In this document: in pieces, positions 1-64,000 of the stretch
Layout of the letters: each line of letters begins with the position of its first letter
Position numbering within the stretch: the first letter of the stretch is position 1
From: Thermoplasmata archaeon
Lineage (GTDB): Archaea > Thermoplasmatota > Thermoplasmata > GCA-020350865
NCBI GenBank assembly: GCA_020348445.1
Contig: CP070751.1
Coordinates: forward strand, 5,092,204 to 5,156,203
Direction of reading: 5' to 3'
DNA length: 64,000 nt
Made by a program: the position numbers and the translations under genes
The notes under the pieces: model-generated
Database searches by the model: none
What the model saw: the letters and a program-made list of their open reading frames with translations, nothing else
Told to the model about the DNA's origin: nothing

Positions 1-2704
1 CAAGAATATATGAATAATGGGACTGTCCAGGTCTTAGCCAGGGAACGTAGTTAGTCGTCACAAAATCCAAAAACCGAGTGGCGTGCTCCCCCGAAAATTC
101 CAAAATACCCATATGGGAGACATCGAACAATCCAGCTGTTTCCCTGACTGCCTCATGCTCATCACTTGTCTTGGTGTACCAAAGCGGCATTTCCCAGCCA
201 GCGAAGGACGCCATCTTCTTTGTAAGTTTTATATGTTCATCATTTAGGCAACTTTTTTTAAGGGATTTTTCTTCAGGAACATAATCGTATTTCTTTTTAA
301 TGGAGTCTTTCTTTTGTATTCCTTTTACTATCTGTTTTTGGCCAACAAAGTACGACTTGTTCAAATCAAAGAATGATTCATGGTTCTGATAAAGGGTAAT
401 CCCATCTGATTTCTGCATTTCATCAAGATTTGGCAGCCCTGATTCTTTTTGTATTCTTTGCCTAGCATTTAATCCAGCGGCTTTGATTCCCAAAGCCTTC
501 CCAGTAAGTAATATTTTATCCCAGATTTTTTGTACACTGGATGGGGAAATAAACATATCATATCCTAAAAAGTCTCCATGAGACTCGCATGAGACTAATA
601 TATCGACATCATCTATCTTTCCCTTTGAAAAGTATGAAGGTTCAAGAGACCCCACCTCAGGAACCAACTTAGTCATTATCTCTTTAGCCATCGGGCCTAT
701 CAGAGCCAAGGCAGTCATTTGATTCTTATCTTCCACCTCCTTCAAGTCCCTAACCACGCAGGGACCCTCCACCTTCATAAAAACGTCATCATCAAAAAGG
801 ACGTAACCATCTGAAAGAGCGCGTAACCAGGTTTTGATCCTCTCACAACTTGCTGAGCTTGTTACAAGAATGCACCTGCTTCTTTCCTTTCTATCATGCT
901 CCATCCTGAGAATATGAACATCACCCATGGGCTTAGAATCCTTATACAGGAAGAAACCCCAGGCTCCCATGCCAGGTGGAAGGCTGCCTACATCCTTTGT
1001 TACAGTCTGCTGCAAAAAGGGCATCACCCGATCTGTATCTCCAGATATCTCGAGAATCCCCAGATCCCACATGTCAAATAAAGCAGCACCCTCCTTTGCT
1101 GCCAAAAATTCAGATTCAGAATCTCCATAATGTATGGGAACAACAGGACCACTTGTATCCTCAAACTTCCCATTTAACAACTCATGTTGAGCTTTCAGAG
1201 GAGTATCCTTGGCTTTCATCTCATCAATTGAGTAATAATGGGGATACCCACTTGACAAACTCACCTTATCCCTGGCAAGGCTCTTTTCCAGCTCTGCAAC
1301 CTCGGCTTTAATCTCTTCCATTAGATCGAAATCGATTTTTCCACGGCCAGTTTCTCTCACACCGCCAAGATAATAAAATGGATGTATGTTGGTTAAAACC
1401 TTGTGAACCAGATATGCTATCTTCTCCATCTCCTTTTTACCCATACCTCTTTGGGTTGCCCATGTGGTTCCAAGTCTTATTGCAGAGGGATGCACAGGAT
1501 TTTCATCACCTACAATGGCGTTCTTGTTGCACGTAAGACCGCACAGATCAAGTATCCTGGATACGGCCTCACCACTCATCTGATAACCTGTCTTAGATTT
1601 TATGCCCTTTAGGTCAATTAAAACCATATGAGTATTTGTGCCCCCGTAGGCAAGTTTAAGACCCAGGGCTTCAAGGGACTTGCCAAGATGCTCTGCATTC
1701 TTAACTATTTGTTTGGATAGCTCCTTGAACTCTTGCGTCTGCGCTATCTTGAAACAAACGGCCTTAGCAGCTATATTGCAGATGTGTGGCCCCCCCTGCT
1801 CACCTGGAAACACGGCAGTTTCAATTAACCTTGCCTTTTCCTCGTCAGTTGTTATAATCACAGCACCTCTTGGACCGCACATGGTCTTGTGGGTTGTAAA
1901 TGCCGCAATGTCGGCGATTCCCACGGGATTGGAAACAACGCATGCAGAAACCAAGCCTGCAGTATGTGCAATATCAGCATGCAGTATGCAACCTCCTTCA
2001 ACTGAATCTGCAATGTCCCTCATTTTTTTCCAGTCAATATCCCAGGGATATGCACTGTATCCTGCTATAATCATCTTGGGTTGATGCTCCTTGGCAAGTA
2101 TTTTAATTGCCTCATAATCAAGCCTTCCAGTGGACAAGTTTACAGTGTAGGGGATGATATTGTAGAACTTGCCCGAACGGTTGGCTTCGCTTCCATGCGT
2201 GAGATGACCACCAGAATCCAGAGCCATACCCATTACCGTGTCTCCAGGCTCCAAGAAAGCCTCGTACACAGCGTTGTTTGCAGCTGCACCAGACAGGGGC
2301 TGGACGTTGACAAAAATCCTCTCTACAGAAACCTCCTTTGATACAAAGAGCTCTGCACAGCGTTTCTGAGCCAGGGCTTCAATAAAATTAACATAATCAA
2401 CGCCTTTGTAGTACCTCCTGTCAGCGTATCTTCTCTGAAATGTAAGCTGCCTGTCAAAATCCAGAAGCTCGTCTCTTTCGTCGCGGATGTACCTCATATG
2501 TGGATAACCCTCAGCATAAAGGTTGGTAAAAACAGAGGCCAGAGCTTCCTTAACAGGCGCAGGGCATATACTCTCAGATGCTATGAGCATTATCTTTCTG
2601 GCTTGCCTTTCCTCTTCTAGGTTGATCAGGTAGTCGGTCTCGGGATCCACTGTTGACAGCTCATCTTCAAAGAAGAAATTAGAAGGCGCTTTTGAATTGG
2701 TCAT
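1..2704 (-). CDS. glyA/gcvT: Serine hydroxymethyltransferase fused to a degenerate GcvT-like domain and a second GcvT (aminomethyltransferase) domain; runs off the left edge
   Basis: Not in the ORF track because it has no stop in the window. Manual translation from ATG 2704 is open to base 2 and contains LIASES, NLYAEGYP...RYYKG, NVQPLSGAAAN, GGHLTHG, AGYSAYP, FTTHKTMCGPRG (PLP Lys) and IRLGT. Then come AALFDMWDLG (GcvT-like 1, from ~1207) and FAGWEMPLWY...AVRETAGLFDVSHMG (GcvT 2, from ~255). Confidence 0.93.
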   Translation of the reverse strand, partial: MTNSKAPSNFFFEDELSTVDPETDYLINLEEERQARKIMLIASESICPAPVKEALASVFTNLYAEGYPHMRYIRDERDELLDFDRQLTFQRRYADRRYYKGVDYVNFIEALAQKRCAELFVSKEVSVERIFVNVQPLSGAAANNAVYEAFLEPGDTVMGMALDSGGHLTHGSEANRSGKFYNIIPYTVNLSTGRLDYEAIKILAKEHQPKMIIAGYSAYPWDIDWKKMRDIADSVEGGCILHADIAHTAGLVSACVVSNPVGIADIAAFTTHKTMCGPRGAVIITTDEEKARLIETAVFPGEQGGPHICNIAAKAVCFKIAQTQEFKELSKQIVKNAEHLGKSLEALGLKLAYGGTNTHMVLIDLKGIKSKTGYQMSGEAVSRILDLCGLTCNKNAIVGDENPVHPSAIRLGTTWATQRGMGKKEMEKIAYLVHKVLTNIHPFYYLGGVRETGRGKIDFDLMEEIKAEVAELEKSLARDKVSLSSGYPHYYSIDEMKAKDTPLKAQHELLNGKFEDTSGPVVPIHYGDSESEFLAAKEGAALFDMWDLGILEISGDTDRVMPFLQQTVTKDVGSLPPGMGAWGFFLYKDSKPMGDVHILRMEHDRKERSRCILVTSSASCERIKTWLRALSDGYVLFDDDVFMKVEGPCVVRDLKEVEDKNQMTALALIGPMAKEIMTKLVPEVGSLEPSYFSKGKIDDVDILVSCESHGDFLGYDMFISPSSVQKIWDKILLTGKALGIKAAGLNARQRIQKESGLPNLDEMQKSDGITLYQNHESFFDLNKSYFVGQKQIVKGIQKKDSIKKKYDYVPEEKSLKKSCLNDEHIKLTKKMASFAGWEMPLWYTKTSDEHEAVRETAGLFDVSHMGILEFSGEHATRFLDFVTTNYVPWLRPGQSHYSYIL

Positions 2705-2870
2705 CACAACACCCCAATTATGCAAAATCTCAGGTGATTTTGCATTCGCCACCATACCAAATTCCAGGTACAAATAGTTTTTTACAAAGACCTTGAGCAT
2801 AGAAATTACAAAATCCTTTTAAGCAATAAAACAATCACACAAACCAAAGAATCCAAAGGTGGAAATGTAA

Positions 2871-3410
2871 TTGAAAATACTTATTCATGTTTGCTGCGCT
2901 CCTTGCTTCACCTATCCCCACAAACGCCTGCGCAAAGAGAATCATGAGGTTGTGGGTTTCTTTTACAACCCAAATATTCATCCATATACAGAATACAAGG
3001 CCAGGCTTCACGCCTTGCAAAGGTATACATCCTTAAAACCTGTTGAAATTATTTACAATAATGAATATCCCTTGAAGGAATTTGTAAGCGGTCAATTGAA
3101 AGCTATGGATGAAGGAAAAAAAAGATGTGAGTTCTGCATCAAAACGAGACTCAAAAAAACGGCCCAAACAGCCAAGGATAAAGGATTTGACGCCTTTACA
3201 ACTACGCTTTTGGAATCCAAATACCAGCCACATGATTTGATAAGGGAAATAGGAGAGGACTGCGCTAAAGAATTTGATTGCGGTTTCTATTACGAGGATT
3301 TCAGGGTAGGATGGAAGGAATCGGTGAGCTTGTCAAAAGAATTAGAATTGTATAGACAAAAATATTGCGGATGCATATTCAGCGAGAAAGAAAGATATTT
3401 AGACAAATAA
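2871..3410 (+). CDS. queH: Epoxyqueuosine reductase QueH (DUF208) family protein
   Basis: LIHVCCAPC, FFYNPNIHPYTEY, RCEFC, FTTTLL and YRQKYCGCIFS motifs. Confidence 0.88.
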   Translation: MKILIHVCCAPCFTYPHKRLRKENHEVVGFFYNPNIHPYTEYKARLHALQRYTSLKPVEIIYNNEYPLKEFVSGQLKAMDEGKKRCEFCIKTRLKKTAQTAKDKGFDAFTTTLLESKYQPHDLIREIGEDCAKEFDCGFYYEDFRVGWKESVSLSKELELYRQKYCGCIFSEKERYLDK

Positions 3411-3486
3411 TTGTTTTTTAAAATATAGTAGAAAAAAAGATAGGCCAGGCTAGTAATTTGTAATCCTCATTCAGATATGAGACAAT

Positions 3487-4080
3487 CTACTGTGTAAATG
3501 TCTCGCCCTTCTCGTAGGTATCCTTCAGATGCTTTATCAAGTTCTCCCTGTTTCGCCTGATATGGGACTCAAACCAAATCTTGACCACATCCCCCAGAAT
3601 CTTGTGCAACTTGTCAAAAGATAAGGAGTTTAAGGTGGAATCGTAAAGTACACGCTGAGTGAAAATTCTCTTCCATCCAGAGTACTTGTAATAATGTTCT
3701 CCCTCGCAGTATTCGAATACCATCCGAAGATGTGTGGCTTTGGCTGTGTTGTAATACCAGGCTTTCAGCGAATCACCTACCCTGCCCTGATCCTGGGTTC
3801 TGTCTATGAGCTGAACTGTACTTACACCTGAAAAATTGAATTTTGGTTTGAACTTCCATGGTTCAGGGAAATCCTCGAATTGGGCAAACGCACTGTGTGA
3901 AGGCTCCATTGTAAAGTGCACACCCTCCTTGTTGAATCTTATCCAAATCCTCCAAAAGTCCTGGATCAATGTCTTGTTTATATCCTCTTTTTGGGCGTTC
4001 TGCTCATCTACATCCAACAGAATTTCCTCTGTCCTTTTTTCCAATTCCTTATCGAGAGCTGCAAACCAATCATCTGCCAT
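3487..4080 (-). CDS. Hypothetical protein (197 aa), N-terminal coiled coil followed by an alpha/beta region
   Basis: Long ORF with natural composition; GGAGG-like signal upstream (CCGAAGTGATACCATG / cctcccg on the + strand); no recognisable motif. Confidence 0.75.
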   Translation of the reverse strand: MADDWFAALDKELEKRTEEILLDVDEQNAQKEDINKTLIQDFWRIWIRFNKEGVHFTMEPSHSAFAQFEDFPEPWKFKPKFNFSGVSTVQLIDRTQDQGRVGDSLKAWYYNTAKATHLRMVFEYCEGEHYYKYSGWKRIFTQRVLYDSTLNSLSFDKLHKILGDVVKIWFESHIRRNRENLIKHLKDTYEKGETFTQ

Positions 4081-4243
4081 GGTATCACTTCGGGAGGTAT
4101 ATGAATTACAAATTTAAAAAGGTTGTTATCGAAAGGGCATACCCAAAATCTAATTTATCCATTTTTTACATTTTTTCAACATGATTTGCCATTTCCTAGA
4201 ATGAGAATAAATCTACCTAAAAGTATAAATATTATATCAACAT

Positions 4244-4257
4244 TATACAATTGTATA
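4244..4257. promoter_or_regulatory. Perfect 14-bp palindrome TATACAATTGTATA, putative operator just downstream of a TATA box (TATAAATA, 4224-4231)
   Basis: Read directly. A related site TATAATTTTGTATA lies at 7690-7703, upstream of the ABC operon. Confidence 0.55.
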
Positions 4258-4802
4258 TAACATACATGGGAATTTCAATGACAGTTGCAAACGAATTGAT
4301 GGATAGTATCTTGGAATCAGATGATGCATTCAGGGTAACATTAAGAAGAATCCTAAAAACGGATTTGGGTATGAGCATTCCAGAGTTCAGTAAAGTCTCT
4401 GGTATTTCGCAAAGTACGATTTACAAGATAATATCTGAAAAAAGAGAGCCAAATCTAAGAACAATAAGACAGATAATCGAAGCAATAAGGAAAATCGAAG
4501 GCCTCAAGAAGGAGCCTTTCATAGCAATTATCGTGGCAAGGTCGGTTTTGAACAAGATAGAGGAAAGGAGGATGAAGATCGCAGGCAAGGAACTAACGAT
4601 TCGGGAGTATCCTGCAAATTCCATGGAGGAAACCATAATCTCGGCAATTAAAGCGGAAAGGGATGGTGCCGTTGCTGTTGTTTGTGCGCCAATTGTGAGC
4701 ACGACAATCGAAAAGGTTCTAAGAATTCCTGTTGCCACGATCATGCCAAAGGAAAGCATGAAAGAGGCCATAAAACTGGCTGCAAAAAAGACTGGGATTT
4801 AA
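4251..4802 (+). CDS. XRE/Cro-type HTH transcriptional regulator with a C-terminal alpha/beta domain; true start probably ATG 4266 or 4278
   Basis: MSIPEFSKVSGISQSTIYKIISEKREPNLRTIRQII is a typical HTH_3 signature. Converges on the ABC operon with a 4-bp overlap. Confidence 0.85.
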   Translation: MYITYMGISMTVANELMDSILESDDAFRVTLRRILKTDLGMSIPEFSKVSGISQSTIYKIISEKREPNLRTIRQIIEAIRKIEGLKKEPFIAIIVARSVLNKIEERRMKIAGKELTIREYPANSMEETIISAIKAERDGAVAVVCAPIVSTTIEKVLRIPVATIMPKESMKEAIKLAAKKTGI

Positions 4803-5596
4803 CTCTCTTCTTTCTTACGTTCAGAGGCAATGGCCTTGGTGACTTCCTCTTCCACCTCACCTAAAATCTCATGTCTTAACTTTGCAAATTCTTTGCCAGC
4901 CCTATCCCTTGGTCTCAAGAGATCGATTGAGATTTCCTTTTTTATTGTAGCAGGTCTTGATGTGAGAACCACGACTCGATCCGAAAGATAAAGAGCTTCA
5001 TCAACTGAGTGAGTTACAAAAACAATGGTCTTATTTGTTTTTTGCCAGATCCCCAACAATTCCCTTTGCATTATATTTCTGGTTTGAGCATCCAAGGATC
5101 CAAATGGCTCGTCCATTAGAAGGACATCGGGCTCATTTGCCAATGCCCTTGCAATACCCACCCGTTGTTTCATTCCACCCGATAATTCATTTGGATGGGC
5201 GTTTTCAAATCCTTCCAAGTTCACAAGGTCAATGTAATGCATGGCAATTTCACGTCTTTTTTCTTTGGGCATTCCTTGGATCTCCAGGCCGAATTCGATG
5301 TTTTTAATCACAGTGCGCCACGGGAACAAAGCAAATTCCTGGAACACCATTCCGCGATTCGGACCCGGCCCTTCCACCTTTTCTCCTCTCTCATAAATGA
5401 TACCTTCTGAAGGAATTTCTAGGCCTGCAATCAATCTAAGGATAGTGGTCTTTCCGCAACCTGACGGTCCTAGAAGAGTAATGAACTCCCCCTCTTCGAT
5501 GGTGAGATTCAAATTCGAAATTGCGCTGACACTCTTATCATCAGAATCAAATATTTTTGTCAGATGTTCGATTTTAATCAGCGCATTCCCATCCAC
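4799..5596 (-). CDS. ABC transporter ATP-binding protein, nitrate/sulfonate/bicarbonate (TauB/SsuB/NrtD-like)
   Basis: Walker A GPSGCGKT, Q-loop VFQE, signature LSGGMKQ, Walker B LLMDEPF and H-loop FVTHS. Confidence 0.95.
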   Translation of the reverse strand: MDGNALIKIEHLTKIFDSDDKSVSAISNLNLTIEEGEFITLLGPSGCGKTTILRLIAGLEIPSEGIIYERGEKVEGPGPNRGMVFQEFALFPWRTVIKNIEFGLEIQGMPKEKRREIAMHYIDLVNLEGFENAHPNELSGGMKQRVGIARALANEPDVLLMDEPFGSLDAQTRNIMQRELLGIWQKTNKTIVFVTHSVDEALYLSDRVVVLTSRPATIKKEISIDLLRPRDRAGKEFAKLRHEILGEVEEEVTKAIASERKKEES

Positions 5597-6420
5597 CTGG
5601 ACACTCTCCTTTCTATATAACTGGCTCCACCTACTGTGATAAAGCCCAGAATACCTATTACGATCATTCCCGCGAACATATCGTCATATCGTCCCACATC
5701 AGCCATAGCAGATATATAAAATCCCACGCCACCGCCTGTAACTCCAACCATCTCTGCGGCAACGATACACATCCAACCTATACCCAATCCGATCCTAATA
5801 CCTGTCATGAGGGTGGGAATTACCGCTGGAAAAATCACCTTTTGCAGCATGTTTCGCTTTGTTACACCAAGGGTCTTTGCTGCATCGATAATAATGGGAT
5901 CTATTCTTTTTACACCGAAGATGGTGTTTATTAAAACCGGAAAGAAAATTCCTAAAAACACAATAAAGGCTGTATCAAAGGGCTCATCGAAAAACACAAT
6001 TGCAAAAGGTATCCATGCTATTGGAGGTATCGGCCGAATCAATTCCACTATGGGATTACCAGCATTGTGCACATGTTTTGACCAGCCCATCAACAAACCC
6101 AAGGGAACTGCTAAAATAAATGCGATTATAAATCCATATAAAATCCTAACCATGGAGGCTAGAATATGTTCTCCCATGTAGCGCTGTGAAAATGGATCTC
6201 GGTTAAAAAATGAGGCTATTAGGGCGTCAAATACCATATGCGGTCTAGGAAGATACGGCTTATTTTGTAACTGGGCATATAAATCCCATGCAAGAATAAA
6301 TATGATTACAGCGAGGATACTTATTCCCAAGTGAATTAACCTATCTCTGTTTTTCTTTACCTTGAAAAATGAGAGAAAAAAAGTCCTGTTCTTTTGGGCC
6401 TTCGAAGCCTTTTTGTTCAT
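5578..6420 (-). CDS. ABC transporter permease (TauC/SsuC/NrtB-like)
   Basis: LIRPIPPIAWIP, EAA-loop-like DAAKTLG, WMCIVAAEM and several TM segments. Confidence 0.93.
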   Translation of the reverse strand: MNKKASKAQKNRTFFLSFFKVKKNRDRLIHLGISILAVIIFILAWDLYAQLQNKPYLPRPHMVFDALIASFFNRDPFSQRYMGEHILASMVRILYGFIIAFILAVPLGLLMGWSKHVHNAGNPIVELIRPIPPIAWIPFAIVFFDEPFDTAFIVFLGIFFPVLINTIFGVKRIDPIIIDAAKTLGVTKRNMLQKVIFPAVIPTLMTGIRIGLGIGWMCIVAAEMVGVTGGGVGFYISAMADVGRYDDMFAGMIVIGILGFITVGGASYIERRVSRWMGMR

Positions 6421-6504
6421 CGGTCAGTCTCCTTGGCGCTAATGAGCAAACCGATATTTGGCTCTTATCTCCTTTAGATCATATTTATTGTAGAGGGATT
6501 GTCT

Positions 6505-7602
6505 TCATGTAGAGACCTTAATATTCTCCTCTTCTGCTATCATCCTTAAAAGGAAATACTGGACTGTTGAAAACCCGGGTATTCCAAATTTCTTGCCCCT
6601 TAGATCCTTTAAGGAATCGATGCTCTCAGCGACGATTATAGCTGAGCCTTCGTTGTTAACCTGGGCTAAAATCATAGTATTTATTCCGGCATTCAAATGC
6701 TTAAGAACAGCAGGAGCGCTGCCTAAATATCCCATATCAACATCCCCTGCTTCAAAATGATCCATTTCATCTCCGCCGTTTGAGTAAGGAGCACCAGATG
6801 CATCGGTAACAGTCACTCCGTATTTTTCAAATAGGCTTTTTCCACCGCCTACATCAGAATTCTTGGCCACAGGATACGCGAGCTGATGAAGATCACCTAG
6901 AAGGTAGCCCACTCGAACGGTACCTAAGGAAGTGGATGTAGGGGTTACGGTAGCAGCATCCTGAAGATATGTTTCATCAACATATTTATCAACAAAATCC
7001 TCGGTATCCTCGTATCCTCGCTCAGATATTTTATCATCAGTTACGATTTCAAATTCTATAAGTTTGTCAGTATATTCTTTAAGACCATCATAGAAATCCT
7101 CGGTAAGTAGATAAACGTATGTCATGTGGCTTAATGCTTCCTTTACGACAGCTTCATCCCGTGCAGTAAAATCTACGGCTATGTCAACTAGTAAGGAATA
7201 TTCCATTGATGTGTTGTCCGCTAATGCGTTTACCATCCAAGTGGTTGCCTCCATATGCGCTTTCAAGAAATGTTTTACCAGATCAGGATTCGAACTTGCA
7301 AAGTTCTTTTCTACGGCCACGACGCAGCATGGATGACCAGGCCAAATCTCCCCGGATAAATGCAATGTCTTACCTACCCCACCGACAACAGAATCTGAGC
7401 AGTACGGTTCCCAAGCGACATATCCAGCGATATCTCCGCTATCAAGGCTAGCTTTCATGTCTTTTGGCGCAATTTTAACGGCCTTAATCGATTTTTCCCC
7501 ATCTTCCTCGAAACAGCCTGCTAATAACAGAACCGACACGATTATTACGATTCCGATTATACTCATGAGTTTGTTTTTGCTCACCTTCTTCATATGAAGC
7601 AC
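6505..7602 (-). CDS. ABC transporter substrate-binding lipoprotein (SsuA/NrtA/NMT1-like), apparently circularly permuted
   Basis: Signal peptide with lipobox LLAGC. AWEPY and GHPCCVV come before VRVGYL...DLH and DLRGKKFGIPG, the reverse of the canonical order. Confidence 0.88.
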   Translation of the reverse strand: MLHMKKVSKNKLMSIIGIVIIVSVLLLAGCFEEDGEKSIKAVKIAPKDMKASLDSGDIAGYVAWEPYCSDSVVGGVGKTLHLSGEIWPGHPCCVVAVEKNFASSNPDLVKHFLKAHMEATTWMVNALADNTSMEYSLLVDIAVDFTARDEAVVKEALSHMTYVYLLTEDFYDGLKEYTDKLIEFEIVTDDKISERGYEDTEDFVDKYVDETYLQDAATVTPTSTSLGTVRVGYLLGDLHQLAYPVAKNSDVGGGKSLFEKYGVTVTDASGAPYSNGGDEMDHFEAGDVDMGYLGSAPAVLKHLNAGINTMILAQVNNEGSAIIVAESIDSLKDLRGKKFGIPGFSTVQYFLLRMIAEEENIKVST

Positions 7603-7774
7603 CAGTGCCTATATTATGGTTCTAATAGATAAATATTTTTCCTTTTCAGATATAAATTTGTCCTCATTGTATAAGATACTAAGCTTCTTTATAATTTTGT
7701 ATATTCAATGTCTTTGGACCATCAATTCTTATTAATGCATAAAAACTGAGTTATTAAAGAAGATACAGTCAAGT

Positions 7775-7788
7775 GAAGAATTTATATA
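7775..7788 (+). promoter_or_regulatory. BRE-like GAAGAA plus TATA box TTTATATA of the tRNA gene
   Basis: Lies about 42 nt upstream of the mature tRNA 5' end. Confidence 0.6.
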
Positions 7789-7829
7789 CCCTTTTAGCTT
7801 TCCCTCGGATAGAATTGAATAAATCAAAT

Positions 7830-7942
7830 GCAGGTGTAGTCTAGTCTGGTTTAGGACGTTGGCCTTCCATGATCTTCTCCTTCTCAATTTACGGGGATAT
7901 CAAAGAAAGCCAACAACTCGGGTTCGAATCCCGGCACCTGCA
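7830..7942 (+). tRNA. tRNA-Gly: tRNA-Gly(TCC) with a 38-nt intron at canonical position 37/38 (7870-7907)
   Basis: Acceptor stem GCAGGTG/CACCTGC, anticodon stem TTGGC/GCCAA with loop CT-TCC-A|A, T-arm GGTTCGAATCC, discriminator A with no encoded CCA. The intron forms a near bulge-helix-bulge. Confidence 0.95.
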
Positions 7943-8225
7943 TCCTTTATTTTCTAATTATTATCACATTGATGTAAGGGATTCGAACCTTAGAGGAAAG
8001 GAGATTATAAGCATATTAAATTACCTTTCCTCGCTAGGGACGAATCCCGGCACCTGCATCCATTATTTTCTAATTGCTATTAAATTAATTTAAGGGATTC
8101 GAACCTCAGAGGAAAGGAGATTATAAGCATATTAAATTACCTTTCCTCGCTAGGGACGAATGCCCGTGGCGGGAAACCCACCACTTCATTTCCTCGCCTG
8201 GCTCGGAAATCCCGGCACCTGCATC
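7925..8225 (+). repeat. Tandem array of ~116-bp units, each starting with a copy of the tRNA 3' end
   Basis: CGAATCCCGGCACCTGCATC occurs at 7925-7944 and 8041-8060, and AATCCCGGCACCTGCATC at 8208-8225. Each unit also carries GGGATTCGAACC (reverse complement of the T-arm) and a GAGGAAAGG...CCTTTCCTC hairpin. Confidence 0.9.
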
Positions 8226-8539
8226 TATTGTTTTCTTGATTTTTTTATGGATGAGCCTTATGTTCGAATTATTTTGGTATAACAATTATTTCTTAGGCTC
8301 AAACATCCAGCATTTGTAAAAACCTTTAAAGATCTGTATTAATAATTATTAAACATAAATATATATATATTAGATGTAATTCTGGATAAAAAATATGCAT
8401 TTTGGATATAGAAAATATATAAGGGTGATAGAATAGTACCCCTATTTGACAGCATCATGTGGCACTATGGATGGTAAGGGAGTAAACAGAGTTACGGAAA
8501 GTTTCAGGGACGCTGTCACAATATAGAAAGGGGACATGC

Positions 8540-11500
8540 ATGCCTGAAAAGAAAATGTTCAGGGAGATGTACGAGAGATGGAAAGAACTCGACCTACCTG
8601 AAGAACAAAAAGATGTTTTGGATAAAATAGAACACGATATCGAGGATTTAGACCAGGAAGATACAATAAAGGAGATTACAGAAAGTTTACGAACCGATTT
8701 AAACGACTCAGATTTATGGTTTAAACTGGGAGCAACTTTACTTGCATCAAAGAAATACGATTTTGCACTGGCGGCACTGGATATCACAGTAAAGGTGGAA
8801 CCAGAAAAGTCATATGTATATGGGGTAAAAGGTTTTGTTCTCACGAAGTTAGGCAGGTACGAGGAAGCAGTGGAAGCCCTTGAGAAAACTGTTGAGCAAA
8901 CAGGTCCTATAGAAGGTTACGAGGGTATCGATGATCTTATAAAGGGTATCGAATCAGGAGATGTGAAGATCAAGGCCCTCACTGCCCCCGGAGTTGAGGA
9001 AATACCCTATGATGAATTATTAGAAATCGAAAGAGGATTGGAGAAACTCCTTATTGAGGAGGAAGAGGCTCCATCCAGTTTGGAACTGCAGGACGAACTT
9101 GAGGCACTCTCGGAAGAAATTGAGCAGATTTTAGCAGAGCCCGAGGGTGGAGAAGAGATGTATAAATGTCCAAGCTGTGGTACCGAGATAGATTCAAAAG
9201 ATGAGGTTTGCCCAACATGTGGCATTGAATTCGTTGAAATGGAGGAAGTGCCTGAGGAATTAAAGGGTGAGGAGGTAATCGAAAAGTTCGAATGCCCCGA
9301 CTGCGGGGCAATCTTAGATTACGAAATCCAAAAATGCCCTGACTGTGGCCTTGTCTTTGTTGAGGAGGAAGGTGAATTATTTGCATGTCCCTCATGCGGG
9401 GAGGAAGTGGATTCTTCAGCCAGTATTTGCTCCAGTTGCGGAGCTGAGTTTCTGTCTGAGGAGGAGGAACTGGAGGCCGCTTTGGACGAGATTTTGGCTG
9501 TTGAAAGCCTGGAAAGAGAAAAAACCGAGGAAGCGAAAGCCAAATTAGAGGCCCAATACGGTCTCACCAATGGTTTGACCAATGGTTTAACCAACGGCAT
9601 CACCAATGGACTTAAAAAAGCCAAACGGGGCCTGACCAACGGTATTACAAATGGTCTTACCAACGGTTTAACCAATGGACTTCGGGCTTTAAAAGTGGGT
9701 ATAACCAATGGTTTGACCAATGGCAACGGTATTACCAACGGCCTAGGTCCAAAACGCCCCGTAATCGACCCGAAACGTAGTAAACTAAAACTTATCGGAA
9801 TTCCTGTTATATTATTTATTCTGATATTTACCCCATATATCCTCGTGAATATAATGAAACCCGAGGAAAAAATAGATATCGATGGCAGTTTTGGAGATTG
9901 GAAGAATGTACAAACAACTTCAGATGAAATCGAAGCTGCAGAATTCAATCCCAACGTTGACATAATCGACTATCGGGTGGATGATAGCCAGATGGAACTT
10001 TCGTTCTATTTAGAGGTTGCAGGTTTCATGTTGGCTGGTGAGCCCAATGAGCCTGATGGCAGACAACTTGTGGATACGGCATACATTTTCGTGGATACAG
10101 ATCAGGATCCCGACTCAGGCTATTTGATAAAGGGCATTGGTGCAGATTATATGTTGGAGATTTATGGTTGGAATGAAACCATCTTTGGTAATTTTCTTTA
10201 CAATTACCCTGAAGTGGAGCAGGACTGGAATCATTGGGAAACTGTTGAATACGTATCAGCAGCAGTAAGTGGCTCGATGTTGGAGGCACAGGTAAACCAC
10301 GAATCAATTCACCTTAGTAACCATGAACCCTTGGATATTCTGTTTTATATGCAGGGATGGAACGGATCTGAAGATTTTTCAGACACCATAATATCCAATG
10401 AAGATGGTGTTTTAGCTGTAACTCAACAAGGTGAGGGTGAAGGTAAGATCAGTGGTGACGGCAATAAACTGCTTAGGTTGGAAATCAAGGCTATAAACAA
10501 CGATATAACCATCAATGAGATCAAGGCCGAAAGAACAGGCTCTGGAACAGATGACGACGTCTCTGAGATAAGGCTTGAGGATGAGAACCGCAAATCATTT
10601 GGATTGGGCACTTTAAGGGAGGGCATTTTAACATTTCAACCGGCATTGACCCTTACGCAAGAGCAAACCGCAACCACTGTCTACATTGTAGTAGATATCA
10701 GTGAAAGTGCACAGGAAGGGGACAGCATTGGATTTAAAATAATGAAAAACCATGATATAATAACTGATTCAGGAACAGTGTCTTTAAAACAAATGGCCCC
10801 CGAAGATGAGAACCCCGAGGATGAGAAATACGAAACCAGCTATCTGGTGGACATACCTGACGACGTTATAATAGACGGTGCATTTGCAGATTGGGACACA
10901 AAATTCGTTCGTAACGACACAAGCGGTGATGTAAGCCGCGTTGAATTGGATATACTTAAATACGGTGTTTCCACCACCGATTCCCAAGCAGCGTTCTTTT
11001 TAAAAGTGGATAAAAGTATGTGCTCTGGAACGGCTGTTCCCTATCGGAATACTGCATCTGCAAAAATATTCGTGCCGTCGGAGCAAGTGGATTCAGATGG
11101 AGATGGAATATTAGATTTAAATGATAACCATGATGTGAACATCGAGTTTTTATTTAGCCTGAACCTGAATTTCAGACAGTATCTAAAGGAGGGGGCACCA
11201 GATGATCTTCTAATAGAGGCATTTGAAAATAACTCACAACCATTGACTTCTAATGCTGGATTGATTAAAATATTGGACAGATACTGGAAGGTCGAAGATG
11301 GCGATGCGATATATATCATCATAGATTACGGGATAGAGCTAAAGATATATGATTCCGATGGTGTGCTGGAGGATACCAGGTTTGACTTCGATAATGATGG
11401 TATACCTGATGAAGAGGATACCGATGATGACGACGATGGTATAGAGGATTTCGATGTCGGAGGTACGGATGTTCTTCTTAAACAGATTGTAACAGGTGCA

Positions 11501-13972
11501 ACAAAATACATAGGCCCTCCTGAACCTCCAATACCTATTTATCCAAAAACAGGAGAGGATTTGGTTTACATTTTCATAGATACGAATCCTGGGATAGGTT
11601 ATAGGGAAGGCCTTCCAATTGCCGCTGATTATATGATAGAGGTGAAGGGGAGGTACAATATCGTGCAAAGCAGCGTAATCTACAAATGGTCTGGAGCTTC
11701 TCCTTTTGATTGGAATTGGACTGAGCACCGCTCTCCAGAGGTGGAACTGGACATGCTGCGGATGGAGGTGGGCATAACCTGGGATGACATAGAATTAAAT
11801 CCCGCAGATGATCACTTCGATGTATACTTTTTAACGACAGATTGGAGAAAGAAAGATAGAGATTATTCAAATACAGAGGGTGTGATTACAGGACCCACAA
11901 GAGCCTACATCGGAGATGGTAAAAGCAGAGGTTATGACGTGAAATATCACGGCAGCTACGATGTGTACTTCGATGAGAATGAAGGTGAGGTGCTCTTTGA
12001 GACAAAGAAAGGTTACTTTTTGTCCTGGAACGTGCCTTCTGAGCTGAAGATCACCTCTTTGGATGAAGTTGTTTATACTTTTGATGAACCTGAAAACTCG
12101 GGCTTTGAAATCAGCGAGTCTCATGCTGATTACTATTACTCCTTTGATGATCTTGCTGTCACAACTCACTACATGTTTGGGGGGAGTATGTTAAAAGAGG
12201 ATATCATCCTCGCCGAGAACCCCATAGAGGATATCATGGATTCTGGTTTTCTTTTGGTCACGACGCCTTTGAGCTACTCTCCAGAATTAGCAATGTACGT
12301 GGATAATTATCCACAGAAGGACGGTTTTGTGACAACAAGTGATATTGAATTCCGCAACACCTTCTATTCTGAAAACGTCTACACGTTGATGAGCCCTGTT
12401 GCTTACGATGCAAATGGAGACGATGTAAAATGCGAATATGTGGTGGATTTCATAGATCCTGAGGATTCAACAGCTACACTTACCTTACGGTGCTCTATGG
12501 ACTGGCTTGCCACGGCAGAATATCCTGTTAGAATAGATCCCACGATATTGAAAAATGATCAATATGAAGGCGGCGGGGATGACAGCGAATATTTGGGTTA
12601 TTCCCTTGCAGTTGGGGATTTTAATGACGATGGCAACGAGTATGATATCGTAACTGGTGCACCGTACTGGGATCATACCTCAACTAGTTGGGGTGCCGCA
12701 TACATTTTCTATGGTCCTGTAATGACCAACGATTTCACACCAGATGCAATTATCAATCTCACTGAGGAACCTGATAGAAGTAATAATGATCAACTAGGAA
12801 GATGTGTCGCAGCAGCAGATTTTGACAACGACGGCGTGCGTGATGATGTGGTGCTCACCACCTCAGGGGATGAGGCGTATGTGGTTTACGGAGAAGGTGG
12901 CATCTCAGGCGCTGTCACAACTGCAGATGTGATCATTTATCCACCTGGGGCCGGGGCGCCTGGGTTTGGAAGGTACGGCCTTGCTGTGGGTAATTTCGAT
13001 GGAAACGACGGAGATGATGTGGCAATTGGCGCCAACTCCAACAACAGCCTATACATATATTTCAACTCAACAGATTGGGACGATGGACTGGTGTACGATC
13101 CCAGTGTCACGATTGGATACACTACAGGTAATTTGGGAGTATCTATAGCCAGAGGTAATCTCAGAAACAACGGTGCGACGGATTATGATGATATAGCCGT
13201 AGGTGCTTATGGTTACCTCGTTGGTAGTACCAGTGCAGCCGGAGCCGTTTTCGTGTTTTACGGGGACGGTACCTACGGTGATGGAGCACAATTAGCCGGT
13301 GCAGATGTTATAATAGAATCCGGTGCAAATTACCCGACAGAAAATGGCGAATCAGAGAGATTTGGATGGAGTATCGCAATCGGTGATTTCAATAAATCTG
13401 CCACAACAAATGACTTTGATGATCTCCTTATAGGTGCACCGTACTACAACTCCGAGGAGGGAAAAGCTTATATCTACTTTACAGAGGATGATTCCGATGG
13501 AGGCTTCGGCTCAGCCACTGGGGAAGATGACGATTTGATTTTACATGAGATTGGTGCAAATAGGTTCGGTTATTCTGTTGCGATAGGTAACTTCTGGGGT
13601 GATGGCTACCTTGATGCTTTTGTGGGAGCATACAGAACCAGTTCATCTGATGGTATCGCATATGCATACGACTTCGATGGAGCAAACTTGGATAATACCA
13701 GCGATTGGAGTTTAAGTGGAACAATCGGTGAGGGATTAGGATTGGCTGTTTTCGCGGCAGATGTAAACGGAAGCGGTTACGATAATTTCATCATGGGCTG
13801 CCCATATTTCGATGATCCCGATGATTCTCCAGCTAACGACAATGCAGGTAGAGTGAAGGTGGACGAGTACATCCCGGAGTTCTCCGATATCGCGGTCCCA
13901 ATAGCATCGACAATAACATTCATAATATTCTGTTCTAGAAAAAGGAAAAGAAATCCAAAGAATGATAAATAA
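8540..13972 (+). CDS. 1810-aa membrane protein: TPR, three double Zn ribbons, GLTNG repeats, TM, extracellular beta domains, Ca-binding Asp repeats, FG-GAP propeller, PEF-CTERM
   Basis: TPR-like helices (DLWFKLGATLL..., YVYGVKGFVLTKLGRYEEAVEALEK) and CPxCG...CPxCG x3. A TM lies at ~9791-9855. Repeated GYSLAVGDFNDDG/GAP motifs are followed by IPEF + hydrophobic stretch + RKRKR. Confidence 0.88.
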   Translation: MPEKKMFREMYERWKELDLPEEQKDVLDKIEHDIEDLDQEDTIKEITESLRTDLNDSDLWFKLGATLLASKKYDFALAALDITVKVEPEKSYVYGVKGFVLTKLGRYEEAVEALEKTVEQTGPIEGYEGIDDLIKGIESGDVKIKALTAPGVEEIPYDELLEIERGLEKLLIEEEEAPSSLELQDELEALSEEIEQILAEPEGGEEMYKCPSCGTEIDSKDEVCPTCGIEFVEMEEVPEELKGEEVIEKFECPDCGAILDYEIQKCPDCGLVFVEEEGELFACPSCGEEVDSSASICSSCGAEFLSEEEELEAALDEILAVESLEREKTEEAKAKLEAQYGLTNGLTNGLTNGITNGLKKAKRGLTNGITNGLTNGLTNGLRALKVGITNGLTNGNGITNGLGPKRPVIDPKRSKLKLIGIPVILFILIFTPYILVNIMKPEEKIDIDGSFGDWKNVQTTSDEIEAAEFNPNVDIIDYRVDDSQMELSFYLEVAGFMLAGEPNEPDGRQLVDTAYIFVDTDQDPDSGYLIKGIGADYMLEIYGWNETIFGNFLYNYPEVEQDWNHWETVEYVSAAVSGSMLEAQVNHESIHLSNHEPLDILFYMQGWNGSEDFSDTIISNEDGVLAVTQQGEGEGKISGDGNKLLRLEIKAINNDITINEIKAERTGSGTDDDVSEIRLEDENRKSFGLGTLREGILTFQPALTLTQEQTATTVYIVVDISESAQEGDSIGFKIMKNHDIITDSGTVSLKQMAPEDENPEDEKYETSYLVDIPDDVIIDGAFADWDTKFVRNDTSGDVSRVELDILKYGVSTTDSQAAFFLKVDKSMCSGTAVPYRNTASAKIFVPSEQVDSDGDGILDLNDNHDVNIEFLFSLNLNFRQYLKEGAPDDLLIEAFENNSQPLTSNAGLIKILDRYWKVEDGDAIYIIIDYGIELKIYDSDGVLEDTRFDFDNDGIPDEEDTDDDDDGIEDFDVGGTDVLLKQIVTGATKYIGPPEPPIPIYPKTGEDLVYIFIDTNPGIGYREGLPIAADYMIEVKGRYNIVQSSVIYKWSGASPFDWNWTEHRSPEVELDMLRMEVGITWDDIELNPADDHFDVYFLTTDWRKKDRDYSNTEGVITGPTRAYIGDGKSRGYDVKYHGSYDVYFDENEGEVLFETKKGYFLSWNVPSELKITSLDEVVYTFDEPENSGFEISESHADYYYSFDDLAVTTHYMFGGSMLKEDIILAENPIEDIMDSGFLLVTTPLSYSPELAMYVDNYPQKDGFVTTSDIEFRNTFYSENVYTLMSPVAYDANGDDVKCEYVVDFIDPEDSTATLTLRCSMDWLATAEYPVRIDPTILKNDQYEGGGDDSEYLGYSLAVGDFNDDGNEYDIVTGAPYWDHTSTSWGAAYIFYGPVMTNDFTPDAIINLTEEPDRSNNDQLGRCVAAADFDNDGVRDDVVLTTSGDEAYVVYGEGGISGAVTTADVIIYPPGAGAPGFGRYGLAVGNFDGNDGDDVAIGANSNNSLYIYFNSTDWDDGLVYDPSVTIGYTTGNLGVSIARGNLRNNGATDYDDIAVGAYGYLVGSTSAAGAVFVFYGDGTYGDGAQLAGADVIIESGANYPTENGESERFGWSIAIGDFNKSATTNDFDDLLIGAPYYNSEEGKAYIYFTEDDSDGGFGSATGEDDDLILHEIGANRFGYSVAIGNFWGDGYLDAFVGAYRTSSSDGIAYAYDFDGANLDNTSDWSLSGTIGEGLGLAVFAADVNGSGYDNFIMGCPYFDDPDDSPANDNAGRVKVDEYIPEFSDIAVPIASTITFIIFCSRKRKRNPKNDK
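9560..9750 (+). repeat. Coding low-complexity (G-L/I-T-N)n repeat
   Basis: GLTNGLTNGLTNGITNGL blocks with synonymous variation between DNA units. Confidence 0.9.
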
Positions 13973-13974
13973 AC

Positions 13975-16900
13975 TCAGCTGTCCACTCTCAAGGCCAATT
14001 TTTTCTTGGCCGAGGATTTTTTCTTAAAAAGTGTGCCGCACATGGGGCATTTTCCAATTCTCTCTCCGCAAGCCTCATGATATGTGTTGCCGCAATTGCA
14101 TTCTATTACCATGAATCCTGGTTTTATCTTGCCGTTGCAGGCATAGCATTTATAGCCTTTTTCCGCCTTGATTTTCTTGTATGGTGGTGCTTTTTCCGGC
14201 GATTTTCCCAGGGTGACTTCATGGGATAATTGAGCTTCACATACTTTGCCATCGAAGATTCTGGAAAATGTGGTGTTTAAATAGAAATTCAGATCGCCGG
14301 AGGCGACGGCCTTTATTTTTAGAGGAATCTCCAATTTATCCCTTGCTTTTAGAATTTTTATACCTTCAAGGCCCTGTATTTCGAAGTCCTCCCCCTTCTT
14401 GATAAATTGCACATCCTTTGCAACCGATTTGCCAGTGTTGGAAAGTACCAAAGTAATCTCATACCATTTATCCTTCTCCTCAACATCACTTAAATCGATC
14501 TCAAGCGAGACATTCGGGCTGAAAGGTTCCAATTCGGTTTCCAAGGCTGTCTCTGCCTTTTTGAGGATCTCAAGGGCCAAATCGGGCTTGTTTTCGCTGA
14601 GCTCCTGTGCTTCCCTTAGTAATTTCTCAGCCGATTTCGTGTTCATTCCGCTTTTACTGATACGCATAAGTTTCCCTGCCAACTCAGAAATCAAATCCTC
14701 CACATCTTTGTCGGGTTTTGGTATCTGTTTCTCTTCTTCCTCCAACTCCTTTTTCTTCTCCTCGATCTCTTCGGATAGGGGAGGCGCGGGAGGTTCCTCG
14801 GCGGCTATCTCAGAGGGTTCTTCCAATACCTCCTCGACAGCTGTCTCTTTGACCTTTGGAGCTCCTGGCTCTATTGTCTCCATCTGGTCCATCAATTTTC
14901 GTATGTATTTAGCAGCATCGAGATATTCCTTGCTTTCAAGGTGGGATTCCCCGCTCTTTAATATCGCCATCACTTCGGTTAGGTCCATTCCCTTTTTCTT
15001 GGCCTTCGTCAATCTTGCCTTTGCGGAGGAAAGTTTTTCAAACAGGTTTTTAGTAATCTCTCTCTCAATGAGCCTCTTGCAGTTTTCCGTGAATACCGCC
15101 ACCTGAGCGTATGACTCCTCCTCCAAGGCGGCCTTTGCCTCGTCTAACATGTTGTTGGCTCTCGTAACATTCACACCCAATTCCGAGGCGGTTTTTATAA
15201 GCTGCTCGCAATTCTCAATGGGTATTGAAAGATGTCCTACATAGGATCGCTTCGCCTCCCTGATGGTTTCTTTTGCGAACTTCATAGAAGTTGTGAATTT
15301 CTTTTCCTCAAACGCCTTTTTGGCAACACCATAGAGCTCCCTAGCCTTTTTCACATCAACACCGACATCGTCACTCTCGTTCACCCTTGCTAAAGCTGCA
15401 TGAAGGGTCGTGGAGGCTCGTTCGTACTCCTCTGTGGTTTCCGAAAGCACTATTCCGCTTTCCAATGCAAACTCAAGGGCCTTCACATATTCAAGGTTCT
15501 TTAGGGCGGTGGCTGCCTTTATCAACAGCTTCCTCACATTGTCCGCTCCAATGCCCTTTTTCTCAGCCTCCTTCAATTTTGCAGCGGTAACGGCGATGAT
15601 TTCAGCTGCCATCTTCTTTTGAAGATCTACCTTCTCAACCTCGCTTTCGCTCTGCATGGCGAGCCTCAATGCCTCATTGTAATCTTCATCGGCAAGTGCG
15701 ATTCTTGCCTCCTCCAGTAATTTCTCAGCTTTGGAAACATCCATTCCTTCGGATTTGGACTTGTTAATAATGGACTGAAACGATGATATTGCCTCAGAAA
15801 CCTTCAGCTCTTTAGCCTTTTTTGCCAGCCTTATGCATTTTTTACCCAATTCTATGGAAGCGAGATACTCGTTGTTCTTTAACTCAGAAAATGCCTTTTC
15901 GAGCAATTTCCTTGCCTCGCTTACATCGGCCTTTAAACTCTCTGCCTCTTGGATATAATTACCTGCTAGATTGATGATATTCGCAGTTCTTTGGCTCTCG
16001 TCCCTGATCTCTTCGATCTCACCCAGGCTATGGGATGCGTATTTTGCCGCCTTTTCGTACCTATGCAGCTCCAAGGCCTCCTCGGCCTTTTGGTAAAGGA
16101 CCTCTACAGTTAGAACATCCAGACCGATTTTCTTAGCCTCTATTATCATGGAGTATGCGTTTGATAACATATCTGAAATCTTTACATTGCAAAGCTCCTC
16201 GGCCCTCTCGGCGGTTTTTTGAGCGGAGTTAAGGGCATTTTCGAATTGCTCGTTGTTCATATATATGACCGTCTTTTTGAGTTGGAGTTCTGCATCTGAA
16301 GTATCCATTTCAAGGTTTTTTGCGATTTCAATGCATTCCTTGCCAAATTCCATTTTTTCGTTAATGGAATGCACCAAGGTGAGCTGGGTTACCTCGTTTG
16401 TACACTCCTCTACCAGGTCAGAGACAGCTTTAAAACTACCTGCGGAAAGAGATTTTTCTGCCTCCACTAATTTCTTCATTGGGGACGACATATCTATGTC
16501 GTGTTTCGTAGCCTCCTCTATCTTGGATTTCAATGCAATTATCGTTGCTGTTAGCTCTTCATGTTCTCCAATAAATGAGAGTGTTTCCTCTTTACTCTTG
16601 GTCATGATATAATATGCTTCCCGGAAATTCCTCCTCGCTATAGCCTCATTTGCCCCTCTTAGCCTTTCATTCATCTCAGAAACATCCATTCCATATTCTT
16701 TTGCCCTGTTGATGTTTTCCAATATGCTCGAGGCTAAATCGGTAACTATGGTTTTCTGTTGGTCAATTACCATCTCTAAGATATTATTGGATTGGGTCAA
16801 AGCTTCAGAGAATTTTTTTTCCTCGTATAGTGATTTCGCCTTACTCAGCATTTCTTCGACTTGTGGAATGTCACCTTTCATGTCTCTTAAAGACGCCATT

Positions 16901-18696
16901 GTGACTTCGGCCTTTTCAATTGAAGACTTTACATATTCATTGACAGCCTTCTTACATTCAATAACAAATCCATAGGCTTCATCGTAATTATCCTGATCCA
17001 ACACTGCGCCAGCATTTGCTAGTAAATTCATACAATTGGTCTTTCCCTCTCCTTCTTCGAGAGAATTAACCACATATGTAAGATCCACTATCTCCTTGGT
17101 GACACCTTTTTTTAATGCATCTCCTGCTTCTTCTTTGATTTTGTTGGCGAGTTCAATTGCCTTGTTGTAATCCTCAGCTTTTAGGGCAACATTTGCCTGA
17201 TTCAGGTATTCCCTCACGTGCTTTACATTAGAATCCGTCTTTTCGCCCAATGATACTATTTCCTCAGATTTCTTGATTATATCAAATGTATGATCGTACA
17301 TTCCCTGCTCTATTTTTTCCCTGCATTGGGATATGAGATTCATGGCTTTTTTATAGTCCTTGGAATCGAATGCTCCCTTTGCCTCCTTCATAAGATCTGT
17401 GATCCGTATGGTGTCCACTCCTATCTTCGCGGCTCTCGATATGGCCTGTGTTATGAGTTGCAGCTCTTCCTTCGCACCTTCATAATTACTGATCAATTTA
17501 TTTATTGTAGCTTCACCTTTTCTTGCATATTCCATTGCTTCGACGAATTTCTTCTCTTTTAAGGAACTTCTTGCCATGTCCAAATATTTCACGGATTCCG
17601 AAAGGTTCGCGCCAATGTTTTTGGCGGTGATGAACTTCGGTCTGGAGAGAGAAATCGTTTTCAATACACATTGAAATTGAGCGTTCTCCACCTCTTCATA
17701 TATCTGATTGGAATAATCATAAACTTCGTCAAAATTCTTCGATTTGAATGCATCCTTTGCTTTATTGAACAGAAGTTGGGCCTTTGTAACCTCAGCATTT
17801 ATGGCCTTTCCCTCCCTGATGGTCTCTTCACACTGTCTTATGATCTTCGTGCTCGCCCTTCCCACGAGTTTATCTGCTTCACTTTGGCTCTTGTTAATCA
17901 GATTTATTGCCTGTTCAAAATCCTGGGAATCCAAGGCAGTTTGAGCGTTATCATAAAGCTCTTGGGCCTTCTTAACGTCCGCTTCCATTCTCCTTGCCAG
18001 TTCTATGGTTACCATGGCATTTTCTATGAGCTTTGATATTTCATCCTCTGCAAGCTTACCGGCCTGCTGCATTCCCTCGCTAATGAATCTCCAGGCATGT
18101 TCATAATCGCTTTTATCTGTGTACTCCCTGGCTTTATTAAGATGTGTTTCCACCTCTGATGCGTCTTGTCCGATTTTCTTGACCATGACGATAAGGGATT
18201 GAGCTTTTGTAAATGTTTTTGAAACCTGTTCATTAAGGAGTTTATCAACAACCTCCCATCCTTTTTCCGCATGTCCCAGAGCCTCTTCGTATTTTCCTTC
18301 TGTAACGGCTTCATTTGATTTTGCCAGTGGTTCATCCAGGTTTGGAGCTTCCACACCCATCTCCCTTGCCAATTTGATGAGGTTCTTTGTGGAATCAATT
18401 ACCATTAAAACATGTTCTTTAAGGGCGTTTTCTGCTATTGACTTGCTCTCCTGAGCAAGTTCGGATGCTGACTTGAATTCCTTTTGCGCCAAAGCGCTGG
18501 TCGCTTCTGTTAGTTTTGCCTCGGCCTTAGCGACGTTGGCATCCATGTTTTTTGCGGCCTTAATCAGTTCCTCAGCCACTGCTATCTCTTTTTCGGCCAA
18601 CTTGCGGAACTTCGTGGCCTCTTGCGCTTTCTTCTCAAGTTGTTTTGTCAGTTGAAGCGCTTTTAGATAGTTGGATGCCAATATTCGCGCCCCCAT
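13975..18696 (-). CDS. 1573-aa soluble helical-repeat protein with a C-terminal beta (Ig/CARDB-like) domain and a C4HC3 Zn finger
   Basis: Many imperfect repeats of the type I..A...G.DV..A...L..A..AL....Y..A. The end reads C-x2-C-x12-C-x-C-x4-H-x2-C-x6-C-x2-C (14038-14148). No signal peptide. Confidence 0.85.
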   Translation of the reverse strand: MGARILASNYLKALQLTKQLEKKAQEATKFRKLAEKEIAVAEELIKAAKNMDANVAKAEAKLTEATSALAQKEFKSASELAQESKSIAENALKEHVLMVIDSTKNLIKLAREMGVEAPNLDEPLAKSNEAVTEGKYEEALGHAEKGWEVVDKLLNEQVSKTFTKAQSLIVMVKKIGQDASEVETHLNKAREYTDKSDYEHAWRFISEGMQQAGKLAEDEISKLIENAMVTIELARRMEADVKKAQELYDNAQTALDSQDFEQAINLINKSQSEADKLVGRASTKIIRQCEETIREGKAINAEVTKAQLLFNKAKDAFKSKNFDEVYDYSNQIYEEVENAQFQCVLKTISLSRPKFITAKNIGANLSESVKYLDMARSSLKEKKFVEAMEYARKGEATINKLISNYEGAKEELQLITQAISRAAKIGVDTIRITDLMKEAKGAFDSKDYKKAMNLISQCREKIEQGMYDHTFDIIKKSEEIVSLGEKTDSNVKHVREYLNQANVALKAEDYNKAIELANKIKEEAGDALKKGVTKEIVDLTYVVNSLEEGEGKTNCMNLLANAGAVLDQDNYDEAYGFVIECKKAVNEYVKSSIEKAEVTMASLRDMKGDIPQVEEMLSKAKSLYEEKKFSEALTQSNNILEMVIDQQKTIVTDLASSILENINRAKEYGMDVSEMNERLRGANEAIARRNFREAYYIMTKSKEETLSFIGEHEELTATIIALKSKIEEATKHDIDMSSPMKKLVEAEKSLSAGSFKAVSDLVEECTNEVTQLTLVHSINEKMEFGKECIEIAKNLEMDTSDAELQLKKTVIYMNNEQFENALNSAQKTAERAEELCNVKISDMLSNAYSMIIEAKKIGLDVLTVEVLYQKAEEALELHRYEKAAKYASHSLGEIEEIRDESQRTANIINLAGNYIQEAESLKADVSEARKLLEKAFSELKNNEYLASIELGKKCIRLAKKAKELKVSEAISSFQSIINKSKSEGMDVSKAEKLLEEARIALADEDYNEALRLAMQSESEVEKVDLQKKMAAEIIAVTAAKLKEAEKKGIGADNVRKLLIKAATALKNLEYVKALEFALESGIVLSETTEEYERASTTLHAALARVNESDDVGVDVKKARELYGVAKKAFEEKKFTTSMKFAKETIREAKRSYVGHLSIPIENCEQLIKTASELGVNVTRANNMLDEAKAALEEESYAQVAVFTENCKRLIEREITKNLFEKLSSAKARLTKAKKKGMDLTEVMAILKSGESHLESKEYLDAAKYIRKLMDQMETIEPGAPKVKETAVEEVLEEPSEIAAEEPPAPPLSEEIEEKKKELEEEEKQIPKPDKDVEDLISELAGKLMRISKSGMNTKSAEKLLREAQELSENKPDLALEILKKAETALETELEPFSPNVSLEIDLSDVEEKDKWYEITLVLSNTGKSVAKDVQFIKKGEDFEIQGLEGIKILKARDKLEIPLKIKAVASGDLNFYLNTTFSRIFDGKVCEAQLSHEVTLGKSPEKAPPYKKIKAEKGYKCYACNGKIKPGFMVIECNCGNTYHEACGERIGKCPMCGTLFKKKSSAKKKLALRVDS

Positions 18697-19008
18697 TTAC
18701 CTATACGGGCTTTCCCTATATTACTCTATTTATTCATTGATATAAGGTTATTTTTATCTATATAAAGCATTTAGGCTCCTTATTACACTCTTTGTTCAAC
18801 ATCGTTTTGTTTTTTCGGTTTTTTTCAACGAGCATTCAGCCCCTACCAGAATTCTCTGGCATCGAAGACAGCGAGATAACTGTCTCTCCAATACCCACCT
18901 TTTGCGTGTGTCATAATTTGTTTGGTTCTTCTACCATAATTAACATTATTTTAGTGGAATATAAATATTTTGGTTGGGAAAAACCTCGATAAAACCCCGA
19001 AAAGCCCC

Positions 19009-19965
19009 TTAAAAACCACCTTTCAACCTCTCAATACAAATATTGAGCATCGCCTCGACATCACCTATTCCCGCAAGTCCTGCCGCCCCATCATGTCCAC
19101 CTCCGTCACACCCATTTTCTTTTCCGATCTCATCCATCAGGTTACCGAGATGCAAACCTTCCTTAATAATGGCCGAAGTTGCCCTTGCGCTTATCCTGAA
19201 TTCATTTTCCCTTTGTGAGCCGACAAATGCGCAATCGGCTCCCAATGAAAGCAATGTACCACATACACTGGATTCAAAAGATCCTACCTGGGATACTGCA
19301 ACAATGTATCTACCCACCTTTGTATATCTCATTCTCTGTGCACCTTTTAATCTTGATATCCTTTTTGAGTAGTCTGTTTCGTGCTCCTCCTCAAATACAG
19401 AGAGGACATCATCCATACTGATTCCGCTTGCTTCCATTATCTTGGCAAATGTTGTTAATGTGCTTGCTTTCGCATAGCTGAATTTCCCAGTATCTGTTAA
19501 TATACCTGCAAGTAGAGCTAGTCCGATTTTTGAAGTTATCTTTTTTTCGGCGAGCTTTAGGATTTCGTAAACGATCTCTCCACAGGATGCCACATTTTCA
19601 TCGATATAACAGAGTTCGGTTTCCCAAGCATGGGTCTTGAGGTGATGGTCAATTACGATGAGATTACTTAGATTTTCTCCGTACTCTCCCAATCTTTCAG
19701 GTGAGGGTGTATCAACCGCGATAATCGTGTTGAAAATCGATATATCCGGATGTTCAATAACCTCCACATCCAGGTTTTTTTGAAGGTTCTTGCCGTTCTT
19801 GCTCAAACCCCCTGCAGATCCGATGGTAATCTCAGGAAAAGCCAAGCTCAAAGCCACTGCGCAACCTAAGGCATCTGGGTCGGCATTCACATGCAAAAGG
19901 ACGCATTTCTTTTCCTTGCTTGCTAGTTTCTTTATGATCTTCTCGAGAAGGGATTTTTGATCCAT
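19009..19965 (-). CDS. DHH/DHHA1 family phosphoesterase (NrnA-like)
   Basis: HVNADPDALG, AVDT, IDHH, GILTDTG and GGGHDGAAG motifs. Confidence 0.92.
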   Translation of the reverse strand: MDQKSLLEKIIKKLASKEKKCVLLHVNADPDALGCAVALSLAFPEITIGSAGGLSKNGKNLQKNLDVEVIEHPDISIFNTIIAVDTPSPERLGEYGENLSNLIVIDHHLKTHAWETELCYIDENVASCGEIVYEILKLAEKKITSKIGLALLAGILTDTGKFSYAKASTLTTFAKIMEASGISMDDVLSVFEEEHETDYSKRISRLKGAQRMRYTKVGRYIVAVSQVGSFESSVCGTLLSLGADCAFVGSQRENEFRISARATSAIIKEGLHLGNLMDEIGKENGCDGGGHDGAAGLAGIGDVEAMLNICIERLKGGF

Positions 19966-20042
19966 TTAAAATGGTACATACCTAGGTCTATTAAAAAGTG
20001 AGGTTTGCTATCGTATATCTATTCAACGGAGGATGAAGAAAC

Positions 20043-21425
20043 TCATAGTCGCTTCTTATGCCTTGTCTTCCTTGAAAATACTCTTGCAGATGGAATGCAT
20101 ATGGCACCTACAAATATCAAGGCTCCTGAGGCACAAAGTCCTCCTTCTTCCTCTTCTTCAGCAGGAGGTTCTCCAAAATAAGCGGTGTAAACAGGATCAT
20201 GCTCGACCCTGTATCCTTGCCAGCCTGGGAAGGAGACGGCATACCACAATCTTGCAGTGTGTGCGTAATTGAGCCACCATTTCCCTCTGAGGTCCTTGGG
20301 ACTGGAGTACTCGTCTTGAATGTTCTCACTCAAGGCATATGAGAGAAGAGAAAAAAGCCCGGCTGAAAAACCCAGTTGCCAACCAACAAGTATCAAGTCA
20401 CCCAATTTGGCCTGTAGAAGGATATTGTAGGCATCCTGGTCATCGCGGATATTCGTGTAAGGTGTTGTACTTTCATCTTTTAGGTCAAAGGTGCCCCTAT
20501 ATCCGATTTCAAATGCTCTATCATTCTCATCCCCCACCTGGATACTGATATTTTCAGCAGCAATTGGATCCATCCCTGTTTGGATTTCATGACCTGTTTT
20601 GTTGGTAAACTCATACCAAGAAGCAAATACAGATACATAATGAACTGCACTGATTCCCCAATCCTCATTTAAAATTTCTCGGGGTTCATAATCTTTGCCA
20701 AATATTTTGATCAACTCCACCTGGCCAATGGTATAATATGTTTCAGTTTTAACTTCACCTGTATCTTCGTCGATCGTTACATCGTACATCACCGAAAATT
20801 CACTGAATCTGGCATGCAATAACGGTAGGGCAAAGGATGCCCAGAATGCAAAGTGATTGCTGTGGTTGGCCACGATAATCTTTGCAAACAAATTTGTGTA
20901 CGTTATGCCAAACCTATAATGGCCTTCATCTACCTTTTCCACCTCATGCACGATGGTGTTTGGGGAATAACTTCCATTTGCATTGCCTAGGCCGTAAGGA
21001 ATAATGTAGTAAACGGGTTCATTACCCGGGTCCTGTATGTGGTTACCATTTGTATCATTGTACGCCATCAAGAACGCGAATATCGCCCCTATGAACACCT
21101 CTCTTTTTTCGGGTGTATAGTAATGCATTCCAAGTAATTGATATGGTAAAACACCTTTTCCGCCTTTTGGTCCCGTGATATTCTCCAAGGCTACCAGGAA
21201 GACCTGTACATCAGCAAAATTAACGTAAGACACAGAAAATGTGGCAGTGCCATTATCTGTCCCATCAGAAACAGAGGAGGTCCAATACTCATCCTTAAAC
21301 GATTTTCCAAGTATATCCTCCTCATCCCCCTCTTCCCAATTATCAAATCCCGATGCAGAAGAGGAGGGGGCAAGCAAAAGTCCAGCAATCATCATACAAA
21401 AAAGTTTCAGAACCATGTTCTTCAT
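20043..21425 (-). CDS. Hypothetical secreted or membrane-anchored protein (460 aa)
   Basis: N-terminal signal peptide, GAGGTGA SD upstream, C-terminal hydrophobic segment plus basic tail. Confidence 0.8.
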   Translation of the reverse strand: MKNMVLKLFCMMIAGLLLAPSSSASGFDNWEEGDEEDILGKSFKDEYWTSSVSDGTDNGTATFSVSYVNFADVQVFLVALENITGPKGGKGVLPYQLLGMHYYTPEKREVFIGAIFAFLMAYNDTNGNHIQDPGNEPVYYIIPYGLGNANGSYSPNTIVHEVEKVDEGHYRFGITYTNLFAKIIVANHSNHFAFWASFALPLLHARFSEFSVMYDVTIDEDTGEVKTETYYTIGQVELIKIFGKDYEPREILNEDWGISAVHYVSVFASWYEFTNKTGHEIQTGMDPIAAENISIQVGDENDRAFEIGYRGTFDLKDESTTPYTNIRDDQDAYNILLQAKLGDLILVGWQLGFSAGLFSLLSYALSENIQDEYSSPKDLRGKWWLNYAHTARLWYAVSFPGWQGYRVEHDPVYTAYFGEPPAEEEEEGGLCASGALIFVGAICIPSARVFSRKTRHKKRL

Positions 21426-21560
21426 GAGTTCACCTCGGAATGCTATACACTGATTGTATAAAAATATATCCGCTCCAAGCCGTTAATTTGATAATGGATA
21501 TTCATTTATAAAATGTTCAGGCACCACCTAAAGCTCTATATCTGAGTATATTCTCTGAAA

Positions 21561-24500
21561 CTAGAAGTCTTCATCATCCGGAGGAGGGGGCTCCTCGTCC
21601 TCATCATCTGGAGGAGGGGGCTCTTCATCCTCATCATCTGGGGGAGGTGGTTCCTCCTCTTCCTCTTCTTCAGCTTTAAAGGGCGCTTCTTCCTCTTTTT
21701 CTGAACCTTTTGATGGTTCTGCCTTATCTTTTGTTACTCTTAAGATAGCTTTCTTCTTTCTCGGGGGGGGTGGGATTCTATTGTTGGAAAGTCTTTGTTC
21801 CTGCAAGGCAATACGCAACGCTTTCTCCTCGTAAGTAAGCTCCTTTTCCTTTGGTTTCCTCCGAATCAAAAATAAGATCAACAGCAAAACGATGATGATA
21901 ATTGGGATCACCAAGAGCAGAACCCACGGGGATTCTTCTTCAGGGGAAGATCCAGTTTCCGTGGTACCATGGGCCTCTTGCGAATGCGGTGATTCATTGC
22001 CAGCCTCATCAACGGCTATTATTCTATAATAATATGAAGCACCAGGTTCAAGGCCGGAATCTGTGAAGGATGTCTCATCCCTACTGGCATTTGTGACATT
22101 TATCCATGGACCATCGGGACTTGTGGCGCGCTGAATGATATAGTGGTCCATATCGGATTCTGTATTGGGAGTCCATGTGATCTCGATTTTATCTTTACCC
22201 AATACCTTTAAAGTGGGTTGAATCGGTGCGTCGGGTGGGGGGTCATCAATGGGTGCCAATACAGTTATTATTCCCGTAGAGTCGGAAAGTTGCGCTGAAT
22301 AGAAAGCAGTAATTTTACATATGCCATCTTCAGATAGCTCTTGTGCAGTGAAGTTGGTCCAGATACCAAAGGATGTTACCAGACCCACAGTAACATCATC
22401 ACTGGACCAAAAAACCTCAACATCATATAGAAACTTAGCAGTGTCATTATAGGCCGCTGCATAGAATTGGTCGGTTTCCCCTGCTGAGTACCACCTGGAG
22501 GTGGTGATATTCCCCTCGCCTTTTTCAGCATCTCTTATTATAATCTCGTCTATCATTGGTTTTAAAACCGTAAGGTATCCTGTTGAGTTTTTGATGCCCA
22601 AATAAGAAGCATTCACAATACAAATCAAATCCCTCTGCACAAGCTGGGCAATGAATTTCGGTTGTATCGTACTTATATCCATTATGCCCACATTTTCATC
22701 GCTGCTCTCCCATGTGGCATCGACATCGCTAATATAGCCTGCTGTATTGTTATATGCTGCAGCATAGAAGGATTCCTGTTGATAGACTATATATGTCCTA
22801 TCCCCAACAGGTTTTCCAGAATCATCGGGCTCGCTACGGATTATAATTTTATCCACTGTTGGTTGACTAACAGTGTATTGAACACCAAATGTTTTTTCTT
22901 CGAAATTCGCCAAGAGCCATACGATACCTGGGATTTTCCCGACATTTATCCCATTGAGTACTGTAGGTGCCCCGATAAATACTGTTGATGTACCTCCGAA
23001 AGTACTCCATGTGGCGGCAACTGAATCTATAAAGCCCACCGAATCATTATATGCGGAACAGTTGCCCCACTCCCGAAATCCCACTGGAACGACACCACCT
23101 TCAAGGGCTGCTCCACCGGGAACATCGGTTATTTTAATAAAGTCCACAGTGGGTGGACTAACCAGATACTGGACACTGTCAGTTGCCCCATCGAAGCTAG
23201 CGTTGAACCAAACTGTCCCATCAGTTGTACCCAGATCGATACCATTTAAATGAGCAGGGCTTATCCCAAGAAGTGTTGATGCCTGACCTTCTGCAGTCCA
23301 GTCCGCATTCACAGTTCCTATGAAACCAGCTGTATTGTTGTATGAAGAGCAGTTTCCCCACTCTCGAATACCAAGGGGCATAATACCACCTGGAAGGGGT
23401 GTGCCATTGGGAACATCGGTTATCTCGATGTAATCCACTAAAGGAGGAGATACTGTGAACTGGATGCTGTAAGAACGTCCCCCATAACTTGCATTGAACC
23501 AGACTATCCCTTGAATGATTCCAACATCTATACCATTAAAGGTCCCTGGTGTCGAATCTAAAAGTGATGATGTGCCTCCCTCTGCTGTCCATTGTGCATT
23601 CACAACACCGATGTATCCAACTGTATCATTGAACGCGGAGCAGTGGCCCCATATCCTTTCACCCACCAAAACTGTGCCCCCCAAAACCGGATTTCCATTT
23701 GGAATATCAGTTATTTCTATGACATCAGGTGTGGGGGGGATTATATCGTATCGGATACTGTAAGTGAATGTTGTGTAGCTTGCGTTGAGCCATACCGATT
23801 CTAGGATCAAACCCACATCGACACCGTTGGAACTCGATGGTGTCACATTTAAAAGGGATGATCCCCCGCCCTCAACAGTCCAGGAAGCCGTAACATGGCC
23901 GACATATCCGTGGGTGATATTGTAAGCAGAGCAATTGCCCCATTCCCTGTGACCCAAAGGAACAGAGCCTCCCAAAAGAGGGGTCCCGTTGGGGACATCT
24001 GTAATCTGGATGTAGTCTATTGTTGCGAAAATCACCTCATACTGTACACTATCATTGTATCCCCCCCAACTGGCGTTGAACCAAACAGGACCTTCGATTG
24101 TGCCAACATCGATTCCATTTAAGACGGCAGGAGTGGCCCCAAGAAGCAAGGAGTTACCTCCCTTCGCAGTCCAGGTTGCATCCAAAACACCAATAAAATC
24201 TGCTGTATCATTATATCCAGAACAGTTACCCCATTCCTGAAAACCAAAGGACACCAAACTGCCAACAAGCTGAGTCCCGTCTGGAATATCAGTTATCTCG
24301 ATATAATCCACAGTGGGCGGGGATACATTGTATAAAACGCTGTCTGAATGTCCATTGTAACTTACATTGAACCATACGTCTCCTCCTACAATGCCCACCT
24401 GGATTGCATTTGTAATCTCTGGAGTAGGTCCAAATAATGATGAAGTTCCACCCTCTGCCTTCCAATCTCCACTCCCTGTTCGTATGTAACCCCCTGTATT

Positions 24501-27356
24501 GTTGTACAGTGAGCAGGCGCCCCATTCCAGAAATCCAACAGACACGTTCTTTGCGACAAGAGGAGTTCCACCTGGATTGTCGGTTATTTCTATGTAATCC
24601 ACTACCGGGGTAAGCACAATGTATAAGACGCTATCATTGAAACCACTAACACTTGTATTCAACCACACTTCACCAGGATCCTTACTGACATTGATTCCAT
24701 TCACATCTGAAGGTGTTCCTCCAAGAAGCGATGAGGTGCCACCATCTGCGGTCCAGTTCGCACTCACTCTGCCGATATATCCAATCGTATCATTGAACAT
24801 GCAGCAGTAACCCCATTCAGTAAAGCCCACAGGAACAGTACTTCCTGTAAGGGGACTCCCGCCTGGAAGATCGGTTATTTCGATATAATCCACTGATGGA
24901 GGTATAACATTGTACTGGATGCTAAAATTGTGTGTGTTATTGTAACTTGCGTTGAGCCACACGATTGATCCGTTAATGCCTACATCGATTCCGTTCATCA
25001 TGGCAGGGGATATCCCAAGAAGCGACGAATTGCCGCCTTCTGCAGTCCAGTTTGCACTCACCACATCAATGAATCCTACTGTTTTGTTGTATGCGGAGCA
25101 ACTTCCTGACTTTTGGTATTTAACTGGGACGATTCCGCCTGAAAGTGGGGGTCCACCCGGGCCATCTGTGATCATTATATAGTCCACTTTCGGAGGCGTA
25201 ACATTATACTGGACACCAAAAACGTATCCTTTATAACTAGCATTGAGCCAAACGACATCTGGTATGAAACTTACATTTAGTCCGCAGAAAAACCCTGGTG
25301 TTGGTGCGATAAGTATGGAGTCTCCACCTTTTACAGTCCAGTCTGCCCAGGCCACATCGATAAAGCCCCCTGTGATATTGTAGGCTGAGCAGTTGCCCCA
25401 TTCCAAAAAGCCCACAGATACATTGCCGCCTGTCAAAATATTTCCGTCTGGAACATCGGTTATCTGGATGTAATCCACGGCCCAGGGGCTTACTGAATAT
25501 TGGATACTATAGGTATGTCCATTATAGCTTGCATTTAGCCAAACTCTGCCGGTTGTGGTACCTACATCGATTCCGTTTAAGATCTCTGGCTCGGGGCCAA
25601 GAAGGGTGGCATCACCACCATCTACGCTCCAGTCTGCATTCACAGTTCCGATGTAACCTACTGTAAGATTATAAGCAGAGCAGTTGCCCCATTCTTTGAA
25701 GTCTAACGGTACAATATCACCTATTATGGGTTGACCATTAGGGACATCAGTGATCTGTATGTAATCGGCTGTTGGCGGCAGAATATTCAAAGAGAAATTA
25801 TCAGTCCATAAGGGATTTATACCACTGGTTCCGTTTATATCCACTAAACCTGTGGTAAATCCCGCGATAAAGGTTGTTGAGTTACCGAACAAATTAGTGA
25901 GTGAACCTAGGGGGGGATTTTGAATCCAATTAACCTCAACCAGATCAACGAATACTCCACTTGTTAAATTGAAGCCTGAGGCGTAAATCGTGATGTTACC
26001 TCCCACGGGAAGAATCACTGCTTCTAAAGGTGTTCCCCCTGGAGAATCGGTCAGGATTATATAATCCAGGGTGGGGAGCGGCACAATGGTGGCAAAGTAG
26101 ATGTCGTAGGTTGTCAAGCTGCGGCGGTCTTCCCAGGCCACAAAAATTCTGTCAGATGAGTAAGTTGCTATGGTGGGATTTTGCTGAGATTCGAAATTTT
26201 TGTCATCGTTCACCCTCAGATTGGGGTGTGCCCAAGTCGCGCCACCATCTGTAGAATTAGAATAATATATATCTGGATCCCCTTTGCGGAGGTCTTGCCA
26301 GGCCATATGTATGATGTTGTCAGTATCCACTGCTATGGAAAGAGCAGTTTGATCTGATGAGCCAGAATCGGTATTGACTCTTAAATTTGGATTGCTCCAA
26401 GTTGCACCGGAATCAGTGGAATTGGCTAAATAAATATCCCAGTCGCCGTTGCGCTTATCCTCCCATGCAACAAAAACATTTCCCAATAAGTCCGAGGCTA
26501 ATTTGGGGTATCGCTGACTCTCGTTAAGGGTATCGGAATTGATCCTGATATCGTTTGTGAGCCAGGTCATACCCCCATCCATGGACTTGGAAAGGAAGAT
26601 GTCACGATCCCCGGTGCGGTCATCTTGCCAGGCGACATATACATTTCCAATGGGATCAACAATTATCGAAGGAAACCGTTGACTTGAGTTCGTGGTATCG
26701 TTGCCAACCCTAACATTGGGATGGGTCCAGTTGACTCCTTGATTGGAGGACTTTGCAAAGTAGATGTCCCAGTCACCATTACGGACATCTTCCCAGACCG
26801 CGTAGATTGTACCAGAAGAATCCACTGCAATATCAGGATATCTCTGACTTACACCGAGAATGTCGGTGTTGATCTTAATATTGGGATCTGACCAGTTCGC
26901 CCCACCATTTGTTGAGTTTGCAAAGTATATGTCGGAGTTGGAATTGCGATAATCTTCCCAGACCACATATATGGTTTCAGAGGAATATGTGGCGATGGCC
27001 GGATTGGATTGAACAGAATTTACTGAATCGTTGTTGATTTTTATATCTGGATCCCTCCAGGTCTCGCCTTTATCACTGGAATTGGTAAAGTAAATGTCAG
27101 GATCTATATTGCGGTAATCCTCCCAGACAAGGTAAATGTCACCTGCTGCGCCCACAGCCATGGCGGGGTGATATTGCTCAGCCACAATGGTCTCGTTGTT
27201 CACCATCAAGTTAACTGAAAATGGAGTATCAGCAGAAACTGAAGGGAAAATGGCGCTAAAAGTGAGGTTTATACCCGTAGATAATAGGAGGAAGGTAACT
27301 GCGAAAGCCCAGGCTTCTTTTATCGTTTTATGGTTCATATTACCTATTCTCCCCAT
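21561..27356 (-). CDS. Receptor/adhesin-like protein A: signal peptide, 7-blade Asp-box (BNR) propeller, 13 ~96-aa Ig-like repeats, FN3, TM, acidic poly-Pro tail; true start probably ATG 27338
   Basis: Seven blades of P.IAV...G.IY.AWED.R.G..DIYF..S.DGG.TW; repeats DYI.ITD.P.G...EWGNCSAYN.T; FN3 (YYYRIIAVDEAGNES); tail (EEPPPPDDED)x3. Confidence 0.88.
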   Translation of the reverse strand: MGRIGNMNHKTIKEAWAFAVTFLLLSTGINLTFSAIFPSVSADTPFSVNLMVNNETIVAEQYHPAMAVGAAGDIYLVWEDYRNIDPDIYFTNSSDKGETWRDPDIKINNDSVNSVQSNPAIATYSSETIYVVWEDYRNSNSDIYFANSTNGGANWSDPNIKINTDILGVSQRYPDIAVDSSGTIYAVWEDVRNGDWDIYFAKSSNQGVNWTHPNVRVGNDTTNSSQRFPSIIVDPIGNVYVAWQDDRTGDRDIFLSKSMDGGMTWLTNDIRINSDTLNESQRYPKLASDLLGNVFVAWEDKRNGDWDIYLANSTDSGATWSNPNLRVNTDSGSSDQTALSIAVDTDNIIHMAWQDLRKGDPDIYYSNSTDGGATWAHPNLRVNDDKNFESQQNPTIATYSSDRIFVAWEDRRSLTTYDIYFATIVPLPTLDYIILTDSPGGTPLEAVILPVGGNITIYASGFNLTSGVFVDLVEVNWIQNPPLGSLTNLFGNSTTFIAGFTTGLVDINGTSGINPLWTDNFSLNILPPTADYIQITDVPNGQPIIGDIVPLDFKEWGNCSAYNLTVGYIGTVNADWSVDGGDATLLGPEPEILNGIDVGTTTGRVWLNASYNGHTYSIQYSVSPWAVDYIQITDVPDGNILTGGNVSVGFLEWGNCSAYNITGGFIDVAWADWTVKGGDSILIAPTPGFFCGLNVSFIPDVVWLNASYKGYVFGVQYNVTPPKVDYIMITDGPGGPPLSGGIVPVKYQKSGSCSAYNKTVGFIDVVSANWTAEGGNSSLLGISPAMMNGIDVGINGSIVWLNASYNNTHNFSIQYNVIPPSVDYIEITDLPGGSPLTGSTVPVGFTEWGYCCMFNDTIGYIGRVSANWTADGGTSSLLGGTPSDVNGINVSKDPGEVWLNTSVSGFNDSVLYIVLTPVVDYIEITDNPGGTPLVAKNVSVGFLEWGACSLYNNTGGYIRTGSGDWKAEGGTSSLFGPTPEITNAIQVGIVGGDVWFNVSYNGHSDSVLYNVSPPTVDYIEITDIPDGTQLVGSLVSFGFQEWGNCSGYNDTADFIGVLDATWTAKGGNSLLLGATPAVLNGIDVGTIEGPVWFNASWGGYNDSVQYEVIFATIDYIQITDVPNGTPLLGGSVPLGHREWGNCSAYNITHGYVGHVTASWTVEGGGSSLLNVTPSSSNGVDVGLILESVWLNASYTTFTYSIRYDIIPPTPDVIEITDIPNGNPVLGGTVLVGERIWGHCSAFNDTVGYIGVVNAQWTAEGGTSSLLDSTPGTFNGIDVGIIQGIVWFNASYGGRSYSIQFTVSPPLVDYIEITDVPNGTPLPGGIMPLGIREWGNCSSYNNTAGFIGTVNADWTAEGQASTLLGISPAHLNGIDLGTTDGTVWFNASFDGATDSVQYLVSPPTVDFIKITDVPGGAALEGGVVPVGFREWGNCSAYNDSVGFIDSVAATWSTFGGTSTVFIGAPTVLNGINVGKIPGIVWLLANFEEKTFGVQYTVSQPTVDKIIIRSEPDDSGKPVGDRTYIVYQQESFYAAAYNNTAGYISDVDATWESSDENVGIMDISTIQPKFIAQLVQRDLICIVNASYLGIKNSTGYLTVLKPMIDEIIIRDAEKGEGNITTSRWYSAGETDQFYAAAYNDTAKFLYDVEVFWSSDDVTVGLVTSFGIWTNFTAQELSEDGICKITAFYSAQLSDSTGIITVLAPIDDPPPDAPIQPTLKVLGKDKIEITWTPNTESDMDHYIIQRATSPDGPWINVTNASRDETSFTDSGLEPGASYYYRIIAVDEAGNESPHSQEAHGTTETGSSPEEESPWVLLLVIPIIIIVLLLILFLIRRKPKEKELTYEEKALRIALQEQRLSNNRIPPPPRKKKAILRVTKDKAEPSKGSEKEEEAPFKAEEEEEEEPPPPDDEDEEPPPPDDEDEEPPPPDDEDF
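21570..21660 (-). repeat. Three 30-bp tandem repeats encoding EEPPPPDDED
   Basis: Period of 30 nt visible at 21571, 21601 and 21631. Confidence 0.9.
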
Positions 27357-27388
27357 TACTACGATACTAATAGATATGTTTCTATTAG

Positions 27389-27413
27389 ATATAAACCTAT
27401 CTTTTGGATGGCC
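27389..27413 (-). promoter_or_regulatory. Conserved promoter of paralogue A: GGCCATCCAAAAGATAGGTTTATAT
   Basis: TATA box plus an upstream TCCAA..GATAG element also found at 30598-30621 and 35656-35680. Confidence 0.65.
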
Positions 27414-27529
27414 AAGAATTGTAATTTCTAATTATTTGGGGATTAAAATATCCATTAACTAATCATCTCATCGCCCAGAATTTACAAATTTAGCCCTCAT
27501 CACAGCGATTAAGTCTACGGATCCTATTC

Positions 27530-27792
27530 TTAATCATCCGGTGGTGGAGGTTCCCCATCATGAGCATCCATTGCCTCTTCAACATCTAGCGGTGGAGGTT
27601 CCTCATCCTCATAATCCATTAACCCTTCATCATCTAAGTGTGGAGGTCAATCCCCAGGATCCATTGGCTCTTCATCATCCGGTGGTGGCTTCTCATCCTC
27701 AGAATCCATTAACCCTTCATCATCTAAGTGTGGAGGTTAATCCCCAGGATCCTTTGGCTCTTCATCATCCGGTGGTGGAGGTTCTTCATCCT
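27530..27792 (-). repeat. Acidic/Pro tandem repeats (including a 90-bp duplication) that continue in frame past the stop codon of paralogue B
   Basis: The 90-nt period is visible at 27613 versus 27703. In-frame stops are TAA 27737-39, TGA 27647-49 and TAA 27530-32. Confidence 0.88.
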
Positions 27793-30652
27793 CAGAATCC
27801 ATTGGCTCCTCATCCTCCAGTGGTGGAGGCTCCTCATCACCAGAGTCCATTGACTCTTCGCCATCCACCAGGGGGGATTCCCCGTCATCTATGGGCGACG
27901 GTTCCTCCTTGGAAGGTTTCGAACCCTTTTCATCTTCCTCCTTTCTTCTGCGGAGAAGTAGCAATAGGAGTATAAGGACGAGGAATATCAATAGTATGGC
28001 AGGAATCAGGCAAGGAAACTCGGTATCCTTTTCTTCTTCAGCAAGACTCACGTAGATTGTGAACGTGCAATTGTCGAAACCATCCTTTCCGTCTGTTACC
28101 TGTATCGTGAAGACGTTAGATCCAAAGTTATCTTTTAAAGGGGTGCCATAGATTGTTCCGTTCCAAGGATCTATCTGCAGCCATATGGGTCCTGAGACCC
28201 TGCTCCAGGTAAGAGGATCAGAGTCAGGATCTGTGGCCGTGAACGTGAAGTTCACCATTATACCTTCTTTTGCTTTAGTAGGTGCTGATTCCTTGTTCGT
28301 TATCCTTGGAGGTCTGTTTTGGGATTCTATCCCAACTACGATTGTAAATGTATAATTGTCATATCCACCCTTTCCATCGCTCACTTGTATCGTAAAGATA
28401 TTTGGGCCGAGGTCCTCCAGTAATGGCATTCCATATATGGTACCATTGTCTGATCCGATGTGCAACCAACTCGGTCCCGAAATCCTACCCCAGGTGAGGG
28501 GATCTGTATCTGGGTCCTCTGCTGTGAACGTGAATTTAACTGTGTAGTTCGCTATTGCAGTTGAGGGTTCGGATTCTCTGTTTGTAATAATTGGAGGATT
28601 ATTTTGAGGTTCGTTTGGATCAGATTGAGTAAAGGTAGCAAATATCCAGTAACCGTCAGGTTGATTGCCATAGGAACTCGTCTCCCACCCATCTGTCAGA
28701 TTGACCCGCCAATAAAAGAAACCAAAAGGGCGTGTATCGAAGGTTCCGGACTCTGTAACAGGTCCTGAGCCGGATTCTATGATATCTGTGAACTCTGAAT
28801 CTGTTGCCACTTCCCAGTTGTAGCTTTGAGGTAAATCACCTTCACTGTCCATATTTGGTGAATTCCAAGATACAATTTGGCTTGAATTGGCCTCTATAAC
28901 GCTCTCATCCCTTGGGGTAACAGGTTCTGAGGGTGCTAGAACCTCATTCATATGAAAGTCAACCCAGGAGACGGGACTCCACACACCTGAGCTGTTTTGC
29001 ACTGCAACCTTAAGTTTGTACGTGGTCCCATCGTCTAGTGGAGGACCGTTTGTGGGATATGGAGCTGTGTTGTATATGACATTTACAAATGATCCTGAGG
29101 TAGCCGAATGAGTTCTGTTACATTCCCATAATAACGTTGATCCAAAAGCATCCCAGACGCCGACATTGTATCGTATAAGGGGGTCAGAATGGGGGTCCTT
29201 GAATCTAAAACCGAATGTGGGCTCATGTGATATGATGTGCCCAATCCCTTCTGTTGGGCCTAAATAACCTTCCACGCTGAGCATGTCTGCATATGGAACA
29301 GGATGAACAGAGTCGATTGTAGCCGAGTAGATGTCGTCAGGACCGCTTCGACGATCCTCCCAAGCTACATGAATTGGGCCCATGGAGCCTACGGAAATTG
29401 TAGGGGTTTTTTGGCTTTCAACTCCGGGGTCTTCATCGCATACCCTAAGATTAGGATCTGTCCAAGTAACTCCATAATTGAGGGAATATGCGAAGTAAAT
29501 GTCAAAGTTGCCATTGCGTTTATCCTGCCAAGTCACATAAATTGTTCCTGTATGGCTTACTGTAAGGGAAGGAGAAAGTTGCGATGCAGCCCCTGTGTCA
29601 GTGTTGATCTTTTTATTTGGATCTGTCCAGTTTGCCCCGCCATCTGTGGATTTGGCAAAGTAGATGTCATTATTGTCGTCTCTATAGTCTTGCCAAGCCA
29701 AGTAGATATCACCGTTGGGTCCGACACCTATCGAAGGCTCGTTTTGACTCTTTACTGTGGTGTCTTTATTGACTCTGACACTGGTACTCCAGGTTTCACC
29801 GCCATCTGTGGATGAGGCGGCATGTATATCAAAATCGCCTGTTATTTTATCTTCCCAGGCCACGTAAATGGTGCCTTCTGCGTCCACGGCTACTGTGGGA
29901 TTGAGCTGTAGGGAGGAAGCAGGGTCCCGGTTGACCTTTGTATTTGGATCACTCCAGTCATCTCCCCTGTTGGTGGACATGGCAAAGTATATGTCGAAGT
30001 TGCTGTTTCTGTCGTCTTCCCAGACCACATAGATGTTATCAGAGGAGTCCACTTTAAGACATGGATCAGTTTGAGTCCCCCCAGCCGTACTTATTTTAGT
30101 GGGGGGATAGGCCCAGGATTCTCCACCGTTCTCTGATCTGGTGAAGTAGATGTCCCAATCGACTCCGCCATCGTCCTGCCATGCAAGATATAACGTGCCA
30201 GCAGAATCCACGGCAATGGATGGATTGCTTTGGTTTCCAGAGCCGACATCAACCAAGATATTTGGATCAGTCCAGGTCTCCCCCCAGTCAGAGGATTTGG
30301 CAAAGTAGATATCTGAGTTGTAAAGGTCATTGCGATAGTCGTACCAGGCCAAATATGCGGTGCCTGTAGAATCCACGGCAATTGTAGGTGCATTCTGTAC
30401 TGTTAAAGTGGAGTCAGTGTTCACCTTAACGTTATCTGAAAACGGAGGATCGCCTTTTACCTTTGGTGTTTCCAGGGAAATCAGAAATGTAACGCTGGCA
30501 ACAAACAGAGATGCAACAATGCACATGGTTTTAATCTTTCTTGGAATTACTCTCAAAGTCAAACAGCCTCTCTTTGAAATCATATTCATCATATGGTATT
30601 TAAAACCTATCTTGGATAGCCATTGAAAATAATTTCGAATTCTAAATAGCAA
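27737..30652 (-). CDS. Receptor/adhesin-like protein B: signal peptide, 7-blade Asp-box propeller, Ig/FN3-like region, two cadherin/He_PIG-like domains, TM, acidic Pro tail; true start probably TTG 30556
   Basis: Same blades as A. Two NxPP.ITN...FTFTA.DPD.DPLTW...GP.WL.I...NGTIYG.P...F.IQV.DG units. TTG 30556 follows GAGAGG and gives a 35-aa signal ending KG|DPPFS, matching the 36-37-aa signals of the paralogues. Confidence 0.87.
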   Translation of the reverse strand: MLFRIRNYFQWLSKIGFKYHMMNMISKRGCLTLRVIPRKIKTMCIVASLFVASVTFLISLETPKVKGDPPFSDNVKVNTDSTLTVQNAPTIAVDSTGTAYLAWYDYRNDLYNSDIYFAKSSDWGETWTDPNILVDVGSGNQSNPSIAVDSAGTLYLAWQDDGGVDWDIYFTRSENGGESWAYPPTKISTAGGTQTDPCLKVDSSDNIYVVWEDDRNSNFDIYFAMSTNRGDDWSDPNTKVNRDPASSLQLNPTVAVDAEGTIYVAWEDKITGDFDIHAASSTDGGETWSTSVRVNKDTTVKSQNEPSIGVGPNGDIYLAWQDYRDDNNDIYFAKSTDGGANWTDPNKKINTDTGAASQLSPSLTVSHTGTIYVTWQDKRNGNFDIYFAYSLNYGVTWTDPNLRVCDEDPGVESQKTPTISVGSMGPIHVAWEDRRSGPDDIYSATIDSVHPVPYADMLSVEGYLGPTEGIGHIISHEPTFGFRFKDPHSDPLIRYNVGVWDAFGSTLLWECNRTHSATSGSFVNVIYNTAPYPTNGPPLDDGTTYKLKVAVQNSSGVWSPVSWVDFHMNEVLAPSEPVTPRDESVIEANSSQIVSWNSPNMDSEGDLPQSYNWEVATDSEFTDIIESGSGPVTESGTFDTRPFGFFYWRVNLTDGWETSSYGNQPDGYWIFATFTQSDPNEPQNNPPIITNRESEPSTAIANYTVKFTFTAEDPDTDPLTWGRISGPSWLHIGSDNGTIYGMPLLEDLGPNIFTIQVSDGKGGYDNYTFTIVVGIESQNRPPRITNKESAPTKAKEGIMVNFTFTATDPDSDPLTWSRVSGPIWLQIDPWNGTIYGTPLKDNFGSNVFTIQVTDGKDGFDNCTFTIYVSLAEEEKDTEFPCLIPAILLIFLVLILLLLLLRRRKEEDEKGSKPSKEEPSPIDDGESPLVDGEESMDSGDEEPPPLEDEEPMDSEDEEPPPPDDEEPKDPGD
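30598..30621 (-). promoter_or_regulatory. Conserved promoter of paralogue B: GGCTATCCAAGATAGGTTTTAAAT
   Basis: Matches the paralogue A element. It lies inside the over-extended ORF-track N-terminus, which supports a downstream start. Confidence 0.6.
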
Positions 30653-30734
30653 TAGATATCAAGTAAATAAATAATATCTCGTACAGGTTCTCCGAAGTCC
30701 AAAGGATGCATAGAATAAATCTAAGTTTCAGCTT

Positions 30735-33700
30735 TTACGGTGGGGGAGGCGGCGATGGTCTTTCTTCCACCTCCTCGGACATTCCATCCTCGTACTCCTC
30801 ATACATCTCCTCTTCTGAAGTTCCACCCTCGTATTCCTCGTAATCCTCCTCCCCGATTCCCTCATCGGACTGTTCAACCTCTCCTTCTCCTTCTTCGGGA
30901 GGTATTGCCACCTCCGTTTTCTTCTTTCGTCTTAAGGATAGAATCAGTAATATGACGATCGCTAAAAAAGCTAACCCCAAGATCAAAATCCATTGGGACT
31001 CTTCCTCCTCAGTTTTAGCAGATGCTGCTGTGGAATATGGTGATTCATTACCAGCATCATCAACGGCCGTGATTGCATAATAATAAGTCGTATCTGGACT
31101 TAGGTCAGAATCAGTGTATGATGTTGTGTCAGCATCCCCCTCGTGCACCATCTCCCAGGGATCGTCGGGTGATTTTCTTCTGTATACCCTGTAGTTTGCA
31201 ACATCAGGATCATCAACCTTAGACCAAGATATCTCGATTTTATCTGACCCTTTGACCTTCAAACTCGGTTTTGCAGGTGCAGCAGGTTTTATAGTGTCCA
31301 CAGATGCCGAGACAGTGATAATCCCAGTTGAATTGGATAAAGTGGGGGAATATGTGGCTGTTATTCTACAGGTTCCCTCGGTTGCCAATTCTTTTACAGT
31401 AAAGTTTGTCCAAATACCCAAAGGTGTAACTTCACCCACCGAGGTATCATCAACTGACCATGTGACCTCCACATCCCAAAGATAGAAGGCAGTATTGTTA
31501 TAGGCAGCGGCATAGAATTGGTCTGTTTCTCCACCTGAGAACGTGCGTGTTGTTGTGATGTTTCCCTCTCCATTTGCTGCATCACGGATAATGATCTCAT
31601 CCACCCTGGGCGCCAATACCAAAAGATCCCCTGTGGAGTTCCTGATATCAAGATAAGTAACATTGATTTTACATATGCTATCCTCGATTACAAGCCTGGC
31701 AATGAATTTCGGCGGAGAGATCGTGGTTTCAATTATACCAACACTATTATCACTAATTTCCCAGGTCGCAATTACATTGCGGAGATATCCCACAGTTTTG
31801 TTGTACGCTGCAGCAAATAATATCTCCGTCTGATTGACAATATAGACCTTGTCCGTTATTATCTCTCCTCCGCCACCATCGGCATTGCGAATAATTATCT
31901 CATCCACTGTGGGTACCAACACAGTTAGTGTTCCTGTGGCGTTCATTTTATCGTCGTATGTTGCATTGACTTTACATTGGGAGTCCACTGAAATCATCTT
32001 GGCCGTGAAGTTGGTCCAATGGCCATATAAGGTCACCACACCTGTATCTGTGTCGTCGCTTTGCCACTCTACAGCAACAAGGCTGACAAATTCATCGTGG
32101 GTATCATTCCAACCGCATGCATAGAATATATAGTTAAGTCCCCCAATGTAATATGAATCGCCGATCCAGCCGCCACTGCCATCTGGAGTGTCGGATATTA
32201 ATATACGGTCAATTACCAGGGGATTGACTGTTAAAATCCCAGTCCAGTTCAAATCATACAGAATATTTGACGCAGATACTTTGCATACACCAGCCTTTTC
32301 TGCATCAAATGTCGTGAATGTACTTGGTCCCGAATTCACTGTACCAACATCAGGATTATTGCATTCCCAAACCACTTCTATTAAGATTACAAACTGGGAA
32401 TCTGTTTCGTTCCATCCACAGGCATAGAATGTGTCGCTGTCGTATTTATAATAGAGCTGATCGCCTACCCAGCCGCTTGCGCAATTTGGAGAGCGGGAGA
32501 TAATGATTCTATCGATGCCAAAACTGCTAACAGATAATATTCCAGTCCAGTTCGTTGTATAGGATGCATGTGATGCTGAGACATTGCATACCCCATCATC
32601 AACTGCTGTAAACACACTGGAACCACTACCCACTAGCGGATCCAAGGTCCCGACACTTGTATTGTTACTTGCCCAATTTACCTCCACGAGCTCAACAAAA
32701 ACATCATAGGTTTCGTTCCATCCGCAGGCATAGAATGTGTCAGTGCCTCCCTTAACAAAATAATAGTCGCCTATCCAACCACTTAATCCATCTGGACTGC
32801 GAGAAATGAAGATTCTATCTATCTTGAGGGGGACCACAGTCAATACCCCGGTCCAATTCACGCCATATGTAGCATGGGTGGCATTGACCATGCATTTTCC
32901 AGTAGCAACTGCATTGAACGCGGTCGAGTTTGCCGGTCCTATTTCTACCGAACCAATCCCGGTATCGTTGCTTTTCCAGTTTACATCCACCAGCTCAACA
33001 AACTCATCATGGGTTTTGTTCCAACCGCATGCATAGAATGTGTCAGTTGCAGTCATATCATATATATAATCACCTATCCAACCCGTGCTTCCATTGGGTG
33101 CAAGTGAGATTACGATATCGTCAATCACCAATGGATCGACCGTCAGAATCCCTGTCCTGTTCGTGGCATAGGAAGCGTGGGATGCCGAGACTTTGCACGT
33201 TCCAACACCCACAGCATTGAACGTCGTTGTGGTCCCTGAGCCAACAGCCACTTCTCCCACATTCTCATCATCACTTGTCCAGGTAACATCCACCAAGACC
33301 GCGAACTCATCATGAGTCTTATTCCATCCACAGGCATAGTAAATCTCTGAGTCATGTTTTACATAGGACCTGTCATCTATCCAGCCGCTGCTTCCATCAG
33401 GAGTCAAGGATATTAAAATCTCGTCGATTTCCAGGGGATCGACTGTTAATACACCGGTATAATTTATGTCGAACATGGCATGATAAGCTGAAACATTGCA
33501 TGTTCCCACATTCACAGCCTCGAATTTCGTTGAAAAATCGGGTCCCTGAACAACGGTACCAATTAATTCATCATTACTGTTCCATTCCACGTCAACTAAG
33601 GCCACGAACTCGTCGTGAGTGTTGTTCCAACCGCAGGCGTAGAAAGTATCGTTTTCGTACTTTTTATAGGTTTGATCGCCGATCCAACCATCACTACTAT

Positions 33701-35618
33701 CCTCAGAAAGTGAGATTATGAGTTTATCCATTCCCAACGCATTGATAGTCAAAGTCCCAGTTGTATTTAAACCATATGAAAGACTTGTTGCATTAACATG
33801 GCATATTCCCACATCTTTTGCAGTAAATGTCGTTGACGTACCTGAAGGTGTCACACCGCCAACATCGGTATCATTACATGACCATGTTACATCAACCAGC
33901 TTTACAAAAACATCGGATGTCTTGTTCCACCCGCATGCGTAAAATATATCGTTATCATGTTTTGTATAGGTCCGATCCCCAATCCATCCACCTGCTCCAT
34001 CCATATCAAGTGATATTCTAATTTCATCGATGGTAATATCTAAAACAGTCAATATCCCCGTTTCGTTGACTTCATAACTTGCGTTTGTAGCATTGACATA
34101 ACATATCCCTCCCCCGACGGCGGTAAACGTTGTGGAGGTACTAGGCCCGAAATCTACGGTCCCCACACCAGTATCATTACATTTCCAGTCCACCTCCACC
34201 AAAGATACGAACACTCCATATGTCTCGTTCCAACCGCAGGCATATAACGTAATAATATCGGTAATAAAATAGGTCTGATCACCTACCCAGCCGGTTGCGG
34301 CATTCGAACTTAAAGAAATGATTATCTTGTCTGTTTGGGGAATCGGTGGTGGCGGTATAAGATAGGCATAATAAATATCGTCGTTGCTGCCGCTGCGGCG
34401 GTCATCCCAGGCCACACAGACTGTGCCATTTGGGGAAACTGCAAGGTCGGGGTTCAGTTGATTCTCGCCTGAAATGTCGTCGTTCACCCTTAGATTTGGA
34501 TCTGTCCATGTGACACCATAATCTGAGGAATTGGCATAGAAGATATCGAAGTTGTCATTGCGGTAATCCCCCCAAGCGACATGGATGGTACCTGTCGAAT
34601 CAACAGTGATGTCCGGGACCCATTGACTCCTTGTACCCACATCGGTATTTATCTTAACATTTGGATAGGGCCAGGTCTCACCTTTATCTGAGGATCTGGC
34701 AAAATATATATCCAAATTGCCATCCCGATTATCCTCCCAGACCAGGTATACATTATCATTGGAATCAACGGCAATACTGGGATTGTATGATTCGTTGTCG
34801 GTGGCGTATGTATTCACCCTTTTATTTGGTTTGCTCCAGGTCATACCCCCATCCTCTGACTTTGCGAAGTAGATATCTGAATCGCCATCGCGTTGGTCTT
34901 CCCAGGCTGAATAAATAATGCCATTTGAATCAACGGCAATTGTGGGATTAAGCTGAAATGAGTTGGTGGTATCGTTACTCACTTCGACATTTGGATGGTT
35001 CCATGTGGCCCCCCCATCTGAAGAATATGCCGAGTAGATGTCCCAGTTAGTGCCGCTGCGAGCATCATGCCAAACAGCGTATACAACTCCATTTGAATCC
35101 ACGGCAATTACGGGTTTTTCTTGAGGAAAGGGACCACCATCTGTATTGACTGGCAAGTTGGTACTACCCCAGGTAGCGCCCCCATCTGTGGAATTGGCAA
35201 AGTAGATATCTGCGTTACCGGCCCTGTTGTCCTCCCAGGCAATAAAAAGAGTACCTGTTGCATTCACAGCAAGGGATGGGGCCATCTGATCCTCGGTTGT
35301 GGCATCTGTGTTGATCTTCTTGTTGGGATTGGACCAGGTTGCACCTCCATCTGTTGAGTTGGCAAAAAAGATATCTCCGTGGGTATTTCGATAGTCTTCC
35401 CAGGCAATGTATATGTTTCCATTGGGGCCCACGACAATGGATGGTCTATTCTGATTGTCGGTGCCCGATTCGATGCTCACCTTCTTGTTGGCAGAAAATG
35501 GAGGATCGGCTCTTGCCGTCTCCGGGATGGCGTAAAAGATGACCATAATGGCTGAAAACAGCATAAAATATGTTATGGCCAAGGCTAAACCTTTTTTTGC
35601 ATTAACTTTCTCATTCAT
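30735..35618 (-). CDS. Receptor/adhesin-like protein C: signal peptide, 7-blade Asp-box propeller, 10 ~100-aa Ig-like repeats, FN3, TM, acidic tail ending PPPPP
   Basis: Blades as in A and B. Repeats read ID.I.IS...DG..GWIGD..Y...FYACGWN.T.D.FV.LV.V.W...G.C.V.A. FN3 YYYAITAVDDAGNES. SD GAGGT upstream. Confidence 0.9.
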   Translation of the reverse strand: MNEKVNAKKGLALAITYFMLFSAIMVIFYAIPETARADPPFSANKKVSIESGTDNQNRPSIVVGPNGNIYIAWEDYRNTHGDIFFANSTDGGATWSNPNKKINTDATTEDQMAPSLAVNATGTLFIAWEDNRAGNADIYFANSTDGGATWGSTNLPVNTDGGPFPQEKPVIAVDSNGVVYAVWHDARSGTNWDIYSAYSSDGGATWNHPNVEVSNDTTNSFQLNPTIAVDSNGIIYSAWEDQRDGDSDIYFAKSEDGGMTWSKPNKRVNTYATDNESYNPSIAVDSNDNVYLVWEDNRDGNLDIYFARSSDKGETWPYPNVKINTDVGTRSQWVPDITVDSTGTIHVAWGDYRNDNFDIFYANSSDYGVTWTDPNLRVNDDISGENQLNPDLAVSPNGTVCVAWDDRRSGSNDDIYYAYLIPPPPIPQTDKIIISLSSNAATGWVGDQTYFITDIITLYACGWNETYGVFVSLVEVDWKCNDTGVGTVDFGPSTSTTFTAVGGGICYVNATNASYEVNETGILTVLDITIDEIRISLDMDGAGGWIGDRTYTKHDNDIFYACGWNKTSDVFVKLVDVTWSCNDTDVGGVTPSGTSTTFTAKDVGICHVNATSLSYGLNTTGTLTINALGMDKLIISLSEDSSDGWIGDQTYKKYENDTFYACGWNNTHDEFVALVDVEWNSNDELIGTVVQGPDFSTKFEAVNVGTCNVSAYHAMFDINYTGVLTVDPLEIDEILISLTPDGSSGWIDDRSYVKHDSEIYYACGWNKTHDEFAVLVDVTWTSDDENVGEVAVGSGTTTTFNAVGVGTCKVSASHASYATNRTGILTVDPLVIDDIVISLAPNGSTGWIGDYIYDMTATDTFYACGWNKTHDEFVELVDVNWKSNDTGIGSVEIGPANSTAFNAVATGKCMVNATHATYGVNWTGVLTVVPLKIDRIFISRSPDGLSGWIGDYYFVKGGTDTFYACGWNETYDVFVELVEVNWASNNTSVGTLDPLVGSGSSVFTAVDDGVCNVSASHASYTTNWTGILSVSSFGIDRIIISRSPNCASGWVGDQLYYKYDSDTFYACGWNETDSQFVILIEVVWECNNPDVGTVNSGPSTFTTFDAEKAGVCKVSASNILYDLNWTGILTVNPLVIDRILISDTPDGSGGWIGDSYYIGGLNYIFYACGWNDTHDEFVSLVAVEWQSDDTDTGVVTLYGHWTNFTAKMISVDSQCKVNATYDDKMNATGTLTVLVPTVDEIIIRNADGGGGEIITDKVYIVNQTEILFAAAYNKTVGYLRNVIATWEISDNSVGIIETTISPPKFIARLVIEDSICKINVTYLDIRNSTGDLLVLAPRVDEIIIRDAANGEGNITTTRTFSGGETDQFYAAAYNNTAFYLWDVEVTWSVDDTSVGEVTPLGIWTNFTVKELATEGTCRITATYSPTLSNSTGIITVSASVDTIKPAAPAKPSLKVKGSDKIEISWSKVDDPDVANYRVYRRKSPDDPWEMVHEGDADTTSYTDSDLSPDTTYYYAITAVDDAGNESPYSTAASAKTEEEESQWILILGLAFLAIVILLILSLRRKKKTEVAIPPEEGEGEVEQSDEGIGEEDYEEYEGGTSEEEMYEEYEDGMSEEVEERPSPPPPP

Positions 35619-35655
35619 ATTACCTCATCTCCTGTTATTGTAATTACACTATCGA

Positions 35656-35680
35656 ATATAAATCTATCCTTGGAGCATCC
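35656..35680 (-). promoter_or_regulatory. Conserved promoter of paralogue C: GGATGCTCCAAGGATAGATTTATAT
   Basis: TATA TTTATAT plus TCCAA.GATAG, as in A and B. Confidence 0.62.
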
Positions 35681-35808
35681 CATCGAAACCTGAATTATTG
35701 GATTACCTATCTGGTGTCTCTGTAAAGAAATGTTTGAATTGATTGAGGGACAGAAAGAGGGCTTAAGTTGAAACCGTCGAAGGCCCTATGGACTTAACAG
35801 GGCTTTCC

Positions 35809-38800
35809 TTACCTATCGTCCTCAGGTTCTCCCATGGTGTCCCTGTGTGTGGCTGGTAAATTGCCTGCCTGTGGATCTCTTGGCCCGCCGTGTTGTAATC
35901 CCCATCGATCATCCTTCTGGTCTGCAAGGCCCAACTCGCCATCAGATTCTACAAGGGCCTGATCGGCTCCACAGGCCTCGCCCAGGGCCATGAGGAACCT
36001 AACAAGATGCGGGGATATCAATCTATCTGTCTCAGGATATCCGAACGGTGCATATGGTGCAATATAGCTGTTGAATTCTCCTATCCAGTCAAAGACCCGG
36101 TCCCCACCTGTATTGAATATCATCACATCAAGACCGCATCCACCGAAGACGAAATCCCTGTCTGCAAATTCGGGTGAATCAGGCTCGTTGTTGAGGCCAC
36201 CTTGTGAGTCATGATTGTCGTCTGCATTGATGACATCGTCACCCAATCCACCGAACATGCGATCGTTCTGGGTTCCGCCAACTATCCAGTCATGGCCGTT
36301 ATCTCCGAACATCCTGTCCTTACCGTCTAAGATCTTGGTGCCGTTACCATCAACGGCCTCGAAATTGAGGAAGAATCCAACAATCTTCGTGCGTGGATTC
36401 TCTGCATCGTAGAAGGATATCTTTCTTGTTACAGGATCGTAAGGCAGCGGTGTTGTGTTGGTTATTGGATCGCTGTTATAGAAATCAGGCAATGCTTCGG
36501 CACCCAACATTCCATCATCACCTGCTCCACCGTGCATCCAGTCATTGCCAAGACCGCCATACATGATGTCGTTTCCGCCGTATTCAAAAGCCGCAATGTC
36601 AGCGACTTTCTTGAGCCTTCCTGTGATATCAACCCAGGCACCAATAAAGGGACCAGGCAATTTGATGAACTTCTCTTTGAATGGTTTGGTTAATCCGTAA
36701 AGCGGCTCAGTCTCACCGTTTCTTGAGGTGCGGATCCTGCCATCGTCACCCATCATGCCATCCTGGCCATTTCCACCATACATCCTATCATGGCCACTCT
36801 GGCCGTAGAGATCGTCGTCCTGTCCCTCGCCAAATATGACATCGTTACCCACCATACCGTGTATGAGATCATCACTGGCCTCACCGTGAATCAGATCATC
36901 TGTTCCGATGTCGCTTGCACTTCCGCCTGGAGTGTAGTCAAGAAGCTGAATTGCCCTTGGAATGATGGTCACATTGCCGTAGTTGTCATAAGTAAATGTG
37001 AGGAAGTCACCGCTGTATTGTCCGTTTGTACCCACGATGCGGAATATATTGCCATTGTCTCCGAGTATGTAATCTGAATCCAATGCATGACCGTCATCTG
37101 ATTCATCACCTGGATCGTATCTTGCAATACGGGTTCCTGCTCCACCGAATATGGTGTCAGAATCGTCGGGTCTCAGGCTTGAATCAGTGAGACCGAACAG
37201 CTCTGAGCTTCCGCCAACTATGTCATCCTGGCCATAGTCACCATAGATAAGGTCCTTGCCGCCGTTGCCCTCCATGTAATCATCGCCGTCATCTGCATTC
37301 TCCACAGAAGGATCGGTGGCATTGATGAACTCAGAAACTGAGGCGTCACCCTGCATTAGGTCGTCCCCAAGCTCGCCGAACATGACATCCTCGTGCGGTC
37401 CCCCTGCCATGTAATCGTTGCCGTATGTGTATGGTGTGGGGCTGTCGCTGTGGTCCAAAAGTGTGGTATCGCGACCCCTGGCACCGCTTGGATTAGGCTG
37501 GTGGGTGGAAGTAACGTCTGCATCGTCATTTTCATCGTACAATGTGGTGCCCTCCAATGAACGGATGCGCGGGCTCACAGTGTCGTATCTCCTGAGAATT
37601 ATGCAATTGTCTCCTGCCATCACATCATCCTCCGAGCCTCCGTCCATGATATCGTTTAGACCTGGTCCAACATCGAGCTCATCGATTCCGCCCACGACGT
37701 TATGGCCACCGATCATGTCGTCGTCATCCTCATTGCCGAACATGTCGTCGTCGCCTTGCTGGCCCAGCATTATGTCATCGCCTTCGTTGCCGTACATCAG
37801 ATCGCCGTCACCGCCATCGGATGCGGCAGTGTATATAGCGATGAAGATGAACGTCGGAACAGGCAGGGTCGAGAGATCCAGTAACATATTGGGCTTTCTT
37901 TCCACCCTGGCATGGTCACCGAAGAGCAGGTCGTTGTGTTCGTGGCCGTACATCGTATCATCAGCAGTTCCACCGAATGCGATATCATTCTCAGAACCGC
38001 ACAGTATCATGTCACTGCCACCGTCATTGGGGAATGTGGCAATAATAAGATCCAGGGTCGAAGTATCGGGTTCTGAACTGTCAACAGATGTTAATACATA
38101 ATCGAGAAGGCCGTTGTCGCCAAGTATGATATCCATATCGGCATTTCCCTTGAGATGATCACCGTAAGCGCCGCCGAGAATTATGTCATCCTGATCGTTT
38201 CCTTCGATGGTGTCGCTGCCGCCTATTGCGGGATCAGTTGTCTTGATTTTTTCTATGAGCTCTCCTGGCTGTGTGATATTGCCATTGTCACCAAGGATTA
38301 TATCCTCCCCACCGTGACCCCAGATATCGTCACCAAATGCACCGCCTAAGATCTTATCATTATCCTCGTTACCCTCGATGGTGTCGCTGCCCCCTATACC
38401 AGGATCAGTTGTCACTATCAGATCGAGGGTGTTTGCATCGCCGTCAAAGACCATGTCCAAGAATCCGTTGTCACCTAGAATCACATCCTCGTTTAGATTG
38501 CCCCAGATTAAGTCACCCTCGGCCCCTCCAAGGATGTAGTCATCCCCGTCATTGCCTTCGATTGTATCGTTGCCGCCTATTGCCGGGTCTGTGGTCTCGA
38601 TGAGCTCTATTATCTCACCGGGCTGTGTTACCCTACCGTTGTCACCAAGTATCAGATCGTTATTTTCGTGGCCCCAAATGTAGTCCCCGTACGGGCCACC
38701 CAGTATGGTATCCTCTCCTTCATTGCCTTCGATGGTATCGATGCCACCAATGGAAGGATCTGTGGTCTCGATGAGATCCAGGGTGTCAGCGTCACCATCC

Positions 38801-41800
38801 ACGACAAAATCTAGCCTTCCGTTATCGCCGAGAATGACCTCGTTGCCCAAATTGCCCCATATGAAGTCACCAGCAGCACCACCCAGTATCTTGTCATCAT
38901 CGTCGTTTCCTTCGATGATATCGCTTCCACCTGTGGCGGGATCGGTGGTTTCTATAACTTGAATTACCTCATCTGGCATGGTGATCTTACCGTTGTCGCC
39001 GAGGATTATATCATTATCATCGTTGCCCCATATATAATCGCCGGCTGTTCCTCCCAGTATTATATCATCATCGTCCTGGCCGTAAATGGTGTCGTTGCTG
39101 CCGTATGATGGGAAAATGGTTTCGATCATGTCGATTACACCACCCGGCATCGTAAGTTCTCCGTTGTCCCCAAGTATCACGTCATCATTGTCATTCCCTT
39201 CAATGTAATCGCCTCCAGCACCGCCGAGAACGATGTCCTCGCCCTCGTCACCTCTTATGGTGTCGCCGCTGCCCAAATCAGGTTTGGTGGTATTGATCAT
39301 ATCCAGGGTCGTGGGATCACCATCACCACCGCTGCCGTTCGCAAGGTTGTATTTTAAAATGCCCTCGTCGCCAACAATGATGTCGTTGCCTGTTGCGCCG
39401 TCAAGATCGTCCCCTGCGACACCACCAATTATGACATCGCTTTCCTCGTTGCCCTCGACTGTGTCATTGCCGCCGTCTTCAGCGACGGTGTCGGTAGCCT
39501 CGATTATTACGACGATACCATTTATTAGGTCTATCCTGCCCTGGTCACCGATTATGATATCCTCCCCAGGATCACTTGATGGATCTTGATCAAGTGTATC
39601 ATCACCGTATATGATATCACCGGCGTCACCCCCTAAGATCGTGTCGTCCACTTCACCGCCTGATATTGTATCGACTCCGCCAGGAGCGGGTAAGATATTG
39701 TCCGTCGTAAGTATAAGATCTAGAGTGGACCTGTCTCCATCACCTGTATTATAGTTCAGCAAACCGCTGTCACCGAGAATGATGTCGTTATCCAAGCCTC
39801 CTATCAGGTCGTCATCGCCAACGCCGCCTAAGATAACGTCAGCATTTTCACTTCCGTTGATATAATCATCGCCGCCTGTGCTATTATCGGTGTCCGTGGT
39901 TTCGATTAAGGTGACCTCAGATGTTTTATCATCTGGAACAGGGACAAAGTCAACACGACCGTTATCGCCGATTAAGATGTCGTCTCCGTCCGCTCCCAAC
40001 TCGTCGGCATCTCCGAAGATGTCATCCTCCCCTCTACCGCCGATAGCTATATCTTCACCCTCGCCGCCATAGATGGTATCATCATCGCCTGATCCTAGAT
40101 CTGTGGATTCAAACAACTCTATGAGAGATCCGCCCATGGTATCCTGGTAATCGAAGTCGAACTCACCGTTATCTCCTATCAACTTGTCGTCACCATCACC
40201 ACCGTTCATGGTATCCTGACCAGGACCGCCCAGCAGGATATCGTCACCCACATCACCGTTCATGAAATCGTTTCCTATGGTGGTATTGCGCACTGTTTTG
40301 ATGAGGTCGTAATTCAGTGTTAGCTTGTTGGGAACCAAATAGACCTCGCCGTCGTCGCCGAACATGACATCGTTGTCGGCATTTCCCTTCACCAAATCAT
40401 GGCCCGCATTGCCGTACAACCTGTCGTTTCCACTTCCTCCATAAAGATCGTCATTACCCTCATCACCGTATGCGATGTCAGAGCCGCGATCGCCCCATAT
40501 CCAGTCGTTATTTGCACCGCCGTGGAGCTCGTCGTTTCCATCCTCGCCAAAGATCCAATCGTTACCATCACCGCCTGTTAGGTTGTCACCGGCTGCTGTG
40601 CCATATAACGGGAATCTCGTGATAGGATGACCTGTGGCATTTTCTTCGAATTCCTGTGACGTCTTATTGTAATCAAATGAGGAATCGCCCCAGATGGTAT
40701 CTGCTCCTCCTCCGCCATGGATCCAATCGGGAGCGCCTCCGCCGCTTAGGAAATCGTCACCTCCCTCACCTGAGATGTTATCGGCATCAGCGTCACCTGT
40801 TATATGATCCTGACCTCCGAAGTCAGGATTATCGGGATACATATCAGGTTTGCCGTTGCCATTTGTATCAAGGCTGAAGGAATAACTAGAAACAGTGTAC
40901 TGGAACGAGGAATCTCCCCATATCCAATCCTCACCATCCTCGCCTCGGACGATGTCTCCATTATCACCGCCTGCAAGGAAGTCATCTCCTGCTCCGCCGA
41001 AAATGATATCGGCTTGTTGACTTCCCCTGAGGGTCCAGGGCTCCCCTGACACAGCTTGAGAGGCATCACCGCTTATCACATCATCCTCAGATCCACCCTC
41101 CAGATAATCTTTGCCACCGTTGCCAATTAGTATATCCTCGCCCTTCTCGCCGTATAGATGGTCGTTTCCTGGTCCGCCGACCAGAACATCTTCACCAATA
41201 CCACCCCATAGCTCTGCAACGCCATCGCCGGCTATGAGAACATCATTGCCTGATCCCCCTACTAGTTCAGCTGTGATGGAAGACGTATCCACACCCGACA
41301 TATCGACGATATCGTTACCTTCTCCGCAATCGGCCATTACCTTTTTCACACCTGAATATTCCTGTGGACCGTAGGTCGTACCTCCCAAGGTGGCAGTCAC
41401 CTCCACAGTATCTCCTGACTTCAATTCCAATATGAATTTCTCAGAATCATCTGTTGTATGTCTGTAAAGCCGGTCCTGTGCAAACTCACCCATATTGAGG
41501 CGGAGCTCACCGCTATCCTCGTCGACCTTTGCAAGAATTGGATCCTTTGGACATGTGTAGCTGAATTCAATCAAAGGCAGCGAAGGTCCAAAGTACCATG
41601 TTTTCTCCCACAGACCCCAGAGTGCCTCAACAAAGGCGAAAAGACGCGCCTCAACCTTTCCACTAACATCGAAGATACAGATCAATCCCAGCGGGAACGA
41701 AAGCTGCTTGATTCCATTGAGTATGTTGCCCCAGATCTCCTCAATCCTCACCTTGCCGTCTCCGTCTGGATCATTTAAGTTGAAATCGATTGTAGCGTAA

Positions 41801-44800
41801 ATTCCGCCGCCAACACCAGCCTTTGCTACCACGAGGTTCAGAACTGCAGCACCACTGATACCACCATAGATAGTGACCTCTGGAATATCGGCGCCGGTAT
41901 CCAAATCTAAATCTCCCACATAAAAGCCTTTGAGCAGATCAAGTGGGTGCTTGAATCCTCCTGCTGCAAATTCCTGAAGTCCGTATGTGTCGTAGCCAAA
42001 GGACAGGTCGATTATGACCCCCAACGAGCCTGTGATTTCAGCACCCAGCCCGTCCCAAATTGGGAAGTACTGGCTGTACGTGAAATCAAATATGAACTTG
42101 GGCATGTCATAGACCACGATGTCAGCAGGCCTACCCAGTAACAGGCCAAATATCTGTCCCGGATCTTCAAATATCGGGAAGCTCCAACCTCCTCCTTCCT
42201 TTGTTGTACTGCTTGCAAAGGACTTGGTTGCAGGCTTAGCACTGCTTCCATCAAGTGCACTTCCAAGTGAGGAATCGAAATCGAAGTTGGAAAGTGCGCT
42301 GCTGAGTTCCTCAAAGCCCGCACCCAGGGGCAGGGATTGACTGGAGGGAGTATTTCTGATTTCATCAAATACACCTTCATCTGTTAGATCGGGAGCATCT
42401 CCATCATCCCCGCCTAAGCTGAAGCTGCCAAAGACAATGACGATATCACCTGCGTCTGTTGGAATGGAATTTATGAACGTGATGAGATCTGCCAATGCAT
42501 AAATGAAAGCTGGATCCACAACACCGAACATCCCTGCTATGTCGATTAACGTGATGGTCTGTCCCGCCAAATCGGATATAACTGGAATCCTGGAAGTAAG
42601 AATGTCCACAAGAGGCTGCAGTGGTTCTGTTATCTGCTGTATCTCTTCGACAATGGGACCAAGAAAGTCCGAGAAGAACGAGCCGAGATTGAGTCCCACA
42701 TTGGTGAAGTTGATCCACGGATTAGATGGATGCCTATCAAATGGGCTGGATGCAGAATTGTTGACACCATCTCCAAGACCCCATCTCAAGTAGAATCCTG
42801 CCTCGATGGATGGCCACTTGCCTCCGCCTACAATTCCCAATCTGAGGTCAAGATCCAGGTCGGCCTGAACTCCCCAGGAGAAATCGAAATCCATGGATGG
42901 TATCTCGCCAAAGGACAGCCTGTCATCATCGCCACCGCCCTCGACGTCCACACTGAACCATCCATACAGGCTCTCCTTGTCAGGATTTTCCTGGGTTACA
43001 TCCAGGTTCTCTACGTCCAGCTGCAAAAACAGCAACTTGCCTGTGAGATGATCCATTAGTGTCACACCGAGGCCTATATCAATTATGCTGGTGAGGTATT
43101 TAGAGCCAGTATGTGGATAAACTGTTGTACCATTGAATTCATCTGTAAATTCGTCCCAGGGTGTGGTATCAAAATAGAATCCGTCATCAAGGCTTATTCC
43201 AAAGACCAATAGGAAGTTCCAGGTGAATGCTATCTCTATCCCGCCGTCCATATCAAGGCCTAGTCCTGGTAGGCCGAAATCGATCTCGGGGGTTTCCCAG
43301 GAGTAGCGGTCTCCCAGCCAAAGATTGAACTGTAATTCACTCCAATCATCAGCTAGATAGTACTGGACATCGCGGAAAGTGAGCCCGCCGTCAGTGCTGT
43401 TCCAGTTTTCATCCAGTTGCAGTATATCAAGTCCTGGGGGCCCCAGCGCATTGAAGATCGCCTCCCGAACTAGATCAATTGCCTTTTGTGGTGCATTTTC
43501 GATGAAATCCCGAAGCCATGGAATAACACTGTCGCGGACATCCTCTATGAATTCGGCTCCATCTGAAAGACTGTCCCCAATAAGGGGCAGGTCGATTTCG
43601 CCAAATTCCCCTGCCAGTATATCTTCCAAGATAGCAAGGAGCATGTCCAGGCCTTCAACCACCAGAAGTAGCATTTCTATGAGGTTTAGATCGTCTAAGT
43701 CAGGAAGCGCAGCCGTGAAATTGGGTGCTGAGTTCAGACTTGCATCCACCTTGATGTCGAATGGATCGCTCGTGCCCACCTCCATTGAAATATTGACATT
43801 GAAATCCAGATTGCCGATGAAGTTGGACGCTGTCGGGAAATAGCATGGTAAAATGGCTCCTATTCCGGCAGATAGATTTGCCTTGAGGTTGTAAGCAGAC
43901 AGGTTAAAGAGCTCAATCTTGTCTCCGTCGGTTGATGGATTTGGATCATCGAAGGCTGTGAGTATTAAGTACGCAGGATTCGTGTTGCTGGGATTTCCAT
44001 CCTCATTGAAAACGGCATGACCGCCAGTTACGAATAAGCCAAATGGCCCCAAGGATGCTATGAAATTAACGTTGGAAGCGTTTGCGTAACCCTCGAGTCT
44101 TATTTCTGTGTTATCAAAAATATATACTGCAAAGTTCGAAAGATTAATTCCCATACCCAGTTCAACCTCAACCGAGAATTCAGCCTCAAGACCTGCTGCT
44201 CCGCTGAGATTAGCAAGACTCTGAAGGCTGGGGGGTAGGGATAGACCCAGTAGATCCAATAGGTCGATCTGTACTGGTAATGATGCACTGTAGCTCGTGT
44301 CCCAAGTGATGTTGAAGCGCAAAATTGTACTGCTTTTAAATATGGAAAGGATAACACTCTCTTCATCATCGGTTGGTATTCCCAGAACCTCTTTAAGAAG
44401 AGTTAGGAGCTCCTGAGCAATGGAGGCATCCTCACTTGACAGCTCCTCAATAGCCAATAAAAACGGCTCAATAAAGTTCAGGGTCTCGTTCAGCGTGACG
44501 CCCAGAATAGGTATGGGTTCATCATAGAAATCGTACTTGCTGAAGTTAATAAGGAGATTGTAGATGCTTCGAAGCGCAGTTAAAACTGAACTGAAGTTCA
44601 AATCATCGAAGCCGTCGGCAATGGCCCCCATATCCAATGCCGTAACATCCAGGGTTGACATATTCGTGAAATCCTCCAGAACGATAACGATCCTTGGATT
44701 ACCCAACAACTCATTGGCAAGGCCTTGTATAGCATCAGGCAATTGAATGGAAATGTTGGAGAGTGTAAGATTCCCGTTGCCTGAGATATCGACATTTACC

Positions 44801-47800
44801 AAGGCCTTCAAAATATCGAAATCTGAAACAGCCTCGGTAAGGTCACCAAGATAGATGGGCCCTATCTGTTGACCAGTGGCAAATCCAAGTTCAGTTGCTG
44901 CGGTATCTTCTGGGTCAACAATAAGCCTAATTCTCTCGGTACCGGAATCACTCAAGATCAGCCTGTCCCCTATGTACCCAACAGTGATCTTTCCATTGAG
45001 TGAAGTGAGATTAATGCGTGTCCATAATTGGGAAGCCAATTGACCGATGTTTGTATTAAACAGGGTCAAACTTTTGGGGAGGCTCACCGGTACCTTATCA
45101 TCACCGTACTCTATTTCAAAGAATGCATCCTTTGAGAGATTGAACTTTGTAAGCTCGAACATCGATGTGATTCCACCGAGACTGACCGATACGTCGCCAT
45201 GTATAGCCACATCGTTACCATGATCTTCAAGGGTACCTTCGATTGTGTCGACTTCTATGCCAACGAAGCCAAAGCGAGCAGAAGCAGCAGGATTGTCTGT
45301 GGTGCTCACCACAAGATTTACCCCCGCCACGAAGCTTGCATTTTTGATGAACAAACGGCCTCTTTTCTCCCTGGCCCGTGCCGTAACGCCATCGTCAAGA
45401 CCCAGTTCGTCGTAAGCTATACTATCTTTGGTATCGGTGATCTCCAGTAGCTTGGCGTCCTTGCTTACGGCAGAGATAGTTATTCTGTTGCTTAAACGTC
45501 CTGCAACCACCCTGTGACTGATGTTCACGTTGGATCCTCCATCAGAGGGTGCCACACTTTGAAACGCCCTGTTGATATCTTCTACCAGGTCAGTGATGTT
45601 ATTATTTGATGTTGTCCAATCCTCATCCACCAGAACATCATAGCTCTCAAGTCCTGAACCTTCATCCAATGTGAGGGTGAATGTTGCATCATCACTGAGC
45701 TGGCCATGAGAACGTGGGCCAAATACAGTATCAGATGTTGGATAGAATCCGAGTTGGCCAAAGGAATATGTGATTTCCAGCTCGTCTTTCAATGCCGATG
45801 GCACAGAAAGAATGAGCGAGTACTCATCGCTTGTCTCATTATGAAGGACGCTTACCACGATAATATTATCCAGCCTAGTTCCGTCACTTAGCTTTACCCT
45901 TCCCAGAGCCTCATTGAGATCATTTGCCAAATCTGATACTCCCTCATTATCCTGAGTTGTGCCCATGCTTGAGATCATGAGGGTCCAGGTGAGATTAGCT
46001 GGAACGAATTTCAGCTTGTCGCCGTCGGTAATGTTCGTTGCATATACATAGGAAGATATATCGATTGGTGTGCCGTCCTCAGTTCTTGCATCTGCAAAGG
46101 CGTTGTTTATGTCCTCGAGCAAATGGTCCATTTCGGTGTTTGGGTCAGTTTCCGATTTTGGTATGAAGATTATGTAACTTGTGTCATTGATGGTTAACTT
46201 AAACGTAACGTCCACTTGAGGATCATAGCCTGCCATTGCGCTGACATCATTTGGGGCAGTCAAGTTGCCTGTGGCAAAGAGGTTGCAGACCCATCCAATT
46301 ACCTTTCCATTGGCAGCTCGAACCGATACATTAACAGGATCACCGTCCACTTCTAGATGGAAGTATGCATCCCTTTGGGTTTGTCCATTTCCAGCAACTG
46401 CTGCAAGCAGAGGATTGCCCTCTATGAGCAAGGTTCGATCCCCGATGATTTGGAGTTCAGCTGCTATCTGGTCCTTTGGTATGCCGAGCTCTACAAATGC
46501 CACATCATTTGGATTTTTTATGTGCATGAATTTCTCGTTTGTGGCACCCATAATTATTGAAAAGCCGTCGCCAACCTGTTTTACATCCAATAAGCCTGAC
46601 GTTCCCCCAAGGGCATACTGAACCGCCAAACTGAGATTACCGATAAGTGATGAAATGGGATCATCTGTTGTGGGATTACCCGTGGTGTTACCCTGTATTA
46701 AGTTGACTTTATACAGGTTAGAGCCCAAAATCAAATCAAAGGTGGCATTACCACTGATTACGCCATTTTGCGGGGTTGGGGACGTGGATCCGATCTGACC
46801 GTCCGCAAATCCAAGAAGCTCAAATCCTTGGGCCGATTCATTTGCGTCAGCAGAATTGTTCTCGATCTTCATGAAAGATACATTTTTTGTAAAGAAGGCC
46901 AGTCGTTTCCCAGTGAGAACCTTGACTGTGATCACAGCATCTATTTTTTCATCTCTTAAAGATTCGTTGATCGCCAAACTGATGTCCTCTGTGAGATTGT
47001 AGATATTGGTGTTGTCACTGGTGTTTACTGCCGACACATTGACGTCTATTGAGCCAAGACTGCCTATTGTCAACTTGAACAACGCATCCTCAGGAAGCAC
47101 TCCATCGGAGGGGGTGTAGGAGGTGCCAGAACTTCCGTTTATTAAGGCCCTCAGGCCAAAGAAGGCCAGCTCTGAGTTGATCCCTCTTTCAGGTTCAGAA
47201 CTCAGGTCGATGCCGATGGTAAAAGTTAGATTCACGGTGGTGTTAAGGGAAACCTCAACATCTGTATCAATACCTCCAAGGTCTCCTAGATCTATATCGA
47301 AGTCAATGGGTACTCCCTCAATTATAGGCAGGACTCGGTTGAGCTCTATTGTAAACATCAACTGTTTTTTACTAAGAACATAATGGGGATTGATTTTAAC
47401 TATATCAATATCAAGAATACTATCCAGTCTTTGCATGAAATCCTGGGCACTTGTGAATTGTGTTATTGTGATACCTGTATCCTCGTCTGTTACTGCAAGA
47501 GCAGAATTGTTTATCACGGACTGCAAACCACTGAAGAAATTCAGGACATTAGCCAAGGTATGCCCGTCCGCAAACGGGACGTCAACTGCGTTGAACAACT
47601 GAGACACGCCAAAGGTCCCCAACCAACTTTTAAGCTGCTCCAAAAGGCCCAAAAGACCGTCAGGCAGTATGTTGTTGAAGGGTAGTATATATTGCCTGAA
47701 ATCGTGGCTCAATTCTATCTCTGGCGCCGTTCTTGGATCATCAGATCCTGTGGGAGCAACATATGGGTCGTAGACATCTGCTGACATATTGATACTCATT

Positions 47801-50631
47801 GAAAGAGAGCTGAAAGGCGAGGAGAAGGAGGTGGATGGTATGTTTTTAACATTCACAGGCAGATGGGCTCCTAAATAACCGCCTCCGGTTACATTAACTG
47901 TCACGGATGCAAGCTCGCTTAAAGTGATTCGATTCTTGCTGTCTGCATTGCTGGGATCATTGAAAGTTGCATTCATGTCGATATCTATCTTCAATATACC
48001 ATTTTCAACCTCAATTTCCAGAAAGCCTATCTGAAGGTCAAAGTCGATATTGCTCTCGTGGATATCTGCATTCGCAGTTAGTGTTGTATCCCTGATGAAA
48101 AAGTCGGTGTTGTCGGTTATGATTTTGGTGTCGTTGAAGTCCCAACTGCCACTAAAATTCCCCTCTGTTAAATCGAGTACGCAACCAAAGGTCAGGTTTA
48201 AGGTATATGTGGTTTTAAGCTCCACCATGGGCATGTTTGGTAGGTTGATTGAGATTCCAAATAGATCAGCATTTCTGCCAAGATCCAATGTGAAGTTAAA
48301 TGTTTGCCATGCCCTAAACGATATCCTGAACCACATTTCGTATTCATCGCCGCTTATAGGGTCCAATTTTTTGTCAAGGACATCCACTGAGATGCGTATA
48401 TGTTGGACATTCGTGTCCAATGCCTCCAATAAATTTTCAAAATCATTCATGGTGTCATTCAATGCCAGACTGTCATTTACCTCGTCTACAACAGTCTCGG
48501 AAAATAAATCCCCCAGTGTGATATTTTCTAACAATTTATGAAGACCAGGAGCATATGAATTATTGATATCATCAGTCAAATTCAAAATCCCGGGTATGGC
48601 GGTCAGCAACTCTGTATAGAGCGAACCACCGGGATCAGATAAATCGTCCAAAAGTGTGGGAAGCTCCCCAAGACCATTGACAAAGGAGGTTTTTATATGG
48701 TAGGTGATGAGTGGGCCACTAATATAATTTGAAAGTGGTACATCCTCAACAATATCAGTACCTAATAAATGGTTGTAATCCTCCAACACTTCGGCTGAAA
48801 AGGGTACAGTTGTTTCAATAAGCCCGGTAGTAACCTCAAGCTTCCAATCGCCCCCTAGTTCGCTACTTCCTGTTGGATCGTTGGATGCTGCTATATCAGC
48901 TTTGGTAAATTCGCTCAGCTTCTTGATAAAGGTTTCGCCCTGTTCCCCCTCTGCAATATTGCAGCCGTAGAGGAGAATATCGGCATCATCTGTAAGAAAA
49001 GGATTCCATAAACTGAGTTGGTGAGCGTAGTTGTCGATGTTTCCTGAAAAGAGATCTGTACTCCCCAGCGTCAAGCTGCCCATTGAACCGTGTGATATAA
49101 TGTGTATACCTGCCACATTATGATAATTTGTAAGCTCCTCTGAAATCTGTTCTATCCCATCCCGGTTCACATCTAAAACATAAACCTCATTTCCAGAACG
49201 ATAGCCTGTGGACGCTGAATCCTCGCTGTACAGGATTCCTCTCAGAAGGCTGGCATAGTTTTCTATTGATGGATCCAAAAAGATGAGCTCTTTGCTCAGA
49301 TCCTCGATTTTGAAGTTGTCCTGGACCATATTGTCATCAGATATCTCATCAGCCACCCATATGCTTGGTACGTCTGCGCCACTTGAAATCAGTGTTATAT
49401 CTGTTCCCAGTAAATTGCCTTTGACGACGTTATCTTTGGAAAGATCACCTGAGATGAGAACACCGAGTAAGCGGTTGCCCATGATGATGTTGGTAGATTC
49501 CGGTTCTTCGCCCCCGATGATATTACCAATGGAGTTAAAGATGTTGACACCTATGAAATTCCCGCGAGCTAAGGTTCCGCTGACATCTGTGCCGATGTAG
49601 TTTCCCTCGATGAGGCTGCCTTTATTTGTTTCTATTTGAAAACCGCAAAGACCAAAGCCCTGGACCACCAATCCCCGCACCGTGCTTCCTCCGCCTATTA
49701 TATGCAGGCCACCAGGCTCCCAACCCGCCTTGGAACCATCGATCTCGATGGTCAATATTGCATCATTACCTTCGTAAAGAGAGTTTTTTCGTGCGCCTGA
49801 TTGTGTGTAGCCGTCGATGATTACTGAATCTGTGATGAGGGGTAAAGCAGATTGTGGTTGAATTGACCAAAAGCTAAAAGGATAATCATAATCGATATCA
49901 GTGATCTGGGAATCGAGAGATTCTGATGTAGTCTTTCTGTTTAAATAGGTCACGTGCCTGGGTATACCATCGTCCAAATAATAGTAGTGATTCTCATCAT
50001 CAGCCGGGATGTCGAAATTTATAAGATCTAGACCTCGGAATGCGTTGGCTTTGTAAATGGCCTGTCTTAATGAACCCTCGCCAGTATCATCTGTTGTTGA
50101 AACAGTGAATTTATTTTGTACCTCTGCTACACCGTATGCACTGAAATGATCCACCTCGAATGTAACAGAATCCCCCTCCTGGGTGAAGGTTATTTCCGAA
50201 TCCTCCCATTCATCACTTGTGAATATGTCTGGATTGAAATCCTTGGATTGGACAATCTTGTAAACGGCATTGTAAGTGGGTAATGTGATCCTTGCCCTTT
50301 CCATTTCAACAGAATCAACGTATACAACGTATTTCACAAGGGGATCATCGATTTCGGTATCCACTTTCACGAGAAGATCCGAAGGTGTCTCTTCGAGGCC
50401 CAAAATCTCTATCTCAGCACCTGAATCAGTCCAGATTTTTAAGTCGTACTTCCCATCGTCCCGTTCTTCCAAGAGAAAGTGGCCGTTTGTGTTCCCAAAC
50501 CTATCTTCTATTCGCACATCGTGGGATTCCTGCTGCGAATAATCATCCCTCATTTGGATGATCGTGTAGAAATTCACACACACGAGCATTCCAATTATTA
50601 CTAGCGCACATATTTTGCGAATGTACTTCAT
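35809..50631 (-). CDS. 4940-aa giant surface protein: N-terminal anchor, HFS-motif domain, CSLREA-like and beta-helix region, DUF4347, long beta-rich stalk, RTX-type Ca-binding repeats
   Basis: Hydrophobic N-terminus; VSTTDDTGEGSLRQAIYKAN; GNYIGTD repeats; DUF4347 (~48825-49293: IISHGS, LLYGCN, GGDWKLE). Dozens of GGxGxDx(I/L)xG nonapeptides occur from ~41265 to ~36100. SD GGAGG upstream. Confidence 0.9.
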   Translation of the reverse strand: MKYIRKICALVIIGMLVCVNFYTIIQMRDDYSQQESHDVRIEDRFGNTNGHFLLEERDDGKYDLKIWTDSGAEIEILGLEETPSDLLVKVDTEIDDPLVKYVVYVDSVEMERARITLPTYNAVYKIVQSKDFNPDIFTSDEWEDSEITFTQEGDSVTFEVDHFSAYGVAEVQNKFTVSTTDDTGEGSLRQAIYKANAFRGLDLINFDIPADDENHYYYLDDGIPRHVTYLNRKTTSESLDSQITDIDYDYPFSFWSIQPQSALPLITDSVIIDGYTQSGARKNSLYEGNDAILTIEIDGSKAGWEPGGLHIIGGGSTVRGLVVQGFGLCGFQIETNKGSLIEGNYIGTDVSGTLARGNFIGVNIFNSIGNIIGGEEPESTNIIMGNRLLGVLISGDLSKDNVVKGNLLGTDITLISSGADVPSIWVADEISDDNMVQDNFKIEDLSKELIFLDPSIENYASLLRGILYSEDSASTGYRSGNEVYVLDVNRDGIEQISEELTNYHNVAGIHIISHGSMGSLTLGSTDLFSGNIDNYAHQLSLWNPFLTDDADILLYGCNIAEGEQGETFIKKLSEFTKADIAASNDPTGSSELGGDWKLEVTTGLIETTVPFSAEVLEDYNHLLGTDIVEDVPLSNYISGPLITYHIKTSFVNGLGELPTLLDDLSDPGGSLYTELLTAIPGILNLTDDINNSYAPGLHKLLENITLGDLFSETVVDEVNDSLALNDTMNDFENLLEALDTNVQHIRISVDVLDKKLDPISGDEYEMWFRISFRAWQTFNFTLDLGRNADLFGISINLPNMPMVELKTTYTLNLTFGCVLDLTEGNFSGSWDFNDTKIITDNTDFFIRDTTLTANADIHESNIDFDLQIGFLEIEVENGILKIDIDMNATFNDPSNADSKNRITLSELASVTVNVTGGGYLGAHLPVNVKNIPSTSFSSPFSSLSMSINMSADVYDPYVAPTGSDDPRTAPEIELSHDFRQYILPFNNILPDGLLGLLEQLKSWLGTFGVSQLFNAVDVPFADGHTLANVLNFFSGLQSVINNSALAVTDEDTGITITQFTSAQDFMQRLDSILDIDIVKINPHYVLSKKQLMFTIELNRVLPIIEGVPIDFDIDLGDLGGIDTDVEVSLNTTVNLTFTIGIDLSSEPERGINSELAFFGLRALINGSSGTSYTPSDGVLPEDALFKLTIGSLGSIDVNVSAVNTSDNTNIYNLTEDISLAINESLRDEKIDAVITVKVLTGKRLAFFTKNVSFMKIENNSADANESAQGFELLGFADGQIGSTSPTPQNGVISGNATFDLILGSNLYKVNLIQGNTTGNPTTDDPISSLIGNLSLAVQYALGGTSGLLDVKQVGDGFSIIMGATNEKFMHIKNPNDVAFVELGIPKDQIAAELQIIGDRTLLIEGNPLLAAVAGNGQTQRDAYFHLEVDGDPVNVSVRAANGKVIGWVCNLFATGNLTAPNDVSAMAGYDPQVDVTFKLTINDTSYIIFIPKSETDPNTEMDHLLEDINNAFADARTEDGTPIDISSYVYATNITDGDKLKFVPANLTWTLMISSMGTTQDNEGVSDLANDLNEALGRVKLSDGTRLDNIIVVSVLHNETSDEYSLILSVPSALKDELEITYSFGQLGFYPTSDTVFGPRSHGQLSDDATFTLTLDEGSGLESYDVLVDEDWTTSNNNITDLVEDINRAFQSVAPSDGGSNVNISHRVVAGRLSNRITISAVSKDAKLLEITDTKDSIAYDELGLDDGVTARAREKRGRLFIKNASFVAGVNLVVSTTDNPAASARFGFVGIEVDTIEGTLEDHGNDVAIHGDVSVSLGGITSMFELTKFNLSKDAFFEIEYGDDKVPVSLPKSLTLFNTNIGQLASQLWTRINLTSLNGKITVGYIGDRLILSDSGTERIRLIVDPEDTAATELGFATGQQIGPIYLGDLTEAVSDFDILKALVNVDISGNGNLTLSNISIQLPDAIQGLANELLGNPRIVIVLEDFTNMSTLDVTALDMGAIADGFDDLNFSSVLTALRSIYNLLINFSKYDFYDEPIPILGVTLNETLNFIEPFLLAIEELSSEDASIAQELLTLLKEVLGIPTDDEESVILSIFKSSTILRFNITWDTSYSASLPVQIDLLDLLGLSLPPSLQSLANLSGAAGLEAEFSVEVELGMGINLSNFAVYIFDNTEIRLEGYANASNVNFIASLGPFGLFVTGGHAVFNEDGNPSNTNPAYLILTAFDDPNPSTDGDKIELFNLSAYNLKANLSAGIGAILPCYFPTASNFIGNLDFNVNISMEVGTSDPFDIKVDASLNSAPNFTAALPDLDDLNLIEMLLLVVEGLDMLLAILEDILAGEFGEIDLPLIGDSLSDGAEFIEDVRDSVIPWLRDFIENAPQKAIDLVREAIFNALGPPGLDILQLDENWNSTDGGLTFRDVQYYLADDWSELQFNLWLGDRYSWETPEIDFGLPGLGLDMDGGIEIAFTWNFLLVFGISLDDGFYFDTTPWDEFTDEFNGTTVYPHTGSKYLTSIIDIGLGVTLMDHLTGKLLFLQLDVENLDVTQENPDKESLYGWFSVDVEGGGDDDRLSFGEIPSMDFDFSWGVQADLDLDLRLGIVGGGKWPSIEAGFYLRWGLGDGVNNSASSPFDRHPSNPWINFTNVGLNLGSFFSDFLGPIVEEIQQITEPLQPLVDILTSRIPVISDLAGQTITLIDIAGMFGVVDPAFIYALADLITFINSIPTDAGDIVIVFGSFSLGGDDGDAPDLTDEGVFDEIRNTPSSQSLPLGAGFEELSSALSNFDFDSSLGSALDGSSAKPATKSFASSTTKEGGGWSFPIFEDPGQIFGLLLGRPADIVVYDMPKFIFDFTYSQYFPIWDGLGAEITGSLGVIIDLSFGYDTYGLQEFAAGGFKHPLDLLKGFYVGDLDLDTGADIPEVTIYGGISGAAVLNLVVAKAGVGGGIYATIDFNLNDPDGDGKVRIEEIWGNILNGIKQLSFPLGLICIFDVSGKVEARLFAFVEALWGLWEKTWYFGPSLPLIEFSYTCPKDPILAKVDEDSGELRLNMGEFAQDRLYRHTTDDSEKFILELKSGDTVEVTATLGGTTYGPQEYSGVKKVMADCGEGNDIVDMSGVDTSSITAELVGGSGNDVLIAGDGVAELWGGIGEDVLVGGPGNDHLYGEKGEDILIGNGGKDYLEGGSEDDVISGDASQAVSGEPWTLRGSQQADIIFGGAGDDFLAGGDNGDIVRGEDGEDWIWGDSSFQYTVSSYSFSLDTNGNGKPDMYPDNPDFGGQDHITGDADADNISGEGGDDFLSGGGAPDWIHGGGGADTIWGDSSFDYNKTSQEFEENATGHPITRFPLYGTAAGDNLTGGDGNDWIFGEDGNDELHGGANNDWIWGDRGSDIAYGDEGNDDLYGGSGNDRLYGNAGHDLVKGNADNDVMFGDDGEVYLVPNKLTLNYDLIKTVRNTTIGNDFMNGDVGDDILLGGPGQDTMNGGDGDDKLIGDNGEFDFDYQDTMGGSLIELFESTDLGSGDDDTIYGGEGEDIAIGGRGEDDIFGDADELGADGDDILIGDNGRVDFVPVPDDKTSEVTLIETTDTDNSTGGDDYINGSENADVILGGVGDDDLIGGLDNDIILGDSGLLNYNTGDGDRSTLDLILTTDNILPAPGGVDTISGGEVDDTILGGDAGDIIYGDDTLDQDPSSDPGEDIIIGDQGRIDLINGIVVIIEATDTVAEDGGNDTVEGNEESDVIIGGVAGDDLDGATGNDIIVGDEGILKYNLANGSGGDGDPTTLDMINTTKPDLGSGDTIRGDEGEDIVLGGAGGDYIEGNDNDDVILGDNGELTMPGGVIDMIETIFPSYGSNDTIYGQDDDDIILGGTAGDYIWGNDDNDIILGDNGKITMPDEVIQVIETTDPATGGSDIIEGNDDDDKILGGAAGDFIWGNLGNEVILGDNGRLDFVVDGDADTLDLIETTDPSIGGIDTIEGNEGEDTILGGPYGDYIWGHENNDLILGDNGRVTQPGEIIELIETTDPAIGGNDTIEGNDGDDYILGGAEGDLIWGNLNEDVILGDNGFLDMVFDGDANTLDLIVTTDPGIGGSDTIEGNEDNDKILGGAFGDDIWGHGGEDIILGDNGNITQPGELIEKIKTTDPAIGGSDTIEGNDQDDIILGGAYGDHLKGNADMDIILGDNGLLDYVLTSVDSSEPDTSTLDLIIATFPNDGGSDMILCGSENDIAFGGTADDTMYGHEHNDLLFGDHARVERKPNMLLDLSTLPVPTFIFIAIYTAASDGGDGDLMYGNEGDDIMLGQQGDDDMFGNEDDDDMIGGHNVVGGIDELDVGPGLNDIMDGGSEDDVMAGDNCIILRRYDTVSPRIRSLEGTTLYDENDDADVTSTHQPNPSGARGRDTTLLDHSDSPTPYTYGNDYMAGGPHEDVMFGELGDDLMQGDASVSEFINATDPSVENADDGDDYMEGNGGKDLIYGDYGQDDIVGGSSELFGLTDSSLRPDDSDTIFGGAGTRIARYDPGDESDDGHALDSDYILGDNGNIFRIVGTNGQYSGDFLTFTYDNYGNVTIIPRAIQLLDYTPGGSASDIGTDDLIHGEASDDLIHGMVGNDVIFGEGQDDDLYGQSGHDRMYGGNGQDGMMGDDGRIRTSRNGETEPLYGLTKPFKEKFIKLPGPFIGAWVDITGRLKKVADIAAFEYGGNDIMYGGLGNDWMHGGAGDDGMLGAEALPDFYNSDPITNTTPLPYDPVTRKISFYDAENPRTKIVGFFLNFEAVDGNGTKILDGKDRMFGDNGHDWIVGGTQNDRMFGGLGDDVINADDNHDSQGGLNNEPDSPEFADRDFVFGGCGLDVMIFNTGGDRVFDWIGEFNSYIAPYAPFGYPETDRLISPHLVRFLMALGEACGADQALVESDGELGLADQKDDRWGLQHGGPRDPQAGNLPATHRDTMGEPEDDR

Positions 50632-50975
50632 TCTTAATCCTCCCAGTCTGAGTGTTTACCTTTTCGGAATCATACAAAAGAAGAGTATGAGGTTCCCTAG
50701 TTTATTGGCATGGTTTTGTCAGGTTCTCGATTGTCCCCCTCTTGTGATCATTGGTCCCTCCAAGGCTTTTTACTTAGGTGACCTATTGTATTATGTGATA
50801 CTTATATTTTGTTATTATTAATTATTGGAATATATTGGAATATGTACATATTAATAAAGTTAAAGGAATTGATTATAATTTAAATATTAACTCTCCTCCT
50901 GTTAAACCGATTTCTGATGATCCTGTTTCCAAAAATATTTAATCCTTCCCAAACGTTTTCCCAACAAGTTTAAAT

Positions 50976-53792
50976 ATGGTGCAACGAATTAGAAATCCCC
51001 AAGAAATATATGTAGTGGGGATAGGGTTGTGCATTTCTATGGCAGATGAACAAGGATTTAAGTCCAGGTTCGTAGGAAGAGAAAAAATTCTCGGGGACCT
51101 TCAAAATCTTATGGATGAAAGCATACAGGGTAAAGGGCAGCTGGCACTTATTTCTGGTGAAGCCGGAATTGGAAAAACCAGGCTCGTTTGCGAGCTGAAG
51201 TCTTATGCTGCAATAAAAAATGTTAGATGCCTTGAAGGGAGCTGCATCTACCATGAGGTTTCTGACCCTTACCTGCCTTTTATTGAAGCACTATCTGATA
51301 TCACAACCCCCACAATTGTTGATGATTCACAAAAATATGTCACAATAGATGAAGCGTTCTTGATTAACAATGCAGGGAATGTTGTATCATATGCATCAAG
51401 AATTGGAGCGAGTATACTGGATGAGGATATAGTGGGTGGAATGCTCGCTGCCGTTGAATCATTTGTAAAAGATGCATTTGGGGATAAGGAAAGTACACAA
51501 AAAGGTCTTGACACGTTGGTGTACGGCCCAACAAGGATACTCATCGAACATGGGGATTTGGTATTTCTTGCAGTTGTTTTATCAGGTGGGGACCCTGAAG
51601 GATTACGTGAAGACTTAAAGGAACTTGTTAGAAAGATCGAGGACAAATATTACGATACTATAAAAAATTGGGATGGGGTGATTGCAAAGGTTCGGGATAT
51701 CACAGATATCATCAAAGATCTCACCACTGTTAAATATAAAATCAAGCGGGCCATCAAAGACATAGACATAAAAAAGGAGAAGGATCGGGTATTTGAGAGG
51801 GTTCTGCAGTTGATAATCGAGGCCTCAGAAAAGGACCCAATTTTATTGATTTTGGAGGACATCCATTGGGCAGATATTTCCTCCTTGCAACTTCTTCAGT
51901 ACATAGCTAGAAATACTATTGAATCAAGGGTTTTCATCTGCGTAACATACCGCCCAGAAGAATTGGATGATATTGGAGATAAAAAAGTCCATCCACTAAG
52001 GGAGATGATACTTAGGATGAGCCGCCATAAAATGTTCACATCAATCGAGTTGGAGAGCTTAAAACCAAGCGAAGTTTCTGAGATGATGATATCCATATTC
52101 AAAATGCCCGAGTTACAAAGTGAATTTGTAGATCGCATCTACAGGGAAACAGAAGGAAATCCCTTCTATATAGAGGAGGTGTTGCATTCGTTTCAGGATG
52201 AAGGTATAATAAATTACCAAGATGGAGCGTGGAAAGTAAAGGAGGTCTCTGAAACTGCCATTCCATCCACTATAAAGGACCTCATTACGTTACGGATGGA
52301 TAGACTGGATGACAGCTCTATTAATGTTATTAAATATGCCTCAGTTATTGGGCAAGGATTCAATTTTAATGTTCTGAGTCAGAATATCGAAATAAACGAG
52401 GAGAGCCTGATCACCACCTTGGAGAGGTTGGAGGACAAGAAATTGATACAAGTGGATATAGAGGACGACGAACTTTACAGGTTCAACCACGCCAAGATTA
52501 GGGAGGTGGTGTACGATACTCTGAGCAGGCACAGAAAACGTCTTCTTCATCAGAGAGTTGCCAAGTCCATTGAGGATCTGAACAAGAACAATCTAGAGGA
52601 CGTTTTATATCAACTTGCTCATCACTATTCTAATACCAGGGATTATAAAAAAGCGTTGGATTATTCCACTAGTGCAGGTGAGAAGAGCAGCAGCGAGTTT
52701 GCTATGGATGAGGCATATGAGTACTATAAGTTAGCATTGGAAGCATTACAACAGATGGATAAAAGCGATGAAAATAAAAGGAAACATCTGGATGTTATCA
52801 CCCATTTAGGGGATATCTGCTATGTGATTGGGGAGTGGGAACAGGCCTTTGAATATTATAATACAATGGAAAAATTGAGTGAAGAGCTTAAGGATGAAAA
52901 GAAAATGGTGGAGGGATACAGGAATATAGGATTGCTGCACATAAACAGAAATGAATGGGATGCTGCTCAAATGAATCTCGAAAAAGGTTTAGAGCTCGGT
53001 ATAAAGATACAAGACGACCATGGATTAGCTGATATCCGTTATCATTTGGGAACATTCTATGAAAAACGTGGCGATTTAGAAAAAGCGATTAAAGCTTATG
53101 GTGAGTCAATGGGTAATGCGGTAAATATCGGGGATAGTATACTTATCGCAAATGCATATTTAGGCATTGGGAGGGTATATGCTCAGCATGGTCAATATGA
53201 TGAATCTTTAACACATATGCAGAAATCTATCGAAATTTTGGAGGGAAGCGGTGACTTAAATACCCTCGTAAAAGCATATTTTAATATAGGAGCCACCTAC
53301 TTCTATAGTGATGACTTTTCCTCAGCTATAAAATATGAAGAGAAAGCGCTGATGCTGGCTAAAAAGATAGGCAACATTCGGTTGGAGGGATATGGACTGG
53401 CAAATCTTGGTGAATCTTATATTAAAAGGAACGAATTAGATAAAGCAATTAAGTCTCTTAATGATGGATTAAAGATATTTAAAAAACTCGATGAAAAACT
53501 GATGATATCTGATATTTACAAACATTATGGGTGCCTATATAAATTAAAGGAGGAATGGGATAGTTCGACAGACTATTTTAATAAAAGTTTAGAGATTTCA
53601 AGAGAGTTAAATATGTTATATTATGTGGGATGCGGTCTTTTAGAATTTGGATTGATGCATAAGGCCAAAGGTGATCTAGAAAAAGCTCGTGAGCAATTGA
53701 GCGAAGCTTTGAAAATTTTTAGAGATTTAAATAATCAAGAAATGCTCAAAAAAATAGAAAAAGAGTTGGAAGCTTTGGATAAAAAAGATTAG
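50976..53792 (+). CDS. STAND-class (AAA_16-like) NTPase with an inserted longin/roadblock-like domain and C-terminal TPRs; true start probably ATG 51039
   Basis: FVGRE, Walker A GEAGIGKT, Walker B LLILEDIHWAD, TEGNPFYIEE, ASVIG, YRFNHAKIREVVY, then multiple TPR-like repeats. Confidence 0.9.
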   Translation: MVQRIRNPQEIYVVGIGLCISMADEQGFKSRFVGREKILGDLQNLMDESIQGKGQLALISGEAGIGKTRLVCELKSYAAIKNVRCLEGSCIYHEVSDPYLPFIEALSDITTPTIVDDSQKYVTIDEAFLINNAGNVVSYASRIGASILDEDIVGGMLAAVESFVKDAFGDKESTQKGLDTLVYGPTRILIEHGDLVFLAVVLSGGDPEGLREDLKELVRKIEDKYYDTIKNWDGVIAKVRDITDIIKDLTTVKYKIKRAIKDIDIKKEKDRVFERVLQLIIEASEKDPILLILEDIHWADISSLQLLQYIARNTIESRVFICVTYRPEELDDIGDKKVHPLREMILRMSRHKMFTSIELESLKPSEVSEMMISIFKMPELQSEFVDRIYRETEGNPFYIEEVLHSFQDEGIINYQDGAWKVKEVSETAIPSTIKDLITLRMDRLDDSSINVIKYASVIGQGFNFNVLSQNIEINEESLITTLERLEDKKLIQVDIEDDELYRFNHAKIREVVYDTLSRHRKRLLHQRVAKSIEDLNKNNLEDVLYQLAHHYSNTRDYKKALDYSTSAGEKSSSEFAMDEAYEYYKLALEALQQMDKSDENKRKHLDVITHLGDICYVIGEWEQAFEYYNTMEKLSEELKDEKKMVEGYRNIGLLHINRNEWDAAQMNLEKGLELGIKIQDDHGLADIRYHLGTFYEKRGDLEKAIKAYGESMGNAVNIGDSILIANAYLGIGRVYAQHGQYDESLTHMQKSIEILEGSGDLNTLVKAYFNIGATYFYSDDFSSAIKYEEKALMLAKKIGNIRLEGYGLANLGESYIKRNELDKAIKSLNDGLKIFKKLDEKLMISDIYKHYGCLYKLKEEWDSSTDYFNKSLEISRELNMLYYVGCGLLEFGLMHKAKGDLEKAREQLSEALKIFRDLNNQEMLKKIEKELEALDKKD

Positions 53793-53799
53793 CTTCTTT

Positions 53800-54141
53800 T
53801 TATATAAATAGAACGCCGCCGTTTCCGTTTGGCCAACCATGGTCGGGTGCATTGAGGCTAGTATCATCAGTTATCTCAAGCTTCAAAGTTATTGTTGGTG
53901 TAGGATCTCCCGGTTGTGGTAAATGATTAACACCTGTCATCACCAATAAACCATGAGAATAGGTTGCCCTATCTACTGGGATAGATCCAGGTGCAGCACC
54001 ATCATTATGTATCAATGGTAAAGTGGCCACGATATGTGTTTTCTCTTTCTTTGCCCCAGGTGCTTCGGTTACCCAAACATCTGCCATGCCATCTTGACGC
54101 CAAGGCTGATGCGGTCTTATTATAACATCGTATGCTGTCAC
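53800..54141 (-). CDS. Small hypothetical protein (113 aa, GTG start)
   Basis: Perfect SD GGAGGTGA (54148-54155) 6 nt before the start; fills the gap between two real genes. Confidence 0.7.
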   Translation of the reverse strand: MTAYDVIIRPHQPWRQDGMADVWVTEAPGAKKEKTHIVATLPLIHNDGAAPGSIPVDRATYSHGLLVMTGVNHLPQPGDPTPTITLKLEITDDTSLNAPDHGWPNGNGGVLFI

Positions 54142-54244
54142 GTTAATTCACCTCCCTTGAATTCCTAATCACATTTCTAAGATTAAAATTTATCGGTATA
54201 TTCAAGGAAAATGAAGAGAAAAACCTCCAAAACGCGATTCATAC

Positions 54245-55831
54245 TCAATCCTGTGTTAACTTCTTTGTGGACCCCGTGGCAGATAACAGGCTTTGTAGAT
54301 TATCATGGTATTCTCCTGGTCCTGAATTTAATAGTTTAAGTGCTGGTTCCTTTAGAAATTGGGCGAAATCTATCTCGGTTTTGGTGTACTGCCATTTCTT
54401 GCTTGCGCCTTGACCCAGAGCTAGCAAAAACGCGTATGCTACAGATTTTATCCTGGTATCTCCGCCTTTATAATGCTCGATAGCCCTCAGGGAACCCTCC
54501 TTGCCCTGCGTCATGTATATACGGGCGACGTTGTCGGCAAATTTTGCAATGGAAGGCAGGCTCCCGTAATTTGGAAGGGCTGAGATTATATCCCTCTTCT
54601 TCGTAAAGATGCTGGCCTCCCGTAAAATCTGCGAGGGTGAGGATTTTGATAAATCTGCCTTCTCATACAGCTTGGAAGCCGTTTTTTCATCCCCCACAAT
54701 GGCCTTTATGGCATCCAATCCATAGTCCTCCCAAAACATGTTCAAAACCTTGTTGGGAGTTGCTTTTGAAACGATAACTGGAGTTTCCACCTTCTCCAAA
54801 ATCGTTTCAAGCCCAATTCTTTCTGAATCGGTAGGTTTCAGCTCGTTTATGAATGCTTCCACATCCTCTCCATAACAATCGTTGTCCAAAACAAAAAGTT
54901 TCTCATCTTTTGATTTGAGATGCTCCTCGAAATCCTCCATATGCTTCTGAATGAGTTCATAATCTGAAAGAATCCCGGTGGTATATCCCTTCATCCTTTC
55001 CTCCTTTATATCAAGATGCCTTTCTATATTACAGGATTCACAATCAATCTTGCATTTCAAGGCCGTTATTATCTTGACTTCAAAATCCTCCTCGGGCTTT
55101 GGTACGGCCATATTCTGGATTATGGAGGCCACGATATTGCTCTTTTTAGAGGCACATTTTCCGCATACAGCAATATCAGTTTCTGCAGATTTCCAATGCA
55201 CCAGTATGTAGGAATTTAGATCCGCTTTCTCCTCCTTTACTTCCTTTTTTGAAACATGCTCACATAAACAGATTTTACCCTCTTTTCCAATGGGGTATTT
55301 AATTGAATCGATCATCTCCTTCACAAAATAAGAAGGGGGATTTGGCTCCTTTCCCATACATATCATGCCCTTTTTCGTGGAATAGATGTGCAGACCTCTT
55401 TTCGTTGCCAGGTCCAGAACAGAAAGAAGTTTCCATTTGGGCTTATCGTAATTCTGCACGCCAATTAGCTTCTCTTTTTTGACCTTTCCCCTCATGGCAT
55501 AGGCGATCTCTCCAAAGGGCGTGCGGAACACCGCCAGATATGGTGCCTTCTCCGAATGTGTCAAAAGGAGAGTGGCTGCATAAGCCCTGGCGAGCTGATC
55601 TCCGCTTTTAGCCAATCTTGTCAGTTTCTTCTCGTCATCGGCAAGAAGTTGAACCCTTTTTACCTGCCTACGTATCCTATCGAAGGTGCATCTCCCCTCA
55701 TGTTCACATTTTGGAATCACCAAATCTGGATTCTTCTTGATCTTCTTTGCCTTTGAAATTAGCTCCTTCTCCTGGACTTTGGAGGCGGTCCTTGCCCCTG
55801 TCCTGATTTTCAACCTCTTCTGTTTTGCCAT
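54245..55831 (-). CDS. Hypothetical protein (528 aa) with Cys clusters and a basic N-terminus
   Basis: Long ORF with CEHEGRC, CLCEH, CGKC and CKIDCESC. It resembles a conserved Thermoplasmata hypothetical (recollection, unverified). Confidence 0.8.
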   Translation of the reverse strand: MAKQKRLKIRTGARTASKVQEKELISKAKKIKKNPDLVIPKCEHEGRCTFDRIRRQVKRVQLLADDEKKLTRLAKSGDQLARAYAATLLLTHSEKAPYLAVFRTPFGEIAYAMRGKVKKEKLIGVQNYDKPKWKLLSVLDLATKRGLHIYSTKKGMICMGKEPNPPSYFVKEMIDSIKYPIGKEGKICLCEHVSKKEVKEEKADLNSYILVHWKSAETDIAVCGKCASKKSNIVASIIQNMAVPKPEEDFEVKIITALKCKIDCESCNIERHLDIKEERMKGYTTGILSDYELIQKHMEDFEEHLKSKDEKLFVLDNDCYGEDVEAFINELKPTDSERIGLETILEKVETPVIVSKATPNKVLNMFWEDYGLDAIKAIVGDEKTASKLYEKADLSKSSPSQILREASIFTKKRDIISALPNYGSLPSIAKFADNVARIYMTQGKEGSLRAIEHYKGGDTRIKSVAYAFLLALGQGASKKWQYTKTEIDFAQFLKEPALKLLNSGPGEYHDNLQSLLSATGSTKKLTQD

Positions 55832-56080
55832 GAAATCGGGGAGTATAATGGGGTGTGATTAAAAATAACTTTTGATTTTTTAGTGTAGTAATATCACGCT
55901 CCATTGGGTCATCTTCATGATTATCTGGTATTTATTTGAATTCACCAAAAAATATATAAACATCTGAATTTAATGTTTTTAATAGGGTTTTGCCATGAAA
56001 ATAGTTAAATACAACAAATACAATCGGTGCAGACAAGTTATGCTAGAGTTACAGAGAACAGTGATTAGGGGGACCGGGCG

Positions 56081-57787
56081 TTGACTCGTTTCGTAGATTA
56101 TTTAAAATCATATTACAGGGTTTGTCGTTTGGAGTATTTACCAGGTGAAGTTCCAGCCATATTTACGGTGCTATTTCTTGGTTCTGTGTCGATATCAAGA
56201 TTTTTTGAACTGCCAGTTGTAGAGGCACTTGTGGCGTTTGTTCTCCTTTACCTCTCTGGATTTATAATAAACGCCCTGGCAGACAAGGAGATCGATAAAA
56301 AATACGATACCTTCAAAACCAGCATACCAAAATCTGTGGAGTTGCTTGGCGAGAAAACCCTCTGGGCCATGATTATCGGCCATGTTGTGGTTGCCATAGT
56401 ACTGGCCTTTCATATTTCAATTATGATGAGCAGCATCTGGCCTATTGCACTGGTTTTGATAGGCGTCTTCTTTGGCCTTGGATACTCTGTTCGGCCCTTT
56501 CATTTCAAGGTCAGGGGTGTTTGGCATGCCATAGCCTTGGGCTCTTCGGCTTTCTTCCTACCCTTCGTATTTCTCATGTTCGTTGTCGCAGAGGGGATCA
56601 CAATCCCCCTCTTCATTTTCATAATAGGCTTTTGCTTTATTCACTATGGAATGGAATTCGGCAACCAGGCCATTGATTATGTGGAGGACAAGGCCTCCAA
56701 CGTACAGACACCACCTGTGAGATGGGGCATGATTCCCTCCATCCAGATCGCCTTATTCTGCGTTGTCATAGGAATAGTGGTAGAGGCATCAAGTCTATAC
56801 TTCATCCTCCTTGCCAAGGGGAGCTTCACATTTGTGCATCCGTTTTTAACAACCGAGGTAGTTTATGCGGGACTTTTGGCGATAATTGCAGCTGGCTACT
56901 ACATACCCACAAAGGGACTATGGCGGATGTTGACAACATTGAAAGAGTCCGAGACTGTGGAGAAGGGAATGCCAACCCTTAAGAGGATATGCAATTATGC
57001 AAAGTGGCAGACCAGCGGTATCCTTGGTGTCACTGTTGTTAGCGCAATTCTATTTTTAGGTGTGGTTTTGGGACCTGTTAGCACGCTCTCTCCGGAGGAC
57101 ACTGGGGGTCCAGACATTATTGAAGGTAATCTGAAAATCGCCTCTAACCCTGAGGTGGAGTTCTTCGAGGATAATGAGGGTTGGCATGCCAATGTCAACA
57201 TTTCTGTGCTCAACGATGATAATCTTAGAGAGAAGAGGACCCTTATGATCGAAGTAGAATCCTGGTTAGCGAATATCCCTAGGTGGGCGGAATGGAAGAT
57301 TTTGGAAGAGGATCTGATGCCAAATCAATATTGGAATGTTAGTATAACGATAAAGGCACACGAGGAGGATGACACAACTTTAAAAATATATATCAAACAA
57401 TATAATAACAATATTAAGGATTTCGTGCAGGTGGGCAATCCATGGGTTGTGCCAAGTCAGAAGGACCTATATATCTATGATGCTTACGCCAAAGAATTTG
57501 AAGATACACTTCACAATAAAAAGGCCAATGTTACTGTAACAGTGTTTAATCATGGAGATATGAGATCCATAGGCAGCCTGAAAGTGGAGGTATGGTATTA
57601 TTACCTAGGGTATTCAAGTTATGGAAGTAAAGAAAATGAGTACGCTATTGGTTCAAATAAGAATTGGCAACCCACAATCACGTTAAATGCCCTCCAATTA
57701 GATGATATCAACAAGCCATTCTTTGTAGTATACCTTATCTATAATGAGGCTTACGTAGATGAATATAAATTCTCCGGCTATGACTAG
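56081..57787 (+). CDS. UbiA-family prenyltransferase fused to C-terminal soluble Ig/CARDB-like domains
   Basis: First Asp-rich motif NALADKEID and second NQAIDYVED, about 8-9 TM segments, then ~230 aa with two ANV.(I/V)SV.N..D.R beta units. Confidence 0.82.
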   Translation: MTRFVDYLKSYYRVCRLEYLPGEVPAIFTVLFLGSVSISRFFELPVVEALVAFVLLYLSGFIINALADKEIDKKYDTFKTSIPKSVELLGEKTLWAMIIGHVVVAIVLAFHISIMMSSIWPIALVLIGVFFGLGYSVRPFHFKVRGVWHAIALGSSAFFLPFVFLMFVVAEGITIPLFIFIIGFCFIHYGMEFGNQAIDYVEDKASNVQTPPVRWGMIPSIQIALFCVVIGIVVEASSLYFILLAKGSFTFVHPFLTTEVVYAGLLAIIAAGYYIPTKGLWRMLTTLKESETVEKGMPTLKRICNYAKWQTSGILGVTVVSAILFLGVVLGPVSTLSPEDTGGPDIIEGNLKIASNPEVEFFEDNEGWHANVNISVLNDDNLREKRTLMIEVESWLANIPRWAEWKILEEDLMPNQYWNVSITIKAHEEDDTTLKIYIKQYNNNIKDFVQVGNPWVVPSQKDLYIYDAYAKEFEDTLHNKKANVTVTVFNHGDMRSIGSLKVEVWYYYLGYSSYGSKENEYAIGSNKNWQPTITLNALQLDDINKPFFVVYLIYNEAYVDEYKFSGYD

Positions 57788-57844
57788 GAAATTAAATAAT
57801 GTGATTCACCGTAGGTCCAAAATATCTGGTTTACACTATATTTC

Positions 57845-58342
57845 TTGAATTATAGGTCAATAACGGAGCTGAAAAGCATGAGCTCAAAATTCGAACTGCT
57901 TCCTCTTGTGGATATGGACGGGATCCTCACAGAGGATGAGAGACGGCGCATAATCAAGAGACTGCACTCCATGCTCTCATGGGTGGGAAGCTCGATCCCT
58001 GAATTTGAGGTGATTGACGGGATAACAATTGACCTCAGAAAAGCCATAACTGAGCTTATCTTAAAACCCGAGCTTACAAAAGAGGATATCGTATTGGCAA
58101 GAAATCTGGCAAAAGGCATCGGTGCAAGGGAGCATTACTTGGAAGAAACCATAATTCACGGTGATATCACAGAGGAAGAGGCCCTTGCACTGCTTGAGGA
58201 AGCAAGGGGACTTCTTCGGGCCATAGAGGAGCTCGAGAATATCGAGGATAGAGGGGAAGCAAACCAGGTAAAGGAGACCATTTTAAGCAAGGTGGACGAT
58301 GAGAAAAGGTGGAAACAATTTCTAAATAGGATAAAGGAATAG
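57845..58342 (+). CDS. Conserved archaeal helical protein (DUF5788-like); true start probably ATG 57878
   Basis: ERRRIIKRL...WVGSSIPE...IDLR pattern recalled from the DUF5788 family. Confidence 0.65.
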   Translation: MNYRSITELKSMSSKFELLPLVDMDGILTEDERRRIIKRLHSMLSWVGSSIPEFEVIDGITIDLRKAITELILKPELTKEDIVLARNLAKGIGAREHYLEETIIHGDITEEEALALLEEARGLLRAIEELENIEDRGEANQVKETILSKVDDEKRWKQFLNRIKE

Positions 58343-58371
58343 GGGTAAATGCTTGCGGGGCGAGAATTGAT

Positions 58372-59067
58372 ATGGTAGCAACTTCCAAGAAATCAAGAAA
58401 AGAGGAGTATATTTCTGATGCCAATCTGCAAGCCAAATCTCGCAATTGGCTTTCTGATATCAGATATTATTCATATGGTATCGACGATTGGAAGTACGTT
58501 CCAACATCCTCGGCATTAATTGTTATGGATATGCAAAAGTTCTTCTTATCAGAGGAATCACATGCTTTCATCCCGGCATCAAAAGCCATTATCCCAAATG
58601 TCAGGGACCTTATAGCATCTTTCAGAAATCGCGACCTTCCTGTCATTTTTACCCGGCATTCATTAAAGAAGAATGAAGAGCCGGGCATCATGGGAAGATG
58701 GTGGGCCGATGTGATCAGGGAAGACTCCGAGCTCTCCAATATCACCAACTTGCTGACACCTCTTGATTCGGAGATCGTCATCAGAAAGACGAGGTACAGC
58801 GCATTTTTCGGAACAGAGCTTGAGAAAGTTCTAAAAAGGGAGAAAGTAGAGAATATCGTTGTGACTGGTGTGATGACCCATCTTTGCTGCGAAACAACGG
58901 CCCGGGAGGCGTTCATGAAGGACTTCGAGGTGTTCTTTGTTGTGGACGCAACAGCCACGCAGAATGAAGAACTGCATCTCTCCACATTGAGGACGCTTTC
59001 TGATGGTTTTGCAGTTCCTGTCACGACCAAGGAGATATTAAAAGAAATAGAGGAGGGGAAAACATGA
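58372..59067 (+). CDS. Isochorismatase-family cysteine hydrolase
   Basis: Asp-Lys-Cys triad motifs LIVMDMQ, IRKTRYSAF and GVMTHLCCETTAR. Confidence 0.92.
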   Translation: MVATSKKSRKEEYISDANLQAKSRNWLSDIRYYSYGIDDWKYVPTSSALIVMDMQKFFLSEESHAFIPASKAIIPNVRDLIASFRNRDLPVIFTRHSLKKNEEPGIMGRWWADVIREDSELSNITNLLTPLDSEIVIRKTRYSAFFGTELEKVLKREKVENIVVTGVMTHLCCETTAREAFMKDFEVFFVVDATATQNEELHLSTLRTLSDGFAVPVTTKEILKEIEEGKT

Positions 59068-59960
59068 ATGACAATGTGATAATAGGGGCAGGCCCTGCTG
59101 GAATTGCCTCTGCTATATATCTGAAGAGGGCTGGATTTGATCCTATAGTATTGGAAAAGGGAGAGGTGGGCGGACTGCTTTTGAATGCCAACCTTGTGGA
59201 AAACTACCCTGGATTTCCTGAAGGAATTTGTGGGAGAGCTCTGGTAGGGGTGTTTAGGAAACAGCTTGCTCGCCTGGGAATAGAGGTGCAAGCCAAGGAG
59301 GTATCGAGCATTTCATTAAAAGACGGACTATTTGCTCTTGATGTTGATGATGATGAAATCATATCCCGCTCATTAATAGTTGCCACTGGTACGAAACCAA
59401 AATGCCTTGGTATCCAGGGTGAATCCACTCTGTTGGGAAAGAAACTATTTTATGAAATAAAGGATATTCCCGCGCTCTCATGGGAAGGCACTATTGCCAT
59501 CATCGGAGCAGGGGATGCGGCATTTGACTACGCCTTGAACCTTGCAGATGATGTGTCGCAGGTGGATATAATCATGAGAAACGATAGGCCCAAATGCCTT
59601 TCTTTGCTTTGGGAGCGGGTGAAAGAAAGCGATAATATACAGACCCATCCAAAAACAGTTCCCATTGCGTTCGAAGAGGGGGATGGAATTATCACAAAAT
59701 GCACAACCGAGGATAAGGAGATCTCATTTAGCTCAGAATACACCCTCATCGCCTGTGGAAGAGAGCCTAATCTTGATATATTTCCCAAAGATGTTGTTAA
59801 AACCTTGATCATAGAGGAGGATGGAGGAACCAATATACCAGGTCTCTTTATTGCCGGGGATGTGAGAAGGGGACGCAGAAGGCAGGCTGGAATCGCGGTG
59901 GGTGACGGCATCTTGTGTGCCATGTCGGCGATGGATTATCTAAAAGGAGAGGAGCCCTAA
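59064..59960 (+). CDS. FAD/NAD(P)-dependent oxidoreductase, thioredoxin reductase-like fold, lacking the CxxC
   Basis: IIGAGPAG, VENYPGF, IVATG, IIGAGDAA and GLFIAGD; no CxxC in the expected segment. Confidence 0.9.
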   Translation: MNDNVIIGAGPAGIASAIYLKRAGFDPIVLEKGEVGGLLLNANLVENYPGFPEGICGRALVGVFRKQLARLGIEVQAKEVSSISLKDGLFALDVDDDEIISRSLIVATGTKPKCLGIQGESTLLGKKLFYEIKDIPALSWEGTIAIIGAGDAAFDYALNLADDVSQVDIIMRNDRPKCLSLLWERVKESDNIQTHPKTVPIAFEEGDGIITKCTTEDKEISFSSEYTLIACGREPNLDIFPKDVVKTLIIEEDGGTNIPGLFIAGDVRRGRRRQAGIAVGDGILCAMSAMDYLKGEEP

Positions 59961-60919
59961 TGAGGATCCTGGATGTCTTTGGAAAGGAGGATCTGGCAAA
60001 GGTATATGTTGCTTCTATGCGGGATAATGATAAATACATGGTCGAGTTCGTGGAATCCACCCAACCTCCGATTCCCAGGGACAAAAAATGGGTTTTAATC
60101 GTGTCTTCGCTCTTCGGCTGCCCTGTTGGCTGCAGGATGTGCGATGCGGGAGGTAAGTTCTTTGGGAAGCTCAAAACAGACGAAATATTGCAGCAGATCG
60201 ATTATCTCGTGAAGAAAAGATATCCCGATGGTAAAATTCCTGTTCCCAAATTCAAAATCCAGTTCGCGAGAATGGGAGAGCCCTCCATGAATCCCAATGT
60301 TCTTGATGCCCTTGCAAGGCTACCTGAGGTTTATGATGCACCAGGACTTCTTCCATCTCTTTCCACAGTTGCACCTGCAAACGGTAAAGATTTCTTTGAG
60401 GGATTGATCAAAATCAAGGACAAGTACTACTCGAACGGAAGGTTTCAATTGCAGTTCTCTATACACTCCACCAACTCCGCTTCTAGGGATGAGCTCATCC
60501 CCATTAAGAAATGGAGCTTCGAGGAAATCGCAGAATACGGGGCAAGGTTCCACAAGGATGGGGACAAGAAGATAACACTCAATTTCGCCACAGCCAAAGG
60601 TTACGAGGTAGACCCTGAGAATGTGCGGGAGTATTTTGATCCTAATCTGTTTTTAATAAAACTGACCCCCTTAAATCCAACTGTGAGGGTCAAGGAGAGT
60701 AGACTCGAGTCCGCAATCGATCCCTATGATTCCAACTCAGCAGCCAAGATCGTGGAGGATTTCAAGTCCCATGGTTTTGATGTGATTCTGAGTATCGGTG
60801 AGGTGGAGGAGAACAAGATAGGTTCAAACTGCGGGCAGTACGTGACCCAATACAGAACCACCCAAACATCAATAAAAGAGGGCTATGAAACCCATAAGTA
60901 TCAGATGGGATCAAATTAA
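59915..60919 (+). CDS. RlmN/Cfr-like radical SAM protein; true start probably ATG 59960 (TAATG overlap)
   Basis: VSSLFGCPVGCRMC (CxxxCxxC), RMGEP, FSIHS...RDELIP, KLTPLNP and NCGQ. Confidence 0.9.
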   Translation: MCHVGDGLSKRRGALMRILDVFGKEDLAKVYVASMRDNDKYMVEFVESTQPPIPRDKKWVLIVSSLFGCPVGCRMCDAGGKFFGKLKTDEILQQIDYLVKKRYPDGKIPVPKFKIQFARMGEPSMNPNVLDALARLPEVYDAPGLLPSLSTVAPANGKDFFEGLIKIKDKYYSNGRFQLQFSIHSTNSASRDELIPIKKWSFEEIAEYGARFHKDGDKKITLNFATAKGYEVDPENVREYFDPNLFLIKLTPLNPTVRVKESRLESAIDPYDSNSAAKIVEDFKSHGFDVILSIGEVEENKIGSNCGQYVTQYRTTQTSIKEGYETHKYQMGSN

Positions 60920-60925
60920 ACGGAG

Positions 60926-61462
60926 TTGGGATTTAAGATGGCCTTATATCAATTGGAGGACAGGGTTCCCCAAATCGGGAAGGAAACTTATGTTGCTGAA
61001 TCTGCAGAGGTCATAGGAAAGGTGATCATCGGCAACAATTGTTATATAGGTCATGGGGCAAGAATAAGAGGGGATTACGGAACAATAATAATAGGTGATT
61101 ACTCCATCGTGGAGGACAACTGTGTTCTGCATGCAAGGCCTGATGACATCTGCAAAATAGGAGAGCATGTCACAATTGGCCATGGAGCCATAATTCACAA
61201 TGCCACAATTTACGATTGGGTGGTGGTGGGTATGGGCGCCATCGTTAGCGATTTTGCAGTTGTTGGCGAGTGGGGTGTTGTTGGAGAAGGTGCTGTGGTA
61301 AGAAATAACCAGGAAATTCCCAAAGGCAAGGTGGCTGTTGGAGTTCCGGCGAAGGTCATAGCGGATGTTAAGGACGATTATAAAGAGCTGTGGACGAGGT
61401 ACAAGGGATTGTATAGGGAGCTTGCCAAGAGGAATATCGAGGGTTTGAAGAAGATTGACTGA
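60926..61462 (+). CDS. Gamma-carbonic anhydrase family protein (YrdA/CaiE-like); true start probably ATG 60938
   Basis: Hexapeptide repeats, RGDYG, VEDNCVLH, TIGHGAIIH and GVPAK. Confidence 0.9.
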   Translation: MGFKMALYQLEDRVPQIGKETYVAESAEVIGKVIIGNNCYIGHGARIRGDYGTIIIGDYSIVEDNCVLHARPDDICKIGEHVTIGHGAIIHNATIYDWVVVGMGAIVSDFAVVGEWGVVGEGAVVRNNQEIPKGKVAVGVPAKVIADVKDDYKELWTRYKGLYRELAKRNIEGLKKID

Positions 61463-61586
61463 TTTTTACTTTTATCCCACTGCATACATCTATTTTTCAC
61501 TCCAGTTTTCTTTTGGATTTCTATGATTTGCGATAAATTTAAGTACCAGTAAGGTTTATTTCGACGAGATATGGGGAGGTTCCATT

Positions 61587-62804
61587 ATGAGGAGGGCTTC
61601 GAAGACAAAAATACTCCTGCTTTCAGCGATACTTGTTCTAATCCTTGTAGCAGATCCCTTTTCCTTGAAATCAATATCATTTCTTCAAACAGCTTCTGCG
61701 CCCACAAGGGAATATGAAGATAATATCACCATCCCAGCAAACGACCTCCGAGCCTTGGATTTGGTGTTCGTGGAAGGCGATGAACTGGAGCTTATTTTCT
61801 CGATACAGGTGAAACAAGATCTTCCCGTCGATATCTGGTTTGTGGATTATGCGAATTATGTAAGGCTTGTTGATGGTAACGAGTTTTTATATTTCATTGA
61901 CGGCTCAGGGAAGAACCTTACCAAGGCAACTAAGGTCGTCTCACTTACACAACATGGGACCTATGAACTGGTATTTGTCAATTCTAATGCTGAGGCAGTG
62001 GAGGTCTACCTTACCTACGATATAAATATCTATCCTGTTAAAAGCGACCCACCGCCAATAACCGGTAAAGTCGTGGACGAAGAAGGAGCCCCAATAGAAG
62101 GTGCGATTGTACAATTAATTAACGACAATGACATTACTCTTTTAACTTATACAACCAACTCGACAGGCGATTTTAAATTTTTTAATATATCTGTTGGCAC
62201 CTATAGTCTAATTATATCTGCGGACGGATTCGAAAAGAACAATAAAACATCTGCAACTATTTCATCGGATGCTCCTATAGTAGATCTAGGTAGTATTAAG
62301 CTTGTTGCCATCCCTGAGCCTTCTGAGCCTTCTGAACCTTCTGAGCCGTCTGATGATGAGACTCCGTTTTGGCAATCTTCCATGTTCATGCTCCCTCTTG
62401 GAATTATACTGGGAATTATCATTGGCCTGGTACTCTCTTTTGCGCTGCGTGGATCAAAGGAGGAGCCCAAGGCTGCTGTGCAACCTGCACGGGAAGTGCG
62501 TGTCCGAAAAGCTGTGAAGAAAACACCCAAAGCTCCTGCCAAAGCACCCACAAAGAGGGTAAGGGTCCGCAAGGCCAAGAAAAAAGTACCAGAGGCTACA
62601 AAGGAGGCTTCTGCAGATGAGGTTGAAGAGCCAGAACTTGAGGAGGAAGAAGAGTCGGATGCTTTGAAAGAATCAAAAGCCATGGAAGAAGAAGCTACTG
62701 CACCAAAAAAGGATACTCCTCAACCTAAATTCTGTGGTAACTGCGGATGGCCTGTAGAGACACCTTTTTGTCCTTCTTGCGGGAAAAAGGTTGGGACACC
62801 TTAG
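61587..62804 (+). CDS. Single-pass membrane protein: signal, beta domain, carboxypeptidase-regulatory-like domain, PSE linker, TM, charged tail, C-terminal Zn ribbon
   Basis: ITGKVVDEEGAPIEGAIV...TNSTGDF.F...GTYSL is followed by (PSE)n, a TM and finally FCGNCG...FCPSCG. Confidence 0.82.
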   Translation: MRRASKTKILLLSAILVLILVADPFSLKSISFLQTASAPTREYEDNITIPANDLRALDLVFVEGDELELIFSIQVKQDLPVDIWFVDYANYVRLVDGNEFLYFIDGSGKNLTKATKVVSLTQHGTYELVFVNSNAEAVEVYLTYDINIYPVKSDPPPITGKVVDEEGAPIEGAIVQLINDNDITLLTYTTNSTGDFKFFNISVGTYSLIISADGFEKNNKTSATISSDAPIVDLGSIKLVAIPEPSEPSEPSEPSDDETPFWQSSMFMLPLGIILGIIIGLVLSFALRGSKEEPKAAVQPAREVRVRKAVKKTPKAPAKAPTKRVRVRKAKKKVPEATKEASADEVEEPELEEEEESDALKESKAMEEEATAPKKDTPQPKFCGNCGWPVETPFCPSCGKKVGTP

Positions 62805-62816
62805 GTGCTTCAGTCA

Positions 62817-62927
62817 TTACTTTTTTACTTCGTGCATTACAAATGCATAAACCTTACCATCTTTCAAGCTCTCGAGATACAGGCCATTCTCGTCTTTGAT
62901 CATCCTCCAAAGCTCTTTGCTGTCCTT
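62817..62927 (-). pseudogene. Remnant of a fibre/adhesin-type C-terminal module (KDSKELWRMIKDENGLYLESLKDGKVYAFVMHEVKK*)
   Basis: Resembles a QKDGxxLWRMFEDExGLYLENxKTGKVY motif (recollection). It is preceded by an in-frame TAA at 62928-30 where Gln would be expected, with more stops upstream. Confidence 0.45.
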
Positions 62928-63111
62928 TTAGAAATAGCTGCTGCTGGTTGTGGATACCAAATCTTATCGCTAAGGCAGTACCAGAGGAAATTCCTCCCTG
63001 ATTGGGAATTCCTATAACCAGCCCAAGGCCACCATCATTATCTAGTATTACATGTTTTTTTATGGGCTCAATGTACGAAGTCAAGAATGAATTAGGCCTC
63101 TAACGCTTTCT

Positions 63112-64000
63112 TTAATCTGTGGCCAATACAGTTATAATCCCAGTACTTGACTTGGCTTTTAGATCTCCATCGGCCTCATCAACATAAATTACAAAACCCG
63201 TTGATGGATTAGCAGGTGCAGGTATAGGGTCGAGATTAATTGTCCCGTTTACATGAAGTGTATTCTCTGGGCTCACGGTCCCAATGCCGACATTGCCGCC
63301 CATGATCGCCATTGTGTTGGCTTGTGTTATCGTCCACCCATTGATATTATAGGCTAAACCAATCCCGAAACTGTAATCTCCTTCAGCAGTAATCCTGCTT
63401 CCCATCGTGGTTGAATAATTCCCGTTGGCGTTTGTTTGATAACCCATCGCGGTTGAACTCCGCCCGTTGGCGTCTGTACCACGTCCCATCGCGGTTGAAA
63501 ATTCTCCGCGGGCGACTGTACTATCCCCCATCGCGGTTGAAGATTCTCCGTAGGCGAATGTACTAGCCCCCATCGCAGTTGAACTCCACGCAAGAGCGTG
63601 TGTACTATACCCCATCGCGATTGAATAATCCCCGCTGGCGTTTGTCATTAACCCCATCGCGGTTGAACCACTTCCGTAGGCGACTGTCCAAATCCCCATC
63701 GAGGTTGACCACCACCCGCTGGCGGTTGTGTTGTATCCCATTGCTATCGCATGATCCCCAGTAGCTAAATTATTGCTGGAACCTATGGTTGCTGCTCCAC
63801 CAACACCAAAGAACTCAGAACCGACATCCACATCCAATTTCACCTCTGGACTTATCGTCCCAATACCGATGTTCCCTCCAGTTTCGTAGATTACTGAATT
63901 GCCTAGGGTATTGCCAGCTGTGAACTTGGGAATATAATTAGCAGTGCCACTGCCACCTATTCCACCTGTAACAGTTAAATCATATTCTGTACCACCATCA
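63112..64000 (-). CDS. YadA-head-like (14-aa AMG repeat) adhesin or fibre protein, C-terminal part; runs off the right edge
   Basis: The frame is open to the edge (DGGTEYDLTVTGGIGGSGTANYIPKF...GNIGIGTISP). About 9 repeats of AMG..T.A.G..ST are flanked by GNVGIGT motifs. Confidence 0.85.
   Translation of the reverse strand, partial: DGGTEYDLTVTGGIGGSGTANYIPKFTAGNTLGNSVIYETGGNIGIGTISPEVKLDVDVGSEFFGVGGAATIGSSNNLATGDHAIAMGYNTTASGWWSTSMGIWTVAYGSGSTAMGLMTNASGDYSIAMGYSTHALAWSSTAMGASTFAYGESSTAMGDSTVARGEFSTAMGRGTDANGRSSTAMGYQTNANGNYSTTMGSRITAEGDYSFGIGLAYNINGWTITQANTMAIMGGNVGIGTVSPENTLHVNGTINLDPIPAPANPSTGFVIYVDEADGDLKAKSSTGIITVLATD

Follow-up and report, generated by a model that had tools for sequence, protein, structure and literature searches.

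We find that three adjacent, co-directional genes of a sediment archaeon form a single functional module. A radical SAM enzyme is its hub; a flavoprotein and a cysteine hydrolase are its obligate partners, in many cases translationally coupled to the hub enzyme and in some joined to it as one fusion protein. The genes lie on the forward strand of the window, the 64,000-nucleotide stretch of Thermoplasmata DNA that we analyzed, and encode (i) an isochorismatase-family cysteine hydrolase (P0001, 231 aa, 58372-59067; ORF list and PF00857); (ii) a thioredoxin reductase (TrxR)-fold FAD/NAD(P)H flavoprotein that lacks the redox-active disulfide (P0002, 298 aa, 59064-59960; TIGR01292 and structure alignment); and (iii) a minimal RlmN/Cfr-like radical SAM enzyme (P0003, 319 aa, 59960-60919; TIGR00048 and fold match). 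A preliminary description of this DNA had reported that the genes overlap, and the ORF list agrees: P0001 and P0002 share an ATGA start/stop overlap (59064-59067), and P0002 and P0003 a TAATG stop/start overlap (59958-59962). Our preferred reading, with a probability of roughly 0.4, is that the module may transfer a methyl or methylene group, by class-A-type chemistry, to a small N-heteroaromatic compound, with release driven by the flavoprotein and with the hydrolase acting on an amide.

The case for a module begins with its recurrence. The confirmed matches number at least 585 stretches. With the trio carried by hundreds of archaeal and bacterial anaerobes, its arrangement is far beyond chance. 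The order hydrolase-flavoprotein-radical SAM is conserved in approximately 68 of 80 genome loci, and trio loci are found in Thermoplasmata and more than 10 bacterial phyla, including Chloroflexota, Bipolaricaulota (Acetothermia), Planctomycetota, Acidobacteriota, and Ignavibacteriota. In one family the genes are rearranged, with the radical SAM gene first and the hydrolase and flavoprotein genes after it, and where the hydrolase gene is unlinked from the others it is still present elsewhere in the same genome. Among 41 Thermoplasmata relatives, the radical SAM gene occurs in 21 and a hydrolase orthologue in 21, with both in 20; both mismatches come from incomplete genomes, at the end of a contig. 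The distance matrices computed for each protein over 42 loci are correlated with one another (r 0.84-0.89), and the three have one shared evolutionary history. Natural fusions join the flavoprotein to the radical SAM enzyme (9 clusters, CxxC in none) and the radical SAM enzyme to the hydrolase (7 clusters, the CGQ cysteine in all seven). Nothing speaks for a fortuitous adjacency of three functionally unrelated genes except the absence of a known pathway, and it has a negligible chance given that the gene order holds in two domains of life, that the genes occur together or not at all, and that their proteins have evolved in step and are found fused. The preliminary description had proposed a self-contained module and a candidate undescribed pathway. 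The conserved order, the all-or-none pattern among the 41 relatives, the correlated distances, and the fusions agree with the first part; as to the second, we found no curated family, solved structure, or publication describing the module in Pfam, NCBIfam, the PDB, or the literature searched, and no meaningful match to a defence system in PADLOC.

The flanking genes do not share this conservation. A co-directional gene downstream (60926-61462) encodes a gamma-carbonic-anhydrase/PaaY-like hexapeptide-repeat protein, P0004, whose Hexapep and PaaY/gamma-CA matches all fall under the curated cut-offs; its likelier start is the ATG at 60938, 18 nt past the radical SAM stop. The preliminary description had drawn attention to this gene; its homologue adjoins the trio in loci of the same genus only, and P0004 is thus a genus-only neighbour outside the module. 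The same limit applies upstream to a DUF5788 protein (57845-58342; PF19101), as the DUF5788-trio order is shared by locus L027 only. The intergenic sequence between the DUF5788 and hydrolase genes is only 29 nt, and hence the two are probably on one transcript. A fourth conserved module gene was sought by clustering 1081 neighbouring ORFs and by a Pfam tally of 40 co-directional neighbours, and none recurred. The regions upstream of 11 bacterial loci were searched for RNA leaders, riboswitches included, and gave only two tRNAs. The trio was not found on viral contigs; only sister families were found there.

The radical SAM enzyme resembles RlmN and Cfr, at a distance. The best curated match of P0003 is the RlmN model TIGR00048, with 46.2 bits against a cut-off of 290, and the Cfr model gives 42 bits (cut-off 530). 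The match begins at position 83 of the 355 in TIGR00048, and therefore the N-terminal (RNA-binding) domain is absent; the N-terminus of P0003 consists of the beta-strands that precede the cluster motif. The predicted fold (pLDDT 92.7) is nearest to RlmN (Foldseek, TM 0.72, E 1e-15) and Cfr, with the next-best radical SAM fold at E 3e-6, and relatives in the ESM Atlas carry the label 'radical SAM protein', nothing more specific. Looking up the protein clusters for names and cultured hosts returned records of metagenomic origin alone. Across 77 family members, the cluster motif C54x3C58x2C61 (60119-60142) and Cys291 of an SNCGQ loop (60830-60832, inside the region aligned to TIGR00048) are invariant, and no further cysteine is conserved. 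Cys291 and its surrounding loop are the most conserved stretch of the protein. The column of RlmN Cys118, seven residues before the first cluster cysteine, is variable in the family and holds Ile47 in P0003 (60098-60100). The enzyme therefore has an RlmN fold without the resolving cysteine or the N-terminal extension, much as first described. The RlmN/Cfr mechanism is defined by two cysteines, which in RlmN pass through a Cys118/Cys355 disulfide cycle, and to our knowledge class A radical SAM methylases are known solely as the RNA enzymes RlmN and Cfr.

We considered whether P0003 shares the RNA target of these relatives and, with RlmN/Cfr function, methylates adenine carbons in rRNA or tRNA, perhaps in a mobile ribosome-protection cassette. 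Its only recognizable relatives are RlmN and Cfr, JGI annotates many members as 23S rRNA (adenine2503-C2)-methyltransferase, and the family's patchy occurrence through horizontal spread, with no fixed neighbours, is like that of a resistance cassette. Several properties argue against such a target. P0003 falls far short of the family cut-off (46 of 290 bits), it has neither Cys118 nor the N-terminal domain that binds RNA, and RNA methylation would leave an obligate cysteine amidohydrolase without a role. The P0003 family is acidic (median pI 5.9), whereas the canonical RlmNs of bacterial trio hosts (n = 3) are basic (pI 8.6-9.2), contain both cysteines, and retain the resolving cysteine as TLCIS or TVCVS. 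Moreover, a canonical RlmN is already present alongside the trio in three of five bacterial hosts. We regard RNA methylation as very improbable and an rRNA role for P0003 as unlikely; the small-molecule target suggested earlier fits the pI contrast and the presence of host RlmNs better than RNA does.

The flavoprotein P0002 scores 186 bits against the thioredoxin reductase model TIGR01292 (cut-off 343), over residues 3-293 of 298. The absence of CxxC noted in the preliminary description holds up in alignments to TrxR structures, in which Tyr130 and Lys133 of a YEIK segment (59451-59462) take the positions of both cysteines. No cysteine is conserved in the family (n = 58; C178, in 48 of the 58, comes closest), and the FAD and NAD(P)H motifs, G8xG10xxG13 and G148xG150xxA153, are present in at least 93% of members. 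TrxR-type ferredoxin-NADP+ reductases are likewise CxxC-less offshoots of thioredoxin reductase. That flavoproteins of this family are universally paired with the radical SAM enzyme, and in places fused to it, would fit P0002 as the reductant of the [4Fe-4S] cluster, and would be equally compatible with P0002 resolving a Cys-CH2-substrate adduct.

We propose that the reaction would start as in class A (RlmN/Cfr-type) enzymes, with one SAM methylating the invariant loop Cys291. A second SAM would be cleaved at the [4Fe-4S] cluster, and the 5'-deoxyadenosyl radical would convert the S-methyl group to a Cys-S-CH2 radical, which would add to an sp2 carbon. The acceptor would not be rRNA but a small purine-, pyridine-, or nucleotide-type N-heteroaromatic compound. 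The CxxC-less flavoprotein would draw electrons from NAD(P)H and pass them on via FAD, in part to reduce the cluster and in part to set free the Cys-CH2-substrate adduct; we assign it this second task because the resolving cysteine of RlmN is missing, so that it would substitute for the Cys118/Cys355 disulfide cycle. The cysteine hydrolase would act on either side of the radical step, cutting an amide-type bond of the substrate or of the product. The radical SAM enzyme thus probably requires its partner flavoprotein to complete the reaction. The conservation peak at the Cys291 loop and the nearest fold, RlmN/Cfr, speak for class-A-like chemistry. Considerations against the proposal as a whole include that each of its steps is drawn from homology and that a dedicated flavoprotein could be a cluster reductase alone. 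In a stronger form, which we advance only tentatively, the module might stand for a mechanistically new kind of C-methylase among radical SAM enzymes, in which the flavoprotein replaces the resolving cysteine by releasing the adduct reductively and a free nucleobase, nucleotide, or cofactor, not RNA, becomes a C-methylated metabolite widespread among anaerobes of both domains.

Subfamilies that are close relatives and share the minimal scaffold have no C-terminal loop cysteine, and therefore this scaffold is not limited to methylation. Cys291 could then have another role, such as hydrogen donor, and P0003 may be a radical lyase, reductase, or isomerase of a small molecule, with Cys291 as H-atom donor or thiyl relay and with no methylation at all. 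The flavoprotein would then re-reduce the enzyme in every turnover, with the hydrolase acting before or after. The sister subfamilies suggest that RlmN-like cores are capable of other radical chemistry, loss of the resolving cysteine removes a defining element of the class A cycle, and a stoichiometric demand for reductant would account for the obligate flavoprotein. However, the SNCGQ loop corresponds to the methyl-carrier loop of RlmN/Cfr by both sequence and position, invariant in all 77 members, and there is no known precedent inside the P0003 clade. We hold this alternative to be possible but doubtful.

The hydrolase P0001 matches PF00857 (Isochorismatase) over the full domain with 156.6 bits (cut-off 27). 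Its Asp53 (58528-58530), Lys139 (58786-58788), and Cys172 (58885-58887) superimpose in alignment on the triad of the cysteine hydrolase 3irv; each is kept in at least 93% of the family (n = 58), and Cys172 in all 58. An isochorismatase-type hydrolase, as originally called, is therefore well founded in the domain score and the Asp-Lys-Cys triad. The protein carries an N-terminal extension of approximately 45 residues, which together with a WW motif is specific to its family, and it falls under every NCBIfam equivalog cut-off compared (BiuH, RutB, YcaC, and PncA). The closest structures to P0001 are isochorismatases, and these give no clear tie to a heteroaromatic amide.

Nicotinamidase belongs to the isochorismatase family, and this bears on a further possibility, that the module acts on nicotinamide or a pyridine/adenine dinucleotide (NAD-related), with the hydrolase as a nicotinamidase-like deamidase. 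The motifs of the flavoprotein, which is predicted to bind NAD(P)H, are in line with this idea, as is a short sister subfamily with approximately 30% identity to P0003, which adjoins NadV (NAMPT) and NadM-Nudix at 8 or more separate loci of viral or metagenomic origin, with several arrangements of the genes. We treat the presence of this subfamily in phage NAD+ salvage loci as a lead to nucleotide-type substrates. The linkage comes, however, from a sister family that lacks the loop cysteine and not from the trio itself. In addition, P0001 reaches 25.4 bits against the nicotinamidase PncA model NF008623 (cut-off 174), with other family models scoring higher. A NAPRTase/NAMPT-family gene occurs in none of the 41 Thermoplasmata relatives, and hence classical use of nicotinate is not apparent; NadA is present in 35 of the 41 and in 20 of 21 trio carriers, which shows no anticorrelation with de novo synthesis. 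An NAD-related substrate is accordingly rather unlikely in our estimation.

Other pathways were examined through the same 41 relatives, and the phylogenetic profiles gave no pathway link with QueC, NadA, the NAPRTase family, ThyX, or MqnA/D. ThyX was found in 27 relatives at a very strict E-value, and MqnA/D in three, all of them trio-negative. Another sister subfamily includes fusions of a QueT-type transporter to a radical SAM domain and, in some, to an MTA/SAH nucleosidase, which we read as a further hint of small-molecule chemistry; a link to queuine lyase was considered and dropped, as all 41 relatives have QueC and show no salvage pattern. The idea of a 2-methyladenine cobamide found no support in a literature search, and a phage family represented by P0231 has no conserved neighbours.

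These results define a large cross-domain family that has kept one class A cysteine and lost the other, and that always has its two partners, flavoprotein and cysteine hydrolase, alongside. Should the flavoprotein perform the resolving step, the radical SAM chemistry would be new, and the system would be self-sufficient and driven by NAD(P)H; should a free metabolite be the substrate, many sediment anaerobes would produce an unknown modified nucleobase or cofactor. The family is mis-annotated in public data as 23S rRNA methyltransferase, and the natural fusion proteins are ready-made biochemical constructs.

Four known systems invite comparison. QueL is the radical SAM queuine lyase of the C. 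difficile queK-qrtT-queL genes; the resemblance is one of context only, through the QueT-type-domain fusion of a P0003 sister subfamily. Neither P0003 nor the QueT-fused P0235 matches the QueL structure by sequence, and in a PDB search both (P0003 at E<=1, P0235 at E<=0.01) match RlmN/Cfr only. Isochorismatase-like cysteine hydrolases (PF00857; 3irv) share the full domain and the catalytic triad with P0001, which differs from them in sometimes being fused C-terminally to a radical SAM enzyme. EntB (2fq1), the nearest structure, has Gly in place of the nucleophilic Cys172, and P0001 is therefore no true isochorismatase. Low-molecular-weight thioredoxin reductase (TIGR01292) has the same full-length fold and the same FAD and NAD(P)H motifs as P0002, which differs in its YEIK for CxxC, its lack of a family-conserved cysteine, its score below the cut-off, and its constant pairing with, or N-terminal fusion to, a radical SAM enzyme. 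Finally, RlmN and Cfr (TIGR00048, NF000424; PDB 3rfa, 5hr6, 9p0p, 6fz6) have in common with P0003 the fold (TM 0.72), CX3CX2C, GEP, SxH...R, PxNP, and the C-terminal CGQ cysteine loop. In contrast to them, P0003 has neither the N-terminal RNA-binding domain nor a cysteine at the Cys118 position, and its family is acidic rather than basic and has an obligate flavoprotein and hydrolase as partners.

The host, a Thermoplasmata archaeon of sediment origin, has a 5.16-Mb genome on one contig. Four ORFs run in one direction in the window: a hydrolase, P0001 (58372-59067, + strand, 231 aa); a flavoprotein, P0002 (59064-59960, +, 298 aa); a radical SAM enzyme, P0003 (59960-60919, +, 319 aa from the ATG at 59960); and a gamma-carbonic-anhydrase/PaaY-like protein, P0004 (60926-61462, +). 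The first three overlap as originally described, by ATGA (59064-59067) and TAATG (59958-59962). P0004 had been listed as a companion of this trio; we see it there only within the genus. The order of the two co-directional genes upstream, encoding a UbiA-family prenyltransferase with a long C-terminal extension (568 aa, 56081-57787) and a DUF5788 protein (57845-58342, 29 nt ahead of the hydrolase start), is likewise confined to the genus. Further downstream, a 405-aa protein (61587-62804) combines a hydrophobic segment at its N terminus with a CarboxypepD_reg domain, a PEPSEPSEPSEPSD repeat and, at the C terminus, a zinc-ribbon-like motif. An ORF on the minus strand (63112-63999, continuing past the window edge) has YadA-head repeats (PF05658, five stretches), which are adhesin-type and unusual in an archaeon.

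The preliminary description proposed the trio as an operon for a candidate pathway, and its genes do travel together. The radical SAM gene is present in 21 of 41 related Thermoplasmata genomes (11 of 19 families). A hydrolase orthologue (counted at E<=1e-29) coincides with it in 20 of the 41 and neither gene occurs in 19; the two mismatches fall at contig ends, in genomes 74% and 57% complete. In these relatives the flavoprotein gene adjoins the radical SAM gene in 12/12 loci, and the hydrolase gene is usually adjacent. When it is not, it is found elsewhere in the same genome. In one relative of the same genus (G001, locus L013), a full hydrolase copy lies 1.1 Mb away (G001:C1:1807289-1807957), and a 49-residue remnant, 76% identical to residues 179-227, persists at the old site beside the flavoprotein gene (G001:C1:2913190-2913336). 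A survey of one genome per species confirmed at least 585 matching stretches (53-67% identity), in Thermoplasmata, Chloroflexota, Acetothermia, Fraserbacteria, Planctomycetota, Acidobacteriota, Ignavibacteria, Latescibacterota, Cloacimonadota, a Heimdallarchaeota bin and others. Among the best 80 of these, about 68 have the order hydrolase, flavoprotein, radical SAM, and contig ends account for most of the rest; one family has radical SAM, hydrolase, flavoprotein. Pairwise distances of the three proteins correlate (r 0.84-0.89, 42 loci). In the tree, the window copy groups with its own genus, and bacterial members occur in a mainly archaeal clade and archaeal members in a mainly bacterial one; hence the trio moved between domains more than once. 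Flavoprotein-radical SAM fusions (nine clusters, all without CxxC) and radical SAM-hydrolase fusions (seven clusters, all with the CGQ cysteine) also occur, and we found no fused domains beyond the trio partners and no fourth conserved gene in the neighbour survey. The trio is a real module.

P0001 is a full-length isochorismatase-family protein (PF00857, 156.6 bits) with the triad Asp53/Lys139/Cys172, and it scores under every NCBIfam equivalog cut-off for BiuH, RutB, YcaC and PncA. P0002 is a TrxR-fold protein over its full length (TIGR01292, 186 bits; cut-off 343). It keeps its FAD and NAD(P)H motifs and, as first noted, lacks CxxC: in the alignment Tyr130 and Lys133 take the places of its cysteines, and no cysteine is conserved among 58 family members. 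RlmN and Cfr are the only families that P0003 resembles, and its scores lie far under their cut-offs (46 bits against 290 for RlmN). Its predicted model (pLDDT 92.7) is nearest to RlmN (TM 0.72, E 1e-15) and Cfr; other radical SAM folds are clearly more distant. Two absences from P0003 reported earlier held up: its match to the RlmN model begins only at position 83, which leaves it without the N-terminal accessory domain, and Ile47 occupies the position of the resolving cysteine, RlmN Cys118. It retains C54/C58/C61 and, in an SNCGQ loop, Cys291, the counterpart of the methyl-carrier Cys355; these are the sole conserved cysteines of the family (77 members).

JGI labels members of this family 23S rRNA methyltransferase, an annotation that the membership tests do not support. 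A canonical RlmN above cut-off is co-resident in 3/5 bacterial trio hosts, and none was found in the archaeal host. These RlmNs have both cysteines and a basic pI of 8.6-9.2, against a median of 5.9 in the trio's radical SAM family. Given this co-residence and pI contrast, the lost N-terminal domain and an obligate amidohydrolase partner, we consider an rRNA or tRNA target quite unlikely. Separately, TIGR00048 matches 11 control genomes, 10 over cut-off; Methanocaldococcus jannaschii is matched and may therefore have a minimal RlmN-like protein.

With the module, its partners, conserved residues and fold established, we favor, at a probability of roughly 0.4, a small-molecule reaction in which Cys291 would carry out class-A-type methyl or methylene transfer, the flavoprotein would pass NAD(P)H electrons to the cluster and, because the resolving cysteine is absent, also for release of a Cys-CH2-substrate adduct, and the hydrolase would cut an amide in either the substrate or the product. 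The main rival, which we regard as doubtful, is radical chemistry without methylation, in which Cys291 would donate hydrogen; Cys291 is invariant in the trio family and missing from sister subfamilies, and the latter speaks for this rival.

These sisters belong to a minimal RlmN-like radiation of 181 cluster representatives (profile search, E<=1e-30), some of which carry a QueT-type transporter domain and an MTA/SAH nucleosidase in the same protein. In Bacilli MAGs and metagenomes, P0235, P0244 and P0217 join a QueT-type ECF S-component to an RlmN-like radical SAM domain without the loop cysteine, and P0235 and P0244 add a complete nucleosidase. We rejected a QueL identity for such proteins, as PDB searches with P0003 and P0235 matched RlmN/Cfr only. 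A short subfamily (~286 aa) stops ahead of the cysteine loop; on viral or metagenomic contigs it adjoins genes for NadV (NAMPT) and NadM-Nudix, at eight or more distinct loci with several gene orders (L112/L248, L116/L170, L118/L244, L120, L246, L252, L253, L255, L256, L260), suggesting that phage NAD+ salvage includes a radical SAM component not yet described. In five members that are more distant (L264-L270), a Nudix gene lies ~1 kb upstream. The P0231 family (~332 aa, phrog_24834), which also lacks the loop cysteine, turns up often on viral contigs (43 loci, L122-L166), occurs in Moorella and has no conserved neighbours. The loci of the short subfamily are a lead that the clade may handle nucleotide-type small molecules. 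The NAD-salvage association cannot simply be extended to the trio: a search of the 41 relatives found no NAPRTase-family gene, and in them NadA is not anticorrelated with the trio.

None of the curated models, solved structures or papers that we searched describes the module. New here are the all-or-none presence of the trio, the hydrolase gene that moved and left a remnant behind, the parallel evolution of the trio proteins, the difference in pI from RlmN in the same hosts, the link of a sister subfamily to phage NAD salvage, and the rejection of QueL and of 7-deazaguanine, thymidylate and futalosine links to the trio. EntB, the top structural relative of P0001, has Gly at the Cys172 position; P0001 aligns to the cysteine hydrolase 3irv (tnvCCETT against thlCCETT).

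Follow-up and report, generated by a model that had tools for sequence, protein, structure and literature searches.

An RlmN/Cfr-like radical SAM protein without the resolving cysteine, encoded with a cysteine hydrolase and a flavoprotein, and its tentative link to the folate branch

RlmN, a class A radical SAM methylase, is the C2-methyl synthase of A2503 in 23S rRNA and of A37 in tRNA, while Cfr is the C8-methylase of A2503. Two cysteines define the class A radical SAM methylases: the methyl carrier, C355 in RlmN (C338 in Cfr), and the resolving Cys, C118 in RlmN (C105 in Cfr). In RlmN, E105 is said to deprotonate C355 for methyl pick-up, and M176 is described as acting, together with E105 and C355, in taking the SAM methyl and handling the resulting radical (PMC9692996).

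We analysed a 64,000-nucleotide stretch of a Thermoplasmata archaeon genome (contig CP070751.1, positions 5,092,204 to 5,156,203 of the forward strand; hereafter the window), in which an RlmN/Cfr-like protein is encoded as the last gene of a three-gene cassette:

58372..59067, forward strand: gene 1, an isochorismatase-fold cysteine hydrolase of 231 aa (PF00857, 156.6 bits)
59064..59960, forward strand: gene 2, an FAD/NAD(P)H flavoprotein of 298 aa that resembles thioredoxin reductase but lacks CxxC (PF07992, 107.9 bits)
59960..60919, forward strand: gene 3 (P0001), an RlmN/Cfr-like radical SAM core of 319 aa

The order is hydrolase, flavoprotein and radical SAM gene, and neighbouring reading frames overlap, the hydrolase stop with the flavoprotein start (ATGA at 59064-59067), while the flavoprotein stop shares a single base with the start of the radical SAM gene (TAATG, 59958-62). 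Within the radical SAM gene, the positions on which the comparison with RlmN turns are the following (conservation is given among 199 family members):

60044..60046, forward strand: GAG codon of Glu29 in VEFVES, aligned with RlmN E105, conserved in 199/199
60098..60100, forward strand: ATC codon of Ile47, which stands where the resolving Cys would be (C118 in RlmN, C105 in Cfr)
60119..60142, forward strand: coding for the CX3CX2C cysteines C54, C58 and C61, which ligate the radical SAM [4Fe-4S] cluster, conserved in 199/199
60272..60274, forward strand: Met105 in ARMGEP, aligned with M176 of the RlmN motif MGMGEP, Met in 194/199
60830..60832, forward strand: TGC codon of Cys291 in GSNCGQ, the equivalent of the RlmN methyl carrier C355, conserved in 199/199

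The translation of P0001, for which more than 6000 homologues were detected, contains four cysteines in total (C54, C58, C61 and C291), the first cluster Cys being preceded by 53 residues. In a phmmer comparison with E. coli RlmN (3rf9), 'kkwvlivsslfgC' pairs with 'DRATLCVSSQVGC', which places I47 opposite C118. The same register is obtained with hhalign against four true RlmNs (I47 on the C118 equivalent, E29 on E105, with VEFV paired with IETV, M105 on M176 and C291 on C355), and the family profile aligned with Cfr pairs I47 with C105 and GSNCGQ with AACGQL (C338/C355). Across the 199 members, position 47 is occupied by Ile (174), Leu (13), Met (9) or Val (3) and never by Cys, the four cysteines of P0001 are 100% conserved, and a search for any other conserved Cys in these members found all remaining columns at or below 23% Cys. 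The original prediction, made from the DNA letters, held that this RlmN-like enzyme keeps the carrier Cys and lacks the resolving one; this is borne out (C291 in 199/199, Cys at position 47 in 0/199), and the motifs on which it relied (LIVSSLFGC, ARMGEP and SNCGQY), as well as the codon positions of Ile47 and Cys291 and the register against RlmN, are confirmed. Since P0001 has four cysteines in all, the C118 site cannot hold another Cys in three dimensions, and a compensating Cys at that place is excluded. The methyl-carrier apparatus, judged by alignment and conservation, looks intact.

Beyond the missing thiol, P0001 departs from RlmN in several respects. It scores 46.2 bits with the RlmN model TIGR00048 (cut-off 290), matching model positions 83-348 only, and 40-42 bits with the Cfr NCBIfam models (cut-offs 468-550). 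The N-terminal helical domain of RlmN is absent, the TIGR00048 match starting at position 83 and the hhalign alignment at RlmN column 57, and residues specific to the family are invariant (D62, R104, Q165, N208, K234 and E283/E284). The AF2 model of P0001 (pLDDT 84.9) has RlmN and Cfr as its nearest PDB folds, at TM 0.59-0.70, with other radical SAM enzymes at or below 0.51; the loop preceding C291 (residues 281-290) has a pLDDT of 55, which is consistent with a mobile loop such as that of RlmN. Of the features of class A radical SAM methylases, P0001 thereby shows the CX3CX2C motif, the SAM-binding motifs, the RlmN-type fold and, by alignment and conservation, a C-terminal-loop Cys with equivalents of E105 and M176, while it lacks the second Cys and the N-terminal helical domain and falls below the curated family cut-offs.

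A MAFFT alignment of 69 diverse relatives and four true RlmNs confines the Cys at the C118 column to the true RlmNs, which are separated from all 69 C118-less relatives by a branch of 3.1 substitutions/site with 100% support; on this tree, P0001 is a member of a separate monophyletic C118-less clade. Additionally, a true RlmN is encoded in 4/5 carrier bacteria, which argues against orthology with RlmN. P0001 is a paralogous family member and not an RlmN orthologue, and we regard it as very likely that the module to which it belongs is distinct from RlmN. The absent N-terminal domain and the median pI of the family (6.0, against 6.3-9.2 for the four true RlmNs) give a weak hint disfavouring RNA as substrate, and P0001 is probably not an RNA enzyme. 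The prediction had gone on to propose a different chemistry or a non-RNA substrate: in this general form it is strengthened by the C118-less clade, the missing N-terminal domain, the co-existing RlmN and the locked partners, the specific mechanisms that it named being candidates. P0001 probably finishes its reaction differently, uses a non-RNA substrate, or both.

Among solved structures, the hydrolase is closest to EntB, PhzD, 'isochorismate lyase' and cysteine hydrolases, and its Asp-Lys-Cys triad is complete, D53, K139 and C172 being invariant and the adjoining C173 95% conserved in 64 orthologues. The flavoprotein has thioredoxin reductases and then TrxR-type FNRs as best PDB matches and scores 186 bits with TIGR01292, under its cut-off of 343; a redox CxxC was found in none of 71 orthologues, among which C178 is 90% conserved. 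Of 80 loci, drawn from archaea and about 12 bacterial phyla, 79 have the flavoprotein immediately upstream of the radical SAM gene and 67 have the hydrolase upstream as well, many of the loci missing a partner ending at contig edges. A Methanomassiliicoccus and a member of the Thermotogota are among the carriers. Gene order and strand are constant, and no fourth conserved gene was found around the cassette loci. All three proteins also occur in pairwise fusions (flavoprotein::rSAM in P0128, P0152, P0167 and L065; rSAM::hydrolase in P0144 and others; hydrolase::flavoprotein in L076). The module is self-contained and horizontally spread, with a patchy distribution: it is carried by 21% of one archaeal phylum and by 2/121 Chloroflexota genomes, too few for a second correlation test. 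No riboswitch was found upstream of the cassette in ten bacterial loci (139 kb), PADLOC returned no match to a defence system, the ESM Atlas returned only 'radical SAM protein' clusters, and a literature search found no paper on a hydrolase/flavoprotein/radical-SAM cassette and no substrate, product or activity.

The pathway that the cassette most likely serves is the folate (dihydropteroate) branch, a link to which we give slightly less than an even chance. Dihydropteroate synthase (DHPS) lies above cut-off in 49/54 carriers within the sample of one archaeal phylum and in 10/10 carrier genomes tested outside it, carrier DHPS and FolC being ordinary bacterial-type enzymes. In the same phylum, a PabB/TrpE-family match is found in 3/54 carriers, against 109/197 non-carriers, and among 15 other carriers a full-length match is found in one, all 14 control genomes being positive. 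Given that DHPS is present and PabB/TrpE almost never, the cassette is a candidate for the missing p-aminobenzoate (pABA) step. The complementarity tracks phylogeny and lifestyle, so that it could reflect ecology rather than function; the genomes without both PabB and cassette number 88, and the carriers also lack TrpD, which makes them Trp auxotrophs. Chorismate synthase was not found in 2/5 carriers, so that the likeness of the hydrolase to chorismate-type hydrolases may be irrelevant.

Gene clustering points in the same direction in part of the loci, and the adjacency of the cassette to folP, folC or folK is reported here as new. The gene folP lies directly upstream of the cassette in five Dehalococcoidia-type loci and directly downstream in L065, where it overlaps the end of the radical SAM gene; in G037, folC (408 bits) and folP are divergent and 68 nt from the cassette, and in L037 a folK-x-folP arrangement lies within 6 kb. 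A PurN-like gene is directly downstream in three Thermoplasmata loci. This clustering is confined to about four independent lineages among roughly 140 loci, and most cassettes are far from folP, including the window's own (in this genome, G000, folP maps to 549 kb, whereas the cassette maps to 5.15 Mb). The same logic, absent pab genes and clustering with fol genes, led to CT610, a PabABC-independent pABA synthase (PMC4161248; PMC1971073).

Our best overall explanation, tentative and somewhat short of even chances, is a folate-branch module built on an RlmN/Cfr-like core distinct from RlmN, in which P0001 would be the radical SAM subunit, acting with the hydrolase and the CxxC-less TrxR-type flavoprotein. 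The retention of E29, M105 and C291 leads us to infer that a methylene radical bound to the Cys is still generated and would attack an sp2 carbon in a small-molecule substrate; whether methyl-Cys chemistry is retained we regard, from sequence conservation, as about evenly balanced. The three kept residues may serve another radical role, e.g. H-atom donation. As the second thiol is absent, release of the adduct would need another means: either a different base, with D62 and E283/E284, acids that are invariant in and specific to the family, as candidates, or electrons supplied by the dedicated flavoprotein, which by either route can feed the cluster and re-reduce a thiyl radical. The hydrolase would share its metabolite with the radical SAM enzyme, at an earlier or a later step. 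Within this explanation, the supply of pABA to anaerobes with DHPS and without PabABC is the leading candidate, although in itself a doubtful one. Adding C1 to an sp2 carbon in the manner of RlmN does not readily suggest itself as a route to pABA. Worded in full, and no less doubtful, the cassette would be an oxygen-independent and PabABC-independent route to pABA or another DHPS-side folate intermediate, with a class-A-type 'methyl synthase' finishing without a second Cys; its users would be anaerobic archaea and bacteria with folP and folC and without chorismate-aminating enzymes.

Other readings of the same protein have to be weighed against this one. Spore photoproduct lyase (SPL) and radical SAM epimerases use a Cys as H-atom donor or thiyl relay, and P0001 could likewise be a non-methylating radical enzyme, a lyase, isomerase or reductase of a small molecule in which Cys291 plays such a role, the flavoprotein gives or takes electrons and the hydrolase processes the product. 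The precedents for a single essential Cys as H donor (SPL being a weak fold match here), the general base for RlmN-type turnover that is missing in the whole clade, the dedicated redox partner that is always present and the fusions of relatives to QueT-type and nucleosidase domains (P0241 and P0248), which point to an imported small-molecule substrate, all fit such an enzyme; the retention of the E105 and M176 equivalents and the RlmN-like architecture of the whole SAM site and C-terminal loop speak against it, and we consider it rather unlikely. That same retention, extended to the C355 equivalent, would suit an adenine C-methylase of RNA (or DNA) in which another residue or a partner takes the C118 role, as would the top fold and sequence matches (RlmN and Cfr only), a PheT neighbour in a few related loci and the position of relatives among tRNA genes in one phage. 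Such a methylase is nevertheless quite improbable, given proteins that are acidic to neutral and devoid of the N-terminal domain, a true RlmN already present in the bacterial carriers, a distribution as patchy as that described above, and an obligate hydrolase and flavoprotein that have no part to play in RNA methylation.

The partners become central if resolution occurs in trans, with C172/C173 of the hydrolase or C178 of the flavoprotein replacing C118 and the TrxR-like flavoprotein re-reducing the disulfide or thiyl. These cysteines are conserved to the degree given above, the pairwise fusions imply that the three proteins probably touch, and a TrxR scaffold that has no dithiol of its own calls for one from a partner. 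The original prediction had named the hydrolase Cys as a candidate resolver, and in the unfused cassette its conservation agrees with that; the idea is weakened by the rSAM::hydrolase fusions, where the Cys is lost in 4/5 representatives (P0144 alone keeps LCVEST), and the conservation of C172 is already accounted for by its ordinary role as nucleophile in a complete D-K-C triad. We take resolution in trans to be of low probability, on a level with the nucleic-acid methylase. Finally, an RlmN-type methyl could be placed on an sp2 carbon of a pterin (e.g. C7 of a 6-substituted pterin), the flavoprotein reducing the radical adduct in place of its deprotonation and a C-methylated dihydropterin passing to DHPS. 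The fol-gene clustering applies equally to this pterin-side tailoring, and retention of the C-H in the product would account for both the dispensable base and the obligatory reductase; however, the PabB complementarity and the hydrolase are left unexplained, carrier DHPS and FolC are of the ordinary type, and we know of no methylated folate from these lineages. Despite its match to class A chemistry, which acts on sp2 carbons adjacent to a ring nitrogen (PMC9692996), it is the most improbable of the readings considered here.

A family thousands strong that keeps the methyl-carrier half and lacks the second thiol, always together with a flavoprotein and a hydrolase, would mean either that a Cys-CH2-substrate adduct can be resolved in a new way or that the RlmN scaffold has been put to a new use. 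In our data set, many archaea and anaerobic bacteria have DHPS without PabABC, which puts the source of their pABA in question, and the clustering and complementary distribution make this question directly testable. DHPS is the sulfonamide target, so that another source of pABA would matter in practice too.

Among known systems, the nearest family by score is phrog_24834 (115.6 bits), an uncharacterised phage and gut radical SAM family that hhalign aligns with 32% identity and a probability of 100%; C118 is missing there too and the C-terminal CG[NQ] Cys is retained, preceded by an acidic EE/DEE motif, but the family has an N-terminal extension and no flavoprotein or hydrolase partners. Its contexts are phage-like, some loci lying between NAMPT and NMNAT/NrtR-Nudix genes, and it includes QueT::rSAM::MTAN fusions, P0241 and P0248 being relatives in which the radical SAM domain is joined to an uptake domain of the QueT type and to an MTA/SAH/5'-dA nucleosidase; annotated phage records with relatives showed no informative neighbours. 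The QueT::rSAM fusions raised the question of kinship with QueL (queuine lyase), which was rejected as homology, both clades matching only RlmN and Cfr in the PDB profile search (E<=1) and the presumed QueL structure being absent from the sequence and fold matches of either. A replacement of de novo preQ0 synthesis is unsupported, as 249/251 genomes in the phylum sample, carriers and the window's own among them, have QueC. An NAD link, suggested by the phage-clade neighbours, is likewise unsupported for the cassette: the window's genome encodes NadA (404 bits), and the hydrolase has no nicotinamidase-type similarity beyond the fold.

CT610 and NE1434, which fill the pABA hole in folP+ pab- genomes (PMC4161248), are comparable to the cassette by functional analogy only: they have a heme-oxygenase-like, PqqC-like fold, while the cassette shares no homology with them and its pABA role is hypothetical. 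Cfr (PDB 9P0P) is the top profile match in the PDB (41.9 bits), with C105/C338 corresponding to I47/C291; the differences are those that separate P0001 from RlmN, and nothing ties the P0001 family to antibiotic resistance. RlmN itself (PDB 3RFA and 5HR7) has the same fold (TM 0.62-0.70), and its CX3CX2C and GEP motifs, E105, M176, C-terminal CGQ Cys and the beta-extension before the core all align with P0001. Nevertheless, identity is about 25%, and P0001 is set apart by the loss of C118 and of the N-terminal helical domain, by its family-specific invariant residues and by its obligate hydrolase and flavoprotein partners.

P0001, the protein encoded by the radical SAM (rSAM) gene of the window, is a distant RlmN/Cfr relative in which, according to the original prediction, the methyl-carrier cysteine of E. 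coli RlmN (C355) is kept and the resolving cysteine (C118) is missing. This register, with isoleucine at the site of C118 and cysteine at that of C355, is borne out by the codons, read directly from the DNA, and by three independent alignments (phmmer against E. coli RlmN, the family profile against Cfr, and a profile-profile comparison with four true RlmNs from bacteria that also carry the rSAM cassette gene), all of which agree on both positions. The rSAM gene and the two genes preceding it, which together we call the cassette, have the following features.

58372-59067, + strand: isochorismatase-fold cysteine hydrolase, D53-K139-C172 invariant
58885-58890, + strand: vicinal Cys-Cys of the hydrolase, THLCCETT (codons 172-173), C173 in 95%
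59064-59960, + strand: thioredoxin-reductase-like flavoprotein, without CxxC
59960-60919, + strand: rSAM gene, translated ORF of 319 residues (P0001)
60098-60100, + strand: Ile47 codon ATC, at the RlmN C118 / Cfr C105 site
60830-60832, + strand: Cys291 codon TGC, in GSNCGQ, at the RlmN C355 / Cfr C338 site

The translation contains four cysteines in total (the three of CX3CX2C and C291), so that another cysteine filling the C118 site in three dimensions cannot occur, and the compensating cysteine for which a search had been proposed has no possible candidate. The absence of the resolving cysteine is a family-wide trait, not a peculiarity of one sequence: residue 47 is I/L/M/V, and Cys in 0/199 family members, while the four cysteines of P0001 are invariant across the 199 and every other column has at most 23% Cys. 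Additionally, when 69 diverse relatives are aligned with true RlmNs, the latter alone have Cys in the C118 column.

The RlmN model TIGR00048 scores P0001 at 46 bits (curated cut-off 290), and the match is confined to model positions 83-348, meaning that the RlmN N-terminal domain is absent. The AlphaFold2 model (pLDDT 84.9) has a TM of 0.59-0.70 to RlmN and Cfr structures and of at most 0.51 to other radical SAM folds. The family is large and strongly conserved: among the candidates scored, more than 6000 database proteins are homologous at E<=0.001, and archaeal and bacterial family members share 54-67% identity. Since a bona fide RlmN (349-419 bits) accompanies the rSAM gene in four of five bacterial carrier genomes (those holding the cassette), and since a long, fully supported branch of the maximum-likelihood tree divides true RlmNs from all 69 C118-less sequences, the family is paralogous to RlmN rather than orthologous.

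Distant relatives with 31-32% identity (P0241, 820 aa, and P0248, 586 aa) occur as natural fusions with a QueT-type transporter domain, an ECF S-component, to which P0241 adds an MTA/SAH/5'-deoxyadenosine nucleosidase domain. Together with a phage clade they belong to phrog_24834; kinship with the queuine lyase QueL was rejected, as neither clade matches anything except RlmN and Cfr in the PDB. The sister clade (phrog_24834; metagenome loci L091-L170; P0261, P0271-P0389) comprises proteins of about 340 aa, without C118 and with a C-terminal TCGN, encoded in phage-like, co-directional arrays, with NAMPT directly upstream in four loci, an NMNAT-like cytidylyltransferase directly downstream in five, an NrtR-type Nudix in seven, and macro domain and RtcB genes close by. 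Bacteroides phage Versailles has a copy that is 51% identical.

P0001 has the class A radical SAM scaffold in a variant form, within a conserved three-enzyme module. The three genes overlap (junctions ATGA and TAATG), the rSAM gene being the last, and their order and strand are constant across 80 loci from Thermoplasmata-type archaea, Heimdallarchaeota, Chloroflexota, Planctomycetota, Ignavibacteria, Acetothermia, Fraserbacteria, Latescibacterota, Acidobacteriota, Thermotogota and others. The flavoprotein is directly upstream of the rSAM gene in 79/80 loci and the hydrolase upstream of the flavoprotein in 67/80, many of the remainder being truncated contigs; natural fusions exist for all three pairings (flavoprotein::rSAM, rSAM::hydrolase and hydrolase::flavoprotein). 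No fourth conserved gene was found beside the cassette in these loci; in particular, the window's DUF5788 gene, at a distance of 29 nt upstream, and its gamma-carbonic-anhydrase-like gene downstream are not conserved partners. In the window's own phylum the cassette occurs in 54/251 genomes, and in Chloroflexota in 2/121; this patchy distribution and the high identity across domains both point to horizontal spread. Searches found no upstream riboswitch in 10 bacterial loci (139 kb) and no defence-system match for the cassette, and no publication on it was found in the literature searched. One copy (L188, in genome G037, G037:C190, 8513-9412 and 9551-10813) has an in-frame TAA in the rSAM gene, according to the genome search, and a DDE transposase gene directly downstream; it may be decaying or recently moved.

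Elsewhere in the window, a UbiA-type prenyltransferase (56081-57787, + strand), not conserved beside the cassette in other genomes, has an extension of about 300 residues beyond its membrane domain and is followed by the DUF5788 gene. A membrane-anchored protein (61587-62804, + strand) combines a CarboxypepD_reg domain, a (PSE)n linker, a Lys/Ala-rich tail and a C-terminal zinc ribbon, and an ORF made of repeated 'S(S)TAMG' units (63112-63999, - strand) runs off the window. G+C rises to about 0.50 at 36000-42000, the rest of the window being at about 0.42-0.45. In G000, a genome of 5.16 Mb in a single contig, the archaeal SSU rRNA model has a single 123-nt match (G000:C1:692126-692248); the rRNA may be masked or split.

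How the reaction ends without C118 had been predicted to involve a different finishing step or a non-RNA substrate, with which all the evidence gathered is consistent. The hydrolase nucleophile, also put forward as the resolver, has become a weaker candidate. In the unfused cassette both C172 and C173 are conserved (the latter site being Val in relatives such as RutB), but the nucleophile is gone in four of five fused rSAM::hydrolase representatives (P0156, P0157, P0162 and P0190), some of which have also lost the Asp, and in these the hydrolase domain may serve for binding and not for catalysis. P0001 may also be a single-turnover enzyme with a permanently trapped adduct, a reading that has nothing in its favour.

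Occasional gene neighbours offer a lead towards folate. A 'pterin-binding' neighbour is DHPS/FolP (246-328 bits, cut-off 163): in five Dehalococcoidia-type loci folP immediately precedes the hydrolase gene, whereas in L065, an archaeal MAG, it comes immediately downstream of the rSAM gene and overlaps its end. In G037, FolC (408 bits, cut-off 163) and a FolP fusion make up a divergent pair at 68 nt from the cassette, folK-x-folP lies within 6 kb in locus L037, and a PurN-like formyltransferase gene follows the cassette in three Thermoplasmata loci. At least four independent coincidences were found, against about 0.5 that we estimate for a single-copy gene over about 140 loci.

Carriers also show a gap in the pathway. 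DHPS is above cut-off in all ten carriers tested outside the phylum sample (251 genomes) and in 232/251 genomes within it; chorismate synthase was found in three of five carriers and HPPK in the three bacteria tested. The PabB/TrpE family model TIGR00553, matched in 14/14 control genomes, has no match in 13 of 15 carriers outside the phylum sample, spread over about ten phyla (the complete genome of Heimdallarchaeum aukensis among them), the other two giving one fragment and one full-length sub-threshold match. Within the phylum sample, 3/54 carriers and 109/197 non-carriers have such an enzyme, which is nearly exclusive with the cassette at the family level; 88 sampled genomes have neither. 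Five carriers (G000, G001, G003, G005 and G256) lack this enzyme, as do the 13, and also TrpD above cut-off; they are, from gene content, apparently tryptophan auxotrophs, which accounts for the missing TrpE but not for the missing PabB. This line of argument has a precedent: the PabABC-independent pABA synthases CT610/NE1434 were identified through missing pab genes and clustering with fol genes (PMC4161248). Gaps in the folate pathway have been reviewed (PMC1971073).

A tie of the cassette to the folate branch therefore seems to us possible, at somewhat under even chances, and pABA supply in particular rather unlikely. Both gradings are held down because most cassettes, the window's included, are remote from fol genes (the positions in G000 are 549 kb for folP and 5.15 Mb for the cassette), because the complementarity with PabB tracks phylogeny and lifestyle, and because no convincing chemical route from a known precursor to pABA can be written for the three enzymes. 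A pterin-side role, such as C-methylation at an sp2 carbon of a pterin, the adduct being reduced by the flavoprotein, would fit class A chemistry better, but leaves the PabB pattern unexplained. Replacement of preQ0 synthesis was rejected, QueC being nearly universal in the phylum sample, as was replacement of NAD synthesis, NadA being present in G000.

In RlmN, as reviewed for radical SAM methylases (PMC9692996), C355 accepts the methyl group of SAM, E105, which is strictly conserved, turns C355 into a thiolate, the C355-borne methylene radical attacks the adenine carbon, and C118 is the base triggering release; stabilisation of the Cys radical that then forms, and that requires one electron from an unidentified source, is attributed to M176. 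In the family of P0001, Glu29 (VEFVES, RlmN VETV) aligns with E105 and is kept in 199/199 members, Met105 (ARMGEP, RlmN MGMGEP) aligns with M176 (194/199), and Cys291 is kept in 199/199. Additionally, D62 (the residue following the last of the cluster cysteines), R104, Q165, N208, K234 and E283/E284 (an acidic pair that precedes C291 by seven to eight residues, with a DEE motif at the equivalent site of the related phage-type clade) are family-specific invariants not found in RlmN; candidates for a replacement base may lie among them. Of these catalytic residues of RlmN, the family misses only the base, C118, while counterparts of E105, M176 and C355 are all present.
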